Shown here piece by piece: positions 1-64,000 of a stretch of DNA of 64,000 nucleotides. Numbering within the stretch: the first letter of the stretch is position 1; every line of letters starts with the position of its first letter. The stretch comes from Escherichia phage finno. Location of the stretch: sequence record MN850619.1. One strand, 5' to 3'. Below the pieces are notes generated by a model. It was not told the origin of the DNA. It did not search any database and saw only the letters and a program-made list of their open reading frames with translations. A program made the position numbers and the translations under genes.

Positions 1-225
1 TTTTGCATAGTCACTAGAAAGCTGCTTAAGGCTATAATTTAAAGGGATTGCATATTTAAAATCGTTACGCTGACAGTTAGGGTTTTTAATAGTCACGCCG
101 CCTTGATGGTCATCTGTAAACTTCCAATTATCAAGATTATGGCTTGCTTCGTAGCAATTTACCGCTTCATAGATAATGGTGAATTTTTCTTTTACAACTT
201 CAAAGGTAGCGTCTACAGTTTTCAT
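1..225 (-). CDS. hypothetical protein, N-terminal part only (gene runs off window start)
   Basis: ATG at 225 on minus strand preceded by GGAGA RBS at the end of a repeated intergenic cassette; frame stays open to position 1. Confidence 0.5.
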   Translation of the reverse strand, partial: MKTVDATFEVVKEKFTIIYEAVNCYEASHNLDNWKFTDDHQGGVTIKNPNCQRNDFKYAIPLNYSLKQLSSDYAK

Positions 226-230
226 TTTTG

Positions 231-318
231 AATCTCCAATTTAGGATTTAGTGGTAAAGCTCTTTATCTGGGGCTTAAGATATCAACTTTTAAGCCCCTT
301 GTAAAGTACTTTATTTGT
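231..318 (-). promoter_or_regulatory. intergenic promoter/stem-loop cassette, copy 1
   Basis: On minus strand reads TTTACA, then GGGGCTTA/TAAGCCCC hairpin, then GGAGA RBS and ATG; near-identical copies at 609-698 and 1079-1168. Confidence 0.5.
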
Positions 319-604
319 TATTTTTCAGCTTTGCATAACTTCTCATTGTACGAATGGGGGATGTTAAGGCTATGCGTCTAATATATGCCTTTTTCGTGTA
401 TACATTTGTCTTCCCGATAGTGCTTACACATGTAAAAAGGTTTATCGGTGAATTTTTTAGCTTCAACTGTTTATCAGCCTTCACGCCCCACCTTACAGCA
501 GATTGTTTTCCGTTGTCAACCACTTTCCCGCATAACTTTTTAGCCATAGCGCGAGCGTCATCACGAGTTTTTGCAGTAATTACAACGTTTTTGATAATAG
601 CCAT
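311..604 (-). CDS. hypothetical protein
   Basis: ORF track 311..619; start moved to ATG at 604 because the track start is a TTG inside the GGAGAA RBS. Confidence 0.55.
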   Translation of the reverse strand: MAIIKNVVITAKTRDDARAMAKKLCGKVVDNGKQSAVRWGVKADKQLKLKNSPINLFTCVSTIGKTNVYTKKAYIRRIALTSPIRTMRSYAKLKNNK

Positions 605-608
605 TTTT

Positions 609-698
609 AAGTTCTCCAATTTAGGATTTAGTGGTAAAGCTCTTTATCTGGGGCTTACTTTATCGAACTATAAGCCCCTTGTAAAGTACTTTATTCGT
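609..698 (-). promoter_or_regulatory. intergenic promoter/stem-loop cassette, copy 2
   Basis: Minus strand TTTACA-AGGGGCTTATAGTTCGA-TAAAGT gives -35/-10-like boxes with 17 nt spacing around a GGGGCTTA/TAAGCCCC hairpin, followed by RBS. Confidence 0.5.
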
Positions 699-1074
699 TA
701 ATTTTGAAGATTGTTACATAACCATCGCTCCCGATGATTTGCGATACCCCAGCTTTTTCTACTTTATAGCCCATATTTTCAAGATGATAAACAGCATCAT
801 CATAACCATATGCGCCACCCTGATAACGTCGCTTATCGCATTTTATCAGGTTTTTACCACGTCCAGCAAGTGCATTCAGTACAGCTTTTTCACTTGATAG
901 CGTACCATCTAACATGGTTGCCGTGTAATGGTTGATTCTATTCCCGTTTACATCATACTTAAAATTGAATGCGTGAACAACAATAATGTTGCCTTTAAAA
1001 TTCTCATCAAGTGACTTCTCCAGTACTTTGCGAAAGTTGTCTTTGTTGATGAATTTCGGTGCACGATAAGCCAT
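691..1074 (-). CDS. hypothetical protein
   Basis: 127 aa ORF with AGGAGA RBS 7 nt upstream of ATG; flanked by repeat cassettes. Confidence 0.6.
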   Translation of the reverse strand: MAYRAPKFINKDNFRKVLEKSLDENFKGNIIVVHAFNFKYDVNGNRINHYTATMLDGTLSSEKAVLNALAGRGKNLIKCDKRRYQGGAYGYDDAVYHLENMGYKVEKAGVSQIIGSDGYVTIFKINE

Positions 1075-1078
1075 TTTT

Positions 1079-1168
1079 GAATCTCCTAGTTTAAGGTTAG
1101 TTAGTAAAGCTCTTTATCTGGGGCTTACTTTATCGAACTATAAGCCCCTTGTAAAGTACTTTATTTAT
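1079..1168 (-). promoter_or_regulatory. intergenic promoter/stem-loop cassette, copy 3
   Basis: Almost identical to copy 2 over the hairpin and TTTACA box. Confidence 0.5.
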
Positions 1169-1367
1169 CGTAGTAATAAATTGCTGTCTGTCTTGTAAAC
1201 TTCTTAGTATTTCTTGTCAGATAGCAATTAGAATTAATAGCCGTTTCTACATAGTTGCAATAGTCAGCTTCTGATATTCTGGACCACACGCCACAGATTT
1301 GCATGTAAAAACGTTTTGCCTTTGTGTTAATGTTAGTTGTAACCATCAATTCGCGACTGTACAGCAT
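1161..1367 (-). CDS. hypothetical small protein
   Basis: 68 aa ORF; GGAGA RBS upstream of ATG at 1367. Confidence 0.5.
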   Translation of the reverse strand: MLYSRELMVTTNINTKAKRFYMQICGVWSRISEADYCNYVETAINSNCYLTRNTKKFTRQTAIYYYDK

Positions 1368-1463
1368 TTTTAGATTCTCCAGTTTAGGAAGTGGGCTTGA
1401 TTGCCCGTCTGATGCAAATATTAGATAACCATACTCAAAGAGTCAATAGAAATTTTAAAAATA

Positions 1464-1476
1464 TTTTTTTTTTTTT
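1464..1476. repeat. T13 homopolymer tract (A13 on minus strand)
   Basis: Counted directly in sequence at 1464-1476 inside a non-coding region. Confidence 0.9.
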
Positions 1477-1627
1477 GCAAAATTGTAATGAAACGGGTGC
1501 GCGCGACTACCACAAAACAGAACTACAATCAAGAATTATTTTTCAATCCGCTACAAATTTTTCTGTTGACTTTTATTTCCAGATGTGGTAGCCTTGTGAG
1601 AAATAGCGACATCCCCACCTACACCCA

Positions 1628-1775
1628 CCTACCTGCACAATTCTAAAATGATTTTTCTTGCCCGACCTGATTTTTCTCTGCACGTTTTGAAAATGATTTT
1701 TCTATCCGGCGATGAGATTTTTTGGGATATCTGTACAGACCCCTCCAGATACCTGCACAAATTGAAAATGAAAAA
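1628..1775. repeat. three iteron-like direct repeats, core CTGCAC(A/G)nnTnnAAAATGA
   Basis: Copies at about 1628-1656, 1675-1701 and 1747-1775; GATTTTTCT also occurs three times between them. Confidence 0.7.
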
Positions 1776-1816
1776 GGCCGCCTTACCTTAAATTTTTCAA
1801 TGGGTTAGGCAGCCTT
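1766..1816 (-). terminator. rho-independent terminator candidate after macro-domain gene
   Basis: Imperfect hairpin AAGGCCGCC...GGCAGCCTT followed on minus strand by TTTTTCATTTTC; same stem as the hairpin at 5945-5964. Confidence 0.45.
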
Positions 1817-1849
1817 CTTAGATGATTTGTAGATACTGTGAAGTACTAA

Positions 1850-2629
1850 TCAGCTTATGAATTTGAACTTTTTAGAATACATCAAGTAGTGAACTTCATC
1901 CTGATTTGTTGTGTAGATGTACGCTGCTGGGTAGTTATCAAAGAACACCCCTTCATATCTTCCAAACGGGTCAACTGGGAACATTTCACTGTTACACATA
2001 CCCATCTCACTAACCAGAGGGTAACTAACCTCAACCTTGCCATCAACAAGCTGATAGAGGGTAACTTGATTAGTCTTCCCGTCACTTAGCACGACACCAT
2101 CATAGAATTGTGGTGCTGAGGTAGCATACTTAGGGGTAACTACACTTGCCATTGCTTCATCATAGACGTATAGGTACACATCAACGTTATACATAACACT
2201 ATTAATGAGGCTTTTCACAGCTTGTGCATCTAAACCACCTATACCTGCCCCAATCATGGGTAAACCAATCTTACGAATGTTGTGCAGCCAGCAAAATTTA
2301 CGGAGTTTTTCTAGTGACTCCACTAAGTATCGGTATGATGCACACTTCCCAACATCCAACTGTGTATATAGGTTAAAAATGTAACCATACTCCGTTCGAG
2401 CATGTGACACCTCACCAACCATCTGGTATCCGATATCATGAGCACTGTAGCCAAACTTTTTATGGAATTTCCGGTCAGCTTCTTCAGCTTTTGGGAAAAT
2501 CTTAGCAATTTTTTGAGCGATTCCAGCACCCATGAGGTTACGACAGTTGCAACCATGAGCAATTAACTCAATATCTGTGTTTTTGAAGGCAGCCAGTAAG
2601 TTACCTTTCACAACTTTTACAATACCCAT
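1850..2629 (-). CDS. macro-domain (ADP-ribose binding/hydrolase-like) protein with about 100 aa C-terminal extension
   Basis: Motifs VKVVKGNLL...IAHGCNCRNLMGAGIAQKI and IGLPMIGAGIGGLD resemble macro-domain signatures such as E. coli YmdB (recalled from memory). Confidence 0.6.
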   Translation of the reverse strand: MGIVKVVKGNLLAAFKNTDIELIAHGCNCRNLMGAGIAQKIAKIFPKAEEADRKFHKKFGYSAHDIGYQMVGEVSHARTEYGYIFNLYTQLDVGKCASYRYLVESLEKLRKFCWLHNIRKIGLPMIGAGIGGLDAQAVKSLINSVMYNVDVYLYVYDEAMASVVTPKYATSAPQFYDGVVLSDGKTNQVTLYQLVDGKVEVSYPLVSEMGMCNSEMFPVDPFGRYEGVFFDNYPAAYIYTTNQDEVHYLMYSKKFKFIS

Positions 2630-2830
2630 TTAACATCTCTCCCAAGATTCTTTATCTTCTGAAGGTTTTACACGTTGCCCCTCATGGTCTACCCAGATGC
2701 ACCCACAACCTTCACAGATTACTGGCATTGCATAGCCAGCTTTAAAGTCATCTTCAGTGATAAGACCTTTTAAGTCACCTGTATCACGTCCGAACATTTC
2801 GATAGAACAGTCTTTACAGAAGTCAGCCAT
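2630..2830 (-). CDS. small zinc-ribbon protein (CxxC...CxGC)
   Basis: Start moved to internal ATG at 2830 (MADFCKDC) with AGAGG RBS; avoids 86 nt overlap with upstream gene. Confidence 0.5.
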   Translation of the reverse strand: MADFCKDCSIEMFGRDTGDLKGLITEDDFKAGYAMPVICEGCGCIWVDHEGQRVKPSEDKESWERC

Positions 2831-3050
2831 GAATAATTGCCTCTTGAATGATGATACCTTTACCACAACGGCTTTTAAAGCCTTCCAATGGTTCAGAGAT
2901 GAAGCCACGTAAGCAGTCAGTGAATACTAAGTTCTTCCTGTAAGCTATCACATCATTTGCTGTAAATGGGATGACCTCATTTCGTCCAATGAACACTGCT
3001 GACCTGATAAGTTTTCGTGTCTTTTTATCTCTGGCTAGTATTACTTTCAT
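2823..3050 (-). CDS. hypothetical protein
   Basis: 75 aa ORF in co-directional tightly packed block. Confidence 0.45.
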   Translation of the reverse strand: MKVILARDKKTRKLIRSAVFIGRNEVIPFTANDVIAYRKNLVFTDCLRGFISEPLEGFKSRCGKGIIIQEAIIHG

Positions 3051-3351
3051 AGTTTACCTTCTCAGTTAGCTCATATAAGTCAACATGCTCAATACTGTCA
3101 ATGTTGATATCAATCTTTTTGAAACGCTCCATCACTTCGTTATCAGTCATCCATATCAGACACCAATGATTCTGGATGGATTCTTCAAGAAGGTCAACAC
3201 AATCTTTAAAAGTTTTTGTATCACTTCTTGTTCCTACTACTGCGATTGTTCCATATAGCCACTTACCATTGCCATAAGATACTTGTGCTACGCCAACTTC
3301 TTTACCTTTCTCATAGTAAACGGCTACAAAGTCTCTTCCATTAATCTGCAT
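3025..3351 (-). CDS. hypothetical protein
   Basis: 108 aa ORF. Confidence 0.5.
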   Translation of the reverse strand: MQINGRDFVAVYYEKGKEVGVAQVSYGNGKWLYGTIAVVGTRSDTKTFKDCVDLLEESIQNHWCLIWMTDNEVMERFKKIDINIDSIEHVDLYELTEKVNYESNTSQR

Positions 3352-3353
3352 AG

Positions 3354-3623
3354 TTACTTCCTCGTTTTAAGAATTGCTAAGATTTCTTTAGAGTCTGGTA
3401 AGAACCATGTGTAGTGATTCTCTTTGATTTCTGGATGAGTGTCAACCTTTATTTTGCAGTCTTTACCAACATGCTTAAGTTGTGCTGTGACACCTTGCAT
3501 AAGGATATGACACATCACATTATCCATAATGGTTGGTATGAAGTCAATTCGCATATAAGTTTCTTTTGGTCGCGGTAACAGTAAGTACCCCTCTACATAG
3601 AAAGTATCTTGATTCTCTGTCAT
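3354..3623 (-). CDS. hypothetical protein
   Basis: 89 aa ORF. Confidence 0.5.
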   Translation of the reverse strand: MTENQDTFYVEGYLLLPRPKETYMRIDFIPTIMDNVMCHILMQGVTAQLKHVGKDCKIKVDTHPEIKENHYTWFLPDSKEILAILKTRK

Positions 3624-3889
3624 TGCTGCTTATTCCCTAATAAAATCATGTCAATAAGGTTGTTAGCTTTGATTGTGCACTGGTAAAAGCCGTCACGATA
3701 GAACTCAAGGGCTGCTGCTACATCACTGCCTGTGTTGCCTTTGATGATATACCGTGATTCTTCTTGAGTGTACTTATCACTCTCACTTACTTGGGAGTTT
3801 TTGAATGTACTGCTCACTTTGTTCGTTGAACACCCTGACATAGTTATCAGTAACACAAACATTATAAAACTCTGGCTTAGTTTTTTCAT
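3620..3889 (-). CDS. putative lipoprotein (possible o-spanin)
   Basis: N-terminus MKKLSQSFIMFVLLITMSGC has signal peptide with lipobox-like Cys; start lies inside the upstream membrane-protein gene in another frame. Confidence 0.4.
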   Translation of the reverse strand: MKKLSQSFIMFVLLITMSGCSTNKVSSTFKNSQVSESDKYTQEESRYIIKGNTGSDVAAALEFYRDGFYQCTIKANNLIDMILLGNKQQ

Positions 3890-4130
3890 ATGTTAGTACC
3901 TCTTTTGTATGCTTATTCTTAGCAAGCACATCTTTCAAATCATTTTTGTAATTGGTGCTCAGTGTGACTAATCCTTCCTGATAAGCATCTTTAGCAACAC
4001 TTATGAGCTTTTGATTATTTAGCTCAGTTTCAGCAACTTGATAGTCTCTGTAAGAGTATCCTCCCCAGACACCTGCCCCAACTAAGAAAACAATTATGAA
4101 AGTAGCTTGACAGAACTCTTTAAATGTCAT
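3783..4130 (-). CDS. membrane protein with N-terminal TM helix (possible i-spanin)
   Basis: Hydrophobic segment ATFIIVFLVGAGVWGG then a charged region; the lipoprotein ORF is embedded at its 3' end. Confidence 0.4.
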   Translation of the reverse strand: MTFKEFCQATFIIVFLVGAGVWGGYSYRDYQVAETELNNQKLISVAKDAYQEGLVTLSTNYKNDLKDVLAKNKHTKEVLTYEKTKPEFYNVCVTDNYVRVFNEQSEQYIQKLPSK

Positions 4131-4144
4131 TTAACAATCTCCTG

Positions 4145-4172
4145 AAAATGAAAAAGGCTCCCGAAGGAGCCT
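4145..4172 (-). terminator. rho-independent terminator
   Basis: GGCTCC-CGAA-GGAGCC hairpin followed on minus strand by TTTTTCATTTTC. Confidence 0.7.
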
Positions 4173-4183
4173 GTATCTTAACC

Positions 4184-4648
4184 TTAACCGAGGACTTTAG
4201 CAAGGACATTTGCAGCCATCGAAGAAGCTTTTGCAGCAGCAGCTACCCCAGCTTTGACAGTGCTATCCTTGATAGCAGATACCGTTGCAGCATCAGTAAA
4301 GAGATAAGTAGTTGTTTTAGAACCACTTGTAAAGGAAAGCATGAGAGCAGTTTCCAGATTGAAAGAGCGATACGGAGCACCTTCTTTAACGATACCTTCA
4401 GCACCTAATTCTGAAGCCATCCCCATATCATAGATGGTCATCAGGTTTTCTTTGTGTGCTGTCGTTGAGCCAGAACCTTTTACGTGTTTCTTAACATTCA
4501 AAAGAGCACGATACTCTCGGATGTTGCCGTCTGCTTTTACATTGACAGCACGGAAGATTTTACCCTCAAAGTTGCTCTTGATAATGTTACGAACTACTTC
4601 AGATTTGTTTGCCGTAACGTCCAGTGCTACCGTAATGATATTGTTCAT
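4184..4648 (-). CDS. hypothetical protein
   Basis: 154 aa ORF. Confidence 0.55.
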   Translation of the reverse strand: MNNIITVALDVTANKSEVVRNIIKSNFEGKIFRAVNVKADGNIREYRALLNVKKHVKGSGSTTAHKENLMTIYDMGMASELGAEGIVKEGAPYRSFNLETALMLSFTSGSKTTTYLFTDAATVSAIKDSTVKAGVAAAAKASSMAANVLAKVLG

Positions 4649-4657
4649 AAGTTTCTC

Positions 4658-5353
4658 TCAATGTTTAACTAACATGGTTTTGATGTGTGGAAGGATTCTG
4701 TTCACCTTCTGCACATTCTTCTCTGTATCTTCTATAAAACATACTATATTAAAGTAAGGCAGAATGCAAGACTGAATCATCCTCACTTTCAAACTTTCTG
4801 CACTTATAGAGTTAGTACCAAAACCACGCATAAAAAGCATGTAGTCATGCTCTGTGTTATGTCTTAAAAACATCTCAGTAGGTATTCTCTGAGATTCGCC
4901 TCTCGCTGTCAAGAGTCCAACAGCAGCATGATTAGCAATTGCATCAATGATATTGAAAACATACGTTGGTTTTGCTCTTACAGAGTCAAGAAGATTAGTG
5001 TACTGCGAAAATGAACCATCAGTCAATTCCGTTGAACAATCTTCGTGATTAAAATTTGTAAGAACTCCATCAATATCTGCTAAGATAAGATTACCTTTCT
5101 CTACAAGGTCTTTATTGACTATGACTAAACTATCACGTTTTACACCTATGGATTGTCCAGTCTCTTTGTCCACAACGTTCACAATTGGTTCTGATGTGTG
5201 GAACTCTTCAAGTGAACATACAACTTCTCTTGCGGTGTCTTCAAAATCCCTGCACTGTTCTGGAGTCCATACACAGGAATCAAGACCTAGCTCATGAGGG
5301 TGCAAGTCATAAGCATGGCACAATACTTCATCAGACTTTCTTAATTTTTTCAT
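4658..5353 (-). CDS. hypothetical protein, possible HAD-like phosphatase/nucleotidase
   Basis: DIDGVL, LLTARGE and FIEDT resemble HAD motifs I, II and IV, but motif I is unusually far from the N-terminus. Confidence 0.3.
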   Translation of the reverse strand: MKKLRKSDEVLCHAYDLHPHELGLDSCVWTPEQCRDFEDTAREVVCSLEEFHTSEPIVNVVDKETGQSIGVKRDSLVIVNKDLVEKGNLILADIDGVLTNFNHEDCSTELTDGSFSQYTNLLDSVRAKPTYVFNIIDAIANHAAVGLLTARGESQRIPTEMFLRHNTEHDYMLFMRGFGTNSISAESLKVRMIQSCILPYFNIVCFIEDTEKNVQKVNRILPHIKTMLVKH

Positions 5354-5879
5354 GGTTTACCTTAGAAATGTTTGTTGCAAATTCACATTGAGCGATTACT
5401 TTCATATTGTTATAGACATCTTGAGAATATTTCTTAGCTTTAGGGATTCTGTACGAATACCCAGCATTATATGATGCTAAAACTTTTTGTAAAGTCTTCT
5501 TTGACTTTGGCTGACCATGCACCTTTGTCCAAAACTCAAGCTCTTTGTGAGTTTCCTTAGCAGCATAGTCAAAGTCTTTTAAGAGTTTCTTTTTAGCCAC
5601 ATTAGGACTGATTTTGTTACGCTTTACAACAGTCTTCAAGTGATTCTGGAAAATACCATAATCATGCGTCTTTTTATTCTCTACCTTCAGACCTAACTCT
5701 GACTCTTGTAAGGCTATAGCAGCTAGAGTGATACCCCAACCTTTACCCATGTTATTCTCACCATACTGGTAAGCTTTTAACATGTTTACTTTTTGGCTAA
5801 TTGATAGCTCTGGGCAGTCAACTGCATAAGATAAGTGTGCTGTAAACATTAAGCACAAACCTAGAATCAATTTCTTCAT
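5331..5879 (-). CDS. secreted protein with SLT-like motif (possible lytic transglycosylase)
   Basis: Signal peptide MKKLILGLCLMFTAHLSYA; AIALQESELG resembles the lytic transglycosylase catalytic Glu-Ser motif. Confidence 0.4.
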   Translation of the reverse strand: MKKLILGLCLMFTAHLSYAVDCPELSISQKVNMLKAYQYGENNMGKGWGITLAAIALQESELGLKVENKKTHDYGIFQNHLKTVVKRNKISPNVAKKKLLKDFDYAAKETHKELEFWTKVHGQPKSKKTLQKVLASYNAGYSYRIPKAKKYSQDVYNNMKVIAQCEFATNISKVNHEKIKKV

Positions 5880-5935
5880 TGGTTCTCCTGTTTAGTTTAT
5901 CGTGACAACAATTATACAGCACTCTGCACAAAATA

Positions 5936-5968
5936 CAAATAAAAAAGGCCGCCGAAGCAGCCTTTTAA
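5936..5968 (-). terminator. rho-independent terminator after rIIB-like gene
   Basis: AAGGCCGCC-GAA-GCAGCCTT hairpin flanked by A-run and T-run. Confidence 0.65.
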
Positions 5969-5979
5969 GAAATTACTTA

Positions 5980-7089
5980 TTAGATTTCACGTTTACGTTG
6001 GGAGATAAGTTCTCCAGCAGTGCCAACGATGACATGCAAAGCTTCAGTCTTACCATCCCATTCTTTCAGCACTTTACGTTGATTATCAACGATTGCTGCA
6101 ACTTCATAACGAGACGAACGCATCTTCATATCGTTGTAATCAGTTGGAACAGATACAACATCTCGTGGATGGACACGAACCTTCAGGATTGTATCACCTG
6201 AGAAGCAACGAACGTAATCCCAAGCACCAACATGAAGACCTTGAGAGCAAGTTACGTTACGGTTATTATCAACCATCCAACGTGGCATCTCTACAATGTT
6301 ACCCAAATCATTAGGTACTCTGTATGTGTGGGAGTCAACCAGCTTACCTTCACGAGTAGATACTTTCTTCCAACCAATGATGTAGCCTTCTTCATCGATT
6401 TCAACATCAAGGTGGGATACGAAGCCCCAAAGTTGTTCTACAGAGTCTTTAGATGGGTTTTCCATCAGTTTTTCGAAGAACATTACAAGGCGTTCAAAAC
6501 CCTTATCTCCAGTCTTCATCATGTGAAGAATACGGTCAACCAGAGTAGAACGCATCTCAACAGCACCGTAGAATAACTTATCCCCTTTGATGGTGATAGC
6601 GCCCTGAGTGAAGTTTTCGATAGACTTACGAATGTTCATCAGTTCGAAAGCTTTCTTATACTCACCGGATACAACAGCCATCACGATTTCTTTGTAGTTC
6701 GGATGGGTAGATTCAACGATTTCAGAATCTGCACCGAAAGTCATGATAACAGAGTCACCAGTAATCATGTACTCAATCTGGTTGCCATTCTGCATAGCTT
6801 CATGCAGTTTATTTACCGGAGCTTTCTGTACATCCTCTTTAACAGCCTTTTTAACTGGCTTGTCAGCTTTCTTCTTAAAGGTCTTAGCAACTTGCTTTAA
6901 AGTCTTCGTAGCCGGTGTAGAAGTTGCCTTTTTATTCCCTTTTAAGGTTGCTTCATGACGCTCTACAGCACGACCGACTGAACGGGTTGAGGTGTTAAAT
7001 TTCTGTGCAATAGCTGTTTTAGTCAGCTTGCCCTCTTTAACCAGTTTGTAAATTTCTGCGTCAATCTGTGCTTTAGTTTTAGTAGTCAT
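5980..7089 (-). CDS. rIIB: rIIB-like protein
   Basis: Directly downstream of rIIA-like gene; C-terminal KVRVHPRDVVSVPTDYNDMKMR matches T4 rIIB as recalled from memory. Confidence 0.7.
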   Translation of the reverse strand: MTTKTKAQIDAEIYKLVKEGKLTKTAIAQKFNTSTRSVGRAVERHEATLKGNKKATSTPATKTLKQVAKTFKKKADKPVKKAVKEDVQKAPVNKLHEAMQNGNQIEYMITGDSVIMTFGADSEIVESTHPNYKEIVMAVVSGEYKKAFELMNIRKSIENFTQGAITIKGDKLFYGAVEMRSTLVDRILHMMKTGDKGFERLVMFFEKLMENPSKDSVEQLWGFVSHLDVEIDEEGYIIGWKKVSTREGKLVDSHTYRVPNDLGNIVEMPRWMVDNNRNVTCSQGLHVGAWDYVRCFSGDTILKVRVHPRDVVSVPTDYNDMKMRSSRYEVAAIVDNQRKVLKEWDGKTEALHVIVGTAGELISQRKREI

Positions 7090-7133
7090 CTTATTACTCT
7101 CTCTTTTTAGTTAATAACTCATTTTGTGAGGCT

Positions 7134-7163
7134 ATTATAAGGGGCTTCAAAGCCCCTTGTCAA
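7134..7163 (-). promoter_or_regulatory. sigma70-type promoter with hairpin in the spacer
   Basis: Minus strand reads TTGACA, 18 nt spacer AGGGGCTTTGAAGCCCCT, TATAAT; about 40 nt upstream of the rIIB-like start. Confidence 0.6.
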
Positions 7164-7168
7164 GCACT

Positions 7169-9535
7169 TTAATCGTAAACTGTAGTCCCTTCTGGAACAC
7201 ATTTTACATCAAAGCCTAAGAACTTACTCACTTCAATAGGTGACACTTTATTCCAATCTAAATGGGAAAGCAAGAAGTTTTCTTGTTTTCTTTTTGAAAG
7301 GTAGTTTGTCACCTTGATAACCATACGGTCACCAGCTTTCTTAATTTTCTTGTACAGTTTTGTATCATTGTCAAGGCATTCTTTCAAAGTTTGCAATCTA
7401 CTAATAGTGTAAGTATATGCAAATGGTGCAGCAACATACTGGATTTTACCGAAAATTGCCTCTACAGCCTCTTCGTTACCTTCTAGGAAGATAGTTTTGC
7501 TAGTATCTCGTGAGTAGCAATAACCACGAGAAATCTTCCTGTTATTGAATGTAAAGTTTCTGGCAATAATCCAACTGCTTGTAAGGTCAAGAACACCATT
7601 CATGTAGGTGCGTGTCATGTACCTGTTATGATTAATCCAATGAACATCAGTTAAGCTGTCGTTCAAGAGCTTCTCATCTACTTCAATCCAGTCTTCTGGT
7701 ATCTTTTTCCAATTTGCTTTTCGGAAAACATAGACTGTCTTTCCAATAACATTAGCAACTGACTTAGCTACATCTTCTGGAGATGAGCAAAAGCATTCGC
7801 CATCAACTGTGTCACCTACTGCCTTAATGTAAAGCTGGGGTTCTTCAATTGTGTCTAAGTCTTCTGACACCTCTTTGTAGGAGGCTACACCTTCTGCTGG
7901 AACAGCTTTCCAGAGTTTTACAACACCTCTTACAGCTTCTTTACGCTGGTAATGGTGTTCCTTATCAGACATTTTCACAATCTTTAACAAGCTTTTATCA
8001 AGTTTGTGTAGATTGATTAAATCATCTAAATCTTTTTCAGTCGAGAATACAAACACAATGCCATTGTATCTGTGAAACAGGCTTGACTCGTTGGCGTAGT
8101 CTCGACATGCACCACGCAGAATCTGATTGCGGCCTACAGTCTTCTCAGTACCGTTTTTATTGCGACGGTCATTAATAACAAACAAAAACTGTTCAATTTG
8201 GCTTTTACGCATTGCGCCAAAGATATTGAACATACTTGCCTCTTGAGTGTAGGAAAGTGCTGTTGCACGAATCTTACTCTCTAAAGAGTTGAACTTGACA
8301 TAAGCAACTGGATTATAAAGATAATCTACTTTAGGGATATTGTTCCCGTTTCTATCAACCTTAATATTACCTTTGCCGTCACGTTCATAAATGACTGAGC
8401 CGTCTTCTGCGTAGATAATCCCACGACGAATGTTTAGTAATTCTTCTTCCAGAGTATCAAGTTTAACACCACCCCACTCTAGCTTTGGACACACAGCATT
8501 AAACATTTCTCGTGAGTTCAAACGTAACTCTGCATAAGCCTGTGCAGCATCCATGAGTGTAGGTTGGCTATTAACTTTCTTGATAACATCCTTTGTAATT
8601 GCTTCAGTTATCTTTTTAGTAGCCTCAATGATAACATTTTTTGTCGTATCATTCATCTGCAATGCTTCACGAGAAGCTGCAATAGCAACTGAACCAATAG
8701 GCATGTAAATGTTTACAAGGTCTACGCTCCTACGGAAAAACTCTGGCAAGACTTTGAAGAAATCATCACCAAGTAATGCTTCCATATTAACTGGATAGGC
8801 AATATTACCCATCACCACATTAAACTCTGTCCTGTTGCCACTAGAACGCCAGCTTTGCTTATGAATCATAGCATCATAAACACCCTCTTCACGGGCAATG
8901 ACGTTCATATCTGCTAACACATCATCATATACAATATTGCTTTCTGGTTTTACAGCAAAGTATGAATATACGTGACCAGCCTCTTCAAAGAACTTTGAAA
9001 TACGGTGGTCAGCAACTGCTACACGTACAGCTAAACCATTGGGTTCATTTGTTGGGTTAGTAGTAAGTTTAGTTACTTGAGGGATACCATTCTCAAGGTA
9101 AACAGAGTACTTATTAACAACACCATCAACATAACTAGATACTGTGAATGACTGAGCAATTGCAAATGGGGATTTTGAGCCGATACCCATTGCACCAATG
9201 TAATCATTAGAGTCATTCTTCGTAGAAGCCCCATAGTTCAGATACAAACTCATTACTTTGTCATGGGTTAAACCAGTTCCAAAGTCACGGACTTCAAAGT
9301 AAGGCTCAAATCGAGTAGGTAAATGCACATGGAACGGGATGTTCTCTTTTCCAGCTTCTTTCTGAGCATCTACTGCATTACATGACAGTTCACGAATCAC
9401 TGCCCTTTCTTTAAATGTGTATACACCAGAACTCAAAAGGCTGAACATTTCAGGTGTCATTGTAATCTGTGCTTGAGATGTCTCCAAAGAAGTTGAACTC
9501 TTAATCACTTCTGCGTGGTCATTTACCATGCGCAT
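7169..9535 (-). CDS. rIIA: rIIA-like protein (GHKL ATPase-like N-terminus)
   Basis: KERAVIRELSCNAVDA, RDFGTGL and SNDYIGAMGIGSKSPF match conserved T4 rIIA N-terminal motifs (recalled from memory). Confidence 0.8.
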   Translation of the reverse strand: MRMVNDHAEVIKSSTSLETSQAQITMTPEMFSLLSSGVYTFKERAVIRELSCNAVDAQKEAGKENIPFHVHLPTRFEPYFEVRDFGTGLTHDKVMSLYLNYGASTKNDSNDYIGAMGIGSKSPFAIAQSFTVSSYVDGVVNKYSVYLENGIPQVTKLTTNPTNEPNGLAVRVAVADHRISKFFEEAGHVYSYFAVKPESNIVYDDVLADMNVIAREEGVYDAMIHKQSWRSSGNRTEFNVVMGNIAYPVNMEALLGDDFFKVLPEFFRRSVDLVNIYMPIGSVAIAASREALQMNDTTKNVIIEATKKITEAITKDVIKKVNSQPTLMDAAQAYAELRLNSREMFNAVCPKLEWGGVKLDTLEEELLNIRRGIIYAEDGSVIYERDGKGNIKVDRNGNNIPKVDYLYNPVAYVKFNSLESKIRATALSYTQEASMFNIFGAMRKSQIEQFLFVINDRRNKNGTEKTVGRNQILRGACRDYANESSLFHRYNGIVFVFSTEKDLDDLINLHKLDKSLLKIVKMSDKEHHYQRKEAVRGVVKLWKAVPAEGVASYKEVSEDLDTIEEPQLYIKAVGDTVDGECFCSSPEDVAKSVANVIGKTVYVFRKANWKKIPEDWIEVDEKLLNDSLTDVHWINHNRYMTRTYMNGVLDLTSSWIIARNFTFNNRKISRGYCYSRDTSKTIFLEGNEEAVEAIFGKIQYVAAPFAYTYTISRLQTLKECLDNDTKLYKKIKKAGDRMVIKVTNYLSKRKQENFLLSHLDWNKVSPIEVSKFLGFDVKCVPEGTTVYD

Positions 9536-9563
9536 AATACTTTCCTCTTAGTTTACTGTTAAA

Positions 9564-9740
9564 TTACTTATTAAACATTTTACCAGAACCACCACAAATA
9601 GGGCAACAGCCTGCTCTTGTATACCCTTCCCCGTTGCAGTAATCACACTTCTTGCACTCTGCATAGTACTTGCAAAGAAGGTAAACAAATACTGCTACAC
9701 TACCAAGTGACAGTAAAATTTCTATCCAATATGCTTGCAT
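9564..9740 (-). CDS. small membrane-anchored protein with DnaJ-type zinc finger (58 aa, not in ORF track)
   Basis: Hand translation: hydrophobic N-terminus then CDYCNGEG and CPICGGSG; GAGGTGA RBS upstream of ATG at 9740. Confidence 0.45.
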   Translation of the reverse strand: MQAYWIEILLSLGSVAVFVYLLCKYYAECKKCDYCNGEGYTRAGCCPICGGSGKMFNK

Positions 9741-10057
9741 GACTCACCTCTCATATTTTTGTAAAGGATAAAGCTTCTGTCATGAACGATACTTGTAGAT
9801 ACTGCAAAGTTACTTTCAAGCATCTGTTTATTTGGATTGTAGAAGCTTTCTTTAAACTCGTCAAGAGCAAACTGGTGATGTTGTGGAAGACCTTTTACGC
9901 AAACCTTTATTGTAATTGCTGCTGCAACCTTACCCGTCAGTTCTTCTTTAGCTGCTACTAAAATTTTGTTAAGGAACTTTTTACCATCTTCAGGTTTCTT
10001 AATATTCTCCCAACGTTCTTCTAGGACAACGTTAATGTTCATTTCTTTGATTTTCAT
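9722..10057 (-). CDS. hypothetical protein
   Basis: 111 aa ORF downstream of NAMPT gene. Confidence 0.55.
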   Translation of the reverse strand: MKIKEMNINVVLEERWENIKKPEDGKKFLNKILVAAKEELTGKVAAAITIKVCVKGLPQHHQFALDEFKESFYNPNKQMLESNFAVSTSIVHDRSFILYKNMRGESCKHIG

Positions 10058-10071
10058 AATCTTCTCCAGAA

Positions 10072-10096
10072 ATTAAAAAGGCTCCCGTAGGAGCCT
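10072..10096 (-). terminator. rho-independent terminator after NAMPT gene
   Basis: GGCTCC-CGTA-GGAGCC hairpin followed on minus strand by TTTTTAATT. Confidence 0.7.
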
Positions 10097-10110
10097 CTTA
10101 TCATATACTT

Positions 10111-11892
10111 TTAAAGCTGCTTGTCAATATTATTTCGAATATCACCAAGAGTTGTGTAACCGAACTGCTCAGAGTCACTAAAGACTAAACGTAAAGCACA
10201 AGCTGGGTGGTCAAGTACATCTGCAAAACTCTGGAATCCATAGCCATCTACAGCTTTCAGCTTATCACCATCCCACATAGGTGCTACACCACCAAAGGCA
10301 GATTTCTTAACACCACTATCTGTTTTAGGGTCTTTTGCAAGCATAATCTCTTTACCACCAATGCTTGCAAGAGTTGCTTTGACAGCAAATGCAAAGGTGT
10401 CACGAGTCATGTACTGGTAAGTGTAAGAACCTACGCCAAACACCACGTTAGAGCTTGCAAAACCCATTTCATACAGACGCTTCAGGATTTCGTTTGCACG
10501 TTCCAGTGTGATAGAGTCACCATAGATAAGGCCGATATGCTCGTCCAGTACCTTAAATCCTTTAGAGTTAATAGTTCCCCCAAAGATGTTGTACAGTGTC
10601 TTAATAGCTCCATCAATCTCAGCTACAGGACGTGTTACAACGTTTGCAGAGCCAACCATATAAGCATTTTTCAACATCACTGTATCAGCAACTTCAAAGT
10701 CTTCTCGGTCAACAACCATTTCGTAGCCTTCTGACAGTAGCCATCCAGCAATACCATAGCTGATGTTTTCAAGCTTCATGTTCAGAACAGCATTCAGCAT
10801 TGTGTCACTGGCTTCCAGCTTGCTTAGGTGCTCGTAATAAGCCTTTTTAGCACACTCTAAGTGGATTGCTTTATAACCTGTGACAATATGTACAGGGTCT
10901 CCAGAGTCAGGACGAATTACCAGTTTACCGTCACGTTCCATAATTTCTTTACGAAGTGCTGGTAAGATTTCTGACACAGTTCTCCAGAAGTTATAAGTGT
11001 CTGAAACAATACTTGCAATACCAGTTGGGTAAGTTTCTGTTAAGAAACGACGGAAGGTTTGTAACTCACCTTTAAATCGTCTTTCTTCTTCAACCAACTC
11101 GTTACCACCTTCCCAAGCAATGTTTGCACACATTACAGAGTGTTCAGTGGCTGGTACAGAGCTTCCAATATCAGAGATTGGATAGGTCTGCCCATAGATA
11201 CGTTTAGCCGTGTATACAGCAGGGAAGCTATCAGTCCCTTTAAAGCTGGTTAAGTGTCCTACAGCGTTGAATGCGTCATCAGTAAAGCCGGACATACCAC
11301 GCATAGCAAAGTCATGGCACTGATAAGGTAAATGCAAGTCGTTGTCGCAAGTGAGGTCAGCCCACTTCTTACAGATACGTTTGTAGTGCAATGCAATAGT
11401 TGCAATGGTGCAAGCCTTCCAAATCTCAGCAGAGAAAGCGTCTTCTAGATAACCTGCTACCCAATGGAAACCTGAAACAGTGTTCTGGAAGACAATCATT
11501 GGAACACGCATAGGAACAACTGTACCTTCTTCTACAGCGTATACTTCAACTGGTAGATAGCCTAAATCGTGAAGTGCTTCCCAATGCTCTCGACCGATAG
11601 CATCTTTACCCAGAACACCATTCATGACTTCTAAGATTTCGTCAACTGCTCCTTTTTTATCACGTTCAAAGAAAGTGGCGTTCCAGTGGTCTATCAAGTA
11701 ATCTTTAACAAAACGTTGAATACCAAAAGCTACTACACCATCAATTGCTAAGGGGCTGTTAAACCATTTGTCGCTACGTGGTGTCAGGTTGAACATCAAG
11801 TAATCTGTTGCACTGGGGTATTGGTAAACATGGCCAGATTTGTAAGCGTCCGCGTTTAAACCTGCTGGTACTGCATAAAGTGATTTAGTCAT
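10111..11892 (-). CDS. nadV: nicotinamide phosphoribosyltransferase (NAMPT)
   Basis: 593 aa; N-terminal ADAYKSGHVYQYP is characteristic of NAMPT. Confidence 0.8.
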   Translation of the reverse strand: MTKSLYAVPAGLNADAYKSGHVYQYPSATDYLMFNLTPRSDKWFNSPLAIDGVVAFGIQRFVKDYLIDHWNATFFERDKKGAVDEILEVMNGVLGKDAIGREHWEALHDLGYLPVEVYAVEEGTVVPMRVPMIVFQNTVSGFHWVAGYLEDAFSAEIWKACTIATIALHYKRICKKWADLTCDNDLHLPYQCHDFAMRGMSGFTDDAFNAVGHLTSFKGTDSFPAVYTAKRIYGQTYPISDIGSSVPATEHSVMCANIAWEGGNELVEEERRFKGELQTFRRFLTETYPTGIASIVSDTYNFWRTVSEILPALRKEIMERDGKLVIRPDSGDPVHIVTGYKAIHLECAKKAYYEHLSKLEASDTMLNAVLNMKLENISYGIAGWLLSEGYEMVVDREDFEVADTVMLKNAYMVGSANVVTRPVAEIDGAIKTLYNIFGGTINSKGFKVLDEHIGLIYGDSITLERANEILKRLYEMGFASSNVVFGVGSYTYQYMTRDTFAFAVKATLASIGGKEIMLAKDPKTDSGVKKSAFGGVAPMWDGDKLKAVDGYGFQSFADVLDHPACALRLVFSDSEQFGYTTLGDIRNNIDKQL

Positions 11893-11912
11893 CTTTTAAT
11901 CTCTCTCAAAAT

Positions 11913-11928
11913 GGGGCTTTCAAGCCCC
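11913..11928 (-). promoter_or_regulatory. GGGGCTT/AAGCCCC stem-loop between prs and NAMPT genes
   Basis: Hairpin GGGGCTTTCAAGCCCC; same stem family as the 5' cassettes and the 7141-7158 promoter hairpin. Confidence 0.45.
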
Positions 11929-11937
11929 TATAAAGTT

Positions 11938-12843
11938 TCAATCAATGGTTGCTACAGTAACTTGGGCGTAATGTGTTAAGCCACGGTCTTTAGCTTCACC
12001 TAAAGAGTTTGTAGTGTAGATATGGTCAATACCATTGTCAAGTAAGTTTTCAACACCTTTAGAGAAAATACCATGAGTTACATAGAGTTCCACACGTTTT
12101 GCACCTGCTTCACGGAGATGTTTCGCTGCTTCTATGAAGGTTCGACCACCATCACAGATATCATCCAGAATCATGACGGTTTTATCTGTCAAATCAGCAT
12201 CGTCAAGGATTCGCATACCAGTGATTTCTCCCGTCTTAAGATTGCGCACTTTAGACATTGTGATGTATGGTTTATCCACCTCTTTAGCAGTCTCTGCAAT
12301 CTTCTTAGCAGCACCTGCATCTGGGGCTACTAAGTAATCAATTAGAGGGTCATTTGCATAGTGAACTGCAATTTCCTTTTGAGGAATACTCTGGAAGCAG
12401 TTAAACAGGTTATCTGGTACATAGCTGTGAGGGTCAACTGCACAGACTGCATCAAAACCCATTGCATTAACCTGTTGTGCAAACACTTTCAAAGCTGCTG
12501 CATCACCTTTAAACATGTGACGGTCGTAACGTGCATTTGGCAAATAGTAAAAGATAGCAGTCTTCATAGCAAACTTATGGGGTACTAAATCGTCAATTGC
12601 TTCTTTAGCAAGTGCCACAGCAAATAATGTGTCTTTGTCATAACCCTTTACAATCATAATCACGTTGTTGATGGATGATGCTGCATAAGCAGTAAAATCA
12701 ACAAGCTCTTGTGAAAAGTGTCCACCAATCTCACCAGAAGGGAACTGGATGATGTTAAACTCTTCTTCATGAGACCCTTTTGTCGGTGAATGAATTATAA
12801 CACGAATAGATGTTTTCATAGTTTTCTCTCTCTTTATTCCCAA
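11938..12843 (-). CDS. prs: ribose-phosphate pyrophosphokinase (PRPP synthetase)
   Basis: 301 aa; VMILDDICDGGRTF is the PRPP-binding phosphoribosyltransferase motif. Confidence 0.8.
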   Translation of the reverse strand: MGIKREKTMKTSIRVIIHSPTKGSHEEEFNIIQFPSGEIGGHFSQELVDFTAYAASSINNVIMIVKGYDKDTLFAVALAKEAIDDLVPHKFAMKTAIFYYLPNARYDRHMFKGDAAALKVFAQQVNAMGFDAVCAVDPHSYVPDNLFNCFQSIPQKEIAVHYANDPLIDYLVAPDAGAAKKIAETAKEVDKPYITMSKVRNLKTGEITGMRILDDADLTDKTVMILDDICDGGRTFIEAAKHLREAGAKRVELYVTHGIFSKGVENLLDNGIDHIYTTNSLGEAKDRGLTHYAQVTVATID

Positions 12844-13241
12844 ATAACCTTTCTACGCTTTATCTGGATAATGTTCTTTTTACAATATTCGATAGCTTCA
12901 TCTATTGACCCAAAACTTTCCTTCTCCACAAAGAAGCGAACTTCACCATCTTGTATCTTTTGTTCTTCGGCTGTTGGCTCTTCAAGTATTTTACTTGATA
13001 CTTCTCTGTTAATCTGCATTACATACTCGAAAGAGTTCTTCTTGTATCCAACTATTTTAATGTAACCCCTCTGGCGAAGACGATTGAACCGAGTTGACTT
13101 GTTTGTCTTGGATACATCTGGAAATTCCTTGTCATGGATACTACGTATCTGTGAGCAAGTAAATGTTTTATCATAGCCAAACTCATTATACAGGACTTTT
13201 AACAGTTCAATCATAACATCACTCCCAAATAACTTTTGCAT
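12834..13241 (-). CDS. paralog family protein, subtype B copy 2
   Basis: Start moved to ATG at 13241 (MQKLFGSDVM) to match subtype B copy 1; shares C-terminal motif ending KVIWE. Confidence 0.55.
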   Translation of the reverse strand: MQKLFGSDVMIELLKVLYNEFGYDKTFTCSQIRSIHDKEFPDVSKTNKSTRFNRLRQRGYIKIVGYKKNSFEYVMQINREVSSKILEEPTAEEQKIQDGEVRFFVEKESFGSIDEAIEYCKKNIIQIKRRKVIWE

Positions 13242-13683
13242 GTTTAACTTTAATAAGATGCTCTTTGCAGTGCTCAATAGCTTCATCTAGTGTTTTAAAC
13301 ATAACATCCGCGATAAAGTATCTTACGTCAGGTTGTACATCAACATCTTTAACCTCAGATAAGTTTGATTTTTGTGAACTCCCCAACTCTTCACGCGTGT
13401 TATCTAGCATCCTTGACAGTTGTATGTGCTTCTCCATAAAGGCTCGATTTAATTGATTAATACTTAGTCTACCTTTGCTTTTTACCTGCCCTACAGTCAG
13501 TAGTACACCAGACTGTCTTAACATTGTTAGATACCCACGGGTATTACTGATTGACTGGCCTCGTATAAAAAGGCTATTCTCTCTTAATGCGTCAATTGCT
13601 TCGTTAGAGTCAAAAGTGTTTTCTGTCCCGAAGGTTTTGTATAAAATCTCTATTACGTGCTTCTGTAAATTGCAAAAAATCAT
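13219..13683 (-). CDS. paralog family protein, subtype A copy 2
   Basis: Colinear with 14105..14560 over its whole length (MIFC..QK..IEILY...FDSNEAI...EHCK...KVIWE). Confidence 0.6.
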   Translation of the reverse strand: MIFCNLQKHVIEILYKTFGTENTFDSNEAIDALRENSLFIRGQSISNTRGYLTMLRQSGVLLTVGQVKSKGRLSINQLNRAFMEKHIQLSRMLDNTREELGSSQKSNLSEVKDVDVQPDVRYFIADVMFKTLDEAIEHCKEHLIKVKHAKVIWE

Positions 13684-13704
13684 AGTGTATTCCTAATCAA
13701 ATGT

Positions 13705-14127
13705 TTAAACTTCTTCCCAAACAATACGCTTTCTTTTTGTTTGGATAACCGTCCTCTTACAATGCTCAACTGCTGCCTCCATACTGGTAAAGTGTATGTC
13801 ACCTATGAAGTACCCTACTTCACCTACACTGACCTCTTCATCCTTTTGTTGATAGTCATTACAATTTAAAAGCACATTTTTAGCTTTGCTTTCATTGATT
13901 CTCATAAGATACTCATTATTAAATCCTGTCGCTCCAACAACACTAATGTACCCACTTTTACGTAATCTGTGAGACCAATTAGCTTTATCCCTGATTGAAG
14001 CATGTGGTAGATATTTATTAAAAACCTTAGTTAGTTGTGAGCCAGAAAATGTTTTATCATAGCCAAAATTTATATACAGAACCTTCAGAAGCTCAAACAT
14101 GTTATTACTCCCAAATAATTTTTGCAC
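13705..14127 (-). CDS. paralog family protein, subtype B copy 1
   Basis: MQKLFGSNNMFELLKVLY N-terminus; C-terminal AAVEHCKRTVIQTKRKRIVWE. Confidence 0.6.
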   Translation of the reverse strand: MQKLFGSNNMFELLKVLYINFGYDKTFSGSQLTKVFNKYLPHASIRDKANWSHRLRKSGYISVVGATGFNNEYLMRINESKAKNVLLNCNDYQQKDEEVSVGEVGYFIGDIHFTSMEAAVEHCKRTVIQTKRKRIVWEEV

Positions 14128-14560
14128 GTTTTACTTTGATAATATACTTTTTGCAGTGTTCAACAGCATCTTGGAGTGTATCAAACATCAACTCACCAAT
14201 AAAGAATTTTATGTCTGGAGACACACCTACACCACCACTTAAGTCTTTTTGCTGCTCTTCACGTTGGTTTCGTGGCTCTTTAAGTAAATAGTCTAGCTGA
14301 ATGTGCTTCTCAATAAAACCTCTATTTAATTGGTTGATGAGCATCCTCCCTTGTTGCTTAATCTGTCCTACCACGATGAGCACACCCCACTTTCTCATCT
14401 GAGTCAAGTAGTACCTGATGTTTGCTATTGGCTGTTTTTTGATGTAATCACTTCCTTCTTGTAGGGCTTCAATAGCTTCATTTGAGTCAAATGTGTTATC
14501 TGTCCCAAACTTATTGTATAGAATCTCAATAATTCTTTTTTGGAAGCTGCAAAAAATCAT
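14105..14560 (-). CDS. paralog family protein, subtype A copy 1
   Basis: 151 aa; C-terminal DAVEHCKKYIIKVKRAKIIWE. Confidence 0.6.
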   Translation of the reverse strand: MIFCSFQKRIIEILYNKFGTDNTFDSNEAIEALQEGSDYIKKQPIANIRYYLTQMRKWGVLIVVGQIKQQGRMLINQLNRGFIEKHIQLDYLLKEPRNQREEQQKDLSGGVGVSPDIKFFIGELMFDTLQDAVEHCKKYIIKVKRAKIIWE

Positions 14561-14569
14561 AATTTTCTC

Positions 14570-14848
14570 TCAATCAAAAGTTACGTTTGTTACTGCCATT
14601 GCAGATTTGCATTTTACAGGGTCTACAACGTGATAAAGTACACTACAGTTACCTGTGCTGTCTGGTACAGGCTTTACCCATTGCTGCTTTATAGTTGGCT
14701 CCCCTAAGTCTTTGTAAGAGCCATCTGTAAAGTTGTTTACCATCTCAAGTGCAATTGGTTCTGGAACATGACCACGTATCATGTACATTTCACAACCATT
14801 ACCACCTTCACTGACTAATGGTAAAATCTCCCACTTCTCTTTAGCCAT
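14570..14848 (-). CDS. hypothetical protein
   Basis: 92 aa ORF. Confidence 0.5.
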   Translation of the reverse strand: MAKEKWEILPLVSEGGNGCEMYMIRGHVPEPIALEMVNNFTDGSYKDLGEPTIKQQWVKPVPDSTGNCSVLYHVVDPVKCKSAMAVTNVTFD

Positions 14849-15356
14849 TGTAAGTCGCCCTATAAACTGTCTCGAACTTCAACAGGAGAGATATTGCCAA
14901 ATCTGTATAGTTGTTGTCAAGCACATCTGGCATATTATTTTTGATATATTTCTCTTGCTCTTCATAGGTCATCTTAGGAGTGCTTAGAAGGTTATCTCCT
15001 TGCTTCTGGTTATCAAGTTTAGTCTGGATAAACCAGTTTGCACAGTGATGCTCACCACCCTTTGTAACAGGTTTGTGGTGGCCTAATGTAAATGTTTGCT
15101 TACCTGTATACCTGCAAAGATTGTTCAGTGTTGCAATAGTGTTCTTCACAACACACCATTCATATAGGTTATCTATTGTGTAGTGTGGGTAATAACGGAC
15201 AAGTGCTCTTTCACGGAAGTTATCACGATTCCAAAGAACCATGTGATTCGAGTTAGAAGGGTCGTATTGGTGGGAGTCAATGAACTCTTGACGCTCCTCA
15301 AAGCTGAGTCTTAGAACTGACATTGCAGCCGAACGTTTCAGGTTTGACAGATACAT
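14841..15356 (-). CDS. HNH endonuclease-like protein
   Basis: GHHKPVTKGGEHHCANW...NQKQG resembles the HNH motif. Confidence 0.55.
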   Translation of the reverse strand: MYLSNLKRSAAMSVLRLSFEERQEFIDSHQYDPSNSNHMVLWNRDNFRERALVRYYPHYTIDNLYEWCVVKNTIATLNNLCRYTGKQTFTLGHHKPVTKGGEHHCANWFIQTKLDNQKQGDNLLSTPKMTYEEQEKYIKNNMPDVLDNNYTDLAISLLLKFETVYRATYNG

Positions 15357-15363
15357 ATCATCT

Positions 15364-15395
15364 CCAAAATAAAAAGGGAACCTTTACAGTTCCCT
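15364..15395 (-). terminator. rho-independent terminator
   Basis: GGGAAC-CTTTACA-GTTCCC hairpin followed on minus strand by TTTTTATTTTGG. Confidence 0.75.
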
Positions 15396-15407
15396 TATAG
15401 TATCTGT

Positions 15408-15728
15408 TTACTGAGCTACTTTCAAGATGCTTGTGAATGAAATCTCACTCTCATCCATAAACTCTTTTGCTTCTCCAGTAACTTTTACAAAGTTATCTAG
15501 GCAGATAATCTTCTTATCTTTCTTGCTATAGGTTAGCTTGACCTTTTCGATATCTTTCTTAGAGTTTTTCTCTTCATTAAAGAGCTTCACAGCTTCTTTA
15601 AATGGTAGGTATGAACCATCATCATCGCTAATAAAACCTGTGCCACAATAGTAGAAGTTGTATTCTTTAGCCATAAACTGACACAGTACGAAAATCTGTA
15701 ATTTGCGAGTGTTATAGACTTTGCTCAT
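15408..15728 (-). CDS. hypothetical protein
   Basis: 106 aa ORF. Confidence 0.55.
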   Translation of the reverse strand: MSKVYNTRKLQIFVLCQFMAKEYNFYYCGTGFISDDDGSYLPFKEAVKLFNEEKNSKKDIEKVKLTYSKKDKKIICLDNFVKVTGEAKEFMDESEISFTSILKVAQ

Positions 15729-15730
15729 GA

Positions 15731-15988
15731 TTATTTAGCCTTCTTATTACGTTTACGGTTACGAGCTTTCTTAGCTGCTCGTTTAATAGCTGCTGCACCA
15801 GACGGACGATGGGCTTGTTTCTTACCACCTTTGCCACGGCCTACATAGATACTTTTCATAATCTCATTGGCCAGCTTCTCATCCATCTTGAAGTTCTGCA
15901 TAAGATGAGTCACATCAACTCCAGTGAGCATACCTAATGAAGCTAGTGCTGCTTTTACTTTTGATTTAAAACTATTCCAGATTCCCAT
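15731..15988 (-). CDS. small basic protein, Lys/Arg-rich C-terminus
   Basis: 85 aa; C-terminal AAKKARNRKRNKKAK. Confidence 0.5.
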   Translation of the reverse strand: MGIWNSFKSKVKAALASLGMLTGVDVTHLMQNFKMDEKLANEIMKSIYVGRGKGGKKQAHRPSGAAAIKRAAKKARNRKRNKKAK

Positions 15989-16113
15989 TTCGTATCTCTC
16001 TCAATCTTTTCACAAAATGTTTTAAGTTCTTCTTCAGTGACACCAAACGGTTAAGTTTGTTCTGTAGAACATTGTAAAGTGGCCTTTACCGATAACCTAC
16101 TTTACGACGAAAC

Positions 16114-16599
16114 TTACTCGGCTCTCCACTGACAATCACCTTGCCACCCATACTCTTTTCTCCATAGGTTTTGGTTATCAGAACCACGATACGGTTTAAC
16201 TGTTGGTTTAGATGAATCATACTTACCATCAATCACCACGTCAACATATTTCATTACATCTAGGTGAATTTTTTCGTGTAACTGAAAACCTGTCCAGAGC
16301 CAGATAGACTTCTCTGGGTAAACAGTTTTAATACGTTTACATATATTGGTAACCTCTTGAATATTTCTATCATCCAGAGGTTCTCCACCAAGTATTGACA
16401 AACCACTGACAGCATTATCACCCATTAGTTGGATGATTCCGTAGAGGTTTGCATAAGTAAATGCTTTACCAGCATTAAACTTCCAAGACTCCCTGTTAAA
16501 GCAGCCTTCACAGTGATGTTTACAGCCAGCTACGAAGAGGCTTACACGAACCCCTTCACCATTAGCTGTATCGAATGGTCTAATCTCCATGTAATTCAT
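16114..16599 (-). CDS. nrdG: anaerobic ribonucleotide reductase activating protein
   Basis: Radical-SAM cluster motif GCKHHCEGCFN near N-terminus; located just before nrdD. Confidence 0.8.
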   Translation of the reverse strand: MNYMEIRPFDTANGEGVRVSLFVAGCKHHCEGCFNRESWKFNAGKAFTYANLYGIIQLMGDNAVSGLSILGGEPLDDRNIQEVTNICKRIKTVYPEKSIWLWTGFQLHEKIHLDVMKYVDVVIDGKYDSSKPTVKPYRGSDNQNLWRKEYGWQGDCQWRAE

Positions 16600-16633
16600 C
16601 TAGTTACCTCACCAATTTATTTAATTGCTTTAC

Positions 16634-17029
16634 TCATTCAAACACTACCTGACAGGGAACCTGTTTAGTAATAAACTCTTCACAGTGCTCTTTAATGAAG
16701 TTTTGTAATGGCACACAGTCTTGTGCACAAGTCATTAGCATAATGTACTCTGGATTCATAATATTTTCAAGACTGTAGAAGACAACATTGTCAGATAATT
16801 CATGACCGTCTTCTTCAGACCAAGTTCCAGTGACTACAGCTAATTTGTCAAGCAATTCATTAGGCAACGGTACACCATCTTCTACGGAATCACTTAGAAC
16901 GTTGTCGCTGATGTACAATGTGAAGGTCGTATGGAATGTTGAGTATTTTACGTGATTCTTTTCGCAAGAGCCACACTCTGAGGCGTAATCTTTAAGCCAC
17001 TCTAACTGTTTTTGATTTAACTTAATCAT
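16634..17029 (-). CDS. hypothetical protein
   Basis: 131 aa ORF between nrdD and nrdG. Confidence 0.55.
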   Translation of the reverse strand: MIKLNQKQLEWLKDYASECGSCEKNHVKYSTFHTTFTLYISDNVLSDSVEDGVPLPNELLDKLAVVTGTWSEEDGHELSDNVVFYSLENIMNPEYIMLMTCAQDCVPLQNFIKEHCEEFITKQVPCQVVFE

Positions 17030-17226
17030 AATTTCACCTTAGTTGGTAATGCACTGAATGCTATAGCTAACCCTAAAAATGGTTTGAAGCATGACCATAA
17101 ATCCATCTGACCATTATATGATAAATTCCATTGTGGGTCTGAAAAACCCCATACCATAGCACTAACCCCAAAGAAGAAGATTATAGTGCGGAGTATGTAT
17201 ATCATCGTTTTTGATATCTTAAACAT
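17026..17226 (-). CDS. small membrane protein
   Basis: 66 aa, two hydrophobic segments. Confidence 0.45.
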   Translation of the reverse strand: MFKISKTMIYILRTIIFFFGVSAMVWGFSDPQWNLSYNGQMDLWSCFKPFLGLAIAFSALPTKVKL

Positions 17227-17328
17227 TTTAACTTATCTCTCAATTCACAATAAGAGAGTCCTAAAAAGAACCCTAGTAAGACAGAACCGATGAACAACCC
17301 AATAATACTATCTGCCATATCTAACATC

Positions 17329-17371
17329 CAAAGAAAAAGGTGATGTAAGCCTATCAAGACCCACATCACCT
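17329..17371 (-). terminator. terminator candidate after nrdD
   Basis: Minus strand TTGACA then AGGTGATGT...ACATCACCT 9 bp stem then TTTTTCTTT. Confidence 0.6.
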
Positions 17372-17380
17372 TGTCAAGTT

Positions 17381-19525
17381 TTACATAGAAATCCTGTCAC
17401 GAATCTCAGCGATTTTTGCATCGTTCATTCGGGATTCACCTTTAATCTTAGTCCATCCCAGATATCCGCACACCCTGTTAATCACAGAGATATCATGTGA
17501 ATGACAAACCTCACATTCTTCGACATCAGCCTTTGGTCTGTTACCACAATGTTCACAGATTGCTAAGTCAAAGTTAAGACCTTGATAGAAACCTTTCAAC
17601 ATCCCTCTTGTAATACAACTCTTAAGTGCTGATAAGTTTTCTGGATTAGCCACCCTTACATACTGGATTCTGCCGCCTCTACAGATATGGAAGAAGGGTT
17701 CTTCTAAGTCCTGCTTCTCAAATGGTGTAATGTCTGCTGCAACATTCATATGGAAGCTGTTTGTAAAGTATTCCTTATCAGAAACACCTTTGATAACGCC
17801 AAACATATCTCTGAACTGTTTTAGCTGAGTTCCACAAAGTGATTCTGCTGGAGTGCCATAGACTGCATATAAGAAGCCATCTTCATTTTTAAACTCTTCA
17901 GTCTTCATGTTGATATATTCCAGAACATCATATGCAAAACTACAGCTTCCAACTTCATGAAGTCGTTTACCTTCAGCAAGAACAGATAGCTCATCAAGCG
18001 CAGTAACCCCAAAAGAAGCTGTGAAGGACTTCACGATATCCCAGCCAACCTTGTCAGTAGGCTTCTTATTCCCTTTGTACAGACCACCTTGTGTGAATGC
18101 AAGAGGGTTAGAACTTGCTGGCATATTAGCAATCATTTCGTAGCGTTTCTTGTGGAAGCTGCGAATCATTTCTAGGTACTTATCAAGCTCTTTCCAGAAA
18201 TCTAAACCATTCTCTTTAGAATACTGGTAAATCATTGGCAAGTTCAAAGATACAGCACCAATGTTAGCACGACCAACGTAGAACTCTTCCCCATCCTCAT
18301 TAAGATATGGAGATAAGAAGGCTCTACAACCCATCGGCGAAATTACCTTGCCAGAACGCTCAAAAGCTTCTGCTACAGCACCATGACCAGATACACTTAA
18401 GAAATCTGGATACATTGCTTTAGAGCAACACTCTATAGCTTTACTGTACAGGTGGCCTTGACAGATATTCTCATTATGTCTCTTCTGGTCATAAATATAA
18501 ACCAGTTTAGGGAATACAACAGGTTTCTTGCTCTTACCTTGTCCATTCATACGAACATCTAGGAGAGTACTTGCAATCATATATTGCAGTCGGTTATCTT
18601 CATTGGACATATCTGAGTCAAGTAACCCGAATGTCAAAGTTGTGAATGCAAAATCCCCACGGCTACAAGGTACAGTATTTAGCTTCATTTCAAGTGACTG
18701 GAAACCTTGAGTTAGTTCAATCTGTAGCTGCTCCATGACATAATTATGGTAATGTTCTTTAGGAATACCATACGATGCTGCTTTCTCAGCATGATAGCGT
18801 AGAGACTTCTTAGCATACGGTACAAGTACCTTATCAATCTCTGCTAAAGTAAAGCCACCAAATTGCTGTGCAGTTGCTGAAAGAACTACGTCACCAATAA
18901 CCTGTAAGGCCGACAGCACAGACTTTGGTTCACAATATTCGATGCCAGACATTTCAAAGCCACCTTTCAGGACTTTACCAATGTCAAACAGGCAACAGTT
19001 GATACCACCAAAAATTAGGTCTCTTAAATCATGGATATAGATAAACCCTTTTTCAATGGCTTCAAGTTCCTCTGGTGTTAAATGGTACTGTTTAAAGATT
19101 TCTTTAGTCAGATAACCACGAATAATTGAGCCTTTTGTAGAAATTAAACTGCTGTCAAAATTAGCGTTTTCTCGGTCACCTAAGAAGAGTGTATCCTTGG
19201 TCTTCTGGTAGAGTTCATCCCAATTTTGAGCAACCTCTTTACGGTAATTTCTATATGTTGAGTAAGACTCATAAATCTCGTGATTGACTTCTGCCAAAGC
19301 ACCCTCAACAATACTGTGAATATCATTTACAGAAATTAGCAAATTATTCTGCTTAGTGGACTTTACCAGAATCCTCATAAATGCTGACTCAAGAGCTTGG
19401 GTAACATCTGGTGGGAGTTCTTTATACCCAACCCTATTAGCTGACTTTGTGACTGCTGCTAAAACTTTTTTGATATCAGGTTCTTCGAGTGAGCCATTCT
19501 TTTTAATAATCTGTACTTTGTTCAT
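17381..19525 (-). CDS. nrdD: anaerobic ribonucleoside-triphosphate reductase (class III)
   Basis: 714 aa; C-terminal zinc ribbon CEHCGNRP...CEVCHSHD and glycyl-radical region RVCGYLG. Confidence 0.85.
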   Translation of the reverse strand: MNKVQIIKKNGSLEEPDIKKVLAAVTKSANRVGYKELPPDVTQALESAFMRILVKSTKQNNLLISVNDIHSIVEGALAEVNHEIYESYSTYRNYRKEVAQNWDELYQKTKDTLFLGDRENANFDSSLISTKGSIIRGYLTKEIFKQYHLTPEELEAIEKGFIYIHDLRDLIFGGINCCLFDIGKVLKGGFEMSGIEYCEPKSVLSALQVIGDVVLSATAQQFGGFTLAEIDKVLVPYAKKSLRYHAEKAASYGIPKEHYHNYVMEQLQIELTQGFQSLEMKLNTVPCSRGDFAFTTLTFGLLDSDMSNEDNRLQYMIASTLLDVRMNGQGKSKKPVVFPKLVYIYDQKRHNENICQGHLYSKAIECCSKAMYPDFLSVSGHGAVAEAFERSGKVISPMGCRAFLSPYLNEDGEEFYVGRANIGAVSLNLPMIYQYSKENGLDFWKELDKYLEMIRSFHKKRYEMIANMPASSNPLAFTQGGLYKGNKKPTDKVGWDIVKSFTASFGVTALDELSVLAEGKRLHEVGSCSFAYDVLEYINMKTEEFKNEDGFLYAVYGTPAESLCGTQLKQFRDMFGVIKGVSDKEYFTNSFHMNVAADITPFEKQDLEEPFFHICRGGRIQYVRVANPENLSALKSCITRGMLKGFYQGLNFDLAICEHCGNRPKADVEECEVCHSHDISVINRVCGYLGWTKIKGESRMNDAKIAEIRDRISM

Positions 19526-19542
19526 TATTGCCCCTTTACATG

Positions 19543-19569
19543 CTAAAAAGGTCTCCGAAGAGACCCTTT
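19543..19569 (-). terminator. rho-independent terminator
   Basis: GGTCTC-CGAA-GAGACC hairpin followed on minus strand by TTTTTAGC. Confidence 0.65.
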
Positions 19570-19573
19570 CATT

Positions 19574-19780
19574 TTAAATCTTTTTAGAAAACTTCGCAAA
19601 GAGTTCTCTTAGTTTTTCAGTGATACCTAACTGTATCTCTAATATTTCAAAGATAACCCATAGTAACATGGCTCCAAACAATGAACCTTGTTCAAAGTCA
19701 GTAAATAGGTTAACAATAAGCATACCAATCACAATAGCTGGTGCATCAACAACCAAACCTTCCCAAAGGCGTTTAAGCAT
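19574..19780 (-). CDS. small membrane protein
   Basis: 68 aa with two hydrophobic segments. Confidence 0.45.
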   Translation of the reverse strand: MLKRLWEGLVVDAPAIVIGMLIVNLFTDFEQGSLFGAMLLWVIFEILEIQLGITEKLRELFAKFSKKI

Positions 19781-20015
19781 TATTCACCTCTGCCATAAAA
19801 TTCTGTAGCGTACCAACAGGTTTTAGGTTTTGTCCATCAGTTTTCATGATGAATGGCATCTGACGAACTGGCATCTGTGCAATATCCATCAGGTCTGATA
19901 GCTCATAGTCCTGCCCTAACATTCTCACAACATGGTCAATACCACGAGCTTTTGCAAAATTCTTTGCAGTCTCACACTGAGGGCATCCAGTTTTGGAGTA
20001 AATTACATAAGTCAT
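19773..20015 (-). CDS. glutaredoxin/thioredoxin-like redoxin (probable RNR electron donor)
   Basis: 80 aa with CPQC active-site motif; immediately downstream of nrdB. Confidence 0.7.
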   Translation of the reverse strand: MTYVIYSKTGCPQCETAKNFAKARGIDHVVRMLGQDYELSDLMDIAQMPVRQMPFIMKTDGQNLKPVGTLQNFMAEVNNA

Positions 20016-21088
20016 TAAGGAACCTCTAAAAATCCACTATTCAAATCATCTACAACAGTATTCAATAGGTACGCACCGTTCTGTTGCTCCTGATTAGCAT
20101 TCTGCTCTTTATCAATTTCCATCTTCTTAATCATGTACTTCAAAGGTGGTTCTTTAGGAGCTACAAAATCTCTGGGAATGCCAAACATATCATACAATGG
20201 GGCGGCATTATAGTAAACCCACTCATGAAGAAGCTTTGTATTTAGGCCAACTACAGCACGTCCTTCGGAGAAGATATAATACGACCATTTCTCTTCACTT
20301 TCAACTACTTCATCTAAGATTACTTTAATCTCTGGAAGAATTTGTTGAAAAGCTTTCTGCCACTCATCATCTCTTAAAGTTTCTTTTAAAACTTCAATAT
20401 CAATTTTAGTGTGAAGGATTTCGTCAAGCATAATTTTCTGTACCGCTTGAGCAATACCCTGAAATTTATCTTGAGCATCAAGTGCAAAAGTACATGCAAA
20501 AGATGCCATAAAAGATATACCTTCAAGTGCAGTCACTGCAAACAGCCCTTTCAGAATCACTTTATGGAAGTGTAAAGGGTCTTTGTCCAGAAGTGAATCA
20601 CGAACATAACTCAGACGATAGTTTATACCTTCATCCAGTAATTCTTCAAGAACACGATTCACAGTTTTTAATCGGTCTTGCACAGCAACATTCTGGTTAA
20701 TCTCATCTAAGATTGTTTCAGGGTTTTTAATACATTGCCTTACAATCTCTGAGTAAGTAAGAGCATGTAGGTTTTCAATCTCAGATTGCTTCATAATTGC
20801 AGTTGCATATATGTCATCAGAGATAAAAGGTGCAAAGGCAAATGCCAAGCTCTTAGCAACTTGAGTGTCTGCTTCCCATTGCCACTTAAGAATCTCAAGC
20901 ATTACACCTGACATTGATGCTGGGACACTCTCAAAATCAAGACGTGATTGTTCAAAAGGGAACTCATCTTCTGACCAGTCTTGTGCTTTTTGTTGTTTAT
21001 AAAGTTCAAAGATTTTTGGGTAGTGTTTATTAAGTGAGTCAAAAGTTTTTCTCTCACCACCTAAAAAGATTGGGTGCTGGTTAATCAT
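20015..21088 (-). CDS. nrdB: ribonucleotide reductase small subunit (class Ia)
   Basis: 357 aa, size and position directly downstream of nrdA; family assignment by context. Confidence 0.8.
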   Translation of the reverse strand: MINQHPIFLGGERKTFDSLNKHYPKIFELYKQQKAQDWSEDEFPFEQSRLDFESVPASMSGVMLEILKWQWEADTQVAKSLAFAFAPFISDDIYATAIMKQSEIENLHALTYSEIVRQCIKNPETILDEINQNVAVQDRLKTVNRVLEELLDEGINYRLSYVRDSLLDKDPLHFHKVILKGLFAVTALEGISFMASFACTFALDAQDKFQGIAQAVQKIMLDEILHTKIDIEVLKETLRDDEWQKAFQQILPEIKVILDEVVESEEKWSYYIFSEGRAVVGLNTKLLHEWVYYNAAPLYDMFGIPRDFVAPKEPPLKYMIKKMEIDKEQNANQEQQNGAYLLNTVVDDLNSGFLEVP

Positions 21089-21342
21089 AGCGTGATTTCT
21101 CCTTTCTTTATCATTTCTAGGGCTTGTTTTCTGTCTAAAACTTCCCAGTTTTCTTTGTTAAACATCTCATAAGGTCTTGCGTAGATTTTACCATCTGCTG
21201 TAGAGATGTAAGAGATACCAGCAACCCATGAGTCATCATTTTGTTTTATCATCATATCTGTGCTACTCACATAGTACATCGTTTTCCGAGGCTTGTGGAG
21301 CAAGTATATAGGCCGCTCATGTTTTTCTATTAAGTCTTTCAT
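21085..21342 (-). CDS. hypothetical protein
   Basis: Start moved to ATG at 21342 (MKDLIEK) with GGAGAG RBS; the track start would place the hairpin at 21365-21384 and the nrdA 3' end inside the ORF. Confidence 0.45.
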   Translation of the reverse strand: MKDLIEKHERPIYLLHKPRKTMYYVSSTDMMIKQNDDSWVAGISYISTADGKIYARPYEMFNKENWEVLDRKQALEMIKKGEITL

Positions 21343-21364
21343 GGTCTCTCCAAAGTTATTTTTA

Positions 21365-21384
21365 GAGGGTCTTTTACGACCCTC
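21365..21384 (-). promoter_or_regulatory. stem-loop between nrdA and downstream gene
   Basis: Perfect 7 bp stem GAGGGTC-ttttac-GACCCTC; no clear T-run. Confidence 0.4.
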
Positions 21385-21397
21385 ATAGTTGTTAAAA

Positions 21398-23632
21398 CTA
21401 AACACCACAACCCTCGCAATAAGCATCTTGCAGTGCAGATTTACCTACACCAATGCGACTGTTAAGGTAGTACATGGTTTTCATACCTACCGAGTTGGCA
21501 TAAATCATGTACTTCAAAGCTTGAGCTAATGATACCTTCTTAGACTTTGCATAGTCAACATAGAAGTCTGAAGAGATAGCTTGACCAGTGAACTTTTGAA
21601 CAATTGCATAACAATCAATCATATCAAAGGTGTCGATACCCCAAGCAATTTCATAGACATACTTCAGCTCTTCATAATCTGGAACAATAAAAAGTACGTT
21701 ACCAGTTGCAGACTTTTTAGTTAAAATAAAGTCACGAATTGGGTACAAGCCGTTTGTCGTATTAGTTGCTAGTGAAGAACTCTCATTAGGCATGTAAGCT
21801 TCTAATACAGAGTTTCGGATTCCACCATTTTCTTTGATACGTTGTGATAAGTCATCCCAATCATATCGTAGTTTTGCATCATGCTTTTCATCAATCTTCT
21901 TGTTAGCTGTCTTTGGAGGAACCCAGCCTTCAGGATACTTAGTGAACTTCATGTACTCTGGAACGCCACGCTCTTTAGCAAGTCTCAGAGAGGCTTCATG
22001 CAGATAGTAAGAGTGCATCTCTGCAAGTTCATGAAGTTTCGTTTTACCTGCTCGTGAAGAGTAGTTCACGTAGTTCTTCGCAAGGTAATGAGCCACATTT
22101 GTAAGGCCAATCCCAACAGAACGACGCTTCTGAACATGGTTACGCATCGACGGATACGGATAATCCATAAGGTCAATAACGGAGTCAACCATTGCAAGAG
22201 CATAATAAGCAACGTCAGCGTATTCATCTTCTGAAATTCTCCCTGCAACCAAACTAGCTAGGAAGCAAAGAGCCACCTCACCATCCTCTTTCACAGCATC
22301 GTCTCTGTAAAGGTCTGTCTCTTTCTCAAAACCATACACTGGCAATACAATTTCCATACAAAGATTTGACATCTTCAATGGTTCTTTAAATGGTGTATGT
22401 GTGTTCGCATTATTTGTGAAGAATGGATACACACGACCTGTAGCATAACGCTGTTGAATAAACAGCTTAGCAATTTCACGAGCCTTTACTCGTCTGTGCT
22501 TAACTCCTGAATGTACTGCATGACCAACTGCCATAGCAAACTCATCAGCAGATGCTGTGTAGAACATGTCATAGAGTTTTGGTGCATCTTTGTAAGAGAA
22601 TAACAACCAATCTGTATCATACTGAACACACTGCCAGAAATAATCGTTTGTGCCGAATGAGTAGTCCATCTCATTAATACGTTTAGAAGGAACCGTTGTA
22701 GGGTGCTTCAAACGCAGTAAATCTTCAATCTGCGGGTCTAGAGCAGTGTAGAAGTTATTAGCTGAACCACCACGACTCTTCTGTTTATTTGCCTCTACAG
22801 ATGAACGTACAAGCTTGTAATAAGGCAGTTTACCCATGTGCTCAATAGTATTTTGACGGATACCATCACCAATAGTACGTGTCTCCATCAGCATACCAAT
22901 ACCAGCTTGCTTTGTGGTCATATCATAAGCAACCTTTGCAGCAATACCGAGAGACTCAGCAGTATCATTTGCCTTAATCAAACAGCATGACGCATAACCT
23001 GATTTAGTAGCTCTTAAACCGTTTAAATAAGGTGTAGGAGCATTAATCTTCAGGTCAGATAGATAAGTGTACAGCTTGATAACATCTTGCAGTCTACGGT
23101 GCTTTGGTTGCTTCTCAAAGGCTTTCATAGCCATACCCATAAACATAAATTGCGGTGACTCAAAAAGTCTTCCCGTTTTAATATCACGGATACCATACTT
23201 GTCTCTGAACTGTTTCAAGACTGCATAACCGTAAGAGATATCTTTTGAGTGTACGATGTAACCTTGCAGGTATTCAAGCTCTTCCTGTGAATAGTCCATC
23301 TTCTCCCAAAGTCCCGCCCTCTCCATGTTTTTAACGAAGGTAACCAGCGTAGGAACCTTAGTAAAGCCTCCAAAGGCTTCTTTGTAGATAATACCCAAAA
23401 GCAGTCGTCCAGCCATATCTGAGTACTCTTGAGTTTGTTTATCAACACAAACATCAATCATGGCTTGGTGCATCTCTTTTGTAGTGCAACCCTCATAGAC
23501 ACGTTTCATGGCTTCCATAGTGACTTCTGACCAGATAATTCCACGCTTATCTGCCCATGATGCCCATTTATTCAGTCTTTCTGGGTCAAAGCTTACTACT
23601 GTACCATTTGATTTTTTAATTGTCTTAATCAT
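21398..23632 (-). CDS. nrdA: ribonucleotide reductase large subunit (class Ia)
   Basis: 744 aa; active-site region SNLCMEIVLP; N-terminal ATP-cone-like segment. Confidence 0.85.
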   Translation of the reverse strand: MIKTIKKSNGTVVSFDPERLNKWASWADKRGIIWSEVTMEAMKRVYEGCTTKEMHQAMIDVCVDKQTQEYSDMAGRLLLGIIYKEAFGGFTKVPTLVTFVKNMERAGLWEKMDYSQEELEYLQGYIVHSKDISYGYAVLKQFRDKYGIRDIKTGRLFESPQFMFMGMAMKAFEKQPKHRRLQDVIKLYTYLSDLKINAPTPYLNGLRATKSGYASCCLIKANDTAESLGIAAKVAYDMTTKQAGIGMLMETRTIGDGIRQNTIEHMGKLPYYKLVRSSVEANKQKSRGGSANNFYTALDPQIEDLLRLKHPTTVPSKRINEMDYSFGTNDYFWQCVQYDTDWLLFSYKDAPKLYDMFYTASADEFAMAVGHAVHSGVKHRRVKAREIAKLFIQQRYATGRVYPFFTNNANTHTPFKEPLKMSNLCMEIVLPVYGFEKETDLYRDDAVKEDGEVALCFLASLVAGRISEDEYADVAYYALAMVDSVIDLMDYPYPSMRNHVQKRRSVGIGLTNVAHYLAKNYVNYSSRAGKTKLHELAEMHSYYLHEASLRLAKERGVPEYMKFTKYPEGWVPPKTANKKIDEKHDAKLRYDWDDLSQRIKENGGIRNSVLEAYMPNESSSLATNTTNGLYPIRDFILTKKSATGNVLFIVPDYEELKYVYEIAWGIDTFDMIDCYAIVQKFTGQAISSDFYVDYAKSKKVSLAQALKYMIYANSVGMKTMYYLNSRIGVGKSALQDAYCEGCGV

Positions 23633-23647
23633 TTTTGAATCCTACAG

Positions 23648-23673
23648 ATGAAAAGAGCCTCCGAAGAGGCTCC
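23648..23673 (-). terminator. rho-independent terminator
   Basis: GAGCCTC-CGAA-GAGGCTC hairpin followed on minus strand by TTTTCATC. Confidence 0.65.
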
Positions 23674-23678
23674 CTAGT

Positions 23679-24017
23679 TTAAATCTTGAAAATTTGCTCA
23701 TTCTGCCACATATCATAAAACTTATCACTTACCTTTGTGACTGAAGAAGTGTGCATACAATTCAGGGAGAACCATGATGATGTATTATCATCCATAATTG
23801 TTTCAAGTTTTTGTGTAACGTTCACATCCATGTCTGCAACAACGTAATTACCTCGCATCTTGCAAACAACTCTTCCAAACAAGATTGCACTTCTACCTCT
23901 TCGGTCATCACAGTACATAACTGTGTCTCCGTGCTTAACGTCTTGTCCGATGCTGTCAACACCTAGCTTAACACCTGAGATAATGTCATCATAAGATAGC
24001 TTTTTTGCTTTAGACAC
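23679..24017 (-). CDS. hypothetical protein
   Basis: 112 aa ORF. Confidence 0.55.
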   Translation of the reverse strand: MSKAKKLSYDDIISGVKLGVDSIGQDVKHGDTVMYCDDRRGRSAILFGRVVCKMRGNYVVADMDVNVTQKLETIMDDNTSSWFSLNCMHTSSVTKVSDKFYDMWQNEQIFKI

Positions 24018-24342
24018 GGTATTTCTCCAAGTTTCTTTTTAGATACAACCAACCATAGTCAGTCCTTTCTACACCCATAAAGAGTGGAGCCATCACAACT
24101 TTACCGAAAGTATTCCTGTGTTGGCAGATTTCAAAGGAATACTCTTTCTCAATATCAATCCCGTATTTGTACAGGACTGCTTTTAAAACTTGTTCATTGT
24201 CCAGAAGTGTATCTGGAGTCTCACCATATTTTTCTAGTAACGGGTCATTCATAAACACCGTCATAGAAATATTGTAGTTTGAGAAGTGGCTCTTCTGAGC
24301 CACACCTTCTTTATTAATGTTCTGTGAATCCATTATAACCAA
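24010..24342 (-). CDS. hypothetical protein
   Basis: 110 aa ORF. Confidence 0.55.
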   Translation of the reverse strand: MVIMDSQNINKEGVAQKSHFSNYNISMTVFMNDPLLEKYGETPDTLLDNEQVLKAVLYKYGIDIEKEYSFEICQHRNTFGKVVMAPLFMGVERTDYGWLYLKRNLEKYRV

Positions 24343-25069
24343 CCCCTTTTAACCAGCACTTCAGGTTATTAGCATCATAATTCAGTTTCGGGTATGAGGT
24401 TACATGGAACTGCTCACCATCATAGTAGACAATATCTGCAATCCATAGTCCGTTCTCTTTACAGAAGTCTTTATCTGCTTTAGAGGTAATTGGATTAACT
24501 TCTACAAAACCATCTACACCCAAATCCTTTAAGCTACCTACAATACCTTTGCAGATAACGCATGTCTCAGATACTACCACAAAAAGTTCTTGGCTTTCAA
24601 GCTCTACAATGTATTCACCAAGCTGTACTTTAGGGAGATTTGATTGCTTCATAATCTTCCCATCGGCTGCACGAACAATCGCATACCACTCTTTACCATC
24701 AACTACTGACATTCTGATAATACACTCTTGACCAGTACGCTTTTCAATGTCTGCAAGACGTTTTAAAGCTTCTTCATAGTCATCTGTGTACTTCAGGTCA
24801 TTATTATGGCAAACAGCTTTCATAGCACCGTTATGGTCATGTTGTGACAGATAAATCAATCCGTCAAGAACATATTGCAAATCCGCCTGAGCATCCAGTG
24901 TCTCAATGGGGTCTTTCTCTTCAATTGCTTTTACAAGCTCTTTTGCTTCTTCAAGCATACACAGAGATTGAGATTTTAAAGATTCCCAATACTCATCACT
25001 GTAAGGTTGCTTTTGAGTGTTTCCACAACGAAGGTTCCAGTTTTTTACTGATTCTCTTGAGTTAAACAT
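24314..25069 (-). CDS. hypothetical protein, possible MazG-like NTP pyrophosphohydrolase N-terminal domain
   Basis: N-terminal EEAKELVKAIEEKD...DAQADLQYVLDGL loosely resembles MazG/HisE helical motifs. Confidence 0.3.
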   Translation of the reverse strand: MFNSRESVKNWNLRCGNTQKQPYSDEYWESLKSQSLCMLEEAKELVKAIEEKDPIETLDAQADLQYVLDGLIYLSQHDHNGAMKAVCHNNDLKYTDDYEEALKRLADIEKRTGQECIIRMSVVDGKEWYAIVRAADGKIMKQSNLPKVQLGEYIVELESQELFVVVSETCVICKGIVGSLKDLGVDGFVEVNPITSKADKDFCKENGLWIADIVYYDGEQFHVTSYPKLNYDANNLKCWLKGVGYNGFTEH

Positions 25070-25308
25070 TCGGACTCCTTAAAATATTTGTTAACCTTTA
25101 GCTCTCGTGTTTCAATATATTCTAGATGCTCACGTAGCTCTTGACGTTTAAGCATTAGGTGCTGCATTTGAGATTCAACAGCTTCAACTTCTTTGAGTAT
25201 TGACTCTCTAGCATTTGCAAGGATGCGCTCAAGTTCTTCAATCTTGCTGTCAACTTTTGCTACATGACTCACAGCTTTACTTTTGTTAAACATTTTATTC
25301 TCTCTCAA
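25045..25308 (-). CDS. small coiled-coil protein
   Basis: 87 aa, heptad-like charged sequence. Confidence 0.5.
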   Translation of the reverse strand: MRENKMFNKSKAVSHVAKVDSKIEELERILANARESILKEVEAVESQMQHLMLKRQELREHLEYIETRELKVNKYFKESECLTQENQ

Positions 25309-25314
25309 TAGTTA

Positions 25315-25812
25315 TCAAGCACAATTTGCTTTCATTACCTTATGGATTCTTTTTTCAGCATCTTCATAAGTTTCTTTAGTAATAAACTTAATTGCTGCAA
25401 TATTGGCATTGTAGAAGAGTCTGAGCTTCGAGTCAATCCTTTTTGTCATTACATCGAACTTATGTTGAAGGTTTGCTTCACCATAAACTAGACCACCTTT
25501 TGTGTAGTAGGTTTGGATAATGTAAAAGTCAAAAGACTCTTTTCCAAAACTCTCAATATCTTTTTTAATATACTCAGAAGATGTTTCGTAAGTCATCCAA
25601 TCACTCTCCTTAGTGACTACCTTCTTCCGAGTCTTCCCAGCAACTTTTCTTTTTGTCACACTGTTAAGTTGTTTCTTTCCGATATAATATTGTCCGGTCT
25701 TCTTACAGTGTACTAAATAGACAAAGCCAAAATGTTTAGTGGGGTCAACTTCCCCACATAAAGATACCCAATGACCATAGGTGGGGCAATTGCCAAATCC
25801 TTTAATCTTCAT
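25315..25812 (-). CDS. GIY-YIG nuclease-like protein
   Basis: FVYLVHCKKTGQYYIGKK resembles the GIY-(10 aa)-YIG motif. Confidence 0.4.
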   Translation of the reverse strand: MKIKGFGNCPTYGHWVSLCGEVDPTKHFGFVYLVHCKKTGQYYIGKKQLNSVTKRKVAGKTRKKVVTKESDWMTYETSSEYIKKDIESFGKESFDFYIIQTYYTKGGLVYGEANLQHKFDVMTKRIDSKLRLFYNANIAAIKFITKETYEDAEKRIHKVMKANCA

Positions 25813-26842
25813 TCATACACGGCTCCCAATTATATTTCTTAAAAGAGAAATTATCTTTTGGATTTCTCTCTTGATATGCCACCCAGAAATGCTGTTCCAT
25901 TAACTCTAACGGTGTCTTTGTAACAGTCTGTCCATCCCATGATACATAGGTGTAAGACTCTTTTTTAGCATAGAGTTCATAGATAGCATCAAGACACTCT
26001 TTGTAGGTCTCTTTACCCTCTAAAGCGTTCATCACAGCTACTTTACCAGCACCTTTAAGACCAAAGTAGTTGTCTGCATTATCCCCAGCAACAGCCTGAT
26101 AACACAAGAATTTAAAACCTACACCAACTGTTTTTGCAGCTTTTGGTTTTGATTTGATAGGGCAATCCCAGATATCACCAACATTATTGTCAGCGATAAA
26201 AATTAGTGGTGACTTTTCATAAGTCATATCAATACAATACGTCCCTTCAGCTTGTCGAAGGTCTTTGTCAATACTCATAAGAGCAGCTTTCTTACCCATC
26301 TTTTCAGCTTTAGCAATTACGATTGAATCGGCTTCGAAGCCACCCTTTAAGAGCTTGAACTCTGGTCTGGATAAAAGATATTCACGACAAGCGACTAAGT
26401 GTGTTGGTGTGACAGCATCTTTACGGTTACCTTGATATTGGTGCTCAAGACCTTTAATGTCTTTATGTTTATGCACACCTTTCTCTGTTAAATAACCTAC
26501 CCAAGTTCTCTCTTTACCAACAACCTTAAGCCATTCCTGAAGAACCTGTTGAGTAGCCATGATAGCTTCTTTTTCACTCTTAGCTTCTTTCCAAGTCTGT
26601 CTTTCCCATTCATCTTCATCAAATGTCAGGCCAAGTTCTTCCACAAGGATTCTCTGGTCTGCTAACCATCTTGCAGCATCTTTCGCATTATCAAATGGTT
26701 CAGATTCTTCTGCTGTGAGTTTATTGACATATTTATATTTTGCTTTCTCAACTACACAAGCACCTTTATAGGCAATACTGTCAGAGTCAATAAAAACATG
26801 TGTAACTGAATCGGGAAGTTTTGTTAATGTGTACTTCTCCAT
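25802..26842 (-). CDS. 5'-3' exonuclease / flap endonuclease
   Basis: AGDNADNYFGLKGAGKVAVMNAL matches the helix-hairpin-helix GDxSDN..G.G.KTA motif of FEN/RNase H-like exonucleases. Confidence 0.7.
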   Translation of the reverse strand: MEKYTLTKLPDSVTHVFIDSDSIAYKGACVVEKAKYKYVNKLTAEESEPFDNAKDAARWLADQRILVEELGLTFDEDEWERQTWKEAKSEKEAIMATQQVLQEWLKVVGKERTWVGYLTEKGVHKHKDIKGLEHQYQGNRKDAVTPTHLVACREYLLSRPEFKLLKGGFEADSIVIAKAEKMGKKAALMSIDKDLRQAEGTYCIDMTYEKSPLIFIADNNVGDIWDCPIKSKPKAAKTVGVGFKFLCYQAVAGDNADNYFGLKGAGKVAVMNALEGKETYKECLDAIYELYAKKESYTYVSWDGQTVTKTPLELMEQHFWVAYQERNPKDNFSFKKYNWEPCMNED

Positions 26843-26854
26843 TATGGCTCTCCA

Positions 26855-26888
26855 TATGAAAAAGCCCCATACTAAGTACAGGGCTTTA
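26855..26888 (-). terminator. terminator candidate after SSB-like gene
   Basis: AAAGCCC ... GGGCTTT stem with 13 nt loop followed on minus strand by TTTTCAT. Confidence 0.45.
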
Positions 26889-26904
26889 AAGTAACTTTTA
26901 GAGA

Positions 26905-27762
26905 TTAGTCTTCTGTATCGAAGTCTTCATCTTCTTCGTCATCTGGGTCTGGCAAATCTTCATCATCACCATCATCAGAAGCATTCGAAGATTTATGGTC
27001 TGTTGCGTCTTCTTCAGTGATTTCACCGTTATCTTCAACACCATCAAGACCAAGCATAGCCAGTTCATCTTCATCAAGTTCAGGTTCACCATTAGCACCG
27101 TTACCACCAGTGTAAGGTACAAGAGTATCAATGATAAACTGTTCCTGAATAGGTTTTGTCAGAACATTGTTCTCAAAAGTGTAGAAGTGAGTAGAAAGAA
27201 TCACACTACCAAAAGAACCGTTACCAACTGCGATATCTGGATGAATTACGTCATAGTTCTTGTCATCTTCATGTTTATCAGATGCTTGAGCTTTGATTTT
27301 CTTCATCGGCTGCTTAACAGCTACACGCTTACCATTTACTTCTTCAATCAGCATTATAGGGAATGACTGTTTAGCTGTCCATACAGCACCATCTTTATAA
27401 GCTGCTGCACGACTTACTTTCAAGATGTAGTAAGTGTCTGCTTCAAAAGGTGGTTTACAACCAAACTTCTCTTCGAAGTCATCTGCATCAACTGCTTCAG
27501 TAGTAACTTTATCCCAGCCTTCTGGATTTTTCTTAGACTTAGTAAACTCTTTAAACAGTTTGTTACCGTCTTCTGCCAGAATTGATACGCTGTAGTTACA
27601 ATCTTTTCCTGGGAATTTCTTATCAATAGATTTACCTTTTCCCGGACGTGGTGAAGTGTTCAGGTAATAAAACCAGACATCTTTCAGCAGGTAACGCAGA
27701 GTTTGACGTTCAGTACCATTGTACTTCTCTACCGGAGCTTTCATTTTAACAACTTTAGACAT
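26905..27762 (-). CDS. putative single-stranded DNA-binding protein
   Basis: 285 aa with strongly acidic C-terminal tail (DDGDDEDLPDPDDEEDEDFDTED), typical of phage SSBs; position between exonuclease and primase-helicase. Confidence 0.5.
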   Translation of the reverse strand: MSKVVKMKAPVEKYNGTERQTLRYLLKDVWFYYLNTSPRPGKGKSIDKKFPGKDCNYSVSILAEDGNKLFKEFTKSKKNPEGWDKVTTEAVDADDFEEKFGCKPPFEADTYYILKVSRAAAYKDGAVWTAKQSFPIMLIEEVNGKRVAVKQPMKKIKAQASDKHEDDKNYDVIHPDIAVGNGSFGSVILSTHFYTFENNVLTKPIQEQFIIDTLVPYTGGNGANGEPELDEDELAMLGLDGVEDNGEITEEDATDHKSSNASDDGDDEDLPDPDDEEDEDFDTED

Positions 27763-27798
27763 TATTTAAACCTCTATCTCAATTTATGAAGAGTACCA

Positions 27799-27827
27799 AT
27801 TCTAATTTGTTGATACTCTATTGTCAA
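27799..27827 (-). promoter_or_regulatory. sigma70-like promoter upstream of SSB-like gene
   Basis: Minus strand TTGACA, 17 nt spacer, TAGAAT; GAGG RBS before ATG at 27762. Confidence 0.5.
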
Positions 27828-27834
27828 ATACTAA

Positions 27835-27984
27835 TTACTGGAAGTTGTGCTTATCTTTAGAAGCTGCTTTACGTGCAGTTTTTCCAGTTCTTACACGTTT
27901 TTCTTCATAGTATTTTGCTGGTTTTCCAGCAGTGGCTTTTAAGGAATCCCCAAAAACTTTTTCAAATGCTTTAGAGTGTTTCAT
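27835..27984 (-). CDS. small basic protein (49 aa, not in ORF track)
   Basis: Hand translation MKHSKAFEKVFGDSLKATAGKPAKYYEEKRVRTGKTARKAASKDKHNFQ; ATG overlaps the TGA of the upstream gene (ATGA coupling). Confidence 0.35.
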   Translation of the reverse strand: MKHSKAFEKVFGDSLKATAGKPAKYYEEKRVRTGKTARKAASKDKHNFQ

Positions 27985-28274
27985 GATATTCTCCGATATA
28001 CTTGATATTCAAACACATTTTCTTTAATTATAAACAGCCAGCTAATATTATGCTGAGGCAGCGCAATGATGACTGTAATCATGCTCTGGTGGAAATCTTC
28101 TTTTATCTCAACTTCCCCATCGCATTTCATGAGGAGCATTCTATAGAACCTATCAATCTTTGTCAAACACTCTTCCTGAAATTTATTTAAACTTTTTCCT
28201 TCAAAGAAGGGTGTGAACCCCTCTCTTTTATAACTATCACTCAGTTTCGAATGGGCAGTCATCTGCATCCTCAC
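27981..28274 (-). CDS. hypothetical protein
   Basis: 97 aa ORF overlapping the 3' end of the primase-helicase gene. Confidence 0.45.
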   Translation of the reverse strand: MRMQMTAHSKLSDSYKREGFTPFFEGKSLNKFQEECLTKIDRFYRMLLMKCDGEVEIKEDFHQSMITVIIALPQHNISWLFIIKENVFEYQVYRRIS

Positions 28275-30228
28275 TTAATACAGGTGGAATCGTTGAGCTT
28301 TGACGCTGCTCTTCAGTATAGACTTCACCAGTCTCACGGTCAAACACTTCATCCTCATAATGTGGCAAAGAGTCATCGTAATGGTCTTCAGCTTCACCAA
28401 TGCCAAACTGTTGGCGAATATTTTCTGCTGCACCATCAATGTCAACTCCACAACCAGATGCTTTAATGAGACGTCCTGTATCTGGATTGTACCAAGTATG
28501 ACCAGCAATACCCGTTGACTTACCGTGACGACGACATTTAGTTAACTTGATTTTTGTCAAGTTTTTCTTAACAGGGTCTGGGTCAACCTTGTTACGCATT
28601 AACAGAATGTTGTTCATAGAAATCTGGAAATACGCACCAGAGCCTTTAATATCCTCTTCAGAGATATCCCCACCTTCAGAGTTAGCCTTCTGACCACCTG
28701 CACTCTTACGAACGTGACAGACGTTCACTTGTGCATACTGGTAGCGTTTGCAACGACGCAATAGCTCAGACAAAACTTCCTCTTCATCCGTATCTGAACG
28801 TGACAGAGCCAACGTAATAGGGTCAAGAATAATAATCTTACAGTCTAAGCTGTTAACAAGATAGTCAACAAACTCCAGCAAGTTATCTTGGTCAATTGCC
28901 CCTTGATGGTCTACGATGTGGATACGACGACCTTTAGACAGTTCTGCGTGTGCTTCCTTCAATTCATCCCAATCGCGTTCGTCATAAGGAATCTCAGAAA
29001 TCTGCTTGCTCAGGTGGATTGCACAGAGCATCTCCATCAACTCTTCATAGGTATCCTCTACAGGAATTACACCAATATTGTAATCTGTATCTTTCCAAGC
29101 TGTGTAAATCATTTCACGAGTGTATGCTGATTTACCCACTGAAGATGGTGCTGCCAGAGTTGTAATCTCACCTAGACCATAACCACCATAAGTCAGTCTG
29201 TTCAAATCTCCGAAAGATTCTGGGAAAGGAATCAATGGAATCTGACCACGATTCTTCATTGCCTCAAAACCATCTGCGAAGTTCTTGATACCAGCAGGAC
29301 AGTAACGAGGTGCATTGTAGATACGCTGCTTAAATCCTTCCAGAACTGTATCTTTCTCTTTATAGAACTTTGTCCACCATTCGTTAAGGTCTTTTACACC
29401 CTCTGGATACTGGAATAAACGAACCTTCTCAATCGGAAGGATACCAGCAGCCTCTTTGGTAGCTTTAGCACCTGCTTCATCATTATCAAAGCACAAGTAA
29501 ATCTCATCAAATGATGTGATGTACTGATAGTTGTCTTTGATAGACTTAATGTTTGCACCCGATGGAACAGATACGTGACAGTAATTCTTACGACGAGACT
29601 TGTCCTTAATCGCAAGAGAAGTCATATAGATTGCTGTCGCACATTCCATCTCACCTTCCCAGATGAATAGACGGTTACCACCTTCTGGAGCAATCCATGA
29701 ACCGAACATTGCCAGTTCACCTTTAATGTCTCCAACACCACCTGAGAAGTCTTTTAGCTTACCTCGTAGGTGTTCTTTTGGATGGTCTTCTGGGTAACGG
29801 TGACGAACACGGTAGCCAACATGTTCTAGCTTACCATCTTCATTACGTTTGTAAGTTGGGTAGAAGTGCGCATCAATTTCACCATCACTGTCAATGTCAA
29901 CCTTTATACCTAAGCGTTCAAGGACTTTTGCAGGAATCTTCCTGTCTTTCAAGTCCATTGCTTCTAGGTTTTCTTTTACATCGTCTAAATCCATTCCACG
30001 GAAAGTACGGTTTTTATTGTCTGAACCAGTAGAATAAGTGCTCACGATTTGTCCTTTATCAAAATCCCACTCTGGGAAACCTTTGTTACAACTAAAGCAA
30101 GTCATCGAATAAGAGTCATCGTCATGATGATAGATTGAACCAGCATCTGATGAACCACAACGTGGACATGCACAATGACCAATAAACTGACCAGCCTCTT
30201 TCAATTTACGACCTTTAGACATTAGCAC
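28237..30228 (-). CDS. DNA primase-helicase (T7 gp4-like)
   Basis: N-terminal zinc ribbon CPRCGSS...CFSCNKGF; Walker A-like LAAPSSVGKSAYT in C-terminal DnaB-like half. Confidence 0.85.
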   Translation of the reverse strand: MLMSKGRKLKEAGQFIGHCACPRCGSSDAGSIYHHDDDSYSMTCFSCNKGFPEWDFDKGQIVSTYSTGSDNKNRTFRGMDLDDVKENLEAMDLKDRKIPAKVLERLGIKVDIDSDGEIDAHFYPTYKRNEDGKLEHVGYRVRHRYPEDHPKEHLRGKLKDFSGGVGDIKGELAMFGSWIAPEGGNRLFIWEGEMECATAIYMTSLAIKDKSRRKNYCHVSVPSGANIKSIKDNYQYITSFDEIYLCFDNDEAGAKATKEAAGILPIEKVRLFQYPEGVKDLNEWWTKFYKEKDTVLEGFKQRIYNAPRYCPAGIKNFADGFEAMKNRGQIPLIPFPESFGDLNRLTYGGYGLGEITTLAAPSSVGKSAYTREMIYTAWKDTDYNIGVIPVEDTYEELMEMLCAIHLSKQISEIPYDERDWDELKEAHAELSKGRRIHIVDHQGAIDQDNLLEFVDYLVNSLDCKIIILDPITLALSRSDTDEEEVLSELLRRCKRYQYAQVNVCHVRKSAGGQKANSEGGDISEEDIKGSGAYFQISMNNILLMRNKVDPDPVKKNLTKIKLTKCRRHGKSTGIAGHTWYNPDTGRLIKASGCGVDIDGAAENIRQQFGIGEAEDHYDDSLPHYEDEVFDRETGEVYTEEQRQSSTIPPVLSEDADDCPFETE

Positions 30229-30415
30229 CTCTTCGTTGTAGTTCTGCCTTCAATCCATTTTCAATCTTGTCCAGTTCATGAATTTCATCTGCAATCTCTT
30301 TCCTTCGTGATTCAACTCTCTTAAGACGTTCAATCATTACCTCATTGGAAAGAGATGAGAGTTCCACTAAACGGTGGTCAATAACTTTAAAATTGTCTTT
30401 TACTCTCATCTTCAT
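30215..30415 (-). CDS. small coiled-coil protein
   Basis: 66 aa. Confidence 0.5.
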   Translation of the reverse strand: MKMRVKDNFKVIDHRLVELSSLSNEVMIERLKRVESRRKEIADEIHELDKIENGLKAELQRRGANV

Positions 30416-30423
30416 TCTCTCTT

Positions 30424-31167
30424 TTAAATCTTCAGGATAGCTCTTAGTTTGCTCTCAAGGTCTTCAAGAGTACCATTATTATGAATAATGTCACGCTCAT
30501 ATTTTGTAGAAATGCCATTTTCTGAAACATGTGATGAAACTTTGTCCACATTGTCTCTTTTTACTTCAATAGTTTGGTGTGCAAATCTACTCAGCCACTC
30601 AGCTTCAGAGTCAAATCTTAAATCACTGATTAAAACAACACCTTCTTGATTTCTAAGTGAGCAAACATCAAAGAAATTTACCATTCGTTTTTCGAGGTCT
30701 TTAGACCAGAACTTGTCACCCATAACTTTACGGATAACTTCAGTGCCCCAAATCTGTTGAATTTGCCTTGATGAGAATCTATACTTTTTGCTAAATCCCA
30801 GACGTGTTAATAGAGTCGGTTTAGCAACCTTCTTAAGCTCCATGATTAATCGTCCGGTTAACTCTGACATAAGCTTAAAATCCATATGGTAACGTTCACC
30901 TTTGAAGGTGAACTCCATAGCTTCAGTAACTTTGACCATTAGTTCAGGATATGATAAGTCAAAAACCTGTGGAGTCTCTTTAGTTTCACCATACAGGTCA
31001 TTCCAAGTTAGGTCAAATATCCTTGATGCAGATAGCTTAAGGTTGTCTGCATAGGCCATCACTGCAACATTGTAGCCGTACTCATCCTCTAAGATGTTCT
31101 TCACAATAGAACATGAGGTGTCTTTTCCAGAACGTGCCTTTCCAGTAAATGCGATAATATTACTCAT
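30424..31167 (-). CDS. deoxynucleoside monophosphate kinase (T4 gp1-like)
   Basis: P-loop FTGKARSGKDT and C-terminal NNGTLEDLESKLRAILKI match T4 gene 1 kinase as recalled from memory. Confidence 0.7.
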   Translation of the reverse strand: MSNIIAFTGKARSGKDTSCSIVKNILEDEYGYNVAVMAYADNLKLSASRIFDLTWNDLYGETKETPQVFDLSYPELMVKVTEAMEFTFKGERYHMDFKLMSELTGRLIMELKKVAKPTLLTRLGFSKKYRFSSRQIQQIWGTEVIRKVMGDKFWSKDLEKRMVNFFDVCSLRNQEGVVLISDLRFDSEAEWLSRFAHQTIEVKRDNVDKVSSHVSENGISTKYERDIIHNNGTLEDLESKLRAILKI

Positions 31168-31228
31168 TTTATCTCCCTTAATTACTAAAAAGCCCCCAAC
31201 TAAGGAGGCTTGTAAGATTTATAAAGAT

Positions 31229-32029
31229 TTAGTGCAGTTGCTCAGCAGACTCTTTTTCAGCCATAGCTGAGAGTTGCTTAACAAAATCATCACCGAAGTT
31301 AATGCGTAGTTTCTCTTCAATGATTGAAGCACCAATGTTCACCAAAACATCATTGATTGCTTGCATACTGACACCGCCAGTCATCTCCTCAATGAACTCA
31401 ATACTCATACCCATCATCTGTGAAAGTTGGATTAGTGCAACGATATTCATCATCGTAGAGATAGCTGGAATCATCAGTGCAACTTTCACCTGAAGTGGTT
31501 CTATATCAGCTACAGAGTCATTTTCAACAGCTTCTTCCAAAGACTCTTTAGTTTGCTGGATAATCTCCTTGATTCGTGGGTTTAGTTCTTCTACGCCCCA
31601 ATCAAGTTTTTCATATCGTGAAAGTTTCTCTTCCATACGCTTCTCAAGAGCAGCCATAACAGCACTTGTTGATGAGATAAGCGTATCAATAATGAAATCA
31701 GTGTCCTTAGTCAGCAACAGTTCCTTATCTTCGTCTGACATCCTGATATAGTCATTCTTTTGCATTTCATAAAAGATGAACTCAGCAAGTGCATCAACAC
31801 CAACCGCAATAGATGCCAGAGCAAGTGTAGTGTCTGTCAACATCATGTTAACCTGTTCTGCAAAAGCACCGTTATCAGACTTGTCTTCAGGCAAGTTATA
31901 GCTTGAAGGCATAAACTGTTCTGTGTAGTTGTTCCCACGAAGAATCATAGCCATACTTTCTACGGCATTGATTAAAAATGCTTCGTCAATACCTTTTTCT
32001 TCAAGCATCTTTTCTACATCGATATTCAT
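31229..32029 (-). CDS. hypothetical acidic protein
   Basis: 266 aa ORF. Confidence 0.6.
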   Translation of the reverse strand: MNIDVEKMLEEKGIDEAFLINAVESMAMILRGNNYTEQFMPSSYNLPEDKSDNGAFAEQVNMMLTDTTLALASIAVGVDALAEFIFYEMQKNDYIRMSDEDKELLLTKDTDFIIDTLISSTSAVMAALEKRMEEKLSRYEKLDWGVEELNPRIKEIIQQTKESLEEAVENDSVADIEPLQVKVALMIPAISTMMNIVALIQLSQMMGMSIEFIEEMTGGVSMQAINDVLVNIGASIIEEKLRINFGDDFVKQLSAMAEKESAEQLH

Positions 32030-32030
32030 A

Positions 32031-32453
32031 TTATTTCTCTCTCAGTTGGTTAAGTTTCTTTCTAGAACATTTTAAGTTTTCTGATGAAGAAAAGTCAAGT
32101 GTCTTTTCAGAACGTGGATAATAGTGCCTATCCCAAGAAGTTTCAACATCGTTAATCAGTGATGCTAGATTACACAGGTCTGTACCACTTTGCAACCTCT
32201 TTTTAAGAGAATCTAGTAAAGCAACTGTGTCTTTAGCTTTACGTCTCGCTGTAGCAACATCTTTCATATGCTCAAACACAGAGCATTTTAAGTCATCTTC
32301 ATAGTTTTCAGATAACTCTATTTCATGTTGTATATCAACCATTCTCCTGTGATGGTGAGCATATTCCCGTTGAGCAGCAATGTCAAGTTCTTCCAACTTC
32401 TGCAAAGCTCTAACAAAGTCAGCTATGTCTGGGTGAACAAACATTTTCTGCAT
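32031..32453 (-). CDS. hypothetical protein (first gene of minus-strand early block)
   Basis: 140 aa ORF adjacent to divergent intergenic region. Confidence 0.6.
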   Translation of the reverse strand: MQKMFVHPDIADFVRALQKLEELDIAAQREYAHHHRRMVDIQHEIELSENYEDDLKCSVFEHMKDVATARRKAKDTVALLDSLKKRLQSGTDLCNLASLINDVETSWDRHYYPRSEKTLDFSSSENLKCSRKKLNQLREK

Positions 32454-32496
32454 GTAAGCCTCTTTTAAGTAACTATTAAGTTTTAATCTTTTATCT

Positions 32497-32515
32497 TAAC
32501 GTATTCTATACGTTA
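32497..32515. promoter_or_regulatory. perfect inverted repeat TAACGTA-TTCTA-TACGTTA (operator-like)
   Basis: Read directly in the divergent intergenic region between the two transcription blocks. Confidence 0.55.
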
Positions 32516-32710
32516 TACTTTAAAGCTTTTTAAAAGCTATTAAATAATCTTTTAAGAGTTTTAAAGTATCTGTATAGTTAAACTGTTAAGTAACCTTTTA
32601 AGTAAAAACCCACTTCGCAAAGATTAACACCTTGTCAAGTGCATTGTCAACTTGCTTTTTATAATTTTTTGCAGTAATGTATGAGGTTAATGATTTTAGA
32701 GGGAGTAAAA

Positions 32711-35410
32711 ATGGAAAACGTAGATTTTAAAAACTTACATTTGGTTGGTGATACAGAAACTGATGGTTTACTCCTTGAGTTCACTAAAGTGCACGTAATG
32801 GCTTTCGCAGACTATAAATCTGACGATGAAGAGCCACCTGTATGGGTCTTTACAGATGAACCTATCCTCGGTCACAAGTATACCAAGTACATTAAGGGTG
32901 GCTTACGTGAAGGTATTGAGTTTGCGTTAAAGGCAAAACGTCTTTGCATCCACAACGGTCTCGGTTATGACTGGTGGGTTTTCAATCACATTGCACCTGA
33001 TTTATGGAACTTTGATAATCCAAAGTGTAAACCGTGGAGTAATTTCTTTCAGGATTCTCTTATCCAGTCTCGTGTTCAGTGGATGGATAGACCAACTCCA
33101 AAGGGTTATAAAGGTGCTCATGGTTTGGCTGCATGGGGTGCTCGTGTTGGTGTTCGTAAACCAGAGATTGAGCATTGGGGTGTGTGGAATGCAGAAATCT
33201 TCACTCGTGTTGTAGAAGATATCCGTATTAACGCCAAAACTAAACGGGCACTTGATAACGAGTATCTCAAGCTTAAGAAGTGTGGTATAGATACTTATGA
33301 AACCTACATGCGAGCTAAAGAAACATCTTTCTGGATGAGTCAACAAGCTATCAATGGCTGGAAAGCTGATAAAGAGCTTATGGAGTTCCATGTAAAGGAA
33401 CTTGACAAGTTGACTAATGAGCTTGCTTCAGAGGTTGAACCACACCTACCTCCAACTATTAAGACCAAAGGTAAAGTCACTGGAGAAGAGTTTGCAAAAG
33501 CTTGGAATGAGTATGTTGAAACATTTGGTCATGCAGATGGACTGAAAAGAATTACCAAGTACCCTAAGACAAAGTATCGTCAGCAGGTACGTAATGGCGA
33601 GATGCAGACATACGAAATCAAACCATTTGGTAAGCCAACTACAAAGATTTTTAACATTGAAAAGAGAAATTGCTATACACCAACCAACTCTGTAACTGGT
33701 GAAGAGTACAAAGAGGGTTTTGTAGCGATGAAGGATGCTCGTGCAATCTGCAACGAGTTGAATGCAAAGATTGGCAAAAAATGCAAAGACTGGAAACCAG
33801 TAAAAACAGTCAAGACTGTGAAGTACTATAACAGCCACGTTGTCAATCACTTTGAACTTGAGTCAAGTCGCTACACAGGTTTGATTGATGCACCATATAC
33901 ACCAATTGAGTTCGAAGTTTCTCGTATGACTCAGGTAGCAGTTGTTAAAGACTACTTGAAATCAGTTGGTTGGATTCCAGATGACTGGAACTACAAGAAA
34001 GACTCAGATGGTCGTCCTGTTAAGGTTTGTCGTTTCAAAGACAATAAAAAGATGATTACAAAGCATCCTAAGTGGCAGGAAATGGTTGAGCGGTGTGGTT
34101 TGAGTTATGTTGAGCATGAAGGTGTACAGTACATTGAGCATAACTGGTCTGTGAAGAAGTACACAGATTTGCTTGAGCCTTGCTTAATCCGTACTTCGCC
34201 AAAACTTACTGAATCATCTTATGATACGATTGAAGGTGAGCTTGGACAGAAGATTGCGAAATACTACACTTTGATGCACCGACGCAGAACTATTGAGAAC
34301 TCAAAGGATGATGAGAAAGGTTGGTTGAACCAGATTCGTCCTGATGGTCGCCTTAGTGCTGGTGCAATGGTGTTTGGTACTTCAACTGGACGTATGACAC
34401 AGTATGGTATTGTAAACGTACCGTCTGGTGCTGCTGTCTATGGGGAACCAATGAGGGCAGTGTGGATTTGTGAGGAAGGTACTAACGTTGTCTCTGTCGA
34501 TATGAACTCAGCCCAGCTAGTTCTGCTTTGTAACTTTATGGGTGATAAAGACTTCACCAAAGCGGTAACGCAAGGTAAAGAAGAGATTGAGTTCATTCGT
34601 CAAGAAGATGGACGCTATTACTGCAAACACTTTGATGAGTACCTCAACCCAGAGATTGATAAGTACCTTCGCTATGACTCTGAGAATGACCTGTACGTTG
34701 TCTATTCAGGGACTGATGCACATACATTGAACAGTATTTACTTTAGCTTGAATGATGAGCAGGATATCTTGACTTGTCGAGCCACTCAGGATGAGAATCT
34801 CCTCCATGAGATTAGTAAGGGTCGTAAGAAAGCTAAGAATGGTATCTATGCACTGCTGTTCGGTGCAGGTGATGAGAAGTTTGCTAAGACGATTAAGGCT
34901 GCAACTACTCAGGAAGGTGCGCTGACTAAACAGACTTACTTTATCCGTTTGCCTAAAATTAAAAAGCTGCTAGATGACTTGGAAGCTGACTACAAAGCAA
35001 CTAAAAAGGCACTTGAAGAGGTGTTTGGTAAGACTGCTGCAATCTCTAAAGGGGGTTTTGTAAAGGTTGCTGGAGCTTGGTTGTGGTGTAAATCTCCACA
35101 TAAGTTATTGAATTATTTGCTCATGGGTTCAGAGGCTCAGATTCAAAATGAGGCAATTAACCTTGCTTGCCGTCGTATGATTGACGAAGGCTTAATGAAG
35201 TTAAATGGGCGTAAACCAGCTATTGGTGCTCGTTTACTCTGCGCATATCATGACGAGACGAGTTGGGAATGTCCAGAAAGTATGACGGCAGAGGTGAAAG
35301 CAGTTACTGACTGGTATTATGGACAAGCTTCTAAGAACTTAGGTCTTAAGAAAGAAACACTTGTTACAGGTACTGGTAAGGTTGGTAAAAGCTGGCTTGA
35401 AGTACACTAA
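32711..35410 (+). CDS. DNA polymerase, family A, with 3'-5' exonuclease domain
   Basis: Exo I DTETDG; motif A VVSVDMNSAQLVLL; motif B-like RKKAKNGIYALLFGAG; motif C AYHDE; start set to ATG at 32711 with GAGGGAG RBS. Confidence 0.9.
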   Translation: MENVDFKNLHLVGDTETDGLLLEFTKVHVMAFADYKSDDEEPPVWVFTDEPILGHKYTKYIKGGLREGIEFALKAKRLCIHNGLGYDWWVFNHIAPDLWNFDNPKCKPWSNFFQDSLIQSRVQWMDRPTPKGYKGAHGLAAWGARVGVRKPEIEHWGVWNAEIFTRVVEDIRINAKTKRALDNEYLKLKKCGIDTYETYMRAKETSFWMSQQAINGWKADKELMEFHVKELDKLTNELASEVEPHLPPTIKTKGKVTGEEFAKAWNEYVETFGHADGLKRITKYPKTKYRQQVRNGEMQTYEIKPFGKPTTKIFNIEKRNCYTPTNSVTGEEYKEGFVAMKDARAICNELNAKIGKKCKDWKPVKTVKTVKYYNSHVVNHFELESSRYTGLIDAPYTPIEFEVSRMTQVAVVKDYLKSVGWIPDDWNYKKDSDGRPVKVCRFKDNKKMITKHPKWQEMVERCGLSYVEHEGVQYIEHNWSVKKYTDLLEPCLIRTSPKLTESSYDTIEGELGQKIAKYYTLMHRRRTIENSKDDEKGWLNQIRPDGRLSAGAMVFGTSTGRMTQYGIVNVPSGAAVYGEPMRAVWICEEGTNVVSVDMNSAQLVLLCNFMGDKDFTKAVTQGKEEIEFIRQEDGRYYCKHFDEYLNPEIDKYLRYDSENDLYVVYSGTDAHTLNSIYFSLNDEQDILTCRATQDENLLHEISKGRKKAKNGIYALLFGAGDEKFAKTIKAATTQEGALTKQTYFIRLPKIKKLLDDLEADYKATKKALEEVFGKTAAISKGGFVKVAGAWLWCKSPHKLLNYLLMGSEAQIQNEAINLACRRMIDEGLMKLNGRKPAIGARLLCAYHDETSWECPESMTAEVKAVTDWYYGQASKNLGLKKETLVTGTGKVGKSWLEVH

Positions 35411-35471
35411 TTAGTATTGACAAGGTGCTCAGGGAAGAGTACCTTATACTATATCTTGTATAGGAGGGCTT

Positions 35472-35681
35472 ATGAGCCACCGTGGAAGAACCCATGCAGC
35501 GATGATGAAAGGTGCTTCAAAGGAAACTATCAAGAACCGTAAGCAGAAGTTGTTTGAGAGAATGAACAGGTTAATTGACAATTCATCTCTTTCAGGTTCT
35601 GAGAAGGTTTTCTTGAAAGGTAATCTGAAAAGTATTGCACAAGAACTTATTGATATTGAGTATTGGAGACATCAAAAATGA
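35472..35681 (+). CDS. hypothetical protein
   Basis: 69 aa ORF. Confidence 0.5.
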   Translation: MSHRGRTHAAMMKGASKETIKNRKQKLFERMNRLIDNSSLSGSEKVFLKGNLKSIAQELIDIEYWRHQK

Positions 35682-35896
35682 CACTTGCAGACGTTATTCA
35701 GCAACTTCACGACAATTGCTATACTCCAGAGTTGATTCAGGAGATGTCCATTGTAGTGATGCCTAGCAAGTTCGTAAAAGGTTTTAATGGTGACTCTTTA
35801 AAGGTCGCGCATATCCTTATCGTTGATGGTAAGATTGCAAGAGACCGTACAGGTGTTCTTAAGGGTGAACGTATTGATATTCTGGAGTTGCTATGA
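35678..35896 (+). CDS. hypothetical protein
   Basis: Start moved to ATG at 35678 (MTLADVIQQ) with GGAGA RBS. Confidence 0.5.
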   Translation: MTLADVIQQLHDNCYTPELIQEMSIVVMPSKFVKGFNGDSLKVAHILIVDGKIARDRTGVLKGERIDILELL

Positions 35897-36039
35897 AGAA
35901 AATGTACAGTCTCTGGGGAAGGGTTGGTAAAGGTTTTGACTGGACACTTCTTCGTTCAAACGTTAAACGTAGTGAATTACCAGAACTCATCACTCACTAT
36001 TTAAAAACATACAGAGAGGTAGACTATCGTGAACAATAA
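35893..36039 (+). CDS. possible small ORF (48 aa, not in ORF track)
   Basis: ATGA overlap with upstream stop; but overlaps the GTG start of the following lipoprotein gene, so uncertain. Confidence 0.25.
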   Translation: MKKMYSLWGRVGKGFDWTLLRSNVKRSELPELITHYLKTYREVDYREQ

Positions 36040-36286
36040 GGTTAAGAGTTGTGTGAAAGCAATGGTTGCACTTGGAGTAATTTTTCTATCTGGCTGCAAC
36101 CCCTCTTATGAAGATAAAAATGCTTCTTACAGCCTCCCACCAGAGATGCAAGATTGCAGAGTATACAAGTTACATGGTGATGCTATAAGCAGAGATATTG
36201 TTGTTGTCAGATGCCCAAACTCTCAAACAACAACATCTTACAGCTATGGCAAAAATGGGGAATCACATACTACGGTTATTGAGTGA
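36029..36286 (+). CDS. putative lipoprotein
   Basis: GTG start with GAGAGG RBS; signal peptide with lipobox FLSGC. Confidence 0.5.
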   Translation: MNNKVKSCVKAMVALGVIFLSGCNPSYEDKNASYSLPPEMQDCRVYKLHGDAISRDIVVVRCPNSQTTTSYSYGKNGESHTTVIE

Positions 36287-36296
36287 GGTTTTCACG

Positions 36297-36503
36297 ATGG
36301 AAGTCCTAGTAAACTACATCTACTGTTATGATGTTGTTCACTCCACTACAACCGTAGCTCAACGTAATCCAATAGTTCCACGAGAAGGTGAGCTGGTTCG
36401 CATTGATGGTTGGATTTACACTGTGGAAAGCATCATTCATAAGTTTGATGTTGCTGGTGATGTTCAAGTTATTGACGTAGAGATTGGCGGTAAGAGAAAA
36501 TGA
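36297..36503 (+). CDS. hypothetical protein
   Basis: Start moved to ATG at 36297 with GAGG RBS to avoid long overlap with upstream gene. Confidence 0.45.
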   Translation: MEVLVNYIYCYDVVHSTTTVAQRNPIVPREGELVRIDGWIYTVESIIHKFDVAGDVQVIDVEIGGKRK

Positions 36504-36718
36504 CTGTAGAAGATAAATTTAAGAACGCAGTTCTTACAGAAGATGGTGAGCTTGAAACATTCATTCTTCGTGTTGATGGTAAGCTATTCCGGTGTCGTTG
36601 TGGGTCAAACTGTTTCCATAAACCAGATAAAAATGACTTAGAGCTTTACGCATGTAATGCTTGCAATACTTGGTATCACTCAGAGGTTAAAAATGACAAT
36701 TCTGTACAAACAAAATAA
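36500..36718 (+). CDS. small zinc-ribbon protein
   Basis: CRCGSNC and CNACNTW cysteine pairs. Confidence 0.5.
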   Translation: MTVEDKFKNAVLTEDGELETFILRVDGKLFRCRCGSNCFHKPDKNDLELYACNACNTWYHSEVKNDNSVQTK

Positions 36719-37793
36719 AGATGGTTCCTTCAACGTCTGGTCATGCGTTGCTGTAGGTGACAAAGTTATTACAACCTATGGTAAAGAAAATGGCAAAATG
36801 ATGTTTGAAGAGTATACAGCAGAACCTAAAAACATCGGTAAAAAGAATGAGCGTAATGCTGAACAGCAAGCTCTCTTTGAAGTTGCTGCTAAGTATAAAA
36901 AGCAAGTTGACCGTAAAGGTTATGCTTACACAAAAGAGTCTGCACAGAATACTGAGAAGGTAGGTGTACAGCTTGCTCATGATGCTGCAAAGGTTAGCCA
37001 TGCAAAGTATCTGAAGTTCCCTGCTGATGCTCAACCAAAACTGGATGGTGTACGTTGTAGAATTTCAAGAGATGCTGATTCAGTTAGCTTCACGGCTTAT
37101 TCTCGTGAGAATACTGTTTACAACGTTCCAGCAGAACTAATCCCAGATTTGCTTTTGTTGCTTAAATTACATCCACAAGTTGAAGACTTTGATGGTGAGA
37201 TTTATGCTCATGGTTGGGACTTAGAAGATATTGTATCTATGATTAAGAATGCTGACAATCCAGACCGTCACCTTCTTAAATTCTACTGGTATGATATCTG
37301 TGACAATTCAAAATCTTGGCCTGAGCGTCGTGAAGTTATTGATAACTCACCTATTGTTGAGCTTGGGGATACCTGTAGAGTTGTTCCTGTGCAGACTATC
37401 CGTGTAAATTCTTGGGAAGAGTTTGATGAAGCTCATGATAAGTGGGTTGAAGCTAAGTTTGAAGGTGCAATGTACCGTTCAATCTCTGAAGACTCCCTCT
37501 ATGAGTGTTGTCACCGTTCATACTTCTTGATTAAGCACAAGAAGATGCACACTGAAGAGTTTAAAGTGACTGGTGTAAAGACTGATAAACGTGGGCATGG
37601 TAAGTTCGTTGTAGAGACTCTTCCTAACGTCTTTGTAGATGTCTCATGGAAGACCACTCATGAGAAGAAACAGTATCTTGCTGAGCATCCTGAAGAGTTT
37701 ATCGGGAAACCTTTGACGGTTCAGTTCCAGAAGATGACTCGTAAGGGTTCTTTACAGTTCCCTGTCGGGCTAGTTATTAGGGATTATGAGTAA
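36693..37793 (+). CDS. ATP-dependent DNA ligase
   Basis: Adenylation motif I KLDGVR; size matches T7-type ligases; start set to ATG at 36693 with GAGG RBS. Confidence 0.8.
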   Translation: MTILYKQNKDGSFNVWSCVAVGDKVITTYGKENGKMMFEEYTAEPKNIGKKNERNAEQQALFEVAAKYKKQVDRKGYAYTKESAQNTEKVGVQLAHDAAKVSHAKYLKFPADAQPKLDGVRCRISRDADSVSFTAYSRENTVYNVPAELIPDLLLLLKLHPQVEDFDGEIYAHGWDLEDIVSMIKNADNPDRHLLKFYWYDICDNSKSWPERREVIDNSPIVELGDTCRVVPVQTIRVNSWEEFDEAHDKWVEAKFEGAMYRSISEDSLYECCHRSYFLIKHKKMHTEEFKVTGVKTDKRGHGKFVVETLPNVFVDVSWKTTHEKKQYLAEHPEEFIGKPLTVQFQKMTRKGSLQFPVGLVIRDYE

Positions 37794-37796
37794 ACT

Positions 37797-37943
37797 ATGT
37801 TAAGTACAATCATTCTGTTTGCATTAGTTATCTTTGTGTTGTCTTACATCACAAGTAAGCTTTTGAACACATCCTTTGCAATGGGTTTCTTGTTCACAAT
37901 CTTCTGTTTTGCAACACATATAGCTATCAGGGCTTTTATATAA
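37797..37943 (+). CDS. small membrane protein with two hydrophobic helices (48 aa, not in ORF track)
   Basis: Hand translation MLSTIILFALVIFVLSYITSKLLNTSFAMGFLFTIFCFATHIAIRAFI. Confidence 0.35.
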   Translation: MLSTIILFALVIFVLSYITSKLLNTSFAMGFLFTIFCFATHIAIRAFI

Positions 37944-37949
37944 AAGTTG

Positions 37950-37977
37950 TTGACATAGAAAATATGGTGAGTATACT
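37950..37977 (+). promoter_or_regulatory. sigma70-type promoter
   Basis: TTGACA, 16 nt spacer, TATACT; the -10 lies in a stem GGTGAGTA...TACTCACC. Confidence 0.55.
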
Positions 37978-38225
37978 GAGCAGCATAAACCAACGGGTAC
38001 TCACCAGCATCACTTAAGAGTCTTCTAAAAGGGTTTTTAAGTCATGTATTGCACGGTAAGGTGATGTGAAGTCTGGTCTGGCATGGTGTAGTCTGGTATG
38101 GAAGGATGGCAGTAGCCTTATAAAAAATCTGCCAAATAAGCTATAAAATCTGTTGACAAGTCAGGTGTTATAGCTTATTTTTATACTCAATGTAATACAA
38201 AATTTAATATAGCTTTGAGGTCATT

Positions 38226-38609
38226 ATGAAAAAGATTTTATTAGCTGCTGCAATGGTTATGGCAATGAATTTACCAGTCAATGCAACAGAACTTCCAAAT
38301 GTGGACTTATCAGGTGTTCCAGAAGATACTTGCCAGATTGTAAAAGGTGTTGCTCTAGCTAATGGTGAGCTACTTAAACCAATCTCTGAAGAATCTTTGA
38401 CAGAGATGACTGATAAGGTGACTGACTACCAGTATCGTGTTCTTGCAGAGTATTTCCTGCAATCTGCAAATATTAAAGAGAAGCACCATGATGATATTGA
38501 TGTACAGGCGATGCTCAACCACCGTATCCAGTTTAAAGAAGATTTGATGCAAAAAGCTATGTATGGTGTTGAGTATTTCTTAGAAAACAGAAGCTGCACA
38601 GGTATTTGA
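38226..38609 (+). CDS. secreted/periplasmic protein
   Basis: Signal peptide MKKILLAAAMVMAMNLPVNA; GAGG RBS. Confidence 0.6.
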   Translation: MKKILLAAAMVMAMNLPVNATELPNVDLSGVPEDTCQIVKGVALANGELLKPISEESLTEMTDKVTDYQYRVLAEYFLQSANIKEKHHDDIDVQAMLNHRIQFKEDLMQKAMYGVEYFLENRSCTGI

Positions 38610-38610
38610 T

Positions 38611-38823
38611 ATGGCTCTTAAAAAGTTACATCCCAGAAGCGGTTATGGTAAGATAATTGATGATACAGACGGCTTTACAGTCTTTACAGTCATCTGTCAA
38701 GATGATTCACAGATTGAAAAGGCTCTTGATGATTATCTTAACGATGAACGTGAAAAGGTTAGGGCTACAAACATAGATTCATTGATTGACACTTCACGCA
38801 AACGGAAGAAGAAAGATGAATGA
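38611..38823 (+). CDS. hypothetical protein
   Basis: 70 aa ORF. Confidence 0.5.
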   Translation: MALKKLHPRSGYGKIIDDTDGFTVFTVICQDDSQIEKALDDYLNDEREKVRATNIDSLIDTSRKRKKKDE

Positions 38824-39115
38824 GGTTTTTGACCCTTATGCCCCACAAGATGATTGGGAGGCTGATAGAGAGGCTGAAATGGAGAGTTATATTTGTCCAA
38901 TGGATGTAGACGAGATGAGAGATTTCGTTGCACATCGTTTTAAGAGAGAGATTAAATCCAGAGGTCTTTCTCAAGAGCAAGTTGCTAAAATTTGTGGTAT
39001 CTCTCAAGCTCGTGTATCCAACATAATCCACCTCACTGGGAATGTCTCTCTTGAGTATATGTTGGGAGTCTGTGAAAAATTTGGTGTTAATTTTAATTTA
39101 AGGTTGGCAGATTAA
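38816..39115 (+). CDS. helix-turn-helix DNA-binding protein
   Basis: EQVAKICGISQARVSNII resembles an HTH recognition helix; start set to ATG at 38816. Confidence 0.5.
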   Translation: MNEVFDPYAPQDDWEADREAEMESYICPMDVDEMRDFVAHRFKREIKSRGLSQEQVAKICGISQARVSNIIHLTGNVSLEYMLGVCEKFGVNFNLRLAD

Positions 39116-39116
39116 T

Positions 39117-39476
39117 ATGAAACGTGAAAACATTATCCACTCTGAAAACTTTGCATTAGGCTTTTATGGTGTGCCTACTCACCTTGAGAAGTATTATGGT
39201 GTAAAGATTCTTTCCAATCTCATTATGGCTTACAAAGATGGTAAGATTAAGCATACTGAGAAGAAACGTGTCATGGGCTATATGGCTGTAGGTTCAGCAA
39301 TCTCGAACATTAAGTTGGAAACAACTAGCAGTCAGATTGTAAAAGACCACTTCATCAAAGAGCTTTACCAAAATCTTGATGGTGTAGATGTTCAGGCTGT
39401 TTGGCTGGATGTTGATGGTCACAACTACACAAGTTTTGTTTTCAAAAACGATGACATTAAGTGCTTGTTCCCATAA
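39117..39476 (+). CDS. hypothetical protein
   Basis: 119 aa ORF. Confidence 0.55.
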   Translation: MKRENIIHSENFALGFYGVPTHLEKYYGVKILSNLIMAYKDGKIKHTEKKRVMGYMAVGSAISNIKLETTSSQIVKDHFIKELYQNLDGVDVQAVWLDVDGHNYTSFVFKNDDIKCLFP

Positions 39477-39489
39477 TAGGTGATTAACT

Positions 39490-40005
39490 ATGATTGATAT
39501 CTTCTTACAAGATGCTCATGCAGATTTCCTTAAAGAGATACTTAAAAAGTTTATGGCTTCACAGTATGAGAATGAAGCATCTTTTAAAATAGTTATATGT
39601 GGCGATGAAGCTGGTTTTGTTGAGATTGAGCATGAAGGTACTGGAAAGACTGTTTGTAAGTTACCTGATAGTATGTTCTCTAAAACGTTCTTAACAAAGA
39701 CTAGTATAAATGTTAAGCTTGTACCGCAGATTGAAACATACTCTGGTACAGATTACCCTAAAGGTTTCAAGTCACTAATGAAGTATTTCTTAGATGACTT
39801 TGTGAGTAATCTTCTGAGGGAGGTAAAAGAAAGTCGTACAGTGTTAACTGTAGAGAATACAGGAGGCACTATAAGGGTTACTTCTGACTGTTTTGTTATG
39901 AGCCTCTTCGACTTCGTTCCTAAGAACTTTGATGGTATTCTGGATGAAGAAGATGACTGTGTAGACTTTATATTGGTTCTTGAGCCAGTTTTTGAGGTTA
40001 AGTAA
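39490..40005 (+). CDS. hypothetical protein
   Basis: 171 aa ORF. Confidence 0.55.
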   Translation: MIDIFLQDAHADFLKEILKKFMASQYENEASFKIVICGDEAGFVEIEHEGTGKTVCKLPDSMFSKTFLTKTSINVKLVPQIETYSGTDYPKGFKSLMKYFLDDFVSNLLREVKESRTVLTVENTGGTIRVTSDCFVMSLFDFVPKNFDGILDEEDDCVDFILVLEPVFEVK

Positions 40006-40266
40006 ATGAAAATTGAACACTGCTATGAGTCTGATGGAACACCTATCCGATGTCCACATTGTGGATGTACAGACTTGCAAGGTGAAGTTCATGTGATTGT
40101 TAATGGTCATATAGCTGAAGAGAGTACGACATGTGTTGGTTGTGGTGAGCATATATCATTCTGGGCTTATGGTTCATACCAACCCACACCACACTTAATC
40201 TACCATAGCAATAAAGCTGTGAAGAATGTTATCAACTGGTTTATTAAGAAAGGATTTACAAAATGA
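40006..40266 (+). CDS. small zinc-ribbon protein
   Basis: CPHCGC and CVGCGEH cysteine pairs. Confidence 0.5.
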   Translation: MKIEHCYESDGTPIRCPHCGCTDLQGEVHVIVNGHIAEESTTCVGCGEHISFWAYGSYQPTPHLIYHSNKAVKNVINWFIKKGFTK

Positions 40267-40808
40267 TTAAATTAATCTTTGCAAGTGGTGAAAATGGGGA
40301 GTTTGGTACTCCAACTGGTATGCCGTGGCCTCAACATAAGGAAGACATGCAAGAGTTTAAGAGACTCACTAAAGACAACTTAGTAGTAATGGGTAACGAG
40401 ACTTTCAAGACTCTGGGAAGTAAACCTTTACCTGAACGTGAAAACCTTATCTTAACAAACTCTGTTACTTATTACGGTATAGATTTTAGTAAAGATGATG
40501 TTATGTTTGCTAAAGCTCACCAAGACTCTTTTGGAGCATTTTTAAAGTATCTTGATAGTAATATTGAAGAAGACGTCTTCGTAATTGGTGGTGTAGGTAT
40601 TCTTGTCAGTGCTTTACCGTATGCTGATGTAGTGTTCCATACAGTTTTCCATGAAGTTACTGAAGAGGCAACTGTGCATCTACCTTTTGAGAATTTCTTT
40701 GATAAGTTGCATGACCGTCAAATTTTCGCTAAGATTCAGTCAAAACCATCAGCAGATGGAAAAGCAACTTTTGATATCTATACACCACAAGTAAAAGGAC
40801 ACTTTTGA
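40263..40808 (+). CDS. frd: dihydrofolate reductase
   Basis: MPWP, VVMGNETFKTLG and PLPERENLILT match DHFR signatures. Confidence 0.8.
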   Translation: MIKLIFASGENGEFGTPTGMPWPQHKEDMQEFKRLTKDNLVVMGNETFKTLGSKPLPERENLILTNSVTYYGIDFSKDDVMFAKAHQDSFGAFLKYLDSNIEEDVFVIGGVGILVSALPYADVVFHTVFHEVTEEATVHLPFENFFDKLHDRQIFAKIQSKPSADGKATFDIYTPQVKGHF

Positions 40809-40809
40809 T

Positions 40810-41709
40810 ATGTCACAAGCAGATACAAGTTACAAAAATATCCTGAACCATGTTTTATCAGTCGGTGAACTGCGTACTACACGAACTGGAGATGTTATCT
40901 CTGCATTTGCTCCACCAAAGTTTCGTTTTGACATGCGTACTGGTTTCCCACTCTTAACATCTAAACAGGTGTTTACACGGCAAGTTATTGGGGAAGCTTT
41001 ATGGTTCCTGAATGGTGAGAATAAACTTGGTGAACTCCGTTACCGTACTTGGGGTGAAAATGATGGAGAACGCTGGACTATCTGGTCGGATGATTTTAAA
41101 CGTTGGTTAAGCTCTAACTATTCTTCTGAACAAGACTGGTTAGAAGATGCAGGTGGGAGAATCTACGGGGTTCAGTGGAGAAACTTTGAAGGTCATAGTG
41201 GTTGTGTTGTAGACCAGTTAGAGACCTTAGTGACGAAGATGAAAGGTGATATCACAGACCGTTACATGCTTGTTAATGCTTGGAATGCAGCAGATATTGC
41301 AGCTAACTCAATGGCTTTAGCACCTTGTCATGTTCTGTTTCAGATTTATATCACTAACGAGGGTGAAGTTGATTTACAATGGTATCAACGTTCTGTAGAC
41401 ACCTTTTTAGGACTTCCATTTAACATTGCATCCTACGGTTTTATTCTGGAAGTTCTTTGTAAGATGACTGGATACACTCCACGATACTTGATAGGTGTCT
41501 TTGGGGATACTCAGATTTATCAGAATCATATGAAGCAGGTTTATGAACTGATGAACAATGAAGAGTTCCATGCACCAACTTTTGAGATTGGTCTACAACT
41601 TAATACTTTAAGTGACCTGAAACATCTTACTGCAAGTGACTTTATCGGTGGAATTAGTAACTACCAACATGCAGGAAAGATTGAAGCACCTTTGTCAGTA
41701 GGTAAGTAG
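40810..41709 (+). CDS. td: thymidylate synthase
   Basis: Active-site ALAPCH with catalytic Cys; N-terminal RTGTG-like motif TRTGDV; uninterrupted 299 aa. Confidence 0.85.
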   Translation: MSQADTSYKNILNHVLSVGELRTTRTGDVISAFAPPKFRFDMRTGFPLLTSKQVFTRQVIGEALWFLNGENKLGELRYRTWGENDGERWTIWSDDFKRWLSSNYSSEQDWLEDAGGRIYGVQWRNFEGHSGCVVDQLETLVTKMKGDITDRYMLVNAWNAADIAANSMALAPCHVLFQIYITNEGEVDLQWYQRSVDTFLGLPFNIASYGFILEVLCKMTGYTPRYLIGVFGDTQIYQNHMKQVYELMNNEEFHAPTFEIGLQLNTLSDLKHLTASDFIGGISNYQHAGKIEAPLSVGK

Positions 41710-41711
41710 AA

Positions 41712-41756
41712 ACAAAAAAGGCTCCCGTAAAAAGGAGCCTTAAAATTTTATTTTTC
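41712..41756. terminator. bidirectional rho-independent terminator between convergent blocks
   Basis: AAGGCTCC-CGTAAAA-AGGAGCCTT hairpin flanked by A-run and TTTTATTTTT. Confidence 0.75.
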
Positions 41757-42119
41757 AGTATTCTTTGTGTTCTTTTCAGTAATAGCTTGGAGGGCTGATA
41801 CTGATTGAGCCAGATTGTTAACACTATCAGAGAATTTATCAAGAGTCTTGGTAAGTTTTGCGTTCTCTCCCTTAACATTCTCTAACTGGACTTTCTGGTT
41901 CTCCATCCCTAGCTGAAGCAGCCTCATATCAGACTGTAAATCACGAATAGCTGAATAATTGCTTTTGGAATAATTATCTAGCTGTTGTAACTTTGTTGTG
42001 ATAGACACTTCTTGTTTACCATCCGAAACTTGCATGGTGGTATACATCCCAATAACACTAAAAATACCAACTACAATTGCACCAATATTATTTTTAAAAG
42101 CTTCCTCTAGCCACTTCAT
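41748..42119 (-). CDS. membrane protein with coiled-coil region
   Basis: N-terminal TM segment IGAIVVGIFSVIGMY followed by heptad-rich sequence. Confidence 0.5.
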   Translation of the reverse strand: MKWLEEAFKNNIGAIVVGIFSVIGMYTTMQVSDGKQEVSITTKLQQLDNYSKSNYSAIRDLQSDMRLLQLGMENQKVQLENVKGENAKLTKTLDKFSDSVNNLAQSVSALQAITEKNTKNTEK

Positions 42120-42314
42120 TTATTTCTCCCCCTTAAAAGCTTTTTCTAAGTTATCTACGAACTCATCATCAATAGGTGTGTCTGTCTTACTCGCAAGGTA
42201 TCTTGCAAGCCTAAAGAACACTTTCTCAATCATGTATTCACTTAGAAGGGATAAAATGAGTTTCCAGAAGAAGCTACCTAGATTTTTTAGAAGAATTGCT
42301 AGGATTGTAGGCAT
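42120..42314 (-). CDS. small hydrophobic protein
   Basis: 64 aa with hydrophobic N-terminus. Confidence 0.4.
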   Translation of the reverse strand: MPTILAILLKNLGSFFWKLILSLLSEYMIEKVFFRLARYLASKTDTPIDDEFVDNLEKAFKGEK

Positions 42315-42393
42315 TTAATCACCTCATCAGCCAAGATGGTGAGAATACCCATAAAGAATATTAACACCATCTTAACAATCAGTCAATAAGGGA

Positions 42394-44925
42394 TTAAGCA
42401 GTTCTCACCCAAGCCATTAACTTATAGAACTGGTTAGTAACACTAAATGCTGAACCAGAACCTGTACCACCAGTGTTACCGCTAACTGTATGGCTGTGAG
42501 CACCAATACCAACACTGTGAGCATGGTTACCAGCAGAAGCAGCAGTACCAGAGATTGTGTGGGTGTGAGCACCAGCAGCATCAGTGTAACCCGGTCCTAC
42601 ACCAATACTACCACCACCACCACCAGAGTAGTGGGTAGAGTTCTGACCAATCCATGAAATAGAGTGGTTGTGGTGACCAGCAGATGAAGTAGAGCCACTT
42701 ACAGAGTGTGTGTGAGCACCAGTCGTGTTAGTGTTTTTTGTTCCGTAGTCAAACGATGAGGTAGTCGCAGAAAAACTGTGCGTGTGTGAAGGTAAGTTAC
42801 CAACAGATAACGTTACAGAATCTGAACCACCAGTTGTAGCAACATCTGAACCATTTGCTGCTGCAATTCTAATAGTTCTACCAACACCATTATTCAGATA
42901 CGTCCAAGTTAGACCAGGCAGTGCTGTATTAGGGTTAACATTACTGTTAAACCACGTTACAATACCTACTGGATAGATTTTATTAAGGTCTGTAGAGTCA
43001 CTTACTGCCTGTGCAATCTTCTGGTCAGTTTCATCTTTAGTGTATGCACCAATATCTGAAGGGGTTGGTTTTTGCAAACTAGTGTAGTATTTTGCAACTG
43101 TACCCTTCACAATACCTTGTGGTGCATCATCAAATGTCTGTGGAGCTTCAAACAACTGTACACTTGCATTACTAGAAGATTGAACTCTTGATGTTGTGTT
43201 GTTTTGGTATGGACCAACTCTACAGTAAATGTCATAAGCATCGCCAGATGTATTAACATAACCGATATCAGTGATGATGACATTATCTGATGTTCTCCAA
43301 GCCACGGCATTTAAACCTTTTGGATTGTTATTTGATGTTCGTAAAACAACCTCACACTTACCTGCTTGTTGTGGTGTATTGATATTAAAACCTGCCCCAC
43401 CAAACACTTCAATCACCGCAGTAGATGCGGATTGCGGCATTACAACAGTAGCAATTTTAACCCATTTTTCACCGTTTCCATTATTGAAGCCAGTACTTCT
43501 GATTCTCAGGTATCTGCTATCACTAGCACTTCGAGTGAAATATCTAGCATCTAAGTTAGTCCAGTCAGAAGGTTGTACTTGACCAGTAATGTCTAAACTC
43601 TTATTAGCCTTAATTACTGACGACCCAAGAGTAATTTGAGTACCAGAGTAGCTGTTGTTTAAGGCTACATCAGTAGAATTTGTTCCACCTACACCTACCC
43701 ACCACCTAGATACGTTCGCAGTATCCACACCACGGATATATTGCGGCTGCCCCTGTGTCAAGTTCTTTAATACCAAACCCTCATTGTTAGATACAATAGT
43801 TTGCACATTTGTGAAAGTATTAGACACATTAAGTTTAGGAAGATTATTCAAAGTAGCTGCTGGAATGTATCTAGAATCAATGTTAGTCCAGTCAGAAGGT
43901 TGTACTTGACCAGTGATTTTGACAGTCTTACTAAATGTTACACCAGACGCGTTTAATTTAATGGAAGTGTCCCCCTTGTAATCATAAATTGTGATATTAG
44001 AGGTTACATCACCTTTACCAATATACCACAAATTATTGTTTTCACTGTCCTTTGCTAGGATGAACAGAGTCTCATTGACCGTTTTATTTTTTAGAATGAT
44101 AGCAGCACCATCAGAGTTCACATTGACATTATTACTGAATGTGTTTAAACCACTGAAGGTGTTATTACCAACTAGCTGCGCAAATCTCTGATTAGCTGCT
44201 GTCTGAGTAAAGTATCTAGCATCTAAGTTAGAGAAGTCAGAAGGCTGAACTTGACCAGTGATTGCTAAAGATTTATTAACAGAGATATTGCTTGCAACAA
44301 TCACTGCTGAGTTGTATTTGCTGTTATACAGGCTTACTGCATCCTCGCCATTGCTACCAATACCAACCCACCATCTAGCTGAACCATCTAGGTTTACACC
44401 CTCAATGTATTGTGCATTATTTGCAATCTGGTTTCTAAGGCGAAGTGCATTACCATCACTTTGAATGTTCTGATTTCTAGAGAATGTGTTTGTTACAGCA
44501 AGCCTTGCATATCTTGCATCGTTCTCTTCATTGGTTCTCATTCCAAGCTCATTAGGACTTGGCTTATTCAAAGTGTGGTAAACAGTTGCAGACCTTGAAG
44601 CATCTGCAATAGTTAGTTTAAGACCGTTTGCATTGATTTTAAAAGCCTTTAAAACATCCCCCATAGTAATCTCAGAAGAGCCTGTAGGGTCAAATACCGC
44701 CTTACCACCATAAAGTAACTTGACAATTCCTAAGTCACCCGTCATAGTACTGCCAGCAATCTGAACAAATCTTTCAAGTTTAAAAGATGCTAAGAAGTCT
44801 TGATAGGTCATTCGACGGTCTTCATCACCCAGCATTTCAGGTCTCTTTTTAACCCTGACATGAAGAAGGTCGTCTGAACGAATTGTATCAATTGAGTTTA
44901 ATTCACTCAACTTGTAATCTGCCAT
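42394..44925 (-). CDS. long tail fibre protein with His-box C-terminal domain
   Basis: 843 aa; three internal repeats ITGQVQPSD(W/F)xN(L/I)DxRY; C-terminal HxH repeats ending MAWVRTA. Confidence 0.75.
43542..44275. repeat. three dispersed ~52 bp direct repeats inside tail fibre gene
   Basis: Near-identical stretches at about 43542-43593, 43869-43920 and 44224-44275. Confidence 0.7.
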
Positions 44926-44944
44926 TATAAATTTTCCTCTTAAA

Positions 44945-44962
44945 AGGGGCTATACAGCCCCT
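44945..44962 (-). promoter_or_regulatory. stem-loop between the two tail fibre genes
   Basis: AGGGGCT-ATACA-GCCCCT hairpin; weak T-run (TTTTAAG) then GAGGA RBS. Confidence 0.4.
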
Positions 44963-44971
44963 GTAAAGAAA

Positions 44972-46120
44972 TTAAGCTGTTCTCTGCCATACATACAATA
45001 CGAAGGATGGCTGTTCAACGCTAAATGCTTGACCAGAACCAGTTGTGCCAGTTGTGCCAGAGTGCGAATGCTCACCTGCTCCGGTTACTGTTACTGTTGC
45101 TGAGTGGTTGTGGGAACCAATTGCAACAGAATGGCTGTGAGCACCAATCCCAACTGTGTGATTATGCGCACCAATTGCTACAGAGTGAGCGTGGTTGTTA
45201 GCTGTTGTCAGCGTAGCTCTTGGGTCATAGCTTGCCCCCTCAACTGATAAACCTCTCCAACCACCATCAGCATAGCCACGATTAATGAATGTTGTTTGTG
45301 TTAAACCAGAAGCACTGGTTGTTCTGTTACCATAGTCATAAGTAGATACAGTCTTTGTTCCATAATCAAACGTTGTAGTCCCTTTAGTACCGTAGTCAAA
45401 AGCACTGATAGAGGCCGTTGCACCGTGTGTGTGACCACCACCAGTGACGTATACTGAGTGAGTATGTGCAGGAATGTTGTTAACTGTCAGTGCAGTAGTC
45501 TGTGAACCAAACGTTGAACCAACTGGCCTAGAAGCACTATCATAACCTACAAGTGCTCTTCCTTTTGAAACTAACTCCCAAGTACCTCCACAAATTAAAT
45601 ATGTAGAAGGGTTTGCAGGATTCATAGAGAGATGGATAGTACCTACTGGATAAGAAGCCTGAACAGCCTTGTACAAGTTATTTACTGCTCTTGCTGTAGC
45701 ATACTTATCTGCATCCTCATTATAAAGGTTAGATGTCACCCAGTTCTGAACATTACTCAGTCCAACCTGTGCCTTAGTGGTATTGTGTGGGTTGCTCTTA
45801 TCATCAATATGCTGTTGAATAAGATTATTAACCTCTTCTGAAGACATAATTTGTAGATTTGCTCTTGCCTCAGCTACATTAACAATGTCTGATAAGTTAT
45901 TTTCAGCAACTAACTGGAGAGCATTAATAACGTTATCTAAACCAATTTGTGTCTTAGTAACACCATGAGGGTTATTTCTTAGGCTTGAGTGTGGAGCAAG
46001 TAATTGCTCAAGAGTACATCTCTTATCCTCGATACCCTGTTTAAGATGGAAGATATCACTAAGGTCAATTGGTAAGGCTGCTTGAGGCAAGGCACTAATT
46101 TGAATTTCACCTACTGCCAT
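44972..46120 (-). CDS. tail fibre protein with His-box C-terminal domain
   Basis: 382 aa; FDYGTK repeats and HxH repeats; C-terminus LYVWQRTA similar to the neighbouring fibre. Confidence 0.7.
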   Translation of the reverse strand: MAVGEIQISALPQAALPIDLSDIFHLKQGIEDKRCTLEQLLAPHSSLRNNPHGVTKTQIGLDNVINALQLVAENNLSDIVNVAEARANLQIMSSEEVNNLIQQHIDDKSNPHNTTKAQVGLSNVQNWVTSNLYNEDADKYATARAVNNLYKAVQASYPVGTIHLSMNPANPSTYLICGGTWELVSKGRALVGYDSASRPVGSTFGSQTTALTVNNIPAHTHSVYVTGGGHTHGATASISAFDYGTKGTTTFDYGTKTVSTYDYGNRTTSASGLTQTTFINRGYADGGWRGLSVEGASYDPRATLTTANNHAHSVAIGAHNHTVGIGAHSHSVAIGSHNHSATVTVTGAGEHSHSGTTGTTGSGQAFSVEQPSFVLYVWQRTA

Positions 46121-46122
46121 TA

Positions 46123-54138
<8,016 letters not shown>

Positions 54139-54139
<1 letters not shown>

Positions 54140-54378
54140 TACATTTTTCCTGCTCTTCTAAGTTCGTTGTAAGCAATTTCCTCTTTATACGACCTCTGAA
54201 TCTCAAGAAATTGTCTCAATGATAATAAATCAGAGAATGTCATAGCAAAGAGTTGGTCAAGTGTTTCTTTACACCCTTCCATACCATAAATAGCAAGCAC
54301 AAATTTCATCTCGTCTGCTTCTTCATAGGTTGCCTCTACAGCAGCATCAGTTAGTGGTGTCTGTAGAGTGTTACCCAT
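54139..54378 (-). CDS. tail assembly chaperone, distal ORF
   Basis: 79 aa ORF between tube and tape measure. Confidence 0.4.
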
Positions 54379-54380
54379 GT

Positions 54381-54779
54381 TTACTGAGAAGTTAGGCTTT
54401 TGAAAATGCTTGCTTCGAAAAAACTTCCGAAGTTTGCCTCCAGCGCAAATGCTAAGTAATCAATGAACTCACCATAGTTTGCTTGGAAGTACGTATCAAT
54501 ATTAAGTGGGAAGTCATCAACAGTTGCCCCTTGAAATAACAAGGTTGCCATCTCTTCAAGGTTAATCTCTTCAATTCTGTCAAAACAAGCTTCAACAAGT
54601 TCTTTAAATGGAACCATCGGAGCTTCCTTCTTACCCTTGTCAGTCAGACTTGACAGCATCTGTGCAAATGTTGGAACAACAATTTTACCCAACTTCATAG
54701 ACATCTTAATACCATCTCTTGCCCCAAGCAGGATGATATTTACTTTCTTACCATTAATTACTCTAGATTCTGTTTTCAT
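54381..54779 (-). CDS. tail assembly chaperone, proximal ORF
   Basis: 132 aa ORF. Confidence 0.45.
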   Translation of the reverse strand: MKTESRVINGKKVNIILLGARDGIKMSMKLGKIVVPTFAQMLSSLTDKGKKEAPMVPFKELVEACFDRIEEINLEEMATLLFQGATVDDFPLNIDTYFQANYGEFIDYLAFALEANFGSFFEASIFKSLTSQ

Positions 54780-54852
54780 TGTGATTCCTTAATACTTTTA
54801 AAAGAAACAAAAAAGGGGAAGACCTTTTAAAGTCTCCCCCTTATAGGATTTA

Positions 54853-55299
54853 TTAAACACTTGACGCTGGAATTGTAGAAGTGTAATCTAGCTTCTCACA
54901 ACCAAAAATCCAAGTTTTAGAGTTCTGGTCACGACCAAGTTCAATCTGTGGTAACTCCTGCAACCAAGCGTTAATACCAGTTGCCAGAACAGAGCCTGAT
55001 GGGTCGTAGATTACGAAGTTAGAAGAGATATCTTCTTCAAGTTCCATATTGTCTTGTTTAGCTTGAATTGCAGAAAGCATCTGGTTAGAGAGAGAAGTCT
55101 GCATTAACTCAATCTCAATAGTACCTGTCTTGTCTGCATTTCGTGTCAGAGCAACCTGACCACCTGCACCAACAACTGGTGTCACAAGTGGTGATGTTCT
55201 CTGTAGACGCAAGAATGAGTCTGGAGCAAAGCCTTCAATAGCAATGCCGTTCCAGCTACATACAACGTCTTTAGGGGAATATTGCTGATACATAGCCAT
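54853..55299 (-). CDS. tail tube protein
   Basis: 148 aa ORF immediately downstream of sheath gene. Confidence 0.55.
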   Translation of the reverse strand: MAMYQQYSPKDVVCSWNGIAIEGFAPDSFLRLQRTSPLVTPVVGAGGQVALTRNADKTGTIEIELMQTSLSNQMLSAIQAKQDNMELEEDISSNFVIYDPSGSVLATGINAWLQELPQIELGRDQNSKTWIFGCEKLDYTSTIPASSV

Positions 55300-55314
55300 T
55301 CCAATTTACCTCTA

Positions 55315-56667
55315 TTATTCGTAAGCCACTGTACCTTTCAAGTCAACATCCAAGATAGCCCCTGCTAAGATACCTGCGAAGGTAACATCTTTCAGGATAC
55401 GAGCTTTCTTGTCTGCTAAAGCAACTTGAGAGGCTTTAGGAACATTAACTGTGTAAGATGACAGGAAGTTTCTGTTGACTGCTCTTTGCAGAGAGGTTTC
55501 AATGACTTGACGAATACGGGTAATACCAGTATCATCATAAGTAATCTTACCACCCTTCTGGTTAATTAGCAAGTCTCTCAGAGAAGTTTTCAGGTCTGAT
55601 TCCAACCAGTCAACACCACGGACGATATCAATCCATTCCCCACCAGAAGTAATCCCTCTACGAACCACTGGAACACCACCATCAAGGTCAATAAAGTTAC
55701 AGTGACGTACATCTAAAGCAGACTTCTGAATACTTGTCAGAGGTCTCTGATTAGATGGTTGTAGAGAAGCTGCTACACCAGTTAGCTGAGCATTACCCCA
55801 AGCAATTGAACCTGCATCATATGGAGCACCATAAGCAATGTATGCCATCTCTGGGTAATCTTCTGCTGCTGCGTGATGCCACAAGCAAACTGTACGAGTG
55901 TACATATTCTTAGCAAGCTGTGCTGGAACATCATTTGCACTGGCTAATTCTGTACCTTGCAGGGCTGTTACATCGGAGTTAGCTGTAAAGAAGATTTTCT
56001 TACGAGCCTGAATCTCAGAAGCCATTGCTAAGACAAACTGTTGAGTTCTGTCTTCTGCTGCAATGAAATACCAGTCAGTAGAGTAAGCTTCGATAGCTGC
56101 CAGAGCAGTTGCTGCTGTATCAGCAGTTGTACTTGCAATATATACAGTCTGTGCTGTGGTTGTTACTTTCACAAAGTCATTATCACCAGCTTTGGTAATA
56201 ATCATTGTGGCAGAGCCATTGCTACCAGTTACATTCACAGAAACCTTATCTTTGATTGTTGGGTCAGCTTCAATCTGTGTTTTAAACTGTTGCAACACTA
56301 CCTCAGCAGTGTCTGAATCTTGTGCTGTGTACTGGTATGGTTGAGAAATTCCACCACCAACAGCTACAGTAATTGAGTAGTCTGTACTTTCGGTAACGGC
56401 ATCAGGAATTGATACAGTGTACTGCATAGCGCGTCTACCGATATAAAGCTGAGTTACTTTAGGAGTCTGACTCCAAAGTTGTTTAGCAGCCTTATATGCA
56501 GCAGTATTCTCATCGAAATCTTCAGCAACTTCAGTTAAGGAAGTGTAACCACGTACTCTTTCTTCAAAGTTATCTGTTGAAGCTAAGAATAGTGGCAAAC
56601 CAAAACCTTCTCTTGTAGTTCCTGCGGTGTTCAATGTAATATCTACATTAACAATTGGATTCCACAT
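55315..56667 (-). CDS. tail sheath protein
   Basis: 450 aa ORF in sheath position of a contractile-tail module. Confidence 0.6.
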   Translation of the reverse strand: MWNPIVNVDITLNTAGTTREGFGLPLFLASTDNFEERVRGYTSLTEVAEDFDENTAAYKAAKQLWSQTPKVTQLYIGRRAMQYTVSIPDAVTESTDYSITVAVGGGISQPYQYTAQDSDTAEVVLQQFKTQIEADPTIKDKVSVNVTGSNGSATMIITKAGDNDFVKVTTTAQTVYIASTTADTAATALAAIEAYSTDWYFIAAEDRTQQFVLAMASEIQARKKIFFTANSDVTALQGTELASANDVPAQLAKNMYTRTVCLWHHAAAEDYPEMAYIAYGAPYDAGSIAWGNAQLTGVAASLQPSNQRPLTSIQKSALDVRHCNFIDLDGGVPVVRRGITSGGEWIDIVRGVDWLESDLKTSLRDLLINQKGGKITYDDTGITRIRQVIETSLQRAVNRNFLSSYTVNVPKASQVALADKKARILKDVTFAGILAGAILDVDLKGTVAYE

Positions 56668-57267
56668 TTATTTTACCCCTTTGGAGTCTACATCTAGATG
56701 GATAGTATATTCTGGTGGCTCTTGTCCTTCTTCATAAACCAACTCACCATCAACAATGACACGCTCAATAATACTTCCACGTTCATCCTTCAGGACTGAG
56801 TTTTTTACAAGAGTTACAACAAGAGGTGCAGAATTTTCGAAATCTGTATTGAGATAAGTATAGTCATTCGGGATAGCTCCAGTGTCTAGTACTGTAGCTC
56901 CTGTTTCTCCAAGGATTAAATCTCTGACTGAACTCATCTCTAATCGTTGTTTAAGCTCAAGCATAATACTGTGAGCACCTTTACCATTCACCGTAATTAA
57001 TACTGGAATCTGAAAAGCAATTCTGTAGCAAACTACATCATCCTCAACAAATTTATCAAGAACCCAACCATAAGGTGTTGCAGCATCTTGACAATATACG
57101 GTAATAAATGGCTGGTCAGGTTTTAAACCTTTGTCATTTGAGTTATCAGAAGGGTAAGCTCTAATTACATTCGGTCTATTATTTTTATCACGAGCTAGTC
57201 TGTGACCAATAACATCCACTAAGGTTCTAACTAGACCTTTTTCAAGTTCTGCTGTTTCTAACTGCAT
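56668..57267 (-). CDS. head-tail joining / tail completion protein
   Basis: 199 aa; position between capsid and sheath genes. Confidence 0.35.
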   Translation of the reverse strand: MQLETAELEKGLVRTLVDVIGHRLARDKNNRPNVIRAYPSDNSNDKGLKPDQPFITVYCQDAATPYGWVLDKFVEDDVVCYRIAFQIPVLITVNGKGAHSIMLELKQRLEMSSVRDLILGETGATVLDTGAIPNDYTYLNTDFENSAPLVVTLVKNSVLKDERGSIIERVIVDGELVYEEGQEPPEYTIHLDVDSKGVK

Positions 57268-57643
57268 TCATTTTATCCCTTCTAATAATGATATATTCAT
57301 AATGGGATGTATGGGCTAATTGCTGTGACCAATCCATAGTCATAAATACTTCATACTCATGACCATCAATCATAACAATATCAGACTCATTCCACTCTAC
57401 ATCATCTGAAGTTCTAAGTTTATATGTAGTATACAGGATTCTTGTATCGGTAAGTCTGATACCTTCCGGTAAAGCAATCTGTGTACCATTCTTTACAGAA
57501 CCTTTGATATATGGCTGGATATTACCTTTACAGTTAACCTCTACAATATCTTGTGAAGCTACCCAATCACCATCATCATTGTAATAACCGTCTTCAGAGA
57601 CTTTACGCTTTACTACAAAGCTGTGTCTGTTTAAGAGTCTCAT
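57242..57643 (-). CDS. head-tail joining protein
   Basis: 133 aa. Confidence 0.35.
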   Translation of the reverse strand: MRLLNRHSFVVKRKVSEDGYYNDDGDWVASQDIVEVNCKGNIQPYIKGSVKNGTQIALPEGIRLTDTRILYTTYKLRTSDDVEWNESDIVMIDGHEYEVFMTMDWSQQLAHTSHYEYIIIRRDKMNAVRNSRT

Positions 57644-58122
57644 TTCTTAATACCCTTCTTAGTAGAAATTTTATAAGCAAGGTTATCTCTTAAGTCACCT
57701 GTCTCAACAAGAGGTGCATTAAAGCCTTTTTTCTTGACTGTGGAAGGTGCGTTAGGAGGGAGGATAGCAGAGTTACCAAAACCTCTTTTAATTGCCTTTT
57801 GAGCATTCTTTGCAAATGCTTCTAAGGTATTTGAAGGGTCTGTATTGAGACTGCTAAGTTGCTTATATAGATTCTTCTTAGTCTGCTCTAACAAGGTCTG
57901 TTTGTTTAGCATCATAGTGATTTCAAACAACCTACGATATACTTTACCAGAAGCTGAAGGAACACCAATAACTTCTTGTAAATACATTAAAGCAGGATAA
58001 GAAAAACCAGAGCTATGTTGACCTTGTTCTTGAAAATACCCAACTTGAGCATTAGCCGTTTGCAAGTTCTTCATAGCCCCGACTAATTTTGCTCTAGCGG
58101 GGTGAATAACCCTTTTAACCAT
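57640..58122 (-). CDS. head-tail joining protein
   Basis: 160 aa. Confidence 0.35.
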   Translation of the reverse strand: MVKRVIHPARAKLVGAMKNLQTANAQVGYFQEQGQHSSGFSYPALMYLQEVIGVPSASGKVYRRLFEITMMLNKQTLLEQTKKNLYKQLSSLNTDPSNTLEAFAKNAQKAIKRGFGNSAILPPNAPSTVKKKGFNAPLVETGDLRDNLAYKISTKKGIKK

Positions 58123-58571
58123 TATTCATCTCGCTCGATAATAAATACGCCATTAACACGGTTGCAGTAATCTCTGCCTTCGTATCTGGCAGCATCACCA
58201 TATTCTGTGTATTTCTTGACAGAGCAAGGATTCTGACGACGCATGTCAATATCACACTGATTAATACCACCTGCATAGGGTAGTCCTGAAACAGAGCTTT
58301 TAACAAGGCCATCATAAACAGCTTTCAGAGATTTGAATCTGGAAGAGTTACGTAAATAAACACCACCAACCTTCTCATCTCCCATCTTGGCTACTTGAAA
58401 GAGTAAATATTTAAGAGCTTTGATGGCTGCTTTCTTTTCATCCTTTCCAGATTCTAGATAGAACCACTCTAGCACAGACTGCTCAATAAGAATTTCATCA
58501 TTATTAGTGTCTGTGCAGAGGATTCTTACTCTATCAAGAGGGTTATTGGCTGGGTCGCCTGTATAACACAT
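58122..58571 (-). CDS. head-tail connector/adaptor protein
   Basis: 149 aa. Confidence 0.35.
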   Translation of the reverse strand: MCYTGDPANNPLDRVRILCTDTNNDEILIEQSVLEWFYLESGKDEKKAAIKALKYLLFQVAKMGDEKVGGVYLRNSSRFKSLKAVYDGLVKSSVSGLPYAGGINQCDIDMRRQNPCSVKKYTEYGDAARYEGRDYCNRVNGVFIIERDE

Positions 58572-58592
58572 TCATAACCCTCCTTAAGAATA

Positions 58593-59699
58593 TTATTCGC
58601 CTTCAGCGTCAGCGCGAACATCTACCAGCAACTGAGGACGAGTACAGTATGGCAGCATGTAAGAGTGAGCTTCGAAGTCAATACCCTCGTCACGGTCTTT
58701 TTCGTATTCGAATACGTACAGTTCCTGACCAAGTGTATTTGCGTAACCCATCTTAGGACATGGACCATATGCAACTTCGAAGATGTTGTTAGCTTCACCA
58801 AGCATAGATACGTTAGGGAAAGCATGACCCACACCAACAGTATCTGCTACGCTATCAATGCTCACCAGAGTGTGAACCTTACCACGCTTGTCTTTGAACT
58901 TACCGTTGTACTGGACAAACTTAACACCACCGTAGTAGAAAGTGTTCATATGAGCCTGAACGCCGTCAGCACCACCAGTTCTCAGAGAACCAGTAATCTG
59001 TTGCCAAGCCAGTGGAGTCTGCTGTGCAAGATAAGCGTCACGAATCTTAGGATGCTTAGTTAGTTTGCTGAAGAATACACGGTCAACAACTACGTGAATT
59101 TCTTCACCGTTGATTACAGTGCCAGTCTTAGCTTCGTCTTCCATGTGCATACGCAGTTCTTCAATAGAAGCGTCGATGTCAGCATTAGGATTGTCGAGGT
59201 CGAAGTAAATAGTCTTCTTCTCAACGTCGAACTGCTTGTACAGGTCAGCGTACAGAGTACCACGAGCATCAACAACTTTACCCTTCAGAGCTTGCATAAA
59301 CAGGAACTCACGAGTAATATCGAACTTGGTACGAATCTTCATCAGCTTCTTAGCACGTACTACAGCTTCAGTAGTCAGTTCGTTTGCAGTTCCTGGCTGA
59401 CGTACACCCTGAATCTCATCAGGAGTAATGCTTTCAACTTCTTTGAAGTACATCATTGGGAAGCTGATTTGACGAACACGCTCAGGTGCGCTAGTCTCTG
59501 CTTTACGGCTATCACGGTCTACCGCATCAAGCAAGCTAACATCCCAATCAGTCAAGTCCATAAGGAAAGTAGTTTGGGTGATTGGTGCTGAACGGAACAG
59601 ACCTAAGTTGGAAATATACCCATAAGTATTTGGGATAGACTGGACTTCACCAGTCAGGTCAGCAAGGAAAAATCTGCTTTTTTCAGAATTAGTCAACAT
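58593..59699 (-). CDS. major capsid protein
   Basis: 368 aa ORF downstream of protease/scaffold and decoration-like gene. Confidence 0.7.
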   Translation of the reverse strand: MLTNSEKSRFFLADLTGEVQSIPNTYGYISNLGLFRSAPITQTTFLMDLTDWDVSLLDAVDRDSRKAETSAPERVRQISFPMMYFKEVESITPDEIQGVRQPGTANELTTEAVVRAKKLMKIRTKFDITREFLFMQALKGKVVDARGTLYADLYKQFDVEKKTIYFDLDNPNADIDASIEELRMHMEDEAKTGTVINGEEIHVVVDRVFFSKLTKHPKIRDAYLAQQTPLAWQQITGSLRTGGADGVQAHMNTFYYGGVKFVQYNGKFKDKRGKVHTLVSIDSVADTVGVGHAFPNVSMLGEANNIFEVAYGPCPKMGYANTLGQELYVFEYEKDRDEGIDFEAHSYMLPYCTRPQLLVDVRADAEGE

Positions 59700-59732
59700 T
59701 GTAAAATTCTCCAGAATGTCTTATTATTGTTA

Positions 59733-60110
59733 TTACAGGCCAGTTGGTACGAAATCAATACCTTTAGCGGCTAGAGCTGCCTTGACTGCATCAGCATCAA
59801 CGCTTGATTCAAGAGTCAGCATGTCTTTCAGTTCTGCATCACGGTGGATACCAACAACTTTCAACTGACCATGATAAGACAGTTGCAGGTCTGCATAAAA
59901 GTTAACGATACATACTGAATCAGCCTGAGCTTCTTGTCCTGCTGTAACCTTAGTACCATCTGCTTTCAGAACTTCACCTACACGGTATTCTGTTGAAGCA
60001 ACCGGAGTGTACTCTTTGCGAGAGTGGCCTGTTGGGGTAATCTGTTCCCAAAGAATGATATCATTCAGAGGTTCTCTGTTACCTAACTTAGTAAAACCTT
60101 GATATGCCAT
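59733..60110 (-). CDS. putative head decoration protein
   Basis: 125 aa ORF between protease/scaffold and capsid genes. Confidence 0.4.
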   Translation of the reverse strand: MAYQGFTKLGNREPLNDIILWEQITPTGHSRKEYTPVASTEYRVGEVLKADGTKVTAGQEAQADSVCIVNFYADLQLSYHGQLKVVGIHRDAELKDMLTLESSVDADAVKAALAAKGIDFVPTGL

Positions 60111-60121
60111 TATTGTGTTCC

Positions 60122-61468
60122 TTATTTGATAAGAGATTTTAGAGCATTCTGGAGAGCCAGTTTGCGTTGTTCAGCGGTGTCTTCGGAAGCATTCTTAGCT
60201 GGTTCTTTTTCTTCTTCAACCAAATCAGCTTCGCCGTCATTACCCACTTCTTCCATAGCGTTGGAATGTTCAAGAACAGCACCAGCAGTTTCTTTCAGCT
60301 TGGTAATTTCTGATTCTTTTTCTTCCATTGCAGAAGCATGGGACGCGATAGTTTCATTAAGTTTCTGGTTAGCACCTTCCATAGCATTCATAAACAGAAC
60401 GCTCAGAGGGTTATCAAGACCAGCACCTAAAATAGCCGTTGCAGCTTCTTTTGCATCAAACCCAAAAGCTTCAGCAGAAGCAGAAATCTTATTAGTCAAA
60501 TCTGACAAAGCAGCTTCCTGTTCTTTAGCTTTCATTTGAGCAACCTGAAGACGCAAAGCTTCTAGTTCTTGCTTTTCTTGTTCAGTCATTTCTTCACCTG
60601 AATTGTTAACGTTTAAACTTACAGGAGCCTCTTCAGAACCTTGTAAGTAATTTAAGAAATCATCTTGAGACATGATTGAGTTAATTAAACCAAGTTCAAG
60701 AGCTTCCTGAGCAGAATAAACATTCGCCTCAGTATTCTTTACAGCTTCTTCAGAGAGATTACGAGATTCGGCTACAAAACCTGTAAAGGTTGCGTAGGTG
60801 TCATTAATTCTCTTTTGAAGTCTTTCTTTGCTTTCTTCTGAAAGTGCTTGGAATGGTGAACCCATACCTTTAAACTCACCAGCTTTGATGACGTTAATTG
60901 TCACGCCATTCTTTTCAAATGCTTTAGTTAATTCCTGATGAACCATAATTACACCAATAGAACCAACATCTGCATCTGGTGATGCAATAATTTCTTCAGC
61001 AGAAGATGCAAGAGCGTATGCAGCGGAACAAGCGAACTCATCTACATAAGCGATAATTTTCTTTTGGCCTCTTGAAGCCATAATGTGACGTGCTAATTCA
61101 AAGCAACCTGAAGCTTCACCACCACCAGAATCAATGTGCAGAACAATAGTCTTGATTGACTCATCTGCTAAAGCTTCGTCAAAGCCTCTACGCAAACCTT
61201 CATAAGAGCTTAATCCACCTGTACACATTGCATCAATGAATGTCATACGATGGGTTAAACCACCCATAATAGGGATAATAGCAATGTCATCTTTTACTTT
61301 TAAAAGACTTCTTGCTTCACCTTTGGGTTTATCAAAGTTTACTGCTGCTTGGACATCACCCAGCAATCTGTTATTCACATAAGTTGCTGCTGAGTGAGCT
61401 AATGATTCAGTGGCTAGTAAAGGTTGGTTGAATAATCTATCAGCAAGTCTGAAGATATTCGAACTCAT
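60122..61468 (-). CDS. prohead protease (S49/ClpP-like) fused to scaffolding-like domain
   Basis: SGGGEASG...FACSAAYALASSA resembles SppA/S49 serine protease core; C-terminal half is coiled-coil rich. Confidence 0.7.
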   Translation of the reverse strand: MSSNIFRLADRLFNQPLLATESLAHSAATYVNNRLLGDVQAAVNFDKPKGEARSLLKVKDDIAIIPIMGGLTHRMTFIDAMCTGGLSSYEGLRRGFDEALADESIKTIVLHIDSGGGEASGCFELARHIMASRGQKKIIAYVDEFACSAAYALASSAEEIIASPDADVGSIGVIMVHQELTKAFEKNGVTINVIKAGEFKGMGSPFQALSEESKERLQKRINDTYATFTGFVAESRNLSEEAVKNTEANVYSAQEALELGLINSIMSQDDFLNYLQGSEEAPVSLNVNNSGEEMTEQEKQELEALRLQVAQMKAKEQEAALSDLTNKISASAEAFGFDAKEAATAILGAGLDNPLSVLFMNAMEGANQKLNETIASHASAMEEKESEITKLKETAGAVLEHSNAMEEVGNDGEADLVEEEKEPAKNASEDTAEQRKLALQNALKSLIK

Positions 61469-61479
61469 TTTTACTCACC

Positions 61480-61812
61480 CTATTTGTTTAAATCTACAGA
61501 GACTGAAGAGATAACATAGATACCTTCTTCAGCAAAGAATTGAGGTTTGCTAAGAGCACCAGTTGCCACGCATTTATCGTTAGCATCCCACAAGCTATAG
61601 TGTGAGACCGTTGCAGAAGCTGGGACAGTAATATTAACTGTGTCTTCTGAGGCAATTAAGCCATTATCCGGTTCAGAAAAATAAATAGCCACTGGCTGAG
61701 TAACCTTATTTGCTGTAGGGTCTGCCGTTGGGTCTACATTGTGTAAAATAATAGTCGTTGGGGTTAGCGTGGCGAGGATTTTATTCTTACCATCAATAGT
61801 TAATGTTCCCAT
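61480..61812 (-). CDS. hypothetical structural protein
   Basis: 110 aa. Confidence 0.5.
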   Translation of the reverse strand: MGTLTIDGKNKILATLTPTTIILHNVDPTADPTANKVTQPVAIYFSEPDNGLIASEDTVNITVPASATVSHYSLWDANDKCVATGALSKPQFFAEEGIYVISSVSVDLNK

Positions 61813-62312
61813 TAATTAAACCTTACTTTTTGTTTAAGGACTGTTGAATGGTTACCAGATTCATCTACCACATTTACAATCATATCATATACTTTACCTT
61901 TGACAAGTACTTTGTAATCATTTTGTGAAAAAATGTACTCAAGTCTGTTTGTTTCTTTATTAACTGTCATTGGAGATTGAAATGCAGTGTCGAGGGTAAT
62001 GAAAGCGGCTTCAATGCTATTAACATTGATACGTTTATTCTCGCAGTTATATAACTTTACACCCAAAAGGCATGAACTGTCAAATGGAATTTTAACAATT
62101 TCACTACAATTTCCTGAAATAAACGGTTTTCCACTCATTGGTGCATCAAGTAACCTGCAAATAGTGAAAACGTCAGAGGTTCCACCATCGCTTACATAAC
62201 CTGAAAGGCTGACCCTTGAGCCAGCCTCTACAGATAACTTGTCAGTAATGATAAGAACACCTCTATACGAATGCACCCGTGTAGCATTTGAAATAGAGAT
62301 AACTTCAGCCAT
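61812..62312 (-). CDS. hypothetical structural protein
   Basis: 166 aa. Confidence 0.5.
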   Translation of the reverse strand: MAEVISISNATRVHSYRGVLIITDKLSVEAGSRVSLSGYVSDGGTSDVFTICRLLDAPMSGKPFISGNCSEIVKIPFDSSCLLGVKLYNCENKRINVNSIEAAFITLDTAFQSPMTVNKETNRLEYIFSQNDYKVLVKGKVYDMIVNVVDESGNHSTVLKQKVRFN

Positions 62313-63787
62313 TATTTATTTGCCTTATTTGCTGTGCTTGGGTCTTTTGCTGAAGGTGTCTTTGCAGTACCTTCTCCAGCGGTCTTATAACCATCTCCTG
62401 AACGGCTTTGGCTATTTGGAGAAAGCTTTTCAGATACTGGTTGAGACTCATCAGCAGGAGGAAGACCAATATGCTCTCTAAGCTTGTTAGATAGCTCTTT
62501 GTCAACTTCCAAAGCACCTACTGCAACAGTCTTCTGAATATAAGAACCAATTGCTTCAAGGTCTGGAGTTTCGATATCATCATATGTGATTTGTACATGT
62601 TCTTCATCATCCCACATATTAAGAGCATAAGTCTGTGCAACTAAATCACGATTAATTACGTTCTTAATTTGCTTCAGCAGAATATCTACCGACATTGCTA
62701 GTAAGCTGGTCTTAGAATCTGCAAGAGAGAATGAACCGTATTTTGACTGACCCATAGCAAGAACATCTGACATAAATGCCATCATAATCTGCTTAGAATA
62801 TCTGTCAATAATAGAACCTGTATCATATGCTTTAGCACCCTGTCTAGAAACTAATGAGAACTCGAAAATATCCTCTTTAGTGTCTGGGTCGATATATCTA
62901 GGCCAGATTAAACCTGCTCTATCATTAGCAATCATATCGTTAACAACAGTTTTGCAGTATTGTACGAAAGCTTTCTTTTCAGGTTCTGCATTTTCATCCA
63001 GATAATCTGGTGGTAAACCAATTTTTGGCATACCTACCAAGTCTCTTGAAACACCAACAGCTTCGTACTCTTCAATCTGAACTTTATACTTCCACGGCAC
63101 ATAGGCATTAAGTAATGGTGAACGACCTTCTGGGTTTCCATATTCATCATCATACTTAAACAGCATGAATTTAGCTCGTGGAAGTTTTCTTGTTAGTGGT
63201 CTTTCTCCAAGATTAATTGCTCCAGCAATATGTGAAACATTTCTCAGATTCTGTCTAACACCAGTAACTTTTCTAAAGTCTTCGTCAAAATACCACTTAT
63301 CAAGTGTTGATTGGTTTCTGATTGGTAATTTAGCCCATCCAATTAGACCATCATCAAATTTTGACTGGTACTTTCCTTTTTTACCCTGTCGCTTCTTATA
63401 AACTTTCTCGTTAACACAGAACCCATAAGTGCAGAATGACATTACAGAGTTAATAAAATCTGCCCAATCATGCTCCATGTCATCCATTAAAGAATTAAAG
63501 AAGTCTGCTCTTTCAAGCATTTTAGGGTCTTGCTCTTTTCCCTTTGGAGGTACAAATCTCCAGTTGACTTTTCTGACAAACATCTTAATAATATTTACAG
63601 ATGCTGCTACAGCAGGGTCACGCATCATTAATTGGAAAGTTTTAATACTTTCAGGGAACCTTAGTGCCTGACGAGGTTCTTCATAGATTCTTCCATTCTT
63701 AACCTTCAGACCCAAAGAACCTACTTCACCCATTCTAAATGGTGGTAAGCTTTCTTGTGTTTCTGTAATATCTGCCATTCTTCTCAC
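62312..63787 (-). CDS. portal protein
   Basis: 491 aa ORF directly downstream of terminase C-terminus. Confidence 0.65.
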   Translation of the reverse strand: MRRMADITETQESLPPFRMGEVGSLGLKVKNGRIYEEPRQALRFPESIKTFQLMMRDPAVAASVNIIKMFVRKVNWRFVPPKGKEQDPKMLERADFFNSLMDDMEHDWADFINSVMSFCTYGFCVNEKVYKKRQGKKGKYQSKFDDGLIGWAKLPIRNQSTLDKWYFDEDFRKVTGVRQNLRNVSHIAGAINLGERPLTRKLPRAKFMLFKYDDEYGNPEGRSPLLNAYVPWKYKVQIEEYEAVGVSRDLVGMPKIGLPPDYLDENAEPEKKAFVQYCKTVVNDMIANDRAGLIWPRYIDPDTKEDIFEFSLVSRQGAKAYDTGSIIDRYSKQIMMAFMSDVLAMGQSKYGSFSLADSKTSLLAMSVDILLKQIKNVINRDLVAQTYALNMWDDEEHVQITYDDIETPDLEAIGSYIQKTVAVGALEVDKELSNKLREHIGLPPADESQPVSEKLSPNSQSRSGDGYKTAGEGTAKTPSAKDPSTANKANK

Positions 63788-63794
63788 CTAGCTA

Positions 63795-64000
63795 TCAACG
63801 TCTAAGCCCCTCATATGGATTTCCTCTCACTAAGTCTGTGTGAGCACCCATTGATGGTGGCTTGAATAATTTAACTTCGTTAAGACTGTTGAAAGCATCA
63901 CTGGTAGCATCCACTTGGTCATCTTTAGTTTTGCCATCACCACAAAAGCCTTCAAGCTCTTGGAAATAAGCTTCATTCCAACTACCTCTCAAAACTTTTA
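63795..64000 (-). CDS. terminase large subunit, C-terminal part (gene runs off window end)
   Basis: KDDQVDATSDAF resembles the terminase nuclease-domain acidic motif; frame stays open to the window edge. Confidence 0.55.
   Translation of the reverse strand, partial: KVLRGSWNEAYFQELEGFCGDGKTKDDQVDATSDAFNSLNEVKLFKPPSMGAHTDLVRGNPYEGLRR

Follow-up and report, generated by a model that had tools for sequence, protein, structure and literature searches.

Organization of the NAMPT–rIIA locus

The window analysed here is a stretch of 64,000 nt from Escherichia phage finno (MN850619.1), in which a small ORF of 58 codons occupies positions 9564..9740 of the minus strand (coordinates include the stop codon). 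The window sequence and the ORF list give an ATG start and a 58-aa product, MQAYWIEILLSLGSVAVFVYLLCKYYAECKKCDYCNGEGYTRAGCCPICGGSGKMFNK, which is a predicted zinc-knuckle protein with a membrane anchor, orthologous to Felix O1 ORF131 and belonging to PHROG 3931. The Shine-Dalgarno sequence of the small ORF, GAGGTGA (9744..9750, minus strand), is located inside the 3´ end of the upstream ORF, and its GAGG core ends 6 nt ahead of the ATG. This strong Shine-Dalgarno heptamer can pair with the 3´ end of 16S rRNA. It is kept in Felixounavirus, and the Mooglevirus and Suspvirus genes carry GGAGA or GGAGAA. The initial annotation had described a 58-aa minus-strand ORF with an ATG and a GAGGTGA ribosome-binding site at this position, and the ORF is intact exactly in that form.

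The neighbours of the small gene are NAMPT, a 111-aa ORF and rIIA/rIIB. rIIA (788 aa; 7169..9535, minus strand) starts 28 nt downstream of the stop codon of the small ORF, and the N-terminal part of its orthologue on locus L041 matches HATPase_c_3. The small ORF had been placed between NAMPT and rIIA; it does lie just upstream of rIIA, but on the NAMPT side the conserved 111-aa ORF (PHROG 4262; 9722..10057, minus strand) intervenes and shares 19 nt with the beginning of the small ORF. The two ORFs are probably co-transcribed. An overlap of this type is kept in Felixounavirus, Mooglevirus and Suspvirus, and the 111-aa gene is absent in Yersinia phage P778. The 111-aa ORF has no Pfam match and no similarity to NrdH, its set of homologues is shallow, and its AF2 model is poor (pLDDT 55).

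A sigma-70-like promoter, TTGACA-16-TATGAT, which matches the consensus at 11/12 positions, is found at the NAMPT end (10100..10127, minus strand) and partly overlaps the NAMPT coding sequence. Beside it, a hairpin followed by a U run (10076..10099, minus strand; -16.6 kcal/mol, z -3.0) resembles an intrinsic terminator and closes the NAMPT transcription unit. Both the promoter-like and the terminator-like elements are conserved in relatives, the promoter in three genera. We regard 10100..10127 as a candidate early promoter from which the 111-aa ORF, the small ORF and rIIA would be transcribed. The initial annotation had proposed an early membrane-associated factor. The near-consensus promoter makes early expression of the small gene plausible, and the membrane helix is predicted and kept in every lineage.

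The small ORF is a conserved protein-coding gene

A total of 57 ORFs of at least 30 aa overlap the 7-kb stretch around the small ORF, so that its size alone is not significant. Its coding status was judged from relatives, where frameshifts or stops in the frame had been named by the initial annotation as the outcome that would speak against it. The frame is intact at the loci of all 40 relatives that were fetched, and 311 of the 317 records matched by tblastn show an unbroken match over at least 80% of the protein. Within Felixounavirus (253 sequence pairs), pN/pS is 0.093, and the variable sites are distributed 7/6/29 over the three codon positions, which indicates strong purifying selection. 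The small ORF is a genuine conserved protein-coding gene of Felix O1-like phages. The contrary reading, that this is a chance ORF or a non-coding element from which no protein is made, could draw on the abundance of small ORFs nearby and on frameshifts in a few relatives (P0003-P0007). Each of these, however, is a single-base homopolymer indel, seen in single records or in one isolate series, and the selection signal, the concentration of variation at third positions, an identity of 40 to 55% between genera and an invariant Cys/Gly pattern all stand against it. We reject this reading because of the selection signal; the comparative data refute it and leave it with a negligible probability. An Rfam scan produced no family matching the small ORF and nothing meaningful in the region, and the literature searched on Felix O1-like phages yielded no transcript, peptide or phenotype for the gene.

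The gene is not new. It is already known as Felix O1 ORF131 (Felix01p243, NP_945023.1, 'hypothetical membrane protein'), which has equal length, is 97% identical and lies in the same place, between the 111-aa ORF and rIIA; at positions 29 and 48, the window copy carries C and I, and Felix O1 carries H and M, respectively. The match to PHROG 3931 (E 8e-32) is full-length, over residues 1-58 of a profile with 59 positions. Annotations of it exist for many phages, Felix O1, Mushroom, Bas63, Moogle, Sf13 and PC79-13 among them, and DnaJ-like or 'heat shock protein' is already the product label in the Mushroom and Tian records. The description 'unannotated' thus holds for the 60-aa ORF track and for some GenBank records, such as that of phage warpig, but not for the reference genomes. 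A real gene has been missed here by the 60-aa ORF cutoff and by some GenBank annotations.

Distribution and sequence conservation

The gene is present in Felixounavirus, Mooglevirus, Suspvirus, Kolesnikvirus, Yersinia phage P778, metagenomic variants and RB49-like T-even phages. A word-indexed protein search returned close relatives only; the distant homologues were found by an exhaustive HMM search together with positional inspection, and the Kolesnikvirus orthologue was missed entirely by tblastn. The alignment across lineages shows eleven invariant residues (M1, E7, S11, C32, C35, G37, G39, C46, C49, G51 and G53); C45 is not among them, and neither are the variable C23 and C29.

The RB49-like homologues (Krischvirus; the EpJSE_00047 / RB49 Q7Y3T0 family) are 52 to 59 aa long and 42 to 45% identical, with the same helix, ExxxS pair and Cys/Gly pattern. 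Their genomic position is different: they overlap the end of an nrdH-like glutaredoxin gene, are followed by DUF7570/55.2 and lie away from rIIA. The overlap with the 3´ end of the nrdH-like gene is always seen in RB49-like phages and also occurs in three diverged metagenomic relatives.

The exhaustive HMM search with the family gave 1208 matches, full-length DnaJ proteins among them. Many of the matches are exported or lipoprotein-like repeat proteins, which suggests that the CxxCxGxG motif can also function outside the cytoplasm.

Predicted membrane helix and N-out/C-in topology

A transmembrane helix is predicted at codons 4-27 (9660..9731, minus strand) from the hydropathy and charge analysis and the AF2 helix. 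Its hydrophobic core, residues 5-23, is the best 19-residue hydrophobic window of the protein (mean Kyte-Doolittle 2.11), and the AF2 model (pLDDT 78) consists of a helix at 4-27 followed by small hairpins. The invariant E7 and S11 fall on one face of the predicted helix. Hydropathy and the motif scan agree with the earlier description of a hydrophobic N-terminal helix followed by two CxxCxGxG motifs, and both this architecture and the two motifs, whose conservation in relatives had been proposed as a check, are kept in every lineage.

In none of ten diverse homologues does a K or R precede the helix, and all the basic residues follow it. An acidic residue often precedes the helix, and E7 or an equivalent acidic residue is found in most of the ten. 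The lack of K/R ahead of the helix in every lineage predicts an N-out/C-in topology, which would put the knuckle on the cytoplasmic side. In Mooglevirus and Suspvirus, the residues that directly follow the helix have a net acidic charge, so that the charge argument depends on the K/R counts only. The finno protein has the sequence features of Pf3-coat-like N-out/C-in single-span proteins, namely a short non-basic N-tail, one helix and C-terminal K/R.

A holin or antiholin role (T4 T, T4 RI), or any other lysis reading, was considered and rejected, as there are no adjacent lysis genes and the predicted topology is wrong; scans of Pfam and PHROGs with the small protein gave no match to a holin family.

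A predicted zinc knuckle related to DnaJ and Anti-TRAP

Codons 32-53 (9582..9647, minus strand) encode two CxxCxGxG motifs, CDYCNGEG (residues 32-39) and CPICGGSG (residues 46-53), which are six residues apart. Across all six frames of the 64-kb window, the pattern C..C.G.G has no occurrences other than these two in the small ORF, against a mean of 0.155 per shuffled window. The motif pair, and not the size of the ORF, is its significant feature. The four invariant cysteines (C32, C35, C46 and C49) fit a single Zn(Cys)4 knuckle, and zinc binding is predicted from these residues and from the likeness of the model to Anti-TRAP.

The family profile matches the cysteine-rich domain of E. coli DnaJ (PDB 1exk, E 1e-11), DNAJA3 (2ctt, 1.7e-6) and Anti-TRAP (3lcz, 0.002). 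PF00684 is matched by 8 of the 11 family members (best E 3.3e-5), and the Anti-TRAP Pfam family by 6 of the 11, all sub-threshold (best E 0.044). The window sequence alone reaches no Pfam or NCBIfam threshold and does not match PF00684; its single-sequence scans give sub-threshold scores only (DUF5351, E 0.0015; DnaJ, E 0.02). At the profile level, the sequence likeness of the knuckle to the DnaJ cysteine-rich domain is significant. The CxxCxGxG repeat is common to both, the family profile aligns with both repeat pairs of E. coli DnaJ, and the spacing of six residues is that of DnaJ repeats 3 and 4 in the profile alignment. DnaJ, however, has four repeats and two zinc centres, whereas the phage protein has two repeats and one predicted zinc centre, is anchored in the membrane, and is devoid of the J domain, the G/F region and the C-terminal domains. 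No match to the J domain (PF00226) was obtained even at E up to 10; residues 1-27 form the hydrophobic helix where DnaJ has the J domain with its HPD motif.

As judged from the AF2 model, the closest solved structure is Bacillus Anti-TRAP. The best Foldseek matches in the PDB are 3ld0, 3lcz and 2bx9 (rmsd 1.0 Å over 28 columns, 36% identity, probability 0.99), followed by DnaJA2, the DnaJ cysteine-rich domain and BSD2; the small size of the domain makes the corresponding E-values non-significant (0.36). Anti-TRAP (RtpA, PF15777) and the phage protein are both about 53 to 58 aa long, and each carries two CxxCxGxG motifs six residues apart. Anti-TRAP is soluble, and a C-terminal helix builds its trimers or dodecamers; in contrast, the sole helix of the phage protein is the one that anchors it at the N-terminus, and the chain ends five residues after the knuckle. 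To our knowledge, TRAP is absent from enterobacterial hosts. Anti-TRAP binds one zinc via the two motifs, which is required for its function, and its knuckle is a protein-binding inhibitor module (PMC2896485). The designation 'DnaJ-type zinc finger' in the initial annotation is apt for the motif only: the protein amounts to half of a DnaJ cysteine-rich domain, lacks a J domain, and is nearer to the one-zinc Anti-TRAP knuckle.

A similar architecture has been described for Arabidopsis FIP (FtsH5-interacting protein, At5g02160), one of the plastid membrane DnaJ-like zinc-finger proteins. FIP is a protein of ~9 kDa without its transit peptide; it has a short lumenal N-terminus, one membrane helix as anchor and, on the stromal side, a C4 finger in which two CxxCxGxG motifs are combined, and it binds FtsH5 (PMC5915565). 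FIP has been reported from land plants only. The phage protein resembles the published description of FIP in predicted architecture and orientation; the interaction with FtsH is known for FIP only.

Synteny with rIIA

Four Ounavirinae genera, as well as additional Ounavirinae-like relatives, keep the small gene just upstream of rIIA. The small gene is directly upstream of rIIA in every Ounavirinae-type lineage, including the strongly diverged P0101 and also P778, which has no 111-aa gene. This association is confined to one phage subfamily in which gene order is conserved overall, and a functional link to rIIA is not supported by the genomic comparison beyond that synteny. No CxxCxGxG gene was found upstream of rIIA in Slopekvirus, Littlefixvirus, G7C, Det7, Streptomyces phage Bmoc or Aeromonas phage 50AhydR13PP. 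The T4 gene at the corresponding site upstream of rIIA, rIIA.1, is unrelated and encodes a soluble helical protein. In phage Bas63, the gene string that includes the orthologue of the small gene, g83, contains two sets of anti-defence genes with experimental support: the NAD-salvage genes g79/g80 counter Sir2-HerA, and a knockout screen named g84 and g85 (rIIA and rIIB) as counters of QatABCD, with g83 never mentioned (PMC11482910).

Proposed role of the small protein and alternatives

We propose that this genuine gene is expressed early and that its product is an N-out/C-in membrane protein with a one-zinc cytoplasmic knuckle, acting as a membrane-tethered protein-binding module; this is the explanation we consider probable. 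Host RNA polymerase would transcribe the gene early, probably together with the upstream 111-aa ORF and rIIA. Insertion of the 58-aa product into the inner membrane is predicted to resemble that of Pf3 coat protein: its very short N-terminus would stay outside and its C-terminus inside, which would bring the 25-residue knuckle to the cytoplasmic face of the membrane. There, the two CxxCxGxG motifs may fold back on each other, with C32, C35, C46 and C49 holding a single zinc ion in the manner of Bacillus Anti-TRAP. At 58 aa, the protein is far too small for an enzyme or a DnaJ co-chaperone, and its role is most likely that of an adaptor or inhibitor. Two conserved surfaces would be available for contacts, the cytoplasmic zinc knuckle and the polar stripe E7-x3-S11 in the outer half of the membrane helix. 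With strong purifying selection, a membrane anchor and a minimal predicted zinc knuckle, the small gene is a clean and testable case of a phage micro-protein.

Three other roles were weighed against this module. A chaperone of the DnaJ/Hsp40 kind, which at the membrane would bind unfolded proteins or work with DnaK, agrees with the 'heat shock protein' labels of the Mushroom and Tian records, with the likeness to the DnaJ cysteine-rich domain that is significant at the profile level, and with the holdase action of plastid J-less DnaJ-like zinc-finger proteins (PMC5915565, PMC5818400). Nevertheless, the J domain, the G/F region and the C-terminal substrate-binding domains are all missing from the 58-aa protein, its two of four repeats provide one zinc centre instead of two, and the NCBIfam DnaJ models score it at about 14 bits against cutoffs of 338 to 377. 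We find such a chaperone very improbable, and a type I co-chaperone in particular is rejected in view of the length, the missing J domain, the halved repeat number and the restriction of invariance to four cysteines. Nearly as improbable is the reverse topology, in which an N-in/C-out protein would expose a disulfide-bonded Cys-rich domain to the periplasm and serve superinfection exclusion or act as a lysis-timing sensor like T4 RI. The small membrane protein does adjoin genes labelled 'lysis inhibitor', many CxxCxGxG repeat proteins from the profile search (P0062, P0076 and P0161) carry signal peptides or lipoboxes, and the segment after the helix is net acidic in Mooglevirus and Suspvirus. 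Yet no homologue has the K/R ahead of the helix that a signal anchor or Sec signal peptide normally needs, and all the basic residues are C-terminal; this charge distribution argues against a periplasmic C-terminus, and the closest relatives of the motif, DnaJ and Anti-TRAP, are cytoplasmic zinc proteins.

A thiol-redox element tethered to the membrane, with cysteines that would cycle between a zinc-bound or reduced state and a disulfide state and would provide a redox switch or a docking site for a glutaredoxin-type partner, is somewhat less remote than these two, though still unlikely. It is favoured by the overlap with the nrdH-like gene in RB49-like phages and in the three metagenomic relatives, and by weak matches of 3 of the 11 family members to the Cys-rich C-terminal domain of GRXCR1/2 (best E 0.005), which in these eukaryotic proteins is fused to a glutaredoxin domain. 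Against it, the GRXCR matches are sub-threshold, gene overlap alone does not demonstrate a functional link, no glutaredoxin lies beside the gene in Ounavirinae, the 111-aa neighbour is unlike NrdH, and an nrdH-like sequence was not found within the 64-kb window.

For the membrane-tethered binding module, candidate partners can be ranked. The RII membrane-protection module encoded immediately downstream comes first, as a tentative suggestion that we hold with low confidence. A more specific version is doubtful: the small protein would be either a third component of the RII 'membrane integrity protector' module, in which the ExxxS face of the helix and the cytoplasmic knuckle recruit or regulate RIIA/RIIB at the inner membrane, or a direct neutraliser of a membrane-bound host factor such as FtsH or a QatB- or RexB-like abortive-infection effector. 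If this were true, it would be the founding example of phage-encoded membrane-tethered zinc-knuckle inhibitors. The membrane association of RII and its blocking of abortive infection are a very old open question, for which a protein that works with RIIA/RIIB or targets a host membrane protein would provide a small and tractable handle. The second-ranked partner is a guess by analogy with plant FIP, namely a host inner-membrane protein such as FtsH. The gene order of RB49-like phages suggests the third, a thiol-redox relationship with glutaredoxin; the nrdH-like glutaredoxin of JSE carries a CYGC motif.

Coding evidence and identity of the small ORF

The small ORF (window 9564..9740, minus strand) has an ATG start and comprises 58 codons plus the stop. 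Translation of the minus strand yields MQAYWIEILLSLGSVAVFVYLLCKYYAECKKCDYCNGEGYTRAGCCPICGGSGKMFNK, exactly the product reported in the initial annotation. A ribosome-binding site, GAGGTGA, lies at 9744..9750 on the same strand, with 6 nt between the end of its GAGG core and the ATG. An ORF alone is weak evidence, since 57 ORFs of 30 aa or more overlap the 7-kb stretch around it.

The small ORF is a real gene. Its frame is open in 40/40 loci from GenBank phage records and IMG/VR, each with a purine-rich ribosome-binding site ahead, and pN/pS within Felixounavirus is 0.093 (253 pairs from 23 distinct nucleotide sequences, computed on codons 8 to the end to skip the overlap with the upstream 111-aa ORF), which bears out the conservation in relatives by which the initial annotation proposed to judge the ORF. 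Variable sites in Felixounavirus are distributed 7/6/29 over the three codon positions, and Mooglevirus gives a pN/pS of 0.16. In a tblastn search, 311 of the 317 matching records span at least 80% of the protein in one piece. Frameshifted products are few (P0003-P0007, singletons or one isolate series). The two inspected, phiWec177, which lacks one G from a G run (window 9629-9632), and NJ12, which has one additional A within an A run, still conserve the original frame 3´ of the indel; such frameshifts have the appearance of sequencing errors or of lesions that arose very recently. No family in Rfam matches the small ORF.

The product is an already known, conserved phage micro-protein. Many Felix O1-like phages (Felixounavirus) share 95 to 98% identity with the window region, and by sequence the small ORF is a member of PHROG 3931 (full-length match, E 8e-32) and of the Felix O1 ORF131 group (Felix01p243, NP_945023.1, recorded as "hypothetical membrane protein"). 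The orthologue is labelled "putative membrane protein" in the Bas63/JohannRWettstein record and carries a DnaJ-like label in that of phage Mushroom, while the phage warpig record has no feature inside the matched region and thus omits the gene. The description of the ORF as unannotated therefore does not hold: the gene is not new, and its apparent absence comes from a length cutoff and from uneven annotation. Among the public records, the overlapping feature in three Salmonella phages GEC_vB_* (MW006474.1, MW006475.1 and MW006482.1) is labelled 'baseplate distal hub protein', an evident misannotation. MG065664.1 and MG065668.1 ('Campylobacter phage A132/A126') are 95.8% identical to the Felixounavirus region of the window across 1.4 kb; these records most likely result from mislabelling or contamination and not from a Campylobacter phage.

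Gene context in two phage clades

The ORF had been placed between NAMPT and rIIA. rIIA indeed starts 28 nt downstream of its stop codon; NAMPT is not the direct flank, since the 111-aa ORF (window 9722..10057, minus strand) intervenes and overlaps the first 19 nt of the small ORF. The gene order NAMPT, 111-aa ORF, small ORF, rIIA recurs in Mooglevirus and Suspvirus, whose orthologues show 48 to 55% identity and keep the 19-nt overlap. In Yersinia phage P778, the small gene lies directly between NAMPT and rIIA, without the 111-aa gene. The metagenomic variant P0017 sits between a 111-aa ORF and a rIIA-type gene whose product matches HATPase_c_3.

The small protein evolves much faster than rIIA, yet its position and motifs are retained, as diverged relatives that keep the slot beside rIIA reveal. 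In Erwinia phage Tian (Kolesnikvirus, OQ818709.1), whose rIIA is 52% identical over the first 300 residues, the gene immediately upstream of rIIA (locus L048, 2262-2426) encodes a protein of 54 aa in which a membrane helix is accompanied by two CxxCxGxG motifs; tblastn with the window protein missed this positional orthologue, which the record annotates as 'dnaJ / chaperone protein DnaJ'. The metagenomic variant P0101, a distant family member (profile E 1.8e-7), lies upstream of a rIIA whose first 93 residues are 82% identical to those of the window rIIA.

A second clade consists of RB49-like T-even phages (Krischvirus) and diverged metagenomic relatives. Its proteins measure 52 to 59 aa and share 42 to 45% identity with the window protein. 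In this clade the small gene always overlaps the 3´ end of a nrdH-like glutaredoxin gene by 8 to 11 nt (phage JSE, locus L006 2236-2653, where the nrdH-like protein has a CYGC motif; also L045, L046 and L047) and precedes DUF7570/55.2, far from rIIA. T4 rIIA.1, considered as a homologue, is unrelated and was rejected, and no such gene was found upstream of rIIA in six other rIIA-bearing lineages. The link to rIIA, robust within Ounavirinae, is thus not universal. Unrelated small hydrophobic ORFs, devoid of the Cys motif, lie directly upstream of rIIA in Klebsiella phage R4_1 (Slopekvirus; 78 aa, L049 1754-1990) and in the N4-like phage G7C (gp32.1; 37 aa, L051 1788-1901), and a small membrane protein ahead of rIIA may be a recurring arrangement.

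A predicted zinc knuckle related to DnaJ and Anti-TRAP

The two CxxCxGxG motifs noticed initially are present, 14 residues apart, and are the sole C..C.G.G occurrences in six frames of the 64-kb window (mean of 0.155 per shuffled window). M1, E7, S11, C32, C35, G37, G39, C46, C49, G51 and G53 are invariant in both clades, K54 and C45 are nearly so, and C23 and C29 vary. The four invariant cysteines provide a core sufficient for one predicted Zn(Cys)4 site.

The family profile matches the E. coli DnaJ cysteine-rich domain (1exk) with an E of 1e-11, in one alignment to repeats 1 and 2 and in another to repeats 3 and 4, followed by DNAJA3 (1.7e-6) and Anti-TRAP (0.002). Weak Pfam matches among 11 members are to PF00684 (8/11), DUF5351 (10/11) and the Anti-TRAP family (6/11); the window protein alone falls below every curated Pfam and NCBIfam threshold. 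With an E cutoff of 1e-3, 1208 proteins came out of an exhaustive HMM search, full-length DnaJ proteins among them; the majority have 2 to 13 CxxCxGxG-type repeats each.

In the AlphaFold2 model (11-sequence alignment, pLDDT 78), residues 4-27 are helical and small hairpins come after them. Among PDB entries the model is closest to Bacillus Anti-TRAP structures (3ld0, 3lcz and 2bx9; rmsd of 1.0 Å over 28 columns, 36% identity, probability 0.99), with an E of only 0.36 owing to the very small size of the domain; the next matches are to DnaJA2, the DnaJ cysteine-rich domain, UvrA zinc modules and BSD2. A comparison with viral models brings up the homologues from Sf18, RB49 and phiEa21-4, along with numerous other small "DnaJ-like" phage proteins. 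As modelled, the small protein would be most like Anti-TRAP. It differs in having no C-terminal oligomerisation helix, which places it outside that family; its hosts are also not known to have TRAP, a second reason against membership. The reading as a DnaJ-type zinc finger holds for the CxxCxGxG knuckle and does not extend to a DnaJ protein. DnaJ/Hsp40 identity was rejected: the J domain, G/F region and C-terminal domains are absent, and there are two repeats versus four, so that "heat shock protein" and "chaperone protein DnaJ" labels overreach.

Predicted membrane helix and topology

In ten of ten diverse homologues, no K/R precedes the hydrophobic helix and every basic residue follows it, and an acidic residue is usually located before or at the start of the helix. 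Together with the positive-inside rule and the analogy of Pf3 coat protein, which inserts N-out/C-in, this charge pattern predicts an N-out/C-in topology, with the caveat that Mooglevirus and Suspvirus have a net acidic stretch of 15 residues behind the helix. The predicted zinc knuckle would then reside in the reducing cytoplasm, as for DnaJ and Anti-TRAP. E7 and S11 (window 9708-9722, codons 7-11), spaced i, i+4 on one helix face, are invariant in Ounavirinae and correspond to E4/S8 in the RB49-like proteins and E8/T12 in P0101. Since the pair is kept in both clades, the sequence suggests that the helix is a specific contact surface, not just an anchor; the E7/S11 face hints at a specific intramembrane contact or self-association.

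Proposed role and candidate partners

With 58 residues predicted to form one membrane helix and one zinc knuckle, the small protein cannot be an enzyme or a DnaJ co-chaperone. Anti-TRAP, a stoichiometric protein-binding inhibitor, is the solved precedent for a lone knuckle: in its 53 residues, two CxxCxGxG motifs bind one zinc, which is essential for function (PMC2896485). By its published description, Arabidopsis FIP, which binds the membrane protease FtsH5, combines a membrane helix with a stromal C4 finger built from two CxxCxGxG motifs and so offers a precedent for the entire architecture (PMC5915565). By analogy with both, we propose that the small protein may act as a membrane-tethered binding module that works early in infection on the cytoplasmic side of the inner membrane; the initial suggestion of an early membrane factor tied to rIIA is plausible, though tentative.

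The RII pair encoded just downstream is the best contextual lead for a partner in this phage. In Bas63, g84/g85 (rIIA, rIIB) are required to overcome QatABCD defence and g79/g80, just upstream, were identified as counters of Sir2-HerA; g83, the orthologue of the small ORF, is unmentioned in that paper (PMC11482910). A RII-linked role is tentative and, taken by itself, rather improbable. Two other partners carry smaller weight still: a target in the host membrane, for example FtsH, and a glutaredoxin in a redox partnership, for which the nrdH overlap in RB49-like phages and a weak Pfam similarity to the Cys-rich domain of eukaryotic GRXCR1/2 speak. In GRXCR1/2 this domain is fused to a glutaredoxin domain, which parallels the pairing of the small gene with nrdH in the RB49-like clade.

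Candidate expression signals and neighbouring genes

The NAMPT stop codon is closely followed by a near-consensus promoter (TTGACA-16-TATGAT), and a stable hairpin (-16.6 kcal/mol, z -3.0) with a U run directly adjoins it (window 10076-10127, minus strand). Felixounavirus, Mooglevirus Sf13 and Suspvirus all keep this arrangement, which resembles a junction where terminator and promoter overlap. The NAMPT transcript might terminate here and an early, host-polymerase transcript of the 111-aa ORF, the small ORF and rIIA re-initiate, a reading that is suggestive only, because promoter matches in the region are no commoner than expected from shuffles (19 found against 18.2). The short rIIA-rIIB gap holds a sigma-70 promoter that matches the consensus at 12/12 positions (TTGACA-18-TATAAT; 7134-7163, minus strand), and rIIB may have its own strong early promoter.

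The 111-aa protein (PHROG 4262) has no Pfam match and no similarity to NrdH; its AlphaFold2 model is all-helical and of low confidence (pLDDT 55). Between NAMPT and the 111-aa ORF, some relatives have one further small ORF, absent from the window (Bas63 bas63_0081, L003 1834-2178; Moogle gp4, L004 1973-2194; L041 1197-1412, DUF7279), whose presence explains the insertions of about 350 bp that split their matches to the window region into two pieces. In Tian, NAMPT and the 111-aa ORF homologue are separated by a ProQ-like gene. In Felix O1 (L001 339-830) and Mushroom (L002 1-334), an HNH homing endonuclease sits between the genes for ribose-phosphate pyrophosphokinase and NAMPT, which are adjacent without it in the window (11892-11938). 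In P0167, a 116-aa metagenomic protein from a 95.7-kb contig, the N-terminal portion of the pyrophosphokinase (window ORF 11938..12843) continues into the C-terminal half of the 111-aa protein (window 9722-10057), which implies a natural deletion variant that has lost NAMPT.

Follow-up and report, generated by a model that had tools for sequence, protein, structure and literature searches.

Introduction

NAD+ reconstitution pathway 1 (NARP1) was discovered in Escherichia phage Bas63 (JohannRWettstein, MZ501086), where genes 79-80 encode it (Osterman et al., bioRxiv 10.1101/2024.02.11.579819). That study began from the expectation, based on annotation, that the two genes would act through PRPP and NMN, and its experiments contradicted this expectation. 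Bas63 lacking both genes (Δ79-80) no longer overcame SIR2-HerA and did not hold its NAD+ levels, and ADPR-PP (m/z 720.010) was detected only when the operon was intact. A ΔpncC ΔnadR host did not sensitise the phage, and type II Thoeris, a system without NAD+ depletion, was not cancelled by NARP1. With purified proteins, the Prs-like enzyme of SPbetaL1 converted ADPR to ADPR-PP, but no product could be measured in the Prs control reaction (ribose-5-phosphate, going by the Fig. 2D legend), and the NAMPT-like enzyme favoured ADPR-PP over PRPP and made NAD+ directly, NAD+ being the sole product detected when both donors were offered (bioRxiv 10.1101/2024.02.11.579819). In an independent knockout screen, single deletion of g79 or g80 cut plating on Sir2-HerA by 10^4 to 10^6, and the Bas63 counter to NAD+-depleting defence has now been shown by two independent groups.

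The enzyme activities have been demonstrated for the SPbetaL1, ICP1, DyoEdafos and P. foliorum homologues, and the in vivo evidence comes from Bas63. Because Bas63 Adps resisted purification, the in vitro data for this enzyme were obtained with homologues of only about 30-40% identity. Both NARP1 enzymes have now been solved structurally. In the NARP1 mechanism, a defence NADase (e.g. SIR2-HerA, DSR2 or type I Thoeris) cleaves NAD+ to ADP-ribose and nicotinamide; Adps uses ATP to move a pyrophosphate onto C1'' of the terminal ribose of ADP-ribose, yielding ADPR-PP and AMP; and in the Namat reaction nicotinamide displaces the pyrophosphate of ADPR-PP, so that NAD+ is regenerated in one step. 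PRPP, NMN and NMN adenylyltransferase (NMNAT) play no part in this route.

Several relatives of this system are known. RyDEP and Adpp, the latter a NARP1-associated ADPR-1''-phosphate phosphatase (bioRxiv 10.64898/2026.01.28.702374), have each been found as an extra gene inserted in NARP1 operons. NARP1 itself is ineffective against aRES. NARP2 (Vibrio phage KVP40) combines the Nampt NadV with the bifunctional Nmnat NatV, and NARP3 a PnuC-like transporter with a NadR-like bifunctional enzyme. Here we compare with these systems a gene pair of Escherichia phage finno, taken from a stretch of 64,000 nucleotides (MN850619.1) that we refer to as the window.

Results

A Prs-like and a NAMPT-like gene in a Felixounavirus

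The window is Felixounavirus DNA; at the nucleotide level it is 92-96% identical to many phages of the Felix O1 type. The two genes of interest are as follows.

11938..12819, minus strand: adps, putative Prs-like ADP-ribose pyrophosphate synthetase (293 aa with the ATG at 12819 as start)
10111..11892, minus strand: namat, putative NAMPT-like nicotinamide ADP-ribose transferase, 593 aa

They are co-directional, adps lying upstream and namat downstream, with a gap of 45 nt between them (11893-11937). The NAMPT-like protein matched phrog_448 (E 1e-200) and Pfam NAPRTase (3e-35), and passed the NCBIfam model NF006629 with 467 bits against a cut-off of 405, which confirms the NAMPT fold at the family level. 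The Prs-like protein matched phrog_619 (E 1e-98). Both family assignments are far beyond chance. A sequence-only reading of this DNA had assigned the proteins to the Prs and NAMPT families and had described adjacent, co-directional genes with a stem-loop between them. The profile searches agree with the first statement, and the second is borne out by the arrangement on the minus strand and by a 6-bp GC hairpin in the spacer. Public records likewise name the pair Prs and NAMPT, as do the Pfam, NCBIfam and PHROG labels.

The closest described system is NARP1 of Bas63. It comes from the same genus and has the same gene order, the same 45-nt spacer with its hairpin, the same protein lengths and all of the same diagnostic residues. 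The window differs in three respects: the N-terminal part of its Adps is of another allele, a four-gene cassette that Bas63 lacks lies directly upstream of adps, and Bas63 gp81, which follows namat in that phage, is absent. The core two enzymes are also those of NARP1-AP, the three-gene form of Vibrio phage Gary (Adps, the Macro phosphatase Adpp and Namat; bioRxiv 10.64898/2026.01.28.702374). From homology, gene order and the retention of published diagnostic residues, we put the probability that the pair represents NARP1 of a Felixounavirus at roughly 0.93. This is a pathway already described: the phage in which it was defined belongs to the same genus and has near-identical genes. The purpose proposed in the sequence-only reading, a link to NAD+ and a role against its depletion, is thus upheld by the deletion phenotypes of the near-identical Bas63 operon; the chemistry that it proposed (PRPP, NMN and an NMNAT) is not.

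The pair is located in the nucleotide-metabolism half of the genome, with ribonucleotide reductase, thymidylate synthase and dNMP kinase genes as neighbours. Such a position would also suit a general supply function, in which the Prs-like enzyme boosts PRPP for phage nucleotide synthesis and has no role in defence. We regard this as extremely improbable, since the effect of deletion is confined to systems that deplete NAD+, type II Thoeris not being cancelled, and the SPbetaL1 homologue gave nothing measurable in the Prs control reaction.

The Prs-like protein carries Adps signatures

The longest open reading frame of adps (11938-12843) begins with TTG. The ATG at 12819 is the likely true start, as it is preceded by the ribosome-binding sequence GAGAGAGA and fits the annotation of the gene in Bas63 and ESCO49 (882 nt). 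The resulting protein aligns without gaps to Bas63 gp79, which has the same length of 293 aa, at 80% identity (234/293). The differences are found mainly in the N-terminal ~180 residues, and at the nucleotide level identity to the Bas63 gene is 59-67% at the 5' end and >92% further downstream. About 150 phage records have the allele of the window, which is the more frequent of the two in Felixounaviruses.

As a PRPP synthetase the protein scores poorly. It only just exceeds the cut-off of the broad subfamily model TIGR01251 (121.8 against 113 bits) and falls below that of every Prs equivalog or subfamily PRK model (e.g. 102.8 against 296 and 90.8 against 297 bits). It shares fold and catalytic residues with E. 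coli Prs, as the NAMPT-like protein does with bacterial and human NAMPT, but identity to E. coli Prs is 23% and the C-terminal helices of that enzyme are missing: the proteins measure 293 and 315 aa, the alignment stops before the last Prs helices, and the TIGR01251 match ends at profile position 289 of 309. Loss of the PRPS C-terminal α11-α12 module is diagnostic of Adps (PMC13586617), and this loss is seen in the window protein. With the equivalog cut-offs failed and the C-terminal regulatory/filament module absent, we rejected an identity as canonical PRPP synthetase.

Other published diagnostics of Adps are a catalytic β-hairpin Lys (K185 in ICP1, K162 in SPbetaL1), an Arg, a His and an Asp in the acceptor site, and the donor (PP) loop (PMC13586617). 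We compared these features by alignment to the gene of the structurally characterised ICP1 Adps. The catalytic lysine is present as K190, the equivalent of ICP1 Lys185, and F26, R97, H131, D167 and R192 are kept. The donor loop reads DDICDGGRTF (D219-D220-I221-C222-D223-G-G-R-T-F228); SPbetaL1 and ICP1 NARP1 share the DDICD-type loop and the truncated Prs C-terminus, but ICP1 has A-A-S where the window has G-R-T. In addition, ICP1 F92 aligns to M102, with F103 adjacent, and ICP1 F223 to E230, so that some contact residues differ.

The NAMPT-like protein carries the Namat clamp

The NAMPT-like protein is 99% identical to Bas63 gp80 (585/593), again with equal length (593 aa). Its best match among solved structures, at 430 bits, is PDB 9w5w/9w5x, which we take to be the SPbetaL1 Namat of PMC12774641 because the residue numbering corresponds. 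In contrast, Xanthomonas Nampt and human NAMPT scored 181 and 138 bits, respectively.

Namat has a Nampt-like core consisting of nicotinamide-stacking Phe and Tyr, Asp, Arg and a catalytic His (PMC12774641). The window protein keeps this core (D15, Y17, F195, R198, D221, H251, R327, D329 and G458-D459), and all catalytic and NAD+-contacting residues are retained. What distinguishes Namat is a selectivity-clamp helix with the signature GS-X-φ-X-φ-X-φ-TRD (PMC12774641), which in the window reads GSYTYQYMTRD (aa 488-498), Y490 and Y494 being aligned to SPbetaL1 F392 and Y396. Catalytic cores, clamp-helix motif and catalytic Lys are thus shared with SPbetaL1 Namat (PMC12774641) and ICP1 Adps (PMC13586617). 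The clamp loop of Namat has a stacking Arg at position 3, or else Lys/Tyr there with position 4 stacking, and Bas63 provides the published example of the Lys type (PMC12774641). The loop of the window, S40-D41-K42-W43, is identical to that of Bas63. It differs from SPbetaL1 and ICP1 in having Lys-Trp in place of the stacking Arg, and from its sequence K42-W43 would be expected to stack in the manner of Bas63. Two insertions also set the window protein apart from SPbetaL1 and ICP1, one of ~77 aa after the RPDSGDP strand (about 351-427) and one of 15 aa (262-272 plus 4 residues at 258-261). From these comparisons, we infer that the window Adps and Namat have the same activities as their characterised homologues.

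The clamp bears on a more permissive view, in which NARP1 remains the main function and Namat additionally turns host PRPP into NMN, opening a second path to NAD+ that matters physiologically, e.g. under a defence whose products are other than free ADPR. In favour of such dual use, SPbetaL1 Namat makes NMN from PRPP and nicotinamide in vitro when ADPR-PP is absent (PMC12774641), its NMN-forming activity is about half that of human NAMPT, and clamp mutants retain it. Nevertheless, with both donors present only NAD+ is formed, no phage NMNAT was found in either the window or the Bas63 genome, and NARP1 fails against aRES even though nicotinamide and host PRPP are available, which argues that the PRPP route is insufficient in vivo. 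Dual use therefore seems quite unlikely.

An NMN adenylyltransferase is neither found nor needed

The sequence-only reading had PRPP synthetase feeding a NAMPT that makes NMN, and left the last step to an NMNAT of the host or encoded outside the window. Its observation that no NMNAT is visible in the window holds. No Pfam match to CTP_transf_like, Nudix or NadR was obtained in the 30 otherwise unannotated and 9 neighbouring ORFs of the window, and when E. coli NadD and NadR were searched with phmmer --max against the six-frame ORFs of the window and the complete Bas63 genome the best E value was 0.57. The Pfam scan of these 39 ORFs also found no PnuC or RyR genes. There is thus neither a NadR match nor any Pfam family of the kind that would indicate NARP3.

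NARP1 does without an NMNAT, and the absence of one is no gap in the pathway, given that the window proteins bear the published Adps and Namat signatures and share 80% and 99% identity with their Bas63 counterparts. The window resembles NARP2 of KVP40 in having a phage NAMPT-family enzyme that restores NAD+; however, NARP2 takes PRPP, makes NMN and requires a phage Nmnat, whereas the window has no Nmnat and does have the Namat clamp. The earlier proposal was in effect NARP2 minus its second enzyme. With no partner NMNAT in the window or the Bas63 genome, and with the adenine clamp present, we rejected Namat as a NAMPT of the NARP2 type or NMN route.

A route from PRPP through NMN, completed by a host or off-window NMNAT, nevertheless agrees with the names given by Pfam, NCBIfam, PHROG and the public records, and with the in vitro conversion of PRPP by SPbetaL1 Namat in the absence of ADPR-PP. 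We consider it very improbable. It was tested and rejected in Bas63, where the ΔpncC ΔnadR host had no effect; the SPbetaL1 Prs-like enzyme made ADPR-PP from ADPR yet no Prs control product; NAD+ alone was formed when both substrates were present; and the window proteins themselves argue against it, the Prs-like one being below all Prs equivalog cut-offs and lacking the Prs C-terminal module, the NAMPT-like one possessing the clamp motif. The Bas63 and SPbetaL1 experiments hence contradict the supply of PRPP to a NAMPT as well as the dependence on an outside NMNAT.

The main value of NARP1 in the window is accordingly the correction of an annotation, and it adds little as a discovery. The database names (ribose-phosphate pyrophosphokinase, nicotinamide phosphoribosyltransferase) and the sequence-only reading lead to a pathway that is plausible but experimentally wrong, and they imply that an NMNAT step is missing, when the pathway has none. 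The right annotation helps to predict which phages escape defences that deplete NAD+, among them SIR2-HerA, DSR2, Thoeris I and Kongming, as in the choice of therapeutic phages.

The transcription unit and a cassette upstream of adps

Folding and terminator scans around the pair, together with the ORFs upstream of it, gave the following features.

11913..11928, minus strand: spacer hairpin GGGGCU / UGAA / AGCCCC, a 6-bp GC stem within the adps-namat spacer
10076..10099, minus strand: terminator-like hairpin with T-run, directly 3' of namat (terminator scan)
15374..15396, minus strand: upstream terminator-like hairpin (terminator scan)
12834..14560, minus strand: four tandem paralogs (150, 154, 140 and 151 aa; phrog_29478), immediately upstream of adps

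The adps-namat spacer has a folding energy of -12.6 kcal/mol (z = -2.6 relative to shuffled sequences). Its hairpin is identical in Bas63 but weakened in ESCO49 by two uncompensated G-to-A changes, was not called in the terminator scan and has no Rfam match. Moreover, the GGGGCT...AGCCCC stem occurs in six copies in the window, where 0.01 would be expected, and one of the five copies elsewhere lies in the rIIA-rIIB spacer. For these reasons we rejected a specific regulatory element and regard the hairpin as a generic intergenic one. The hairpin at 10076-10099 (-17.2 kcal/mol, z = -3.1) is probably the 3' end of the transcription unit. Its 5' boundary is probably the hairpin at 15374-15396, in which case gp77-like and gp78-like genes would belong to the unit together with the four paralogs, adps and namat. 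No further terminator-like site was detected by the scan between 15374 and 10099.

The cassette is a tandem duplication of a two-gene unit and apparently lies within the same terminator-bounded unit as adps and namat. It is rare: 15 of 50,697 phage records contain it, Bas63 does not, and its paralogs form only 8 clusters in 5.8 billion proteins. They match no Pfam family. The AlphaFold model of a paralog is of moderate quality (pLDDT 70) and has a confidently predicted winged-helix N-terminal domain; in Foldseek it matches MarR/PadR-type regulators only weakly (E about 3e-3). Neither Pfam, cluster, AlphaFold nor Foldseek comparisons revealed a link to ADP-ribose chemistry. The cassette is thus a neighbour of adps-namat and only a candidate member of NARP1. 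It may represent a new accessory of NARP1 with a regulatory or anti-defence role, which would parallel the RyDEP and Adpp insertions in other NARP1 operons. We also considered, and rejected, a joint arrival of the cassette and the divergent 5' part of adps: with about 150 phage records for the allele against 15 for the cassette, the two are not strictly linked.

A distal Macro-domain protein

A further gene that may be relevant lies outside this unit.

1850..2629, minus strand: Macro-domain protein, 259 aa (Pfam Macro, 28.9 bits against a cut-off of 22)

It is on the same strand as namat, about 7.5 kb and about 12 genes downstream. The protein shows 28% identity (E 2e-13) to the validated Adpp of Vibrio phage Gary and 36% (E 6e-26) to the NARP1-associated Macro protein of JG004; its range against the listed Adpp proteins, 28-36%, compares with 24-60% among the Adpps themselves. 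Its best PDB matches are TARG1/OARD1, 5m31 (an 'Appr-1-p processing domain protein' macrodomain) and yeast Poa1p. Unlike the Adpps of NARP1-AP, it has a C-terminal extension of roughly 100 aa and reads GGLD-Q where they read GGDW. Again unlike NARP1-AP, its gene is neither inside nor adjoining the adps-namat operon, and none of the 9 ORFs flanking the pair is a Macro gene, two genes on either side being the NARP1-AP criterion. The published NARP1-AP table has no Escherichia or Salmonella phage (bioRxiv 10.64898/2026.01.28.702374); since that survey scanned only two genes on each side of NARP1, an unlinked Adpp would have escaped it.

By sequence, the Macro protein is therefore only a candidate accessory of NARP1. 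aRES should still block this phage unless the protein provides Adpp activity; if it is an unlinked Adpp, NARP1 could also beat NAD+ phosphorolysis of the aRES type. In a wider version of this idea, a larger and dispersed set of NAD+ counter-defence functions in this Felixounavirus lineage would have NARP1 as its core, with the Macro protein as an unlinked Adpp-type phosphatase and the winged-helix cassette as an accessory, which we think rather unlikely. The Macro family is also common in T-even phages (39% identity to Gary Adpp), and among Escherichia-named phage records 996 have a Macro homologue and 177 an Adps homologue.

The gene pair is an instance of NARP1

Two adjoining minus-strand ORFs, a Prs-like gene followed by a NAMPT-like gene with a stem-loop (a 6-bp hairpin) between them, were present as a sequence-only reading had described them:

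11938-12843, minus strand: Prs-like ORF, longest form, TTG start
ATG at 12819, minus strand: likely start of adps, an 882-nt gene (293 aa)
10111-11892, minus strand: namat, NAMPT-like ORF (593 aa), downstream of adps

Translation of adps probably starts at the ATG at 12819: a GAGAGAGA ribosome-binding sequence lies in front of it, and the resulting 882-nt gene is the one annotated in related phages. Profile searches of both proteins, which that reading had proposed, left no doubt about their families. Adps matched phrog_619 (E 1e-98) and Pfam Pribosyltran and Pribosyl_synth; the sole cut-off passed was that of the broad TIGR01251 subfamily (121.8 bits), and every Prs equivalog model was failed by a wide margin. 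Namat matched phrog_448 (E 1e-200) and NCBIfam NF006629 (467 bits).

More than 200 Felix O1-like phages (genus Felixounavirus) of Escherichia, Salmonella, Shigella and Citrobacter share 92-96% nucleotide identity with this 3-kb region. A member of this genus, Bas63 (JohannRWettstein, MZ501086), has genes 79-80 in the same order and separated by the same 45 nt, and their products match those of the window in length (293 and 593 aa). Namat is identical to gp80 at 585 of 593 residues, and Adps to gp79 at 234 of 293, ungapped. NAD+ reconstitution pathway 1 (NARP1) was first described for these Bas63 genes and occurs in about 4% of ~20,000 phage genomes surveyed (Osterman et al, bioRxiv 10.1101/2024.02.11.579819). 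Since NARP1 is published and was discovered in this very genus, the pair is a textbook instance of a system already known.

The sequence-only reading had a PRPP synthetase feeding a NAMPT that makes NMN. Osterman et al began with the same expectation, drawn from annotation, of PRPP from Prs, NMN from Nampt and completion by host NadR or PncC, and found it to be wrong. They saw a new metabolite, ADPR-pyrophosphate (ADPR-PP; m/z 720.010), in the presence of the operon only. The Prs-like enzyme of the SPbetaL1 homologue, purified and named Adps, transferred pyrophosphate to ADP-ribose, and no product could be measured in its Prs control reaction (ribose-5-phosphate, per their Fig. 2D legend). The NAMPT-like enzyme, named Namat, converted ADPR-PP and nicotinamide directly to NAD+, which was also the sole product when PRPP and ADPR-PP were offered jointly. 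The PRPP-to-NMN chemistry is thus contradicted by the Bas63 and SPbetaL1 experiments. The proposed purpose, countering NAD+ depletion, was right. In an independent genome-wide knockout study, single deletion of g79 or g80 lowered Bas63 plating on Sir2-HerA cells 10^4- to 10^6-fold. Taken as a whole, the earlier reading stood in its observation and its purpose and fell in its chemistry.

By this route, a defence NADase would yield ADP-ribose and nicotinamide, Adps would use ATP to convert the ADP-ribose to ADPR-PP, and Namat would combine ADPR-PP with nicotinamide to give NAD+. We infer these activities, demonstrated in relatives, for the window proteins from homology and conserved residues, and the Adps/Namat mechanism is the best-supported account of the pair.

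The absence of a visible NMN adenylyltransferase was borne out by Pfam scans and phmmer. No nucleotidyltransferase, Nudix, NadR, PnuC or RyR family was found by Pfam in the nine ORFs flanking the pair or in 30 ORFs (≥85 aa, 1-42 kb) with no other annotation. Unfiltered phmmer searches with E. coli NadD and NadR against all six-frame ORFs of the window and the whole Bas63 genome (87.1 kb) gave a best E of 0.57. The supposed need for such an enzyme from the host or from outside the window disappears, as NARP1 requires neither Nmnat nor PnuC/NadR, and the negative searches fit this pathway. They exclude NARP2, which requires a phage Nmnat (Osterman et al), none being found in the window or Bas63, and NARP3 (PnuC plus NadR), neither component being found.

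Conserved residues and allelic variation

[quoted passage not shown] Window Adps was aligned with ICP1 Adps, Bas63 gp79, E. coli Prs and the Adps of Vibrio phage Pontus, which comes from a NARP1-AP operon (NARP1 with a Macro phosphatase) listed beside the validated Gary operon (aRES study, bioRxiv 10.64898/2026.01.28.702374). In this alignment it carries F26, R97, H131, D167, K190 and R192, has the loop D219-D220-I221-C222-D223-G-G-R-T-F228, and stops short of the last E. coli Prs helices. It differs from ICP1 Adps at two contact residues: F92 there corresponds to M102, with F103 adjacent, and F223 to E230.

Nucleotide identity of adps to Bas63 is 59-67% in the first 300 nt and 59-79% in the first 450 nt (12370-12819), against 88-100% over the rest of the pair (92-100% through namat). 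The low 5' identity indicates that the window has a different N-terminal Adps allele from Bas63, and that its Adps is mosaic. Among phage records of Felixounaviruses the window allele is the commoner one, with about 150 records at ≥90% identity to it and about 100 at 60-90%, the range that includes Bas63. Namat, unlike the mosaic Adps, is almost invariant.

Three features define Namat: a catalytic core like that of Nampt, a selectivity-clamp helix and a clamp loop that varies (PMC12774641). [quoted passage not shown] SPbetaL1 numbering was transferred by HMMER alignment to PDB 9w5x, taken as SPbetaL1 Namat because the numbering reproduces D13, Y15 and R40 of PMC12774641. Window Namat keeps all of D15, Y17, F195, R198, D221, H251, R327, D329 and G458-D459, with the clamp motif GSYTYQYMTRD at 488-498 and a clamp loop, S40-D41-K42-W43, identical to that of Bas63. 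It scored 430 bits to 9w5w/9w5x, 181 to Xanthomonas Nampt and 138 to human NAMPT.

Felixounavirus Namat also has an insertion of ~77 aa (aa ~351-427; window 10612-10842, minus strand) following the RPDSGDP strand and a second of 15 aa (aa 258-272). SPbetaL1 and ICP1 Namat have neither; at the site of the first, Pontus Namat carries an insertion that is shorter and unrelated. The Namat structure paper does not discuss the ~77-aa insertion (PMC12774641).

The transcription unit and the spacer hairpin

15396-15374, minus strand: terminator-like site from a terminator scan, upstream end
10099-10076, minus strand: terminator-like hairpin with T-run from the same scan, 3' of namat
7141-7156, 11913-11928 and 44946-44961: short hairpin GGGGCT-NNNN-AGCCCC, in spacers within gene clusters

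The two terminator-like sites, the only ones on the minus strand in 9400-16200, flank eight co-directional genes, of which adps and namat are the last, and we infer that all eight are co-transcribed. The first gene after the upstream terminator is a 171-aa ORF (14841-15356, minus strand; phrog_3500), which weakly matches an HNH-endonuclease PHROG (E 4.5e-6) and is the counterpart of Bas63 gp77, a protein reported to counter the Ec67 retron (PhageMaP preprint). Sigma-70-like promoter matches at 10100-10127 (minus strand; TTGACA-16-TATGAT, 11/12) and 15397-15425 (minus strand; TTGAAA-17-TACTAT, 9/12) both stop exactly at the start of the respective terminator hairpin, so that transcripts initiated there would begin inside it. 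Promoter matches overall numbered 19 versus 17 expected, a count not above chance.

The 45-nt adps-namat spacer contains a 6-bp GC hairpin that is identical in Bas63, has a stem weakened by uncompensated changes in ESCO49, and gave no Rfam match. Its stem, GGGGCT...AGCCCC, has six matches in the window versus 0.01 expected by chance: three long-loop copies and three short hairpins, which lie in the rIIA-rIIB spacer (7141-7156), between adps and namat, and between two tail-fibre-region genes. With six such stems across the window, the spacer hairpin is not specific to the pair; it may be a genome-wide RNA stability or processing element.

An upstream cassette and a distal Macro-domain gene

12834-14560, minus strand: four tandem phrog_29478 paralogs (140-154 aa), directly upstream of adps
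1850-2629, minus strand: Macro-domain ORF (259 aa; Pfam PF01661, 28.9 bits, above the Macro cut-off)

Anything new could come only from these two features, and the evidence is too thin for such a claim. Window 12767-14556 has no counterpart in Bas63. The phrog_29478 array is a tandemly duplicated two-gene unit that repeats every ~880 nt at 74-76% identity. Of 50,697 phage records, just 15 contain the family, each a Felixounavirus with two or four copies, and it forms only 8 clusters among 5.8 billion proteins. An AlphaFold model of a paralog (pLDDT 70; above 80 over the N-terminal 90 residues) predicts an N-terminal winged helix and a small C-terminal beta-beta-alpha domain with a conserved ...VIWE end, and in Foldseek the model weakly matched MarR/PadR regulators. 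These analyses found no link to NAD+ chemistry.

The Macro gene lies about 7.5 kb, or about 12 genes, from NARP1. Its counterpart, Bas63_0095 ('putative phosphatase'), is only 41% identical, and at ≥95% identity the window allele is present in just 12 phage records. Some NARP1 operons carry a Poa1p-like Macro phosphatase, Adpp, which turns ADPR-1''-phosphate, made by the aRES defence system, into ADPR and so enables NARP1, the extended pathway being NARP1-AP (bioRxiv 10.64898/2026.01.28.702374). The window protein is 28-36% identical to Adpp proteins of Vibrio and Pseudomonas phages: 28% to the validated Gary Adpp (E 2e-13) and 36% to the operon-associated Macro protein of JG004 (E 6e-26). The listed Adpp proteins share 24-60% identity among themselves. 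These values are evidence for membership of the same broad family, and the window could hold a split NARP1-AP. The published survey, which lists no Escherichia or Salmonella phage, covered two genes each side of NARP1 (bioRxiv 10.64898/2026.01.28.702374) and would therefore miss a gene about 12 genes away. However, T-even phages commonly carry this Macro family, with a T4-like member 39% identical to Gary Adpp, and among Escherichia-named records 996 have a Macro homologue versus 177 with an Adps homologue, which argues against a dedicated link to NARP1. Two further points speak against it. Felixounavirus Macro proteins have GGLD-Q in place of the GGDW loop and an extra C-terminal extension of ~100 aa. 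The best solved-structure matches are TARG1/OARD1 and 5m31, an 'Appr-1-p processing domain protein' that we take to be a DarG-type antitoxin macrodomain, and yeast Poa1p matches the N-terminal part only. A TARG1/DarG-like de-ADP-ribosylating role is therefore equally open.

Just past the 3' end of the Macro gene, at 1633-1795, are three direct repeats of 43 nt (CTGCAC..TT..AAAATGA...), 63-72% identical and spaced 45 and 75 nt apart. A 93-nt intergenic module that includes a GGGGCTTA...TAAGCCCC hairpin is present in three copies (233-325, 613-705 and 1083-1175; 74-90% identical), with further copies between small Bas63 genes (15.8-19.2 kb); these are probably promoter/terminator modules repeated through the early-gene region.

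Follow-up and report, generated by a model that had tools for sequence, protein, structure and literature searches.

The phage proteins that are the subject of this report belong to a family that is already catalogued, phrog_29478 (PHROGs v4). The entry for this family gives neither a function nor a description of domains, and it does not mention a paired cassette organization. We compared the proteins and their genes (the array) to several better-described systems.

Regulators of the MarR, PadR, and Fur types act as a single homodimeric protein, whereas the array genes come in diverged pairs, and DNA binding by their products is putative. The array proteins match no wHTH profile from Pfam or NCBIfam, and they lack the N- and C-terminal dimerization helices of the MarR type. 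Their beta-beta-alpha module and their tail ending in WE have no counterpart in MarR, PadR, or Fur.

HTH regulators such as Aca are frequent in anti-defense operons. Like Aca, the array consists of small HTH-type proteins that are probably in the same operon as a counter-defense function (here NARP1). However, the array genes lie upstream of the counter-defense genes rather than downstream, there are two or four paralogues, and no palindromic operator was found. Also, the array's family is present in only ~6% of the genomes that carry the operon, so it does not co-occur consistently with the anti-defense genes.

Free-standing homing-endonuclease cassettes, known from T4-like and Felix O1-like phages, resemble the array in being sporadic, in occupying a fixed intergenic site, in being exchanged between phages, and in having divergence that does not match that of their flanks. 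But the array has no nuclease domain or catalytic residues, and its boundaries are generic repeats of the ribosome-binding-site (RBS) type, not a cleavage or homing site.

Finally, T7 Gp5.7 is a small wHTH-like phage protein that represses promoters of the host RNA polymerase (PMC5569994). The array proteins may be analogous, as small, winged-helix-like, and non-enzymatic proteins of a lytic phage that are candidate modulators of transcription. Gp5.7 differs in that it is a 7 kDa single-domain protein outside of any paralogue array, and it has no sequence relationship to the array proteins.

Four genes upstream of NARP1

We analyzed a stretch of 64,000 nucleotides from Escherichia phage finno (MN850619.1), which we call the window. 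An earlier note, made from this sequence alone, had claimed four consecutive minus-strand ORFs, and these are present at 12834-14560 in the order A1-B1-A2-B2. With the starts that we prefer for the B genes, they are:

14105..14560, minus strand: A1 gene, 151 aa; predicted winged helix, linker, beta-beta-alpha module, and basic tail, with WE as the last residues
13705..14100, minus strand: B1 gene, 131 aa, ATG at 14100; the architecture of its AlphaFold2 (AF2) model is that of A1
13219..13683, minus strand: A2 gene, 154 aa; the second A-type paralogue; matches phrog_29478 with E = 9e-68
12834..13214, minus strand: B2 gene, 126 aa, ATG at 13214

The surrounding features are:

15374..15396, minus strand: terminator-like hairpin upstream of a 171-aa gene; it probably bounds the array's transcription unit on the upstream side (Mordin has an annotated terminator at the equivalent place)
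14570..14848, minus strand: 92-aa gene, phrog_4726, conserved to the left of the insertion site; it touches prs directly in Alf5 and Bas63
11938..12819, minus strand: Adps (annotated as prs), the first gene of NARP1 and the conserved right flank; Pfam PF14572 and PF00156; 80% amino acid identity to Bas63_0079
10111..11892, minus strand: Namat (annotated as NAMPT), the second gene of NARP1; Pfam PF04095 and PF18127; 99% amino acid identity to Bas63_0080
10076..10099, minus strand: terminator-like hairpin following Namat, where the same unit probably ends (Mordin has an annotated terminator after its NAMPT gene)

The array had been described as lying between an HNH endonuclease and the prs-NAMPT pair. 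This is correct on the prs-NAMPT side, but the immediate upstream neighbor is the 92-aa ORF. The next-but-one upstream gene (171 aa) has a weak HNH-like match in PHROGs (E = 4.5e-6) and no HNH match in Pfam. Similarly, the array is indeed adjacent to what had been called NAD+ salvage genes, but their more precise identity is NARP1 (Adps and Namat). NARP1 is a counter-defense operon that restores NAD+, and it was shown to work in Bas63 (NARP1 paper). Bas63 does not have the array, so we rejected the idea that the array is part of NARP1 or is required for it. Given the locations of the hairpins, the array is probably in the same transcription unit as NARP1. A search of the window against Rfam gave no matches.

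The B genes most likely start just after the A genes

The B-type N-terminus in the earlier note (MQKLFGS..M) appears only if the longest ORF is chosen for each B gene (from GTG 14127 for B1 and from ATG 13241 for B2). For these longest ORFs, the claim that each B gene overlaps the preceding A gene by an identical 23 nt is arithmetically right, but the better-supported starts leave a 4-nt gap instead. There is an ATG 4 nt past the stop codon of each A gene (at 14100 and 13214), and 7 nt before each of these is GGGAG:

14108..14112, minus strand: GGGAG within the W-E codons that end A1; putative Shine-Dalgarno sequence for B1, read from the sequence
13222..13226, minus strand: GGGAG within the W-E codons that end A2; putative Shine-Dalgarno sequence for B2, read from the sequence

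The spacing between the GGGAG of A1 and the B1 start is kept in L007, L008, and L009. Independent gene calls on metagenomic contigs give B proteins of 131 and 126 aa with 4-nt gaps (the 126-aa form is on contig L018), and in GenBank, B1 of ESCO50 is annotated as 131 aa. Most likely, the B genes start at the ATG that is 4 nt after the A stop, and the W-E codons of the A gene (GGGAG) are the ribosome-binding site. We judge the B1 form from GTG 14127 and the B2 forms from 13241 or 13286 to be ORF-calling artifacts.

Alternatively, the B proteins might start upstream with MQKLFGS, so that each B gene would overlap its A gene by 23 nt: no stop interrupts the extended frame in either cassette, and GenBank annotates B2 of ESCO50 from the MQKLFGS ATG (135 aa). 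We consider this very doubtful. The peptide that the two extended forms have in common is the conserved C-terminus of the A proteins (..KRAKIIWE) in another frame, and the extension fails to align with the A N-terminus. Furthermore, the upstream starts have no Shine-Dalgarno sequence while the downstream ATGs have GGGAG 7 nt before them, the upstream start of B1 is a GTG, and the independent callers chose the shorter forms.

Probably two long-separated cassettes

Two alternating subtypes of paralogous proteins had been claimed, and this is borne out by a four-way alignment, by BLASTP, and by the PHROG that the proteins have in common. A1 and A2 are 58% identical in the four-way alignment. By BLASTP, B1 and B2 are 41% identical (E = 8e-36), A1 and B1 are 30% identical (E = 8e-19), and A2 and B2 are 29% identical (E = 2e-15). 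All four match phrog_29478 over their full length (E = 5e-63 for A1, 9e-68 for A2, 3e-14 for B1, and 1e-15 for B2). The similarity among the four proteins is far above chance.

The A-type N-terminal signature in the earlier note is exact. The common C-terminal signature exists, but it is looser than was stated: A1 has QDAVEHCK and B1 has EAAVEHCK, while B2 has EYCK and A2 has KHAK. Across 18 family members, the invariant columns are F120, F126, A132, C136, I141, K144, W150, and E151.

It had also been proposed, on the basis of the 23-nt overlap, that a two-gene cassette was duplicated. That basis probably falls away with the longer starts, but the cassette itself is supported by other observations. 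The A1-B1 cassette occurs alone in other phages. The repeat unit is constant, with two DNA repeat families (74-76% identity) at spacings of 877 and 886 nt. And the same junction motif lies ahead of each cassette (a degenerate copy, ACNTTTGATTNNGA...ATGATTTTTTGCA, precedes A2). In the Ounavirinae loci that we saw, there are 0, 2, or 4 copies of these genes, never 1 or 3, and the first gene is of the A type. These copy numbers, the A-first order, and the 4-nt gap with GGGAG in the A-B cassettes indicate that the pair is a unit. In A2-A' cassettes, the intergenic gap is 29-33 nt, so tight coupling is not universal.

The family comprises five subfamilies (A1, A2, A', B1, and B2). The dS between A1 and A2 is ~2.4, which together with the five subfamilies indicates that the duplication is old rather than recent. 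We rejected a recent duplication in place, both because of this dS and because each copy in the window is closer to copies from other phages than to its neighbor. A2 shares 79% identity with the leading gene of the Pr103Blw pair and 74% with that of the Mordin pair. The duplication is ancient, and the array looks like two long-separated cassettes that now lie side by side.

All copies have intact reading frames, and dN/dS for the array genes is 0.05-0.19, which is similar to the adjacent enzymes. Judging from these values, the array genes are functional and under strong purifying selection.

Gain and loss at a fixed site

The site of the cassettes is fixed, with the 92-aa gene on one side and the prs-NAMPT pair on the other. 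In Alf5 and Bas63, this site is empty and has a single copy of a repeat that bounds the array in the window:

14557..14571: 15-nt direct repeat bounding the array, upstream copy (GAGAGAAAAtTATGA, coding strand); the two copies have 14/15 identity at a spacing of 1741 nt, and the junction was also compared to the empty sites of Alf5 and Bas63
12816..12830: downstream copy of this repeat, spanning the RBS and the start codon of Adps (prs)

The flanking direct repeats differ in length: they are perfect over 37 nt in Mordin but are shorter in the window (15 nt) and in L009 (14 nt). Divergence also varies relative to the flanks. In L009, dS is 0.27-0.40 for the cassette versus ~1.0 for the flanks, while in Pr103Blw, dS is 2.4 for the cassette versus 0.2-0.26 for the flanks. 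The best reading of these comparisons is that the cassette is accessory, and that it is gained, lost, or swapped by recombination via the short repeated sequences at gene boundaries and via the conserved flanking genes. If so, the locus illustrates how conserved RBS and gene-boundary motifs can act as recombination joints for the exchange of cassettes in lytic phages.

We rejected two other explanations for the presence of the array. The 171-aa gene could be a homing endonuclease that drives insertion, but it is conserved with or without the array, and its HNH-like match is weak. Or the array could be tied to one allele of Adps, but Alf5 has the window-type N-terminus of Adps and yet has an empty site.

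Homing-endonuclease genes are common in the same region of related genomes. By analogy to free-standing genes of this kind, the cassettes might be selfish or nearly neutral cargo, spread by recombination at a hotspot and with no role in infection. The abundance of such genes in the region fits with this, as do the sporadic presence between conserved genes, the bounding direct repeats, and the divergence that is discordant with the flanks. But the array proteins have no nuclease domain, their beta-beta-alpha module has no invariant His, Asn, or Asp, purifying selection is strong, and the frames are intact in all copies. We find this explanation hard to believe.

The near-identical Felix O1-like phages with 0, 2, or 4 copies at one site upstream of NARP1 are a natural experiment. 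(As the earlier note had it, finno is a Felix O1-like phage.) If the cassette affects host range or the evasion of defenses, then comparing ESCO50, which has the array, to Bas63, which does not, would reveal it quickly. Felix O1-like phages are used in the biocontrol of Salmonella and E. coli, and such an effect would be relevant to phage biocontrol. If these are ordinary accessory DNA-binding proteins, then the result is a routine gain in annotation (the fold, the gene starts, and the limits of phrog_29478).

Predicted structures and a tentative role

The N-terminal halves of the proteins had been thought to be winged helices. The AF2 models agree, and Foldseek finds similarity between these predicted domains and solved winged-helix domains. 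In the AlphaFold models, each protein opens with an N-terminal winged helix, which a disordered linker joins to a small and conserved beta-beta-alpha module; the basic tail after this module has WE as its last residues. For A1 and B1, the winged helix has the topology alpha1-beta1-alpha2-alpha3-beta2-beta3 with a beta-hairpin wing, and pLDDT is ~90 for A1 (residues 11-60) and 80-89 for B1 (residues 1-80), from models that were built on shallow alignments of 14-15 sequences. In these two models, pLDDT is ~65-74 for the C-terminal module and under 50 for the tail.

The best structural matches include DNA-binding winged helices (MarR, PadR, Fur/PerR, SarX, forkhead, ORC/Cdc6, and TubR); for B1, the best Foldseek matches are the MarR, PadR, and forkhead winged helices. 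The top matches also include MukF, JetA, Scc1, NB-ARC, and Roquin, and the Foldseek E-values against solved structures are weak (0.01 or worse). A fold search of BFVD first brought up the family's own members, followed by generic viral proteins of the wHTH type. Both the winged-helix parts (pI 9.1-9.9) and the tails are basic, whereas the linkers are acidic. A and B proteins have different recognition-helix regions. The best-conserved part across the five subfamilies and a distant single-copy relative is the C-terminal module, which fits with a common interface. We rejected the idea that this module is a His-Me finger or HNH nuclease, which would need a catalytic His at the end of beta1 and a metal-binding Asn, His, or Asp in the helix, because the invariant columns of the module are F, F, A, C, I, K, W, and E, and its hairpin has no invariant His, Asn, or Asp. 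(The His of EHC is replaced by Tyr in the B2 and A' copies.)

Our preferred reading, to which we assign a probability of roughly 45%, is that these are mobile accessory cassettes, found only in Ounavirinae, whose paired winged-helix proteins bind nucleic acids and act as dispensable regulators or modulators of expression during infection. In this reading, the array has an accessory cassette of two genes twice in tandem. The two proteins from one cassette would be made together, with translation of B coupled to that of A in the A-B cassettes. The partners would associate via their common C-terminal module to form a hetero-oligomer, which would bind nucleic acid, most likely DNA, through its two different winged helices. 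The complex would not be an enzyme; its role would be dispensable and would consist in regulating or modulating the expression of phage or host genes. The winged-helix fold is also used for binding proteins and RNA, which is a caveat for the DNA-binding part of this proposal.

Relatives and possible links to defense

No characterized family had been recognized in the earlier note, and our sequence searches of Pfam, NCBIfam, PADLOC, and PDB likewise gave only noise. In Pfam and NCBIfam, including their curated wHTH families, nothing was above threshold (the best was unrelated noise, E >0.005), and a profile search of PDB found MarR only at E of 0.4-0.7. PADLOC gave no matches at E up to 1, but its models are for defense rather than anti-defense, so this is a weak test for an anti-defense role. 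Searches of the literature found no paper on the phrog_29478-type family.

Instead of regulating expression, the proteins might be counter-defense or host-takeover effectors that act by binding to and blocking a protein of the host, for instance a component of a defense system. The winged helix and the C-terminal tail would dock onto the protein, and the array would be extra cargo in the anti-defense island of NARP1. The array is directly upstream of the proven NARP1 and is probably co-transcribed with it; its sporadic, recombination-driven spread and its several diverged subtypes are typical for anti-defense cargo; and the invariant WE tail is predicted to be disordered, like a docking peptide. 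On the other hand, position is the sole link to defense, we found nothing in PADLOC or in the anti-defense literature, and the low dN/dS across whole genes gives no hint of an arms race. Overall, we consider an effector role unlikely. A more specific proposal is that the cassettes are a new class of paired winged-helix counter-defense factors that travel with NARP1: the heteromer, with its two winged helices and WE tail, would disarm a component of host immunity or silence its expression, and the five subfamilies would be specificity variants that are shuffled between phages. This seems quite improbable.

The family is present in 15 of 50,697 phage records, as compared to 256 records with the prs-NAMPT locus, and ~94% of the locus records have no family member. 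This bears on another explanation, that the proteins are dedicated regulators of NARP1 which tune the expression of Adps and Namat, similarly to Aca or NrtR. Predicted winged-helix proteins that are immediately upstream in the same transcription unit would suit this role, and in bacteria, nadV/prs operons are under the control of NrtR-type regulators. Besides the many loci without the family, several observations make dedicated regulators a poor bet. NARP1 works in Bas63 without the array; a search for inverted repeats in or beside the array found no conserved operator-like repeat or palindrome to accompany the cassette; an autoregulator would not need as many as two or four different paralogues; and P0015 (a distant relative, see below) is not beside the NAMPT-like gene of its phage.

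The family is tiny in larger databases as well. Among 5.8 billion proteins, a word-indexed search (with single queries and with a profile) yielded ~14 clusters, each of which belongs to this same family. An exhaustive HMMER profile search against 1.84 billion representatives recovered the subfamilies already named and a single distant relative of 125 aa, P0015. The phrog_29478 profile is matched by the four array proteins and by P0015, with E-values from 9e-68 to 9e-9. P0015 is encoded by a single gene, so members of the family need not come in pairs. The remaining HMMER matches were to one generic protein with tandem winged-helix repeats and to two repeat proteins that matched spuriously.

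The array and its reading frames

The array lies in a Felixounavirus genome. Positions 12700-14700 are 99.4% identical to Escherichia phage vB_EcoM_ESCO50 and match 214 phage records, nearly all of them Felix O1-like. Four consecutive ORFs occupy 12834-14560:

14105-14560, minus strand, A1, 151 aa
13705-14100, minus strand, B1, 131 aa
13219-13683, minus strand, A2, 154 aa
12834-13214, minus strand, B2, 126 aa

Phages commonly carry small paralogous hypothetical genes. The array of alternating A-B-A-B paralogues that was described in the earlier note is real, because the similarities are far beyond chance and all four proteins match a single PHROG of unknown function, phrog_29478 (A1, E = 5e-63; A2, 9e-68; B1, 3e-14; B2, 1e-15). 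A1 and A2 are 58% identical in a four-way alignment; by BLASTP, B1 and B2 are 41% identical (E = 8e-36), A1 and B1 are 30% identical (E = 8e-19), and A2 and B2 are 29% identical (E = 2e-15). So far, these proteins are catalogued only as hypothetical proteins and as phrog_29478.

Although the array and the paralogy hold, two other features in the earlier note, B-type N-termini that begin MQKLFGS..M and a 23-nt overlap of each B gene with its A gene, are probably artefacts of choosing the longest ORF. The MQKLFGS stretch is the A-type C-terminus (..K-R/H-A-K-I/V-I-W-E-stop) in a second reading frame, and it looks conserved because the A C-terminus is. A nearer ATG is better supported. In both cassettes (the two-gene units A1-B1 and A2-B2), it lies 4 nt past the A stop codon, and the final two A codons (TGG GAG) give GGGAG, exactly 7 nt 5' of it. 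Both upstream starts (GTG 14127 and ATG 13241) lack a ribosome-binding site. Independent gene calls in metagenomic contigs have B proteins of 131 aa and 126 aa and gaps of 4 nt, and B1 is 131 aa in the GenBank annotation of ESCO50. We consider overlapping genes quite improbable.

NARP1 and the neighboring genes

The "prs-NAMPT" pair downstream of the array is NARP1 (10111-12819, minus strand), an NAD+ reconstitution pathway comprising Adps and Namat. In the Felixounavirus Bas63, NARP1 was shown experimentally to counter NAD+-depleting defence (bioRxiv 10.1101/2024.02.11.579819). Namat from the window is 99% identical to its Bas63 counterpart (gene 80, Bas63_0080), but Adps is only 80% identical (gene 79, Bas63_0079), and the differences are mainly in the N-terminal half, which suggests a recombination breakpoint within Adps, right beside the cassette site. 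Since Bas63 itself has no cassette, NARP1 does not require the array.

Two terminator-like hairpins enclose the array together with Adps, Namat, and the 92-aa and 171-aa genes, and the record for phage Mordin annotates terminators at equivalent places:

15396-15374, terminator-like hairpin beyond the 171-aa gene
14841-15356, minus strand, 171-aa gene, phrog_3500 (unknown function)
10099-10076, terminator-like hairpin beyond Namat

Because the hairpins bracket both, the array is probably cotranscribed with NARP1.

The array was thought to adjoin an HNH endonuclease, but the gene immediately upstream is the 92-aa gene, of unknown function. Next comes the 171-aa gene, with only a weak secondary match to the HNH-family phrog_2214 (E = 4.5e-6) and no match to Pfam's HNH families; phages keep this gene whether or not they have the array. 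The "HNH endonuclease" label in ESCO50 belongs to a DUF7390 gene (window 15408-15728). Between NAMPT and prs, the window contains just a 45-nt spacer (11893-11937); ESCO50, its closest relative at the array, has a gene for an HNH homing endonuclease there (2739-3230 of its record). The nrdD of the window (17381-19525) is one intact 714-aa ORF; that of Bas63 (8631-11517) is annotated as two joined pieces on either side of a putative homing endonuclease gene.

A single site with zero, two, or four copies

By tblastn, 15 of 50,697 phage records have the family, and all 15 are Ounavirinae. Ten are Felixounavirus with four copies each; Pr103Blw has two, as do four Mooglevirus records (Mordin twice, Henu11, and KMM2). 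If these proteins were a dedicated regulator of NARP1, then they should accompany it, but about 94% of the genomes that have the operon do not have the family, so this role is improbable. In Ounavirinae loci, the family is always between the 92-aa gene and prs, with an even number of copies and an A-type gene first. A neighbor-joining tree has five subfamilies (A1, A2, A', B1, and B2).

Copy states of the site
Empty, with 11 nt from the 92-aa gene to prs: Alf5, Bas63, and all other listed records that match the flanks only
A1-B1 alone: metagenomic Mooglevirus-like contigs L007-L012
A2 then A' (a third A-like subtype): Pr103Blw, Mordin, Henu11, and L019-L021
A1-B1-A2-B2: the window, ten phage records, and metagenomic contig L018

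Direct repeats of gene-boundary sequence flank the insert, and empty sites have a single copy. In Citrobacter phage Mordin (L004), the two-gene cassette stands between the copies of a perfect 37-nt repeat (3968-4004 and 4933-4969), so that the final codons of the 92-aa gene, the RBS, and the ATG occur twice. No other footprint shows as clearly how a cassette got in or can be lost. The bounding repeat is 15 nt in the window (14/15 identical, spacing 1741 nt) and 14 nt in L009. A2 is preceded by a degenerate copy of the upstream junction sequence, and DNA repeats common to both window cassettes are 74-76% identical, with spacings of 877-886 nt.

In TTGAGAGARAA, the core of the boundary repeat, a stop codon and a ribosome-binding site of the GAGA type overlap. 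This motif has 14 matches in the window (6.4 expected; 0 of 100 shuffles reached 14), and 12 of the 14 are on the minus (coding) strand. Several minus-strand matches that we checked are just 5' of start codons. Examples are:

11899-11909, minus strand
14563-14573, minus strand
15994-16004, minus strand
17233-17243, minus strand
25298-25308, minus strand

TTGAGAGARAA is a general RBS and gene-boundary motif of phage finno. Because it recurs across the genome, such microhomology is on offer at many gene junctions and could serve modular gene exchange. An AT-rich imperfect inverted repeat (14528-14564; 15-nt arms, 80% complementary, 7-nt gap) covers the start codon of A1. Because no conserved counterpart is present at the A2 start, an operator function is improbable.

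Selection and exchange

In comparisons of orthologues, dN/dS is 0.05-0.19 for A1, B1, and A2, much as for Adps and Namat (0.04-0.15), so these are functional genes. That the genes are under purifying selection, and that the cassette has no nuclease, make selfish or neutral cargo unlikely.

The divergence of cassette and flank disagrees in both directions. Between the window and L009, dS is 0.27-0.40 in the cassette and about 1.0 in the flank, while between the window and Pr103Blw, dS is 2.4 in A2 and 0.2-0.26 in the flank. Closest relatives differ too: the window's array is 97-99% identical to those of ten phages whose prs-NAMPT segments are 94-96% identical to the window's, and for that segment the nearest phage is heid, where the array is absent. 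It follows from these discordances that the cassettes pass between phages by recombination. As proposed earlier, there are two cassettes in tandem, but a recent duplication in place is countered by the dS of about 2.4 between A1 and A2; the best reading is that the pair diverged long ago.

Predicted structure and proposed role

We examined AlphaFold2 models of A1 and B1; the alignments behind them were shallow (14-15 sequences). Both models have the predicted N-terminal winged helix that the earlier note suspected (in A1, H5-18, E23-25, H26-36, H45-58, and wing E61-67/E73-78; pLDDT about 90), then one extra helix, a disordered acidic linker, a small beta-beta-alpha module (pLDDT 65-74), and a disordered basic tail that ends in W-E without exception. 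The shared C-terminal signature exists, but in a looser form than the earlier note gives: the columns that do not vary among 18 family members are F120, F126, A132, C136, I141, K144, W150, and E151 (A1 numbering). No characterized family had been recognized, and searches of Pfam, NCBIfam, PADLOC, and PDB sequences indeed gave no match. The family joins a predicted winged helix to an unmatched C-terminal module, in genes that come as exchangeable paired cassettes. The earlier interpretation is supported in part. This is a real paralogous family, with a predicted winged helix and a conserved C-terminal module, and its accessory two-gene cassette is mobile by recombination and under purifying selection.

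We propose, with a probability of about 0.45, that both proteins of a cassette would be produced together (in A-B cassettes, with B translationally coupled to A), associate via the shared C-terminal module, bind nucleic acid through their two different winged helices, and act in infection as a dispensable regulator or modulator. Protein-binding effectors of counter-defence or takeover, carried as cargo of a NARP1-centred anti-defence island, are a less likely alternative, at perhaps one chance in five. Function can be tested directly, because the site by NARP1 is fixed, near-identical isolates have 0, 2, or 4 copies, and the junctions are clean.

Distant relatives

In a set of 5.8 billion clustered proteins, the family accounts for only about 14 clusters. 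When 1.84 billion representatives were searched exhaustively with an HMMER profile, one distant relative was added, P0015 (E = 5.5e-9):

L006 (Logan contig SRR31815898_117897) 8001-8378, P0015 gene, 125 aa

Another protein from the representatives, P0016 (1424 aa), has several tandem repeats of about 90 aa (consensus roughly ..THDLLGWLIEHFxENKTV..L..LKKRGLI..) and matches the winged-helix part of the family profile (E = 1e-5), which looks like generic winged-helix similarity rather than membership. The P0015 gene is present as a single copy, at a different position, on an unrelated phage contig that encodes NAMPT, rIIA, and rIIB. P0015 has the same C-terminal module as the family (...IEHCRQHIIQKKTRKIVWE). 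Its gene neighbors are small accessory genes, including a Macro-domain gene and a weak match to WYL_2, with rIIB upstream.

Follow-up and report, generated by a model that had tools for sequence, protein, structure and literature searches.

Lytic coliphages such as T4 and T5 possess divergent early promoter regions of the host sigma-70 type. Operators of the lambda type are 17-bp dyads with a 7-3-7 arrangement, and they are bound by HTH dimers of Cro/CI. With respect to replication, the primary origin of T7 consists of the phi1.1A/B promoters followed by an AT-rich stretch, and oriF and oriG of T4 combine a promoter with an unwinding element. Origins of the iteron type, represented by lambda ori and the origins of the plasmids P1 and F, are built from units of 18-22 bp. 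Felix O1 is a classical phage for the typing and biocontrol of Salmonella.

In the genome paper of Felix O1, early transcription was assumed to start from divergent promoters in the gap between genes 96 and 97, and an obvious sigma-70 match was not found in that gap (Whichard et al. 2010, PMC3185647). According to RT-PCR in the same study, transcripts of ORF96 (pol), ORF101, and ORF105, covering polymerase, primase/helicase, and exonuclease, were present by 5 min (PMC3185647). No start-site mapping, RNA-seq, or binding data for Ounavirinae were found in the literature searched, and in the text consulted the Bas63 knockout screen reports nothing on the control-region gap. The existence of such a region is already assumed in the literature; the details given below, and a possible link to a replication origin and to the terminal repeats, are new. 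The region is real and strongly constrained, and it is an ordinary kind of phage regulatory region with a selected dyad. The reading favored here, to which we give about an even chance of being correct, is that it is the divergent early-promoter/control region of the replication module of Felix O1-type phages, with the palindrome as a regulator site.

The window analyzed in this paper, a 64-kb stretch of DNA, belongs to a Felixounavirus (Ounavirinae), and 1.2 kb around the region are 98-99% identical to more than 200 Felix O1-like phages. The control region is flanked by the start codon of a leftward 140-aa gene (32453) and by the conserved ATG of the DNA polymerase gene (32711). In the annotation of the near-identical phage ASO1A, the leftward block encodes the 140-aa hypothetical protein, a 266-aa "minor tail protein", dNMP kinase, primase/helicase, and exonuclease, while the rightward block begins with a family-A DNA polymerase followed by ligase. 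Since replication genes are located on both sides, the region can be regarded as a divergent gap within the replication module. The initial annotation, made from the letters of the window, had described a divergent control region between a leftward early block and a polymerase block, and this description is borne out by the replication genes on the leftward side and by the early transcripts seen in RT-PCR (PMC3185647). The features discussed in this paper are as follows.

32454..32710, unstranded: whole intergenic control region (ORF map and annotation of the near-identical phage ASO1A)
32451..32464, minus strand: start codon of the 140-aa gene (32453-32451) and its Shine-Dalgarno sequence AAGAGG (32464-32459) (sequence)
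32462..32480, plus strand: repeat pair A, CTTTTAAG (32462) and CTATTAAG (32473), 11 bp apart (repeat search)
32497..32515, unstranded: palindrome 1, TAACGTAT-TCT-ATACGTTA (8+3+8) (inverted-repeat search; conservation)
32518..32538, unstranded: repeat pair B with palindrome 2, CTTTAAAG (32518) and AGCTTTT-T-AAAAGCT (32524-32538) (repeat search)
32549..32565, plus strand: repeat pair C, CTTTTAAG (32549) and the degenerate GTTTTAAAG (32557) (repeat search)
32583..32602, plus strand: repeat pair D, CTGTTAAGTAAC (32583) and CTTTTAAGTAAA (32595), 12 bp apart (repeat search)
32621..32626, minus strand: candidate -10 of the leftward promoter P_L, TAATCT (TAGTCT in Mooglevirus) (comparison across clades)
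32633..32638, minus strand: second TTGACA hexamer, without a matching -10, equal to the first TTGTCAA copy (sequence)
32645..32650, minus strand: -35 hexamer of P_L, TTGACA, equal to the second TTGTCAA copy (perfect in 13/13 Ounavirinae representatives)
32651..32672, minus strand: A/T tract upstream of the P_L -35, GCAAAAAATTATAAAAAGCAAG (alignments)
32652..32657, plus strand: candidate -35 of the rightward promoter P_R, TTGCTT (invariant in Felixounavirus, Suspvirus, and Mooglevirus sequences and in the intermediate relative L055)
32660..32665, plus strand: TATAAT box, in Felixounavirus only (inside the P_R spacer and the P_L upstream tract)
32675..32680, plus strand: candidate -10 of P_R, TAATGT (TAnnnT pattern and spacing of 17 kept)
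32699..32713, plus strand: Shine-Dalgarno sequence GAGGGAG and conserved ATG (32711) of the DNA polymerase (sequence, alignments)
38816..39115, plus strand: Cro/CI-type HTH protein, putative binder of palindrome 1 (Pfam HTH_3 3e-9; phrog_1373)

At 26% G+C, the region ranks second by size among the ORF-free gaps of the window. The largest non-coding gap (1368-1849, 482 nt, also ORF-free) contains several GAAAAATCATTTTCAAAACGTGCAG-like repeats and a poly-A run and ends in a TTGAC promoter-like site. With regard to the gene starts, AGAGG-N5/6-ATG is conserved in the alignments at the start of the 140-aa gene. The polymerase has been annotated from in-frame ATG 32681 or 32690 depending on the record, and these are less likely starts. 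ATG 32711, behind GAGGGAG, is the only one conserved across genera, and by this comparison it is most probably the true start; the true length of the polymerase is probably 899 aa. The 266-aa gene (31229-32029, minus strand) belongs to the early replication operon, where it is flanked by the 140-aa gene and the dNMP kinase gene. Many records, and PHROG 4251, label it "minor tail protein", apparently a misannotation that has been propagated; its product has no Pfam match, and the gene is absent from Yersinia phage P778.

The region was aligned among Felix O1, Suspvirus (phiSUSP1), the pEC-M719 clade, and Mooglevirus (Sf13, Sf14, Mordin, and Moogle), together with IMG/VR and metagenome contigs. 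Across three genera (the window against Suspvirus and Mooglevirus) the whole region is 81-85% identical. Third codon positions of the flanking genes are only 54-65% identical between the same genera, and the 140-aa protein shows 61-75% identity. Judged by the difference between the region and the third codon positions, the full 200 bp are under purifying selection, which acts on more than one motif. The best-conserved segments are 32520-32549 (30 nt, 95% mean identity) and the promoter core at 32621-32657 (89-97%), and the lowest conservation is found at 32658-32690, the TATAAT box included.

The right end of the region is read as P_L and P_R because the hexamers are conserved while the spacer varies. 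P_L, on the minus strand, consists of TTGACA (32650 to 32645), a spacer of 18 nt, and TAATCT (32626 to 32621); ASO1A carries an annotation that overlaps this promoter, with GTTAAT as -10 and a spacer of 16 nt. Thirteen Ounavirinae representatives were compared, including Kolesnikvirus, Yersinia phage P778, Pectobacterium phage Arno162, and four divergent metagenome contigs. All 13 have a perfect leftward-strand TTGACA 176-205 nt upstream of the 140-aa gene start, and in all 13 it is followed, after 17 or 18 nt, by TAnnnT, with TAATGT, TACATT, TAGGCT, and TATCGT among the -10 variants. On the opposite strand, TTGCTT-N17-TA[A/G]nnT is kept in every alignable relative, and the sequence of its 17-nt spacer varies freely; the -10 of P_R reads TAAGGT, TAGGGT, TAGTGT, or TAATTT in relatives. 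P_L agrees with the consensus at 9 of 12 positions and P_R (TTGCTT, N17, TAATGT) at 6 of 12, each -10 hexamer being weak with 3 of 6 matches. A scan for the sigma-70 consensus with a threshold of 4/6 in each hexamer reported neither promoter. Upstream of the P_L -35, AAAAAGCAAG is conserved within the A/T tract, and we presume that this tract (32651-32672) resembles an UP element.

It can be seen that several elements singled out earlier take on a different role in this comparison. The tandem TTGTCAA-N5-TTGTCAA is present at 32632 and 32644; it is best read not as a regulator site but as two minus-strand TTGACA -35 hexamers. The TATAAT box is likewise present at 32660-32665, but it is not conserved: it is replaced by GAAAC, GTGTC, or GAAGA in relatives and falls within the variable spacer of the better-conserved P_R candidate. 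The functional promoters are most likely the back-to-back pair at 32621-32680 rather than this box. A promoter needing a phage factor had also been considered in the initial annotation, but conserved elements of the host sigma-70 type are present and nothing calls for such a factor. Two further promoter candidates were rejected. One, a second leftward promoter built on the TAGAAT of the palindrome loop, has no usable -35 or TGn extension, and its hexamer is lost in Mooglevirus; the other, a rightward promoter, TTATCT-N17-TATACT, across the palindrome, has an unconserved -10 (TATAAC or TAATAC in relatives).

This locus shares with the early regions of lytic coliphages a perfect TTGACA at -35, an upstream tract rich in A/T, and replication genes that are expressed early; as at the T4 and T5 early promoters, unmodified host polymerase would be used immediately after infection. 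Unlike the T4 and T5 regions, the -35 hexamers of the two promoters stand back-to-back with only 1 bp between them, the -10 hexamer of each is weak, and the leftward leader of about 165 nt is conserved and laden with repeats. Other intergenic promoters in the genome show the same combination of a perfect TTGACA and a variable -10 as P_L. An intergenic unit, AGTACTTTACAAGGGGCTTA...TAAGCCCCAGATAAAGAGCTTTAC, which is the 57-bp direct repeat of Whichard 2010, is repeated at 1-310, 605-690, 1075-1160, and 7090-7168 of the window. It contains a G+C-rich hairpin placed between a -35-like TTTACA and downstream sequence, and at 7090-7168 the hairpin GGGGCTTTGAAGCCCC exactly separates a perfect TTGACA from TATAAT.

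Palindrome 1 had been reported as a perfect inverted repeat, TAACGTA-TTCTA-TACGTTA, at 32497-32515. It is present there, and each arm is one base longer than was described. By itself the repeat is not significant: a comparable one, perfect over arms of 8 or more and with a loop no longer than 6, arises in 14% of dinucleotide shuffles of the 257 nt, and the whole 64 kb hold 3 of this kind. Since shuffles often give such a repeat, the reality of palindrome 1 rests on its conservation, which was sampled in 13 distinct sequences (47 loci) from three genera. The forms recovered include the following.

Felixounavirus (32/32 sampled): TAACGTAT-TCT-ATACGTTA
pEC-M719 clade: TTACGTAT-TCT-ATACGTAA
Suspvirus and some Mooglevirus: TACGTAT-TCT-ATACGTA
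Other Mooglevirus: TATGTAT-GTT-ATACATA

Altogether five variants exist across the three genera, each perfect over 7 pairs, and the core TAYGTAT-N3-ATACRTA (7-3-7) is kept in all three. The inner 7 pairs are unbroken in all 13 sequences, and 2 of the 8 pairs show a double compensatory change, C-G to T-A and A-T to T-A. The change of C/G to T/A loses the self-symmetry of ACGT and retains the inverted symmetry, indicating that the dyad is what is selected. Conservation in related phages, which had been proposed as a check on the palindrome, is thus found in related genera and is accompanied by compensatory changes. Palindrome 1 is absent from the representatives examined of Kolesnikvirus, P778, and Arno162 and from L055, an intermediate relative in which the promoters and repeats are kept.

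The half-site centers of palindrome 1 are 10 bp apart and the changes are symmetric in both half-sites, as in an operator dyad, and like the lambda operators it has 7-3-7 geometry. Its center at 32506 is about 115 bp from the -10 of P_L and about 146 bp from the -35 of P_R, so that it lies about 110 bp downstream of the presumed start of P_L and 44 nt upstream of the 140-aa start codon. No conserved promoter overlapping or adjoining palindrome 1 was seen in the alignments. A search for the motif elsewhere, which the initial annotation had suggested, allowed up to 4 mismatches and covered both the window and the remainder of the Felix O1 genome. It gave no credible second site, and a regulon-wide operator was therefore rejected. 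A single copy without promoter overlap is unusual for an operator. Because palindrome 1 lies in the presumed leader, off the promoters and in a single copy, its anatomy does not show a classical promoter-occluding operator. It also differs from the lambda operators in being single, in lying off the promoter, and in the perfect symmetry that it has in every lineage; the phage, too, is strictly lytic. The preferred reading of palindrome 1 is a putative single binding site for a dimeric phage regulator.

As in lambda, a Cro/CI-family HTH protein (38816-39115) is encoded in the same genome, and its phyletic range equals that of palindrome 1. Searches with tblastn gave matches in 260 phage records, all from the three genera carrying palindrome 1, and two further weak matches in Zymomonas records. 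No tblastn match was obtained in Erwinia, Pectobacterium, or Yersinia relatives, and the representatives examined of these clades also have no palindrome 1. This co-occurrence supports the HTH protein as a candidate binder, but in phylogenetic terms it represents one event. The TACGTAT and TATGTAT lineages share the recognition helix SQ[A/S]RVSNI, and since the helix is invariant while the half-site changes, no co-variation of protein and DNA is seen. Just upstream of the operon containing the HTH gene, positions 38134-38180 hold an inverted repeat, AAATAAGCTATAAAATCTG / CAGGTGTTATAGCTTATTT, with 19-nt arms that are 89% complementary and a perfect TTGACA in the 9-nt loop. By its sequence, this repeat is a stronger operator-like or hairpin-promoter candidate than palindrome 1.

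The stretch from P_L to the 140-aa gene carries CTNTWAAG-type units in four phased pairs, with starts at 32462/32473, 32518/32526, 32549/32557, and 32583/32595. The repeated motifs pointed out in the initial annotation are confirmed: CTTTTAAG occurs at 32462, 32549, and 32595, which are 3 of its 10 plus-strand copies in 64 kb, and TTAAGT has four copies in the region. Six CTNTWAAG units are present in 197 nt, compared with 0.27 expected, and none of 5000 shuffles reached six. No other 200-nt stretch of the 64-kb window has four or more. In distant clades that cannot be aligned, several units of this kind (CTGTTAAG, CTGTAAAG, and CTTTAAAG) are found between promoter and gene, often 10-13 bp apart.

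The neighboring 140-aa gene (32031-32453, minus strand) is present in all Ounavirinae, and its product has invariant HRRMVDVQHEIELSE and RRKxKDT motifs. The AlphaFold model of the protein (pLDDT 72) is a long helical hairpin plus two helices, for which no PDB match below E = 0.1 was found. The protein has no Pfam family, and its PHROG family has unknown function. Among 1.8 billion representatives 28 remote relatives were recovered, and ten of these, when checked, had no significant Pfam domain. As a binder or initiator, this protein was considered and set aside, there being no informative fold or family match.

In a Felix O1-type genome, CTNTWAAG units cluster in only one other place, a 1.6-kb stretch that is free of ORFs and lies just outside the window, between convergent gene blocks. 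This stretch goes unmentioned in the Felix O1 genome paper (PMC3185647). It contains dozens of CTGTTAAG, CTTGTTAG, and TGTTAAGA units at a spacing of about 10-11 bp. The corresponding features in three phages are listed below.

Felix O1, AF320576 12300-13930 (L060:2810-4430): the 1.6-kb repeat stretch, with both unit orientations
Pr103Blw, MW481326 1-581 and 87841-88421 (L095, L096): annotated 581-bp direct terminal repeat, inside the counterpart of the 1.6-kb stretch
vEam_S_24, PP079187 1-850 (L063): similar array, as at Kolesnikvirus genome starts

The terminal repeat of Pr103Blw was determined with PhageTerm (PMC8303462); annotated at both ends of the record, it holds about 20 units. In the control region, the first copy of pair D (CTGTTAAGTAAC, 32583) is of the terminal-repeat type, and AACTGTTAAGTAAC (32581) agrees at 13 of 14 bases with a unit located beside the Pr103Blw terminal repeat. 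Within the control region, a weight matrix built from strict terminal-repeat units recovers one copy only, the same AACTGTTAAGTAAC at 32581. That a shared protein may bind the units of the control region and those of the terminal repeats is a lead, not a result.

In the mechanism proposed here, host RNA polymerase with sigma-70 would initiate at the back-to-back P_L and P_R, at start points that are presumed. P_R would fire rightward, with about 25 nt of leader ahead of the DNA polymerase gene. P_L would fire leftward, through a leader of about 165 nt with 78% A+T, ahead of the 140-aa, dNMP kinase, and primase/helicase genes. The leftward leader would serve as a conserved cis-acting platform, on which 8-12-bp units are arranged in four phased pairs, together with two palindromes that are small and perfect. 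The Cro/CI-type HTH protein is the obvious candidate regulator at palindrome 1, and it could act on the leftward operon from within the leader, by roadblock or looping, without occluding the promoter. We infer protein binding in this scheme, and likewise the direction and mechanism of regulation.

The region might also, or mainly, be a lytic replication origin, which is compatible with the promoter reading and which we consider possible but rather unlikely. Transcription from P_L would enter the most easily unwound DNA, an initiator would bind the iteron-like repeats, and an R-loop or the opened duplex would load the T7-like primase-helicase and the family-A polymerase. By nearest-neighbor energies, no 150-bp duplex in the 64 kb is less stable than 32460-32609 (-161 kcal/mol, where the mean is -192 kcal/mol; a difference of about 4.8 sd), and the minima at the 100-bp and 200-bp scales also fall in the region, as would be expected of the unwinding element of a phage origin. 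The excess of phased units and the two palindromes favor the same idea, as do the constraint over the whole 200 bp, beyond the promoter hexamers, and the fact that every Ounavirinae clade, including the unalignable ones, retains the distance from promoter to gene and an A+T stretch rich in repeats. The location between the primase/helicase and DNA polymerase genes of a T7-like replisome is also suitable, and in the literature searched no origin has been described for the Felix O1-type group. As in T7 and T4, a promoter would fire into the most A+T-rich, least stable DNA beside the replication genes, and the polymerase and primase-helicase resemble those of T7; unlike those origins, the promoter here is of the host sigma-70 type and is associated with phased short repeats and palindromes. 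The clustered phased repeats beside an A+T-rich stretch, with dyads nearby, recall the iteron origins, but the units of 8-12 bp are shorter than classical iterons, related units occur in the terminal repeats, and no Rep- or O-like initiator can be recognized, the adjacent 140-aa protein included. GC skew was discarded as an origin marker, its switch being uninformative because it tracks gene orientation. The more specific proposal that the region is a lytic origin with a transcription-activated unwinding element, that its repeats belong to the terminal-repeat family, and that one phage protein links both sites is unlikely in our estimation.

Alternatively, the palindromes could work as hairpins in RNA, within the long 5' leader of the leftward transcript, which they would stabilize or whose translation or processing they would tune; the repeats would then be protein sites at the RNA level. 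Both lie downstream of the conserved P_L, their complementarity is perfect in every lineage, and RNAalifold predicts a local hairpin for each, two pairs of hairpin 1 being covariant. The always-perfect complementarity of palindrome 1 fits base-pairing slightly better than it fits protein half-sites. In palindrome 2, a T-to-C change found in SUSP1 and again in AYO145A would give a G-U pair in minus-strand RNA and a C-A mismatch on the plus strand. Covariation, however, does not discriminate between RNA and DNA, because a DNA palindrome yields the same signal. The hairpins are weak, that of palindrome 1 being marginal at -3.5 to -5.8 kcal/mol, folds of the whole leader are no better than those of shuffles on either strand (z = -1.6 and -1.2), no Rfam match at E <= 1 was obtained for 32000-33000 on both strands, and the Shine-Dalgarno sequence, 33 nt away, is untouched by the hairpin. 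Moreover, related units occur in the ORF-free terminal-repeat region between convergent blocks, which points to recognition at the DNA level, and function as RNA is regarded as improbable. A further view would attribute the motifs to the A+T-rich composition and to the close relatedness of the sequences, leaving only the promoter hexamers as functional. The proportion of shuffles that hold a perfect inverted repeat with 8-bp arms agrees with this, and most of the available sequences are from Felixounaviruses about 98% identical to one another. Chance alone, however, is very hard to reconcile with full-length conservation exceeding that of synonymous-type sites where the 140-aa protein is only 61-75% identical, with two compensatory changes in palindrome 1, or with a repeat count unmatched in 5000 shuffles, and such an explanation is already disfavored.

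For the divergent early-promoter/control region favored here, the present analysis supplies concrete conserved candidates, namely two back-to-back promoters, a dyad matched in range by an HTH protein, and a repeat-laden stretch prone to unwinding. About 200 bp of seemingly empty intergenic DNA are constrained, and the region is therefore unsuitable as an insertion site in phage engineering. If the link between the control region and the terminal repeats is true, one phage DNA-binding protein would connect early transcription and replication at this locus with events at the genome ends.
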